Virus record (IMG/VR): IMGVR_UViG_2534682157_000011
Span: 1 to 8,008 of that record
Length of the DNA: 8,008 nt
Direction: 5' to 3' (one strand)
Source of the DNA: a virus
Lineage: Duplodnaviria; Heunggongvirae; Uroviricota; Caudoviricetes
Part shown: piece after piece, positions 1 to 8,008 of the stretch
Position numbering within the stretch: position 1 is the first letter of the stretch
How the letters are laid out: each line of letters opens with the position of its first letter
Made by a program: the position numbers and the translations under genes
The notes under the pieces: model-generated
Told to the model about the DNA's origin: nothing
The model's database searches: none
The model's input: the letters and a program-made list of their open reading frames with translations, nothing else

Positions 1-5883: not shown

Positions 5884-6429
5884 ATGGCTACGATCCCAAC
5901 CCTCACTCAACCTGAAATTGCCATCGTTGATGGTCAGGCTGTTACTTCATCCCTGGCTGTTGCCAACTTCTTCTCCAAACGTCATGACGATGTACTGAAA
6001 AAGATCCGCACGCTTGAATGTTCCGCATCATTCACTGCCCGCAATTTTTCGGTGAGTGATTACACCGATTGCACAGGCCGCAAACTACCTTGCTATCAAA
6101 TAACCCGCGACGGCTTTGCGTTTCTTGCTATGGGTTTCACGGGTAAACGTGCTGCCCGGTTCAAAGAGGCATACATCAATGCCTTTAACCAGATGGAGAA
6201 ACAGCTTTCAAAGCCCGCTGTACCGAGCGACGTTGCACATAACGCCAGCGTTCTCTGTTCCTACATTTCATCAATTCATCAGGTCTGGCTGCAGCAGCTT
6301 TATCCTATGTTGGCAAAAGCCGAATCTCCGCTGGCTGTTAGCTTATATGACTATATTAATGATGCTTCGGCGCTGGCCTGCCTCATAAATTTGTCGCTGA
6401 ACCCTTCAGAGGCAAGGGGGCGCAAATGA
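5884..6429 (+). CDS. Rha-family phage regulatory protein (antirepressor-like), copy 3, with a diverged C-terminus
   Basis: Begins MATIPTLTQPEIAIVDGQAVTSSLAVANFFSKRHDDVLKKIR with the same Rha core. After NAFNQMEK the C-terminal ~75 residues differ from copies 1 and 2. SD GAGG 8 nt upstream of ATG 5884. Stop overlaps the next ORF start (ATGA at 6426-6429). Confidence 0.8.
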   Translation: MATIPTLTQPEIAIVDGQAVTSSLAVANFFSKRHDDVLKKIRTLECSASFTARNFSVSDYTDCTGRKLPCYQITRDGFAFLAMGFTGKRAARFKEAYINAFNQMEKQLSKPAVPSDVAHNASVLCSYISSIHQVWLQQLYPMLAKAESPLAVSLYDYINDASALACLINLSLNPSEARGRK

Positions 6430-6650
6430 TCCGGAATATTTTCAAACGTTTTACCAATCAGACTTTCCGTTGTCCTCGTCCGGGTCAGTGGTACACCACG
6501 CCTGCAGGGCATGTTCTACGTGTTAGCCTGGTTGACCGTGAATGTCAGAAGGTGATTTGTGAACCGCTGGGCCGTAATTACCGCGTCAGTATGCCGCTTA
6601 TAGCCTTTCGCTCCGGAAAAAACATGAAGCATCTCGGAGGTGCAGCATGA
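6426..6650 (+). CDS. Small hypothetical protein (74 aa), translationally coupled between rha copy 3 and the O-like gene
   Basis: ATG 6426 overlaps the rha3 stop (ATGA), with SD AGGGGG upstream. Its own stop overlaps the O-like ATG (ATGA at 6647-6650). No recognisable domain. Its first codons (ATGATCCG..GAATATT) are the sequence carried into the junctions of the tandem rha units. Confidence 0.5.
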   Translation: MIRNIFKRFTNQTFRCPRPGQWYTTPAGHVLRVSLVDRECQKVICEPLGRNYRVSMPLIAFRSGKNMKHLGGAA

Positions 6651-7465
6651 GTATGGAGCTGATGGTTAAAGCGATGAAAATTCGAGTGGGTAATCCATTG
6701 CGAAAACTGGTTCTGATCAAGCTGGCTGATAATGCCAGCGATCAGGGTGAGTGCTGGCCCAGCTACCAGCATATTGCTGACCAGTGCGAGATTAGCAAAC
6801 GTTCTGTGATGAATCATATTGCGGCCCTTTGTGAGTCCGGGCTGGTAAAAAAAGTCACCCGGAAAGGTGAAAAAGGTAACTCAAGTAATATCTATCTCCT
6901 TCATCTTGATGGTGCAGGAGATTCACTAGGGAGTAGTGCAAATAATTCACTATCTGGTGCAGCAAATTCACCAGGTAGTGCAGGAGTTGCACCAGGGGGT
7001 AGTGCAGGAGATTCACCCAGAACCAGTCACTCTTTTGAACCAGTCAAAGAACCAGTCAATGAACCAATAGCTGTTGGTGCATCTGCTGATGAGTCTGTGC
7101 GAGTTCGTTCAAACCGACCGGAATACTCTCCGGAGTTTGAGCAGGCATGGCTGGCATATCCCAAACGTACTGGTGGCAATTCAAAATCTGCAGCCTTCAA
7201 AGCCTGGAAAGCCCGTTTGAATGAGGGGGTAAACCCCGAAACCATGCTGGAAGGTGTGAAACGCTACGCGGGCTGGGTATCTGCGATGGGTAACAGCGGC
7301 ACACAATTTGTGAAACAGGCTGTCACGTTCTTTGGTCCGGATCGTCATTTCGAAGAATCCTGGGAAGTTCCTGCGGTATCTGTAGCCGGACGCGAGGACC
7401 CGTACTTCAAAGCCAGTTACGACAACGTGGACTACAGCCAGATCCCGGCAGGATTCAGGGGGTGA
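6647..7465 (+). CDS. Replication initiator, lambda O-like (N-terminal HTH DNA-binding domain, low-complexity linker, conserved C-terminal domain)
   Basis: SD GGAGG 6 nt before ATG 6647. N-terminal region LRKLVLIKLADNASDQGECWPSYQHIADQCEISKRSVMNHIAALCESGLVKKV resembles replisome-organiser HTH domains. Gly/Ser/Ala-rich linker is encoded by iteron-like repeats. C-terminal region EFEQAWLAYPKRTGGNSKSAAFKAWKARL... is typical of O-like proteins (from memory). Confidence 0.8.
   Translation: MSMELMVKAMKIRVGNPLRKLVLIKLADNASDQGECWPSYQHIADQCEISKRSVMNHIAALCESGLVKKVTRKGEKGNSSNIYLLHLDGAGDSLGSSANNSLSGAANSPGSAGVAPGGSAGDSPRTSHSFEPVKEPVNEPIAVGASADESVRVRSNRPEYSPEFEQAWLAYPKRTGGNSKSAAFKAWKARLNEGVNPETMLEGVKRYAGWVSAMGNSGTQFVKQAVTFFGPDRHFEESWEVPAVSVAGREDPYFKASYDNVDYSQIPAGFRG
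6912..7016. repeat. Five iteron-like ~15-bp repeats at 21-24 bp spacing inside the O-like gene (candidate replication origin)
   Basis: GTGCAGGAGATTCAC (6912-6926), GTGCAAATAATTCAC (6936-6950), GTGCAGCAAATTCAC (6957-6971), GTGCAGGAGTTGCAC (6978-6992), GTGCAGGAGATTCAC (7002-7016). Each has internal dyad symmetry (GTGCA...T[GT]CAC). Followed by four GAACCAGTCA-type repeats (about 7019-7070). Analogous to ori-lambda lying within gene O. Confidence 0.5.
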
Positions 7466-7956
7466 TCATGAGTCTTTTGAATGACGTTCAGAAATTCATT
7501 GAAGCCCATCCGGGGTGTACTTCCGGAGACATTGCGGATGCTTTTGCAGGTTACTCACGGCAGCGCGTTCTGCAGTCAGCAAGCAAGTTACGTCAGAGCG
7601 GGCGTGTGGCTCACCGTTGTGAAGGAGATACACGCAGACATTTCCCGCGCCTGACTGAGAGAGCGCAGGAACCGGAACCACAACCAGTTCGAGAAACCAG
7701 ACCTGTGCGCAATTTCTATGTCGGCACTAACGATCCACGGGTGATTTTGTGCCTGACCCGCCAGGCGGAAGAACTGGAGTCCAGGGGCTTATACCGTCGT
7801 GCTGCAACGGTGTGGATGGCGGCATTCCGTGAAAGCCACTCCCAGCAAGAGCGAAACAATTTTCTGGCGCGTCGTGAGCGGTGCTTACGGAAAAGCAGCA
7901 AGCGCGCTGCATCGGGTGAAGAGTGGTATCTGTCAGGGAATTACGTGGGGGCTTAA
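7462..7956 (+). CDS. Hypothetical protein (162-164 aa) downstream of the O-like gene; possible replication partner, no ATPase motif seen
   Basis: Track ORF starts at GTG 7462 overlapping the O-like stop (GTGA). ATG 7468 with AGGGGG 5 nt upstream is the likelier start (MSLLNDVQKFIEAHPGCTSGDIADAFAGYSRQRV...). No Walker A motif, so not a DnaC-type loader. Size matches the ~164-aa YfdN-type prophage protein (recollection). Confidence 0.7.
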   Translation: MIMSLLNDVQKFIEAHPGCTSGDIADAFAGYSRQRVLQSASKLRQSGRVAHRCEGDTRRHFPRLTERAQEPEPQPVRETRPVRNFYVGTNDPRVILCLTRQAEELESRGLYRRAATVWMAAFRESHSQQERNNFLARRERCLRKSSKRAASGEEWYLSGNYVGA

Positions 7957-8008
7957 TGAGTAATAAATATTGCCAGGCGCTGGTGGAACTGCGGAACAAA
8001 CCAGCCCA

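Follow-up and report, generated by a model that had tools for sequence, protein, structure and literature searches.

The initiator gene and its two sets of repeats

The window, by which we mean the whole stretch of 8,008 nucleotides that was analysed, derives from a lambdoid prophage of the SfV / mEp460 / Stx2a_1447 type. Its layout is Eru6-like, with Rha-type genes and an HTH_36 protein beside cI, and its best match, Stx2a_1447, is classified in the species Sawaravirus WGPS2, a name that agrees with that of the Eru6 reference phage Stx2a_WGPS2. The features considered here are as follows.

6647..7465, plus strand: replication initiator gene, 272 aa (Pfam HTH_36, PHROG 270 and AlphaFold2 domain map)
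6868..6909, no strand: A+T-rich left flank, with the gene's lowest G+C (30% over 40 nt); encodes the wing (KGNSSNIYLLHLD)
6912..6926, no strand: iteron 1, GTGCAGGAGATTCAC, 5-N5-5 dyad (motif scan)
6936..6950, no strand: iteron 2, GTGCAAATAATTCAC (motif scan)
6957..6971, no strand: iteron 3, GTGCAGCAAATTCAC (motif scan)
6978..6992, no strand: iteron 4, GTGCAGGAGTTGCAC, a perfect dyad (motif scan)
7002..7016, no strand: iteron 5, GTGCAGGAGATTCAC (motif scan), at family position -17 to -3
7019..7030, plus strand: direct repeat 1, AGAACCAGTCAC, encoding R-T-S-H in frame +1 relative to the 10-mer
7036..7047, plus strand: direct repeat 2, TGAACCAGTCAA, encoding E-P-V-K, 17 nt after repeat 1
7048..7059, plus strand: direct repeat 3, AGAACCAGTCAA, 12 nt after repeat 2
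7060..7069, plus strand: degenerate repeat 4, TGAACCAATA, with GAACC retained in most relatives

The initiator matches Pfam HTH_36 (PF13730) over aa 17-67 (44.1 bits against a cut-off of 25, E=1.8e-11) and PHROG 270, 'replication initiation protein' (E=4.8e-88), with a weak additional match to DnaD_N. AlphaFold2 predicted an N-terminal winged helix at aa 1-88 (6647-6910, pLDDT 78-91), disorder at aa 91-157 (pLDDT <50) and then a helical C-terminal domain, which places the linker at about aa 89-157. Foldseek against the PDB returned only generic winged-helix proteins, including the DnaD N-domain, at E >0.01, and was uninformative for the C-domain; a PDB sequence search gave no match, and no informative NCBIfam model was found. 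Pfam recovered nothing for the C-terminal class found in the window and one near-threshold DnaT-like match in another class. A preliminary description of this DNA had labelled the gene 'O-like', which fits its position and layout but not its family: the initiator matches HTH_36 rather than Phage_rep_O (PF04492), which lambda O matches at E=5.7e-36, and BLASTP detected no significant similarity between the two proteins.

Five 15-bp dyads of the form GTGCA-N5-TKCAC occupy 6912-7016 with start-to-start spacings of 24/21/21/24. When the 8,008 bases were scanned for GTGCANNNNNTKCAC, six matches were obtained against 0.10 expected, a count of at least six being reached in none of 200 shuffles; all matches fell in these five sites, the palindromic 6978-6992 counting on both strands. 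Tandem Repeats Finder independently called an array at 6957-7017 with a period of 24. The five dyads originally described as lying about two helical turns apart are confirmed. They correspond to aa 89-124 of the initiator, and the whole repeat region corresponds to aa 89-141. The proposal that the repeats encode the interdomain linker is likewise borne out by the disorder predicted for aa 91-157 between the two folded domains. In the window the dyad spacings are multiples of three, and the encoded peptide is repetitive, (G/S)A(G/N)(D/N)S.

The direct-repeat block begins after a gap of 2 bp, and this geometry of the last dyad (-17 to -3) is constant family-wide. Exact copies of the 10-mer GAACCAGTCA start at 7020, 7037 and 7049, with none elsewhere in the window. 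Four direct repeats had initially been proposed; three are exact, but the fourth, GAACCAATAG at 7061, matches at only 7 of 10 bases and is degenerate. Tandem Repeats Finder called this block independently as well (7037-7066, period 12, 94% matches). For copy 1 the reading frame is +1 (aGA ACC AGT CAc, R T S H); for copies 2 and 3 it is 0 (GAA CCA GTC, E P V). Because copies within one gene are translated in two frames, the 10-mer repeats at the level of DNA, not of codons.

The direct-repeat stretch 7019-7066 has 41.7% G+C (~58% A+T), compared with 22.5% G+C (77.5% A+T) for the lambda tract, and forms a local minimum of duplex stability. The preliminary description held that a second repeat set replaces the expected AT-rich region, and considered this unusual. 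The block does sit at the position of the AT-rich tract of lambda and is a local stability minimum, but it is not odd on that account, and repeats within unwinding elements are common (PMC10797057). Judged from the sequence comparisons below, the unusual feature is the near-invariance of the direct repeats family-wide, not the absence of an AT-rich tract. As an element adjacent to the dyads, the block comprises two to four 10-mers with the 17/12 spacing of the family, a local stability minimum and an unstructured single strand. The left flank is also a duplex-stability minimum family-wide, at -150 to -120 relative to the direct repeats, and its composition may be a simple consequence of the encoded amino acids. 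Since this stretch left of the dyads is as unstable as the direct-repeat block, and the direct repeats are only ~58% A+T, melting could by these profiles begin at either.

Other roles for the region were considered. As a single strand the direct-repeat block folds less than its shuffled versions do (z +0.5 and +0.9), which makes a role as hairpin or RNA structure unlikely; folding of the dyad array is stronger than that of its shuffles (z about -2.5), a trivial effect of the dyads. A sigma-70 scan of 6300-8008 found no promoter, and an internal promoter is thus not an obvious function of the direct repeats. No Rfam family was detected in 6400-8008, the Rfam matches being isrK/C4 cassettes upstream. 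Scans for the DnaA box (TTWTNCACA) and for IHF sites (WATCAANNNNTTR) gave counts at chance level and none in 6900-7100. Such sites are present in many plasmid origins but are not universal.

Conservation of the direct-repeat block among homologues

We compared 80 homologous loci, one per bacterial species, which had been retrieved only by protein patterns in aa 20-37. Among them no other DNA of the gene is as conserved as the direct-repeat block. Of the exact 10-mers of the window gene, only those at 7022-7051 recurred in 85-90% of the loci; the share was 2-32% for 10-mers from the part encoding the N-domain and about 3% for those from the C-domain. The core AGAACCAGTCACTCTTTTGAACCAGTCA was present with five or fewer mismatches in 71 of the 80 loci. 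In the remaining loci the 10-mers are kept, the spacing is altered and the frame is different, giving the peptides HPEPVSFEPV, HPEPVTLEPV or RTSHRTSQLEPV. Codon use points in the same direction: R, T, S, H, S, F and E of the core are each written with a single codon, whereas invariant residues of the N-domain use all four to six synonymous codons. This codon test placed the core by fuzzy DNA match, which introduces some bias, and the k-mer sharing test is free of that bias. The preliminary description had stated that the proposed origin would be undermined if the repeats proved to be codon repetition without conservation at the DNA level in homologues. The reverse was found, with synonymous sites fixed and frames differing. 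A rare variant of the direct repeat, GAATCTATCA, occurs in L192.

The block might instead be kept for the peptide PRTSHSFEPVxEP, a short linear motif binding a host replication protein, with DNA conservation as a by-product. The core peptide is indeed conserved in Escherichia, Aeromonas, Vibrio and Stenotrophomonas phages, and it lies in a disordered region, the typical place for such motifs. A peptide constraint would not, however, fix synonymous sites, where one codon of six is used for Arg and Ser; the common core variants change the residue yet keep the DNA pattern (ACC/ATC, giving T/I; CCA/TCA, giving P/S); and several lineages keep the DNA repeats while shifting the frame, so that different peptides result. 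We regard this explanation as very improbable, although a dual constraint on the block, from DNA and peptide together, is possible.

Dyad arms, recognition helices and module boundaries

Across 157 unique loci the dyads occur in three to five copies (up to seven) at spacings of 21-24 bp. For the GTGCA type, variability was 0.137 in the arms, 0.366 in the centres and 0.264 in the spacers, and the third codon positions of the arms were the least variable. The dyad sequence differs between lineages, and that of the arms follows the recognition helix at residues 51-56. Over 155 loci, in a comparison that was phylogeny-naive, arm class and helix residues 51-56 formed a partition with one stray locus, which we read as mis-anchored:

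Arm GTGnn, helix [KR]R[ST][VA][MIQ]x, 117 loci
Arm TGCCr, helix K[ST]AVRx, 24 loci
Arm TAGGC, helix RSTVR[KR], 8 loci
Arm GGGCA, helix RSTVK[SV], 4 loci

These data bear on a view that was already disfavoured, namely that the repeats are the DNA shadow of a Gly/Ser/Ala-rich linker expanded by slippage and have no role in cis. It could appeal to the dyads of the window, which are spaced in threes and encode a repetitive peptide, and to the variable copy number that slippage predicts: among near-identical E. coli proteins, the number of dyads ranges from 1 to 9. Yet spacings of 22 and 23 bp occur in other lineages, where they shift the frame and the peptide is non-repetitive. The greater conservation of arms than centres, the low variability at arm third codon positions, the covariation of the arms with the recognition helix and the translation of the 10-mers in two frames within the window gene all argue against slippage, which is extremely unlikely to account for the repeats.

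Directly after the direct repeats, at least seven C-terminal classes were found among the relatives. The downstream gene in the sampled relatives also varies, encoding Phage_lambda_P, DnaB, an IstB/DnaC-like protein or a Toprim (primase) protein, and relatives with Phage_lambda_P downstream carry C-domains other than that of the window. In the window the gene downstream of the initiator is PerC/ANR-like; no helicase loader or P-like gene lies beside the initiator there, and none is annotated up to Q in Stx2a_1447. The initiator is the sole annotated replication-type gene from cII to Q in the Stx2a_1447 record; SfV was covered from cI to orf44.

The Vibrio phages D67 and D96a illustrate the module boundary. 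Their sequences are 99.9% identical downstream of a junction that falls exactly at the 3' edge of the direct repeats, and upstream of it the two phages differ in N-domain, in dyads and in their 12-nt direct repeats. The same order, dyads followed by 12-nt repeats, recurs in a third N-domain family (L010). Both Vibrio phages belong to a single seawater-and-oyster collection in which hosts were not recorded. Across the homologues, the direct-repeat sequence changes only with the N-terminal domain family, and not with the host or the C-terminal domain.

With at least seven C-terminal families starting just past it, and with the D67/D96a mosaic junction exactly at its 3' edge, the direct-repeat block could be taken for module-boundary homology that serves C-domain shuffling and has no part in replication. 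The direct repeats of D67 and D96a differ, however, so the block was not the shared homology in that swap but travelled with the N-domain. Convenience for recombination alone would, moreover, exert no purifying selection holding about 30 bp nearly invariant beside an N-domain that drifts to about 70% amino-acid identity. A purely recombinational function is highly improbable.

A candidate origin of replication

Taken together, frame-independent conservation of DNA, the stronger conservation of arms than of centres and spacers, the covariation of arm and helix and the replication genes downstream in relatives lead us to propose that 6912-7069 is probably a theta-type replication origin of the lambdoid prophage, located lambda-style inside its own initiator gene. 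The central claim of the preliminary description, an origin within the initiator gene whose linker-encoding iterons are bound by the N-domain, thus gains support from all the comparative tests of sequence that were made.

In this proposal, dimers of the N-terminal winged helix would bind the five 15-bp dyads, with the helix at aa 51-64 reading the 5-bp arms, as covariation and geometry suggest. The 21-24 bp phasing, about two helical turns, would place all dimers on one face of the DNA, an arrangement that allows an 'O-some'-like wrapped complex. The direct-repeat block, 2 bp past the last dyad and with spacings of 17 and then 12, would serve duplex opening and helicase entry. Because its sequence changes only with the N-domain family, we infer that the N-domain recognises the direct repeats, as duplex or as melted strand, which would resemble the repeats in DNA unwinding elements (DUEs) that are read by RepE, TrfA, RctB or DnaA. 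The C-terminal domain would recruit the helicase machinery, in relatives a lambda-P loader, DnaB, a DnaC-like loader or a primase. Since no partner gene follows the initiator in the window, host DnaB-DnaC is presumably used, although the loading route of this prophage is a guess.

The plan resembles that of lambda, in which the N-domain of O binds the iterons and its C-domain binds P. The annotated lambda ori consists of four 18-bp dyads spaced 20-24 bp apart in the middle of O, followed by the unwinding tract. In both systems, dyads inside the initiator gene encode the interdomain linker (at spacings of 20-24 bp in lambda and 21-24 bp here), a second element with an A-rich top strand adjoins the dyads directly on their 3' side on the same strand, and the N-domain and origin form one unit joined to an exchangeable C-domain matched to its helicase partner. 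The layout also shares with lambda-type origins at least three dyads about two turns apart within the initiator gene. It differs from lambda in its initiator family (HTH_36 instead of Phage_rep_O, with no PF04492 domain), in having five 15-bp (5-N5-5) dyads rather than four of 18 bp, in a 3' element of 58% A+T with 10-bp direct repeats where lambda has a tract of 77.5% A+T (a ~40 bp tract of 75-80% A+T after the last iteron was not found), and in the lack of a P-like loader gene downstream in the window. Of the properties of iteron-type theta origins, the co-evolution of sites with DNA-reading residues was observed (155 loci, phylogeny-naive), and DnaA and IHF sites were not.

Iterons inside the initiator gene are also known from gene 18 of P22 and of phage L (PMC8022706). 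As here, the origin repeats are part of the sequence that encodes a lambdoid initiator and each initiator type has its own repeat sequence, but protein families and repeat sequences differ from those of the window, and for phage L one set of 11-bp direct repeats is described, with no family-wide invariant second element reported (PMC8022706). Closer parallels to the direct-repeat block are DUE repeats read single-stranded by the initiator: the 13-mers of E. coli oriC and RK2 oriV, the (G/A)ATCA repeats of V. cholerae ori2 and the DnaA-trios (PMC10797057). These share with the window short direct repeats of 12-13 nt period beside the duplex sites of the initiator (predicted here), sequence specificity rather than mere A+T-richness, and an unstructured single strand; unlike them, the repeats of the window form part of an ORF and have only a moderate A+T content. 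The candidate origin, which would be that of a common lambdoid prophage of Shiga-toxin type, thus joins a lambda-like plan with a second, 10-base repeat that phages of many bacterial genera keep near letter-for-letter.

The roles of the two repeat sets could also be reversed or partly different, with the invariant direct repeats as primary sites of the initiator, occupied by monomers, and the lineage-specific dyads acting by dimer binding or handcuffing in copy control, autoregulation or incompatibility, or with a host factor acting on the direct repeats. The first 48 residues of the N-domain and the direct repeats are both nearly invariant, as such a scheme would have it, and there is precedent in the Rep proteins of iteron plasmids, whose monomers bind direct repeats and whose dimers bind inverted repeats (PMC10797057). 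Against this stand the match of the dyads to lambda iterons in number, phasing and position, and the variable helix residues, which follow the dyad arms rather than the direct repeats. A host factor is further disfavoured by D67 and D96a, which share backbone and collection (hosts not recorded) and carry different direct repeats, by DnaA-box and IHF matches at chance level and by the lack of a promoter-like site in the region. We consider such an assignment distinctly unlikely.

Returning to an origin with dyads as initiator sites, we tentatively suggest a bipartite organization, in which one small winged-helix domain would read two distinct codes: fast-evolving dyads may set replicon specificity, and the near-frozen GAAYCAGTCA may be read by an invariant face of the same N-domain, probably on the melted strand, in a 'loop-back' mode of opening. 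If so, co-resident prophages would not cross-fire, as the dyads would set specificity. The block would in that event plainly exemplify a cis element that overrides the protein code, dictating the linker peptide PRTSHSFEPV and surviving frame changes, and N-domain, dyads and DUE would form a portable cassette that can be plugged into any helicase-recruiting C-domain.

Shiga-toxin gene dosage after induction is driven by phage DNA replication, and to our knowledge those replication modules of Stx phages that are not of the lambda type ('Eru') await characterisation. The candidate origin offers a concrete, testable site for one of the commonest of these modules. Papers on Eru replication regions classify the gene content of Stx phages without origin analysis, and the word 'iteron' occurs in them 0 times (PMC8044961, PMC8951638). 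The two records checked carry no origin annotation, and the literature searched, in which subscription journals were partly covered, yielded neither a prior description of the origin nor a binding, melting or replication assay for this initiator family; full-text searches for the repeat sequences and the peptide returned unrelated primer matches only.

Matched pairs of initiator helix and iteron arm form a natural series in the initiator family that lends itself to specificity studies, and a cis element overlapping a coding region in more than one frame calls for caution in annotation and in dN/dS analyses of selection. Matches in the plasmid database were for the most part phage-like episomes of 33-45 kb or mis-binned chromosomes, and none was a defined mini-replicon. 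The family comprises >5,000 protein clusters across Gammaproteobacteria. In E. coli genomes the gene is annotated only as 'helix-turn-helix domain-containing protein', and the segment is present in 922 of 5,426 complete genomes (17%), in up to four copies per genome.

Predicted initiator and its genetic setting

The repeats at 6912-7069 are supported by strong comparative evidence (repeat conservation, sorting of dyad arms with a helix of the encoded protein, and module swaps) as a putative replication origin inside the initiator gene, as the preliminary description had proposed. The window is the early region of a lambdoid prophage and contains the following features.

Features of the window
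1981-2673, minus strand: cI-like repressor
2771-3031: cro-like gene
3024-3575: cII-like gene
Between the cII-like gene and the 6426-6650 ORF: three Rha/Ash antirepressor-type genes, in tandem
3931-4007, 4791-4867, 5639-5715: isrK copies (Rfam, above gathering score)
4032-4119, 4892-4979, 5739-5826: C4 antisense RNA copies (Rfam, above gathering score)
6426-6650: small ORF, 74 aa (PHROG 1153, unknown function), overlapping the initiator start by 4 nt
6647-7465: initiator ORF, 272 aa
7462-7956: PerC/ANR-like regulator, 164 aa (Pfam PerC, E=2.2e-9, on the C-terminal half)

In layout the window matches "Eru6", one of the non-lambda kinds of replication region in Stx phages; the publications defining the Eru types contain no origin analysis (PMC8044961, PMC8951638). 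Over 6400-8008, the Stx2-converting phage Stx2a_1447 and mEp460 are 99.8% and 98% identical to the window, respectively, and the SfV initiator is ~98% identical to the one encoded here. The 272-aa protein is the sole annotated replication-type gene from cII to Q in Stx2a_1447, as is its counterpart in the stretch of SfV examined (cI to orf44), and neither of these two records carries an origin annotation. In relatives from Salmonella and Stenotrophomonas, ORFs similar in size to 6426-6650 lie just 5' of the initiator and are candidate counterparts by size and position. A small hypothetical ORF likewise precedes the initiator of phage Stx2_14040, which has an unrelated N-domain, and such an ORF is not universal across the initiator family.

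Upstream, at 3718-6429, three tandem ~850-nt cassettes each combine an isrK-type sRNA, a C4 antisense RNA and a Rha/Ash antirepressor-type ORF, which we take to be a P1 immI-like or Gifsy isrK-like module. Stx2a_1447, the closest phage, has a single antirepressor gene at the matching place, and the module has therefore been triplicated in the window.

AlphaFold2 (24-sequence alignment) modeled residues 1-88 of the 272-aa protein as a confident winged helix (helices 17-29, 40-47 and 51-64; beta-hairpin wing 67-85), followed by a disordered stretch (91-157) and a helical C-terminal domain. Its PHROG class is "replication initiation protein" (E=4.8e-88), and we assign it as the predicted replication initiator of the prophage. 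Among its relatives, at least seven unrelated C-terminal domains follow the direct repeats, one of them DnaT-like (near the Pfam threshold). The gene directly 3' also differs in kind among the relatives sampled: a lambda-P helicase loader (loci L016 and L007), a DnaB-type helicase (L006 and L098), an IstB/DnaC-like loader (L132 and L002) or a Toprim primase (L004). In lambda, O engages the origin through its N-domain and the helicase partner through its C-domain, and the same logic would apply here with a different N-domain. Because no helicase-partner gene follows the initiator in the window, host DnaB-DnaC would be the likely helicase route. The slot of lambda P is held instead by the PerC/ANR-like gene, whose start overlaps the initiator stop codon (GTGA); the N-terminal half of its product is a possible winged helix, and its match to NCBIfam ANR_neg_reg falls below the model's cut-off.

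Conservation of the direct repeats at the DNA level

Five GTGCA-N5-TKCAC dyads, spaced 24, 21, 21 and 24 bp apart, all lie within 6912-7016, with none elsewhere in the window (0.10 matches expected by chance; observed count reached in 0 of 200 shuffles). Directly 3' are exactly three copies of GAACCAGTCA, at 7020, 7037 and 7049, and a degenerate fourth at 7061, GAACCAATAG. Thus, the five dyads of the preliminary description were confirmed, whereas its four direct repeats are three exact copies and one degenerate. Both sets map to residues 89-141, which together with the predicted disorder bears out the description of the dyads as encoding the initiator linker. Direct repeat 1 is read as R-T-S-H and copies 2 and 3 as E-P-V, and so the repeat is a feature of the DNA rather than of the codons.

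Pure codon repetition, which would leave no DNA-level conservation in homologues, was the alternative raised beforehand. We retrieved homologues independently of the repeats by back-translating residues 20-37 of an N-terminal-domain alignment and scanning one genome per bacterial species, which yielded 80 loci (Pseudomonas, Enterobacter, Marinomonas, Xenorhabdus, Shewanella, Aeromonas, Aliivibrio, Avibacterium and others). The 28-nt core AGAACCAGTCACTCTTTTGAACCAGTCA was found with no more than five mismatches in 71 of them. In an anchor-free k-mer test, exact 10-mers of the window gene were common to 85-90% of loci only at 7022-7051; sharing was 2-32% in the N-domain coding region, by which the loci had been retrieved, and ~3% in that of the C-domain. 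Within the core, positioned by fuzzy DNA match, Arg, Thr, Ser, His, Ser, Phe and Glu are each encoded by a single codon in every locus having that residue, while invariant N-domain residues use all synonymous codons (top codon 22-63%). The variants seen often in the core exchange C and T, changing the residue (T/I, P/S) but preserving the DNA pattern. Even where the core is missing, in nine loci, the 10-mers persist at other spacing and in another frame (peptides HPEPVSFEPV, HPEPVTLEPV and RTSHRTSQLEPV), and in one Shewanella locus both copies have changed in concert to GAATCTATCA. Codon repetition therefore does not account for the repeats, which are conserved as DNA.

Dyads as candidate initiator sites

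With the core as a DNA query, viral contigs yielded at least 120 more loci; each has the core inside an ORF whose N-domain belongs to this family, or inside a truncated version of one. Across 157 unique loci there are three to five dyads (up to seven) of the 5-N5-5 form, 21-24 bp apart, the last always at -17 to -3 relative to the core. Dyads 22 or 23 bp apart are common, so the repeats are out of frame in those lineages. The arms vary by lineage (GTGCA/TGCAC, GTGAA/TTCAC, GTGAC/GTCAC, TGCCA/TGGCA, TAGGC/AAGCA and GGGCA/TGCCC), and their class sorts with residues 51-56, where the predicted recognition helix begins, in a comparison uncorrected for shared ancestry. One extra locus fell outside all classes and was taken as mis-anchored.

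Dyad arm class and initiator residues 51-56
GTGnn: [KR]R[ST][VA][MIQ]x, 117 loci
TGCCr: K[ST]AVRx, 24 loci
TAGGC: RSTVR[KR], 8 loci
GGGCA: RSTVK[SV], 4 loci

In 63 unique arrays of the window's dyad type, variability rises from arms (0.137) through spacers (0.264) to centres (0.366), and third codon positions are the most conserved within arms. We read this pattern as one that a dimer reaching into two major grooves would leave, and selection for a disordered peptide would not; by these comparisons, the dyads look like sites bound by the initiator. In E. coli, near-identical proteins of 242, 250, 272, 294 and 302 aa differ only by having 1, 2, 5, 8 and 9 dyads (homologues P0043, P0028, P0016, P0009 and P0001); the five-dyad form predominates, and the shortest forms come mostly from short ENA contigs and may be assembly collapses.

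Natural module swaps and comparison with known origins

An origin inside an initiator gene is, as such, already well known. Lambda is alike in proposed function and in layout, and P22 and phage L are further accepted cases (PMC8022706). The window is not a member of the Phage_rep_O systems, however: its HTH_36 initiator is not significantly similar to lambda O, and it lacks both a strongly A+T-rich tract and a P gene. In lambda, four 18-bp dyads spaced 20-24 bp apart (O residues 117-145) precede a 40-nt tract of 22.5% G+C; in that place the window has direct repeats, with 41.7% G+C over the 48 nt beyond its last dyad. The suggestion that a second repeat set replaces the AT-rich region holds for position, though the block is far less A+T-rich. 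It is one of two duplex-stability minima across 148 loci, the second lying just left of the dyads; single-stranded, it forms less structure than shuffled sequences do. Scans for DnaA boxes, IHF sites and promoter-like sequences gave nothing in the block beyond chance.

Vibrio phages D67 and D96a, from the same seawater-and-oyster collection (hosts unrecorded), share a backbone and an initiator C-domain. Downstream of a junction at the exact 3' edge of the direct repeats (L003 1869 / L009 1926, in D67 and D96a, respectively) the two share 99.9% identity, and over ~1.6 kb upstream they are unrelated. The D96a N-domain differs from that of D67 and is 32% identical to that of the window. The dyads differ too (GTGAy-N5-GTCAC, with other centres and another spacing), and 12-nt direct repeats, TCCTAACAsTAy, replace GAACCAGTCA (layout at L009 1760-1907). 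The pair is a clean natural swap of an N-domain and putative origin cassette. In Stx2_14040 ("Eru7"), an unrelated N-domain is fused to the window's C-domain type, with dyads again preceding four direct repeats of 12 nt, ACAGAGAATACw (L010 1325-1496). The second element therefore moves along with the N-domain rather than the C-domain or backbone, and it is invariant while the N-domain family stays the same. The simplest reading, which we hold tentatively and with somewhat less than even confidence, is that the N-domain itself would recognise the direct repeats besides the dyads. Sequence-specific unwinding-element repeats are read single-stranded by DnaA, RctB, TrfA and RepE (PMC10797057). The recurrence of dyads and then two to four direct repeats of 12-nt period in two other N-domain families suggests a possible general design for origins inside initiator genes.

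We found no published origin for this HTH_36 initiator family in the literature searched, and an earlier mention elsewhere is possible. What sets the window apart, and makes it worth testing, is a direct-repeat element that is frozen, independent of reading frame and tied to one N-domain family, together with the portable cassette of N-domain, dyads and repeats. The 6880-7080 segment occurs in 922 of 5,426 complete E. coli genomes, in up to four copies per genome, nearly always on the chromosome and annotated only as "helix-turn-helix domain-containing protein".
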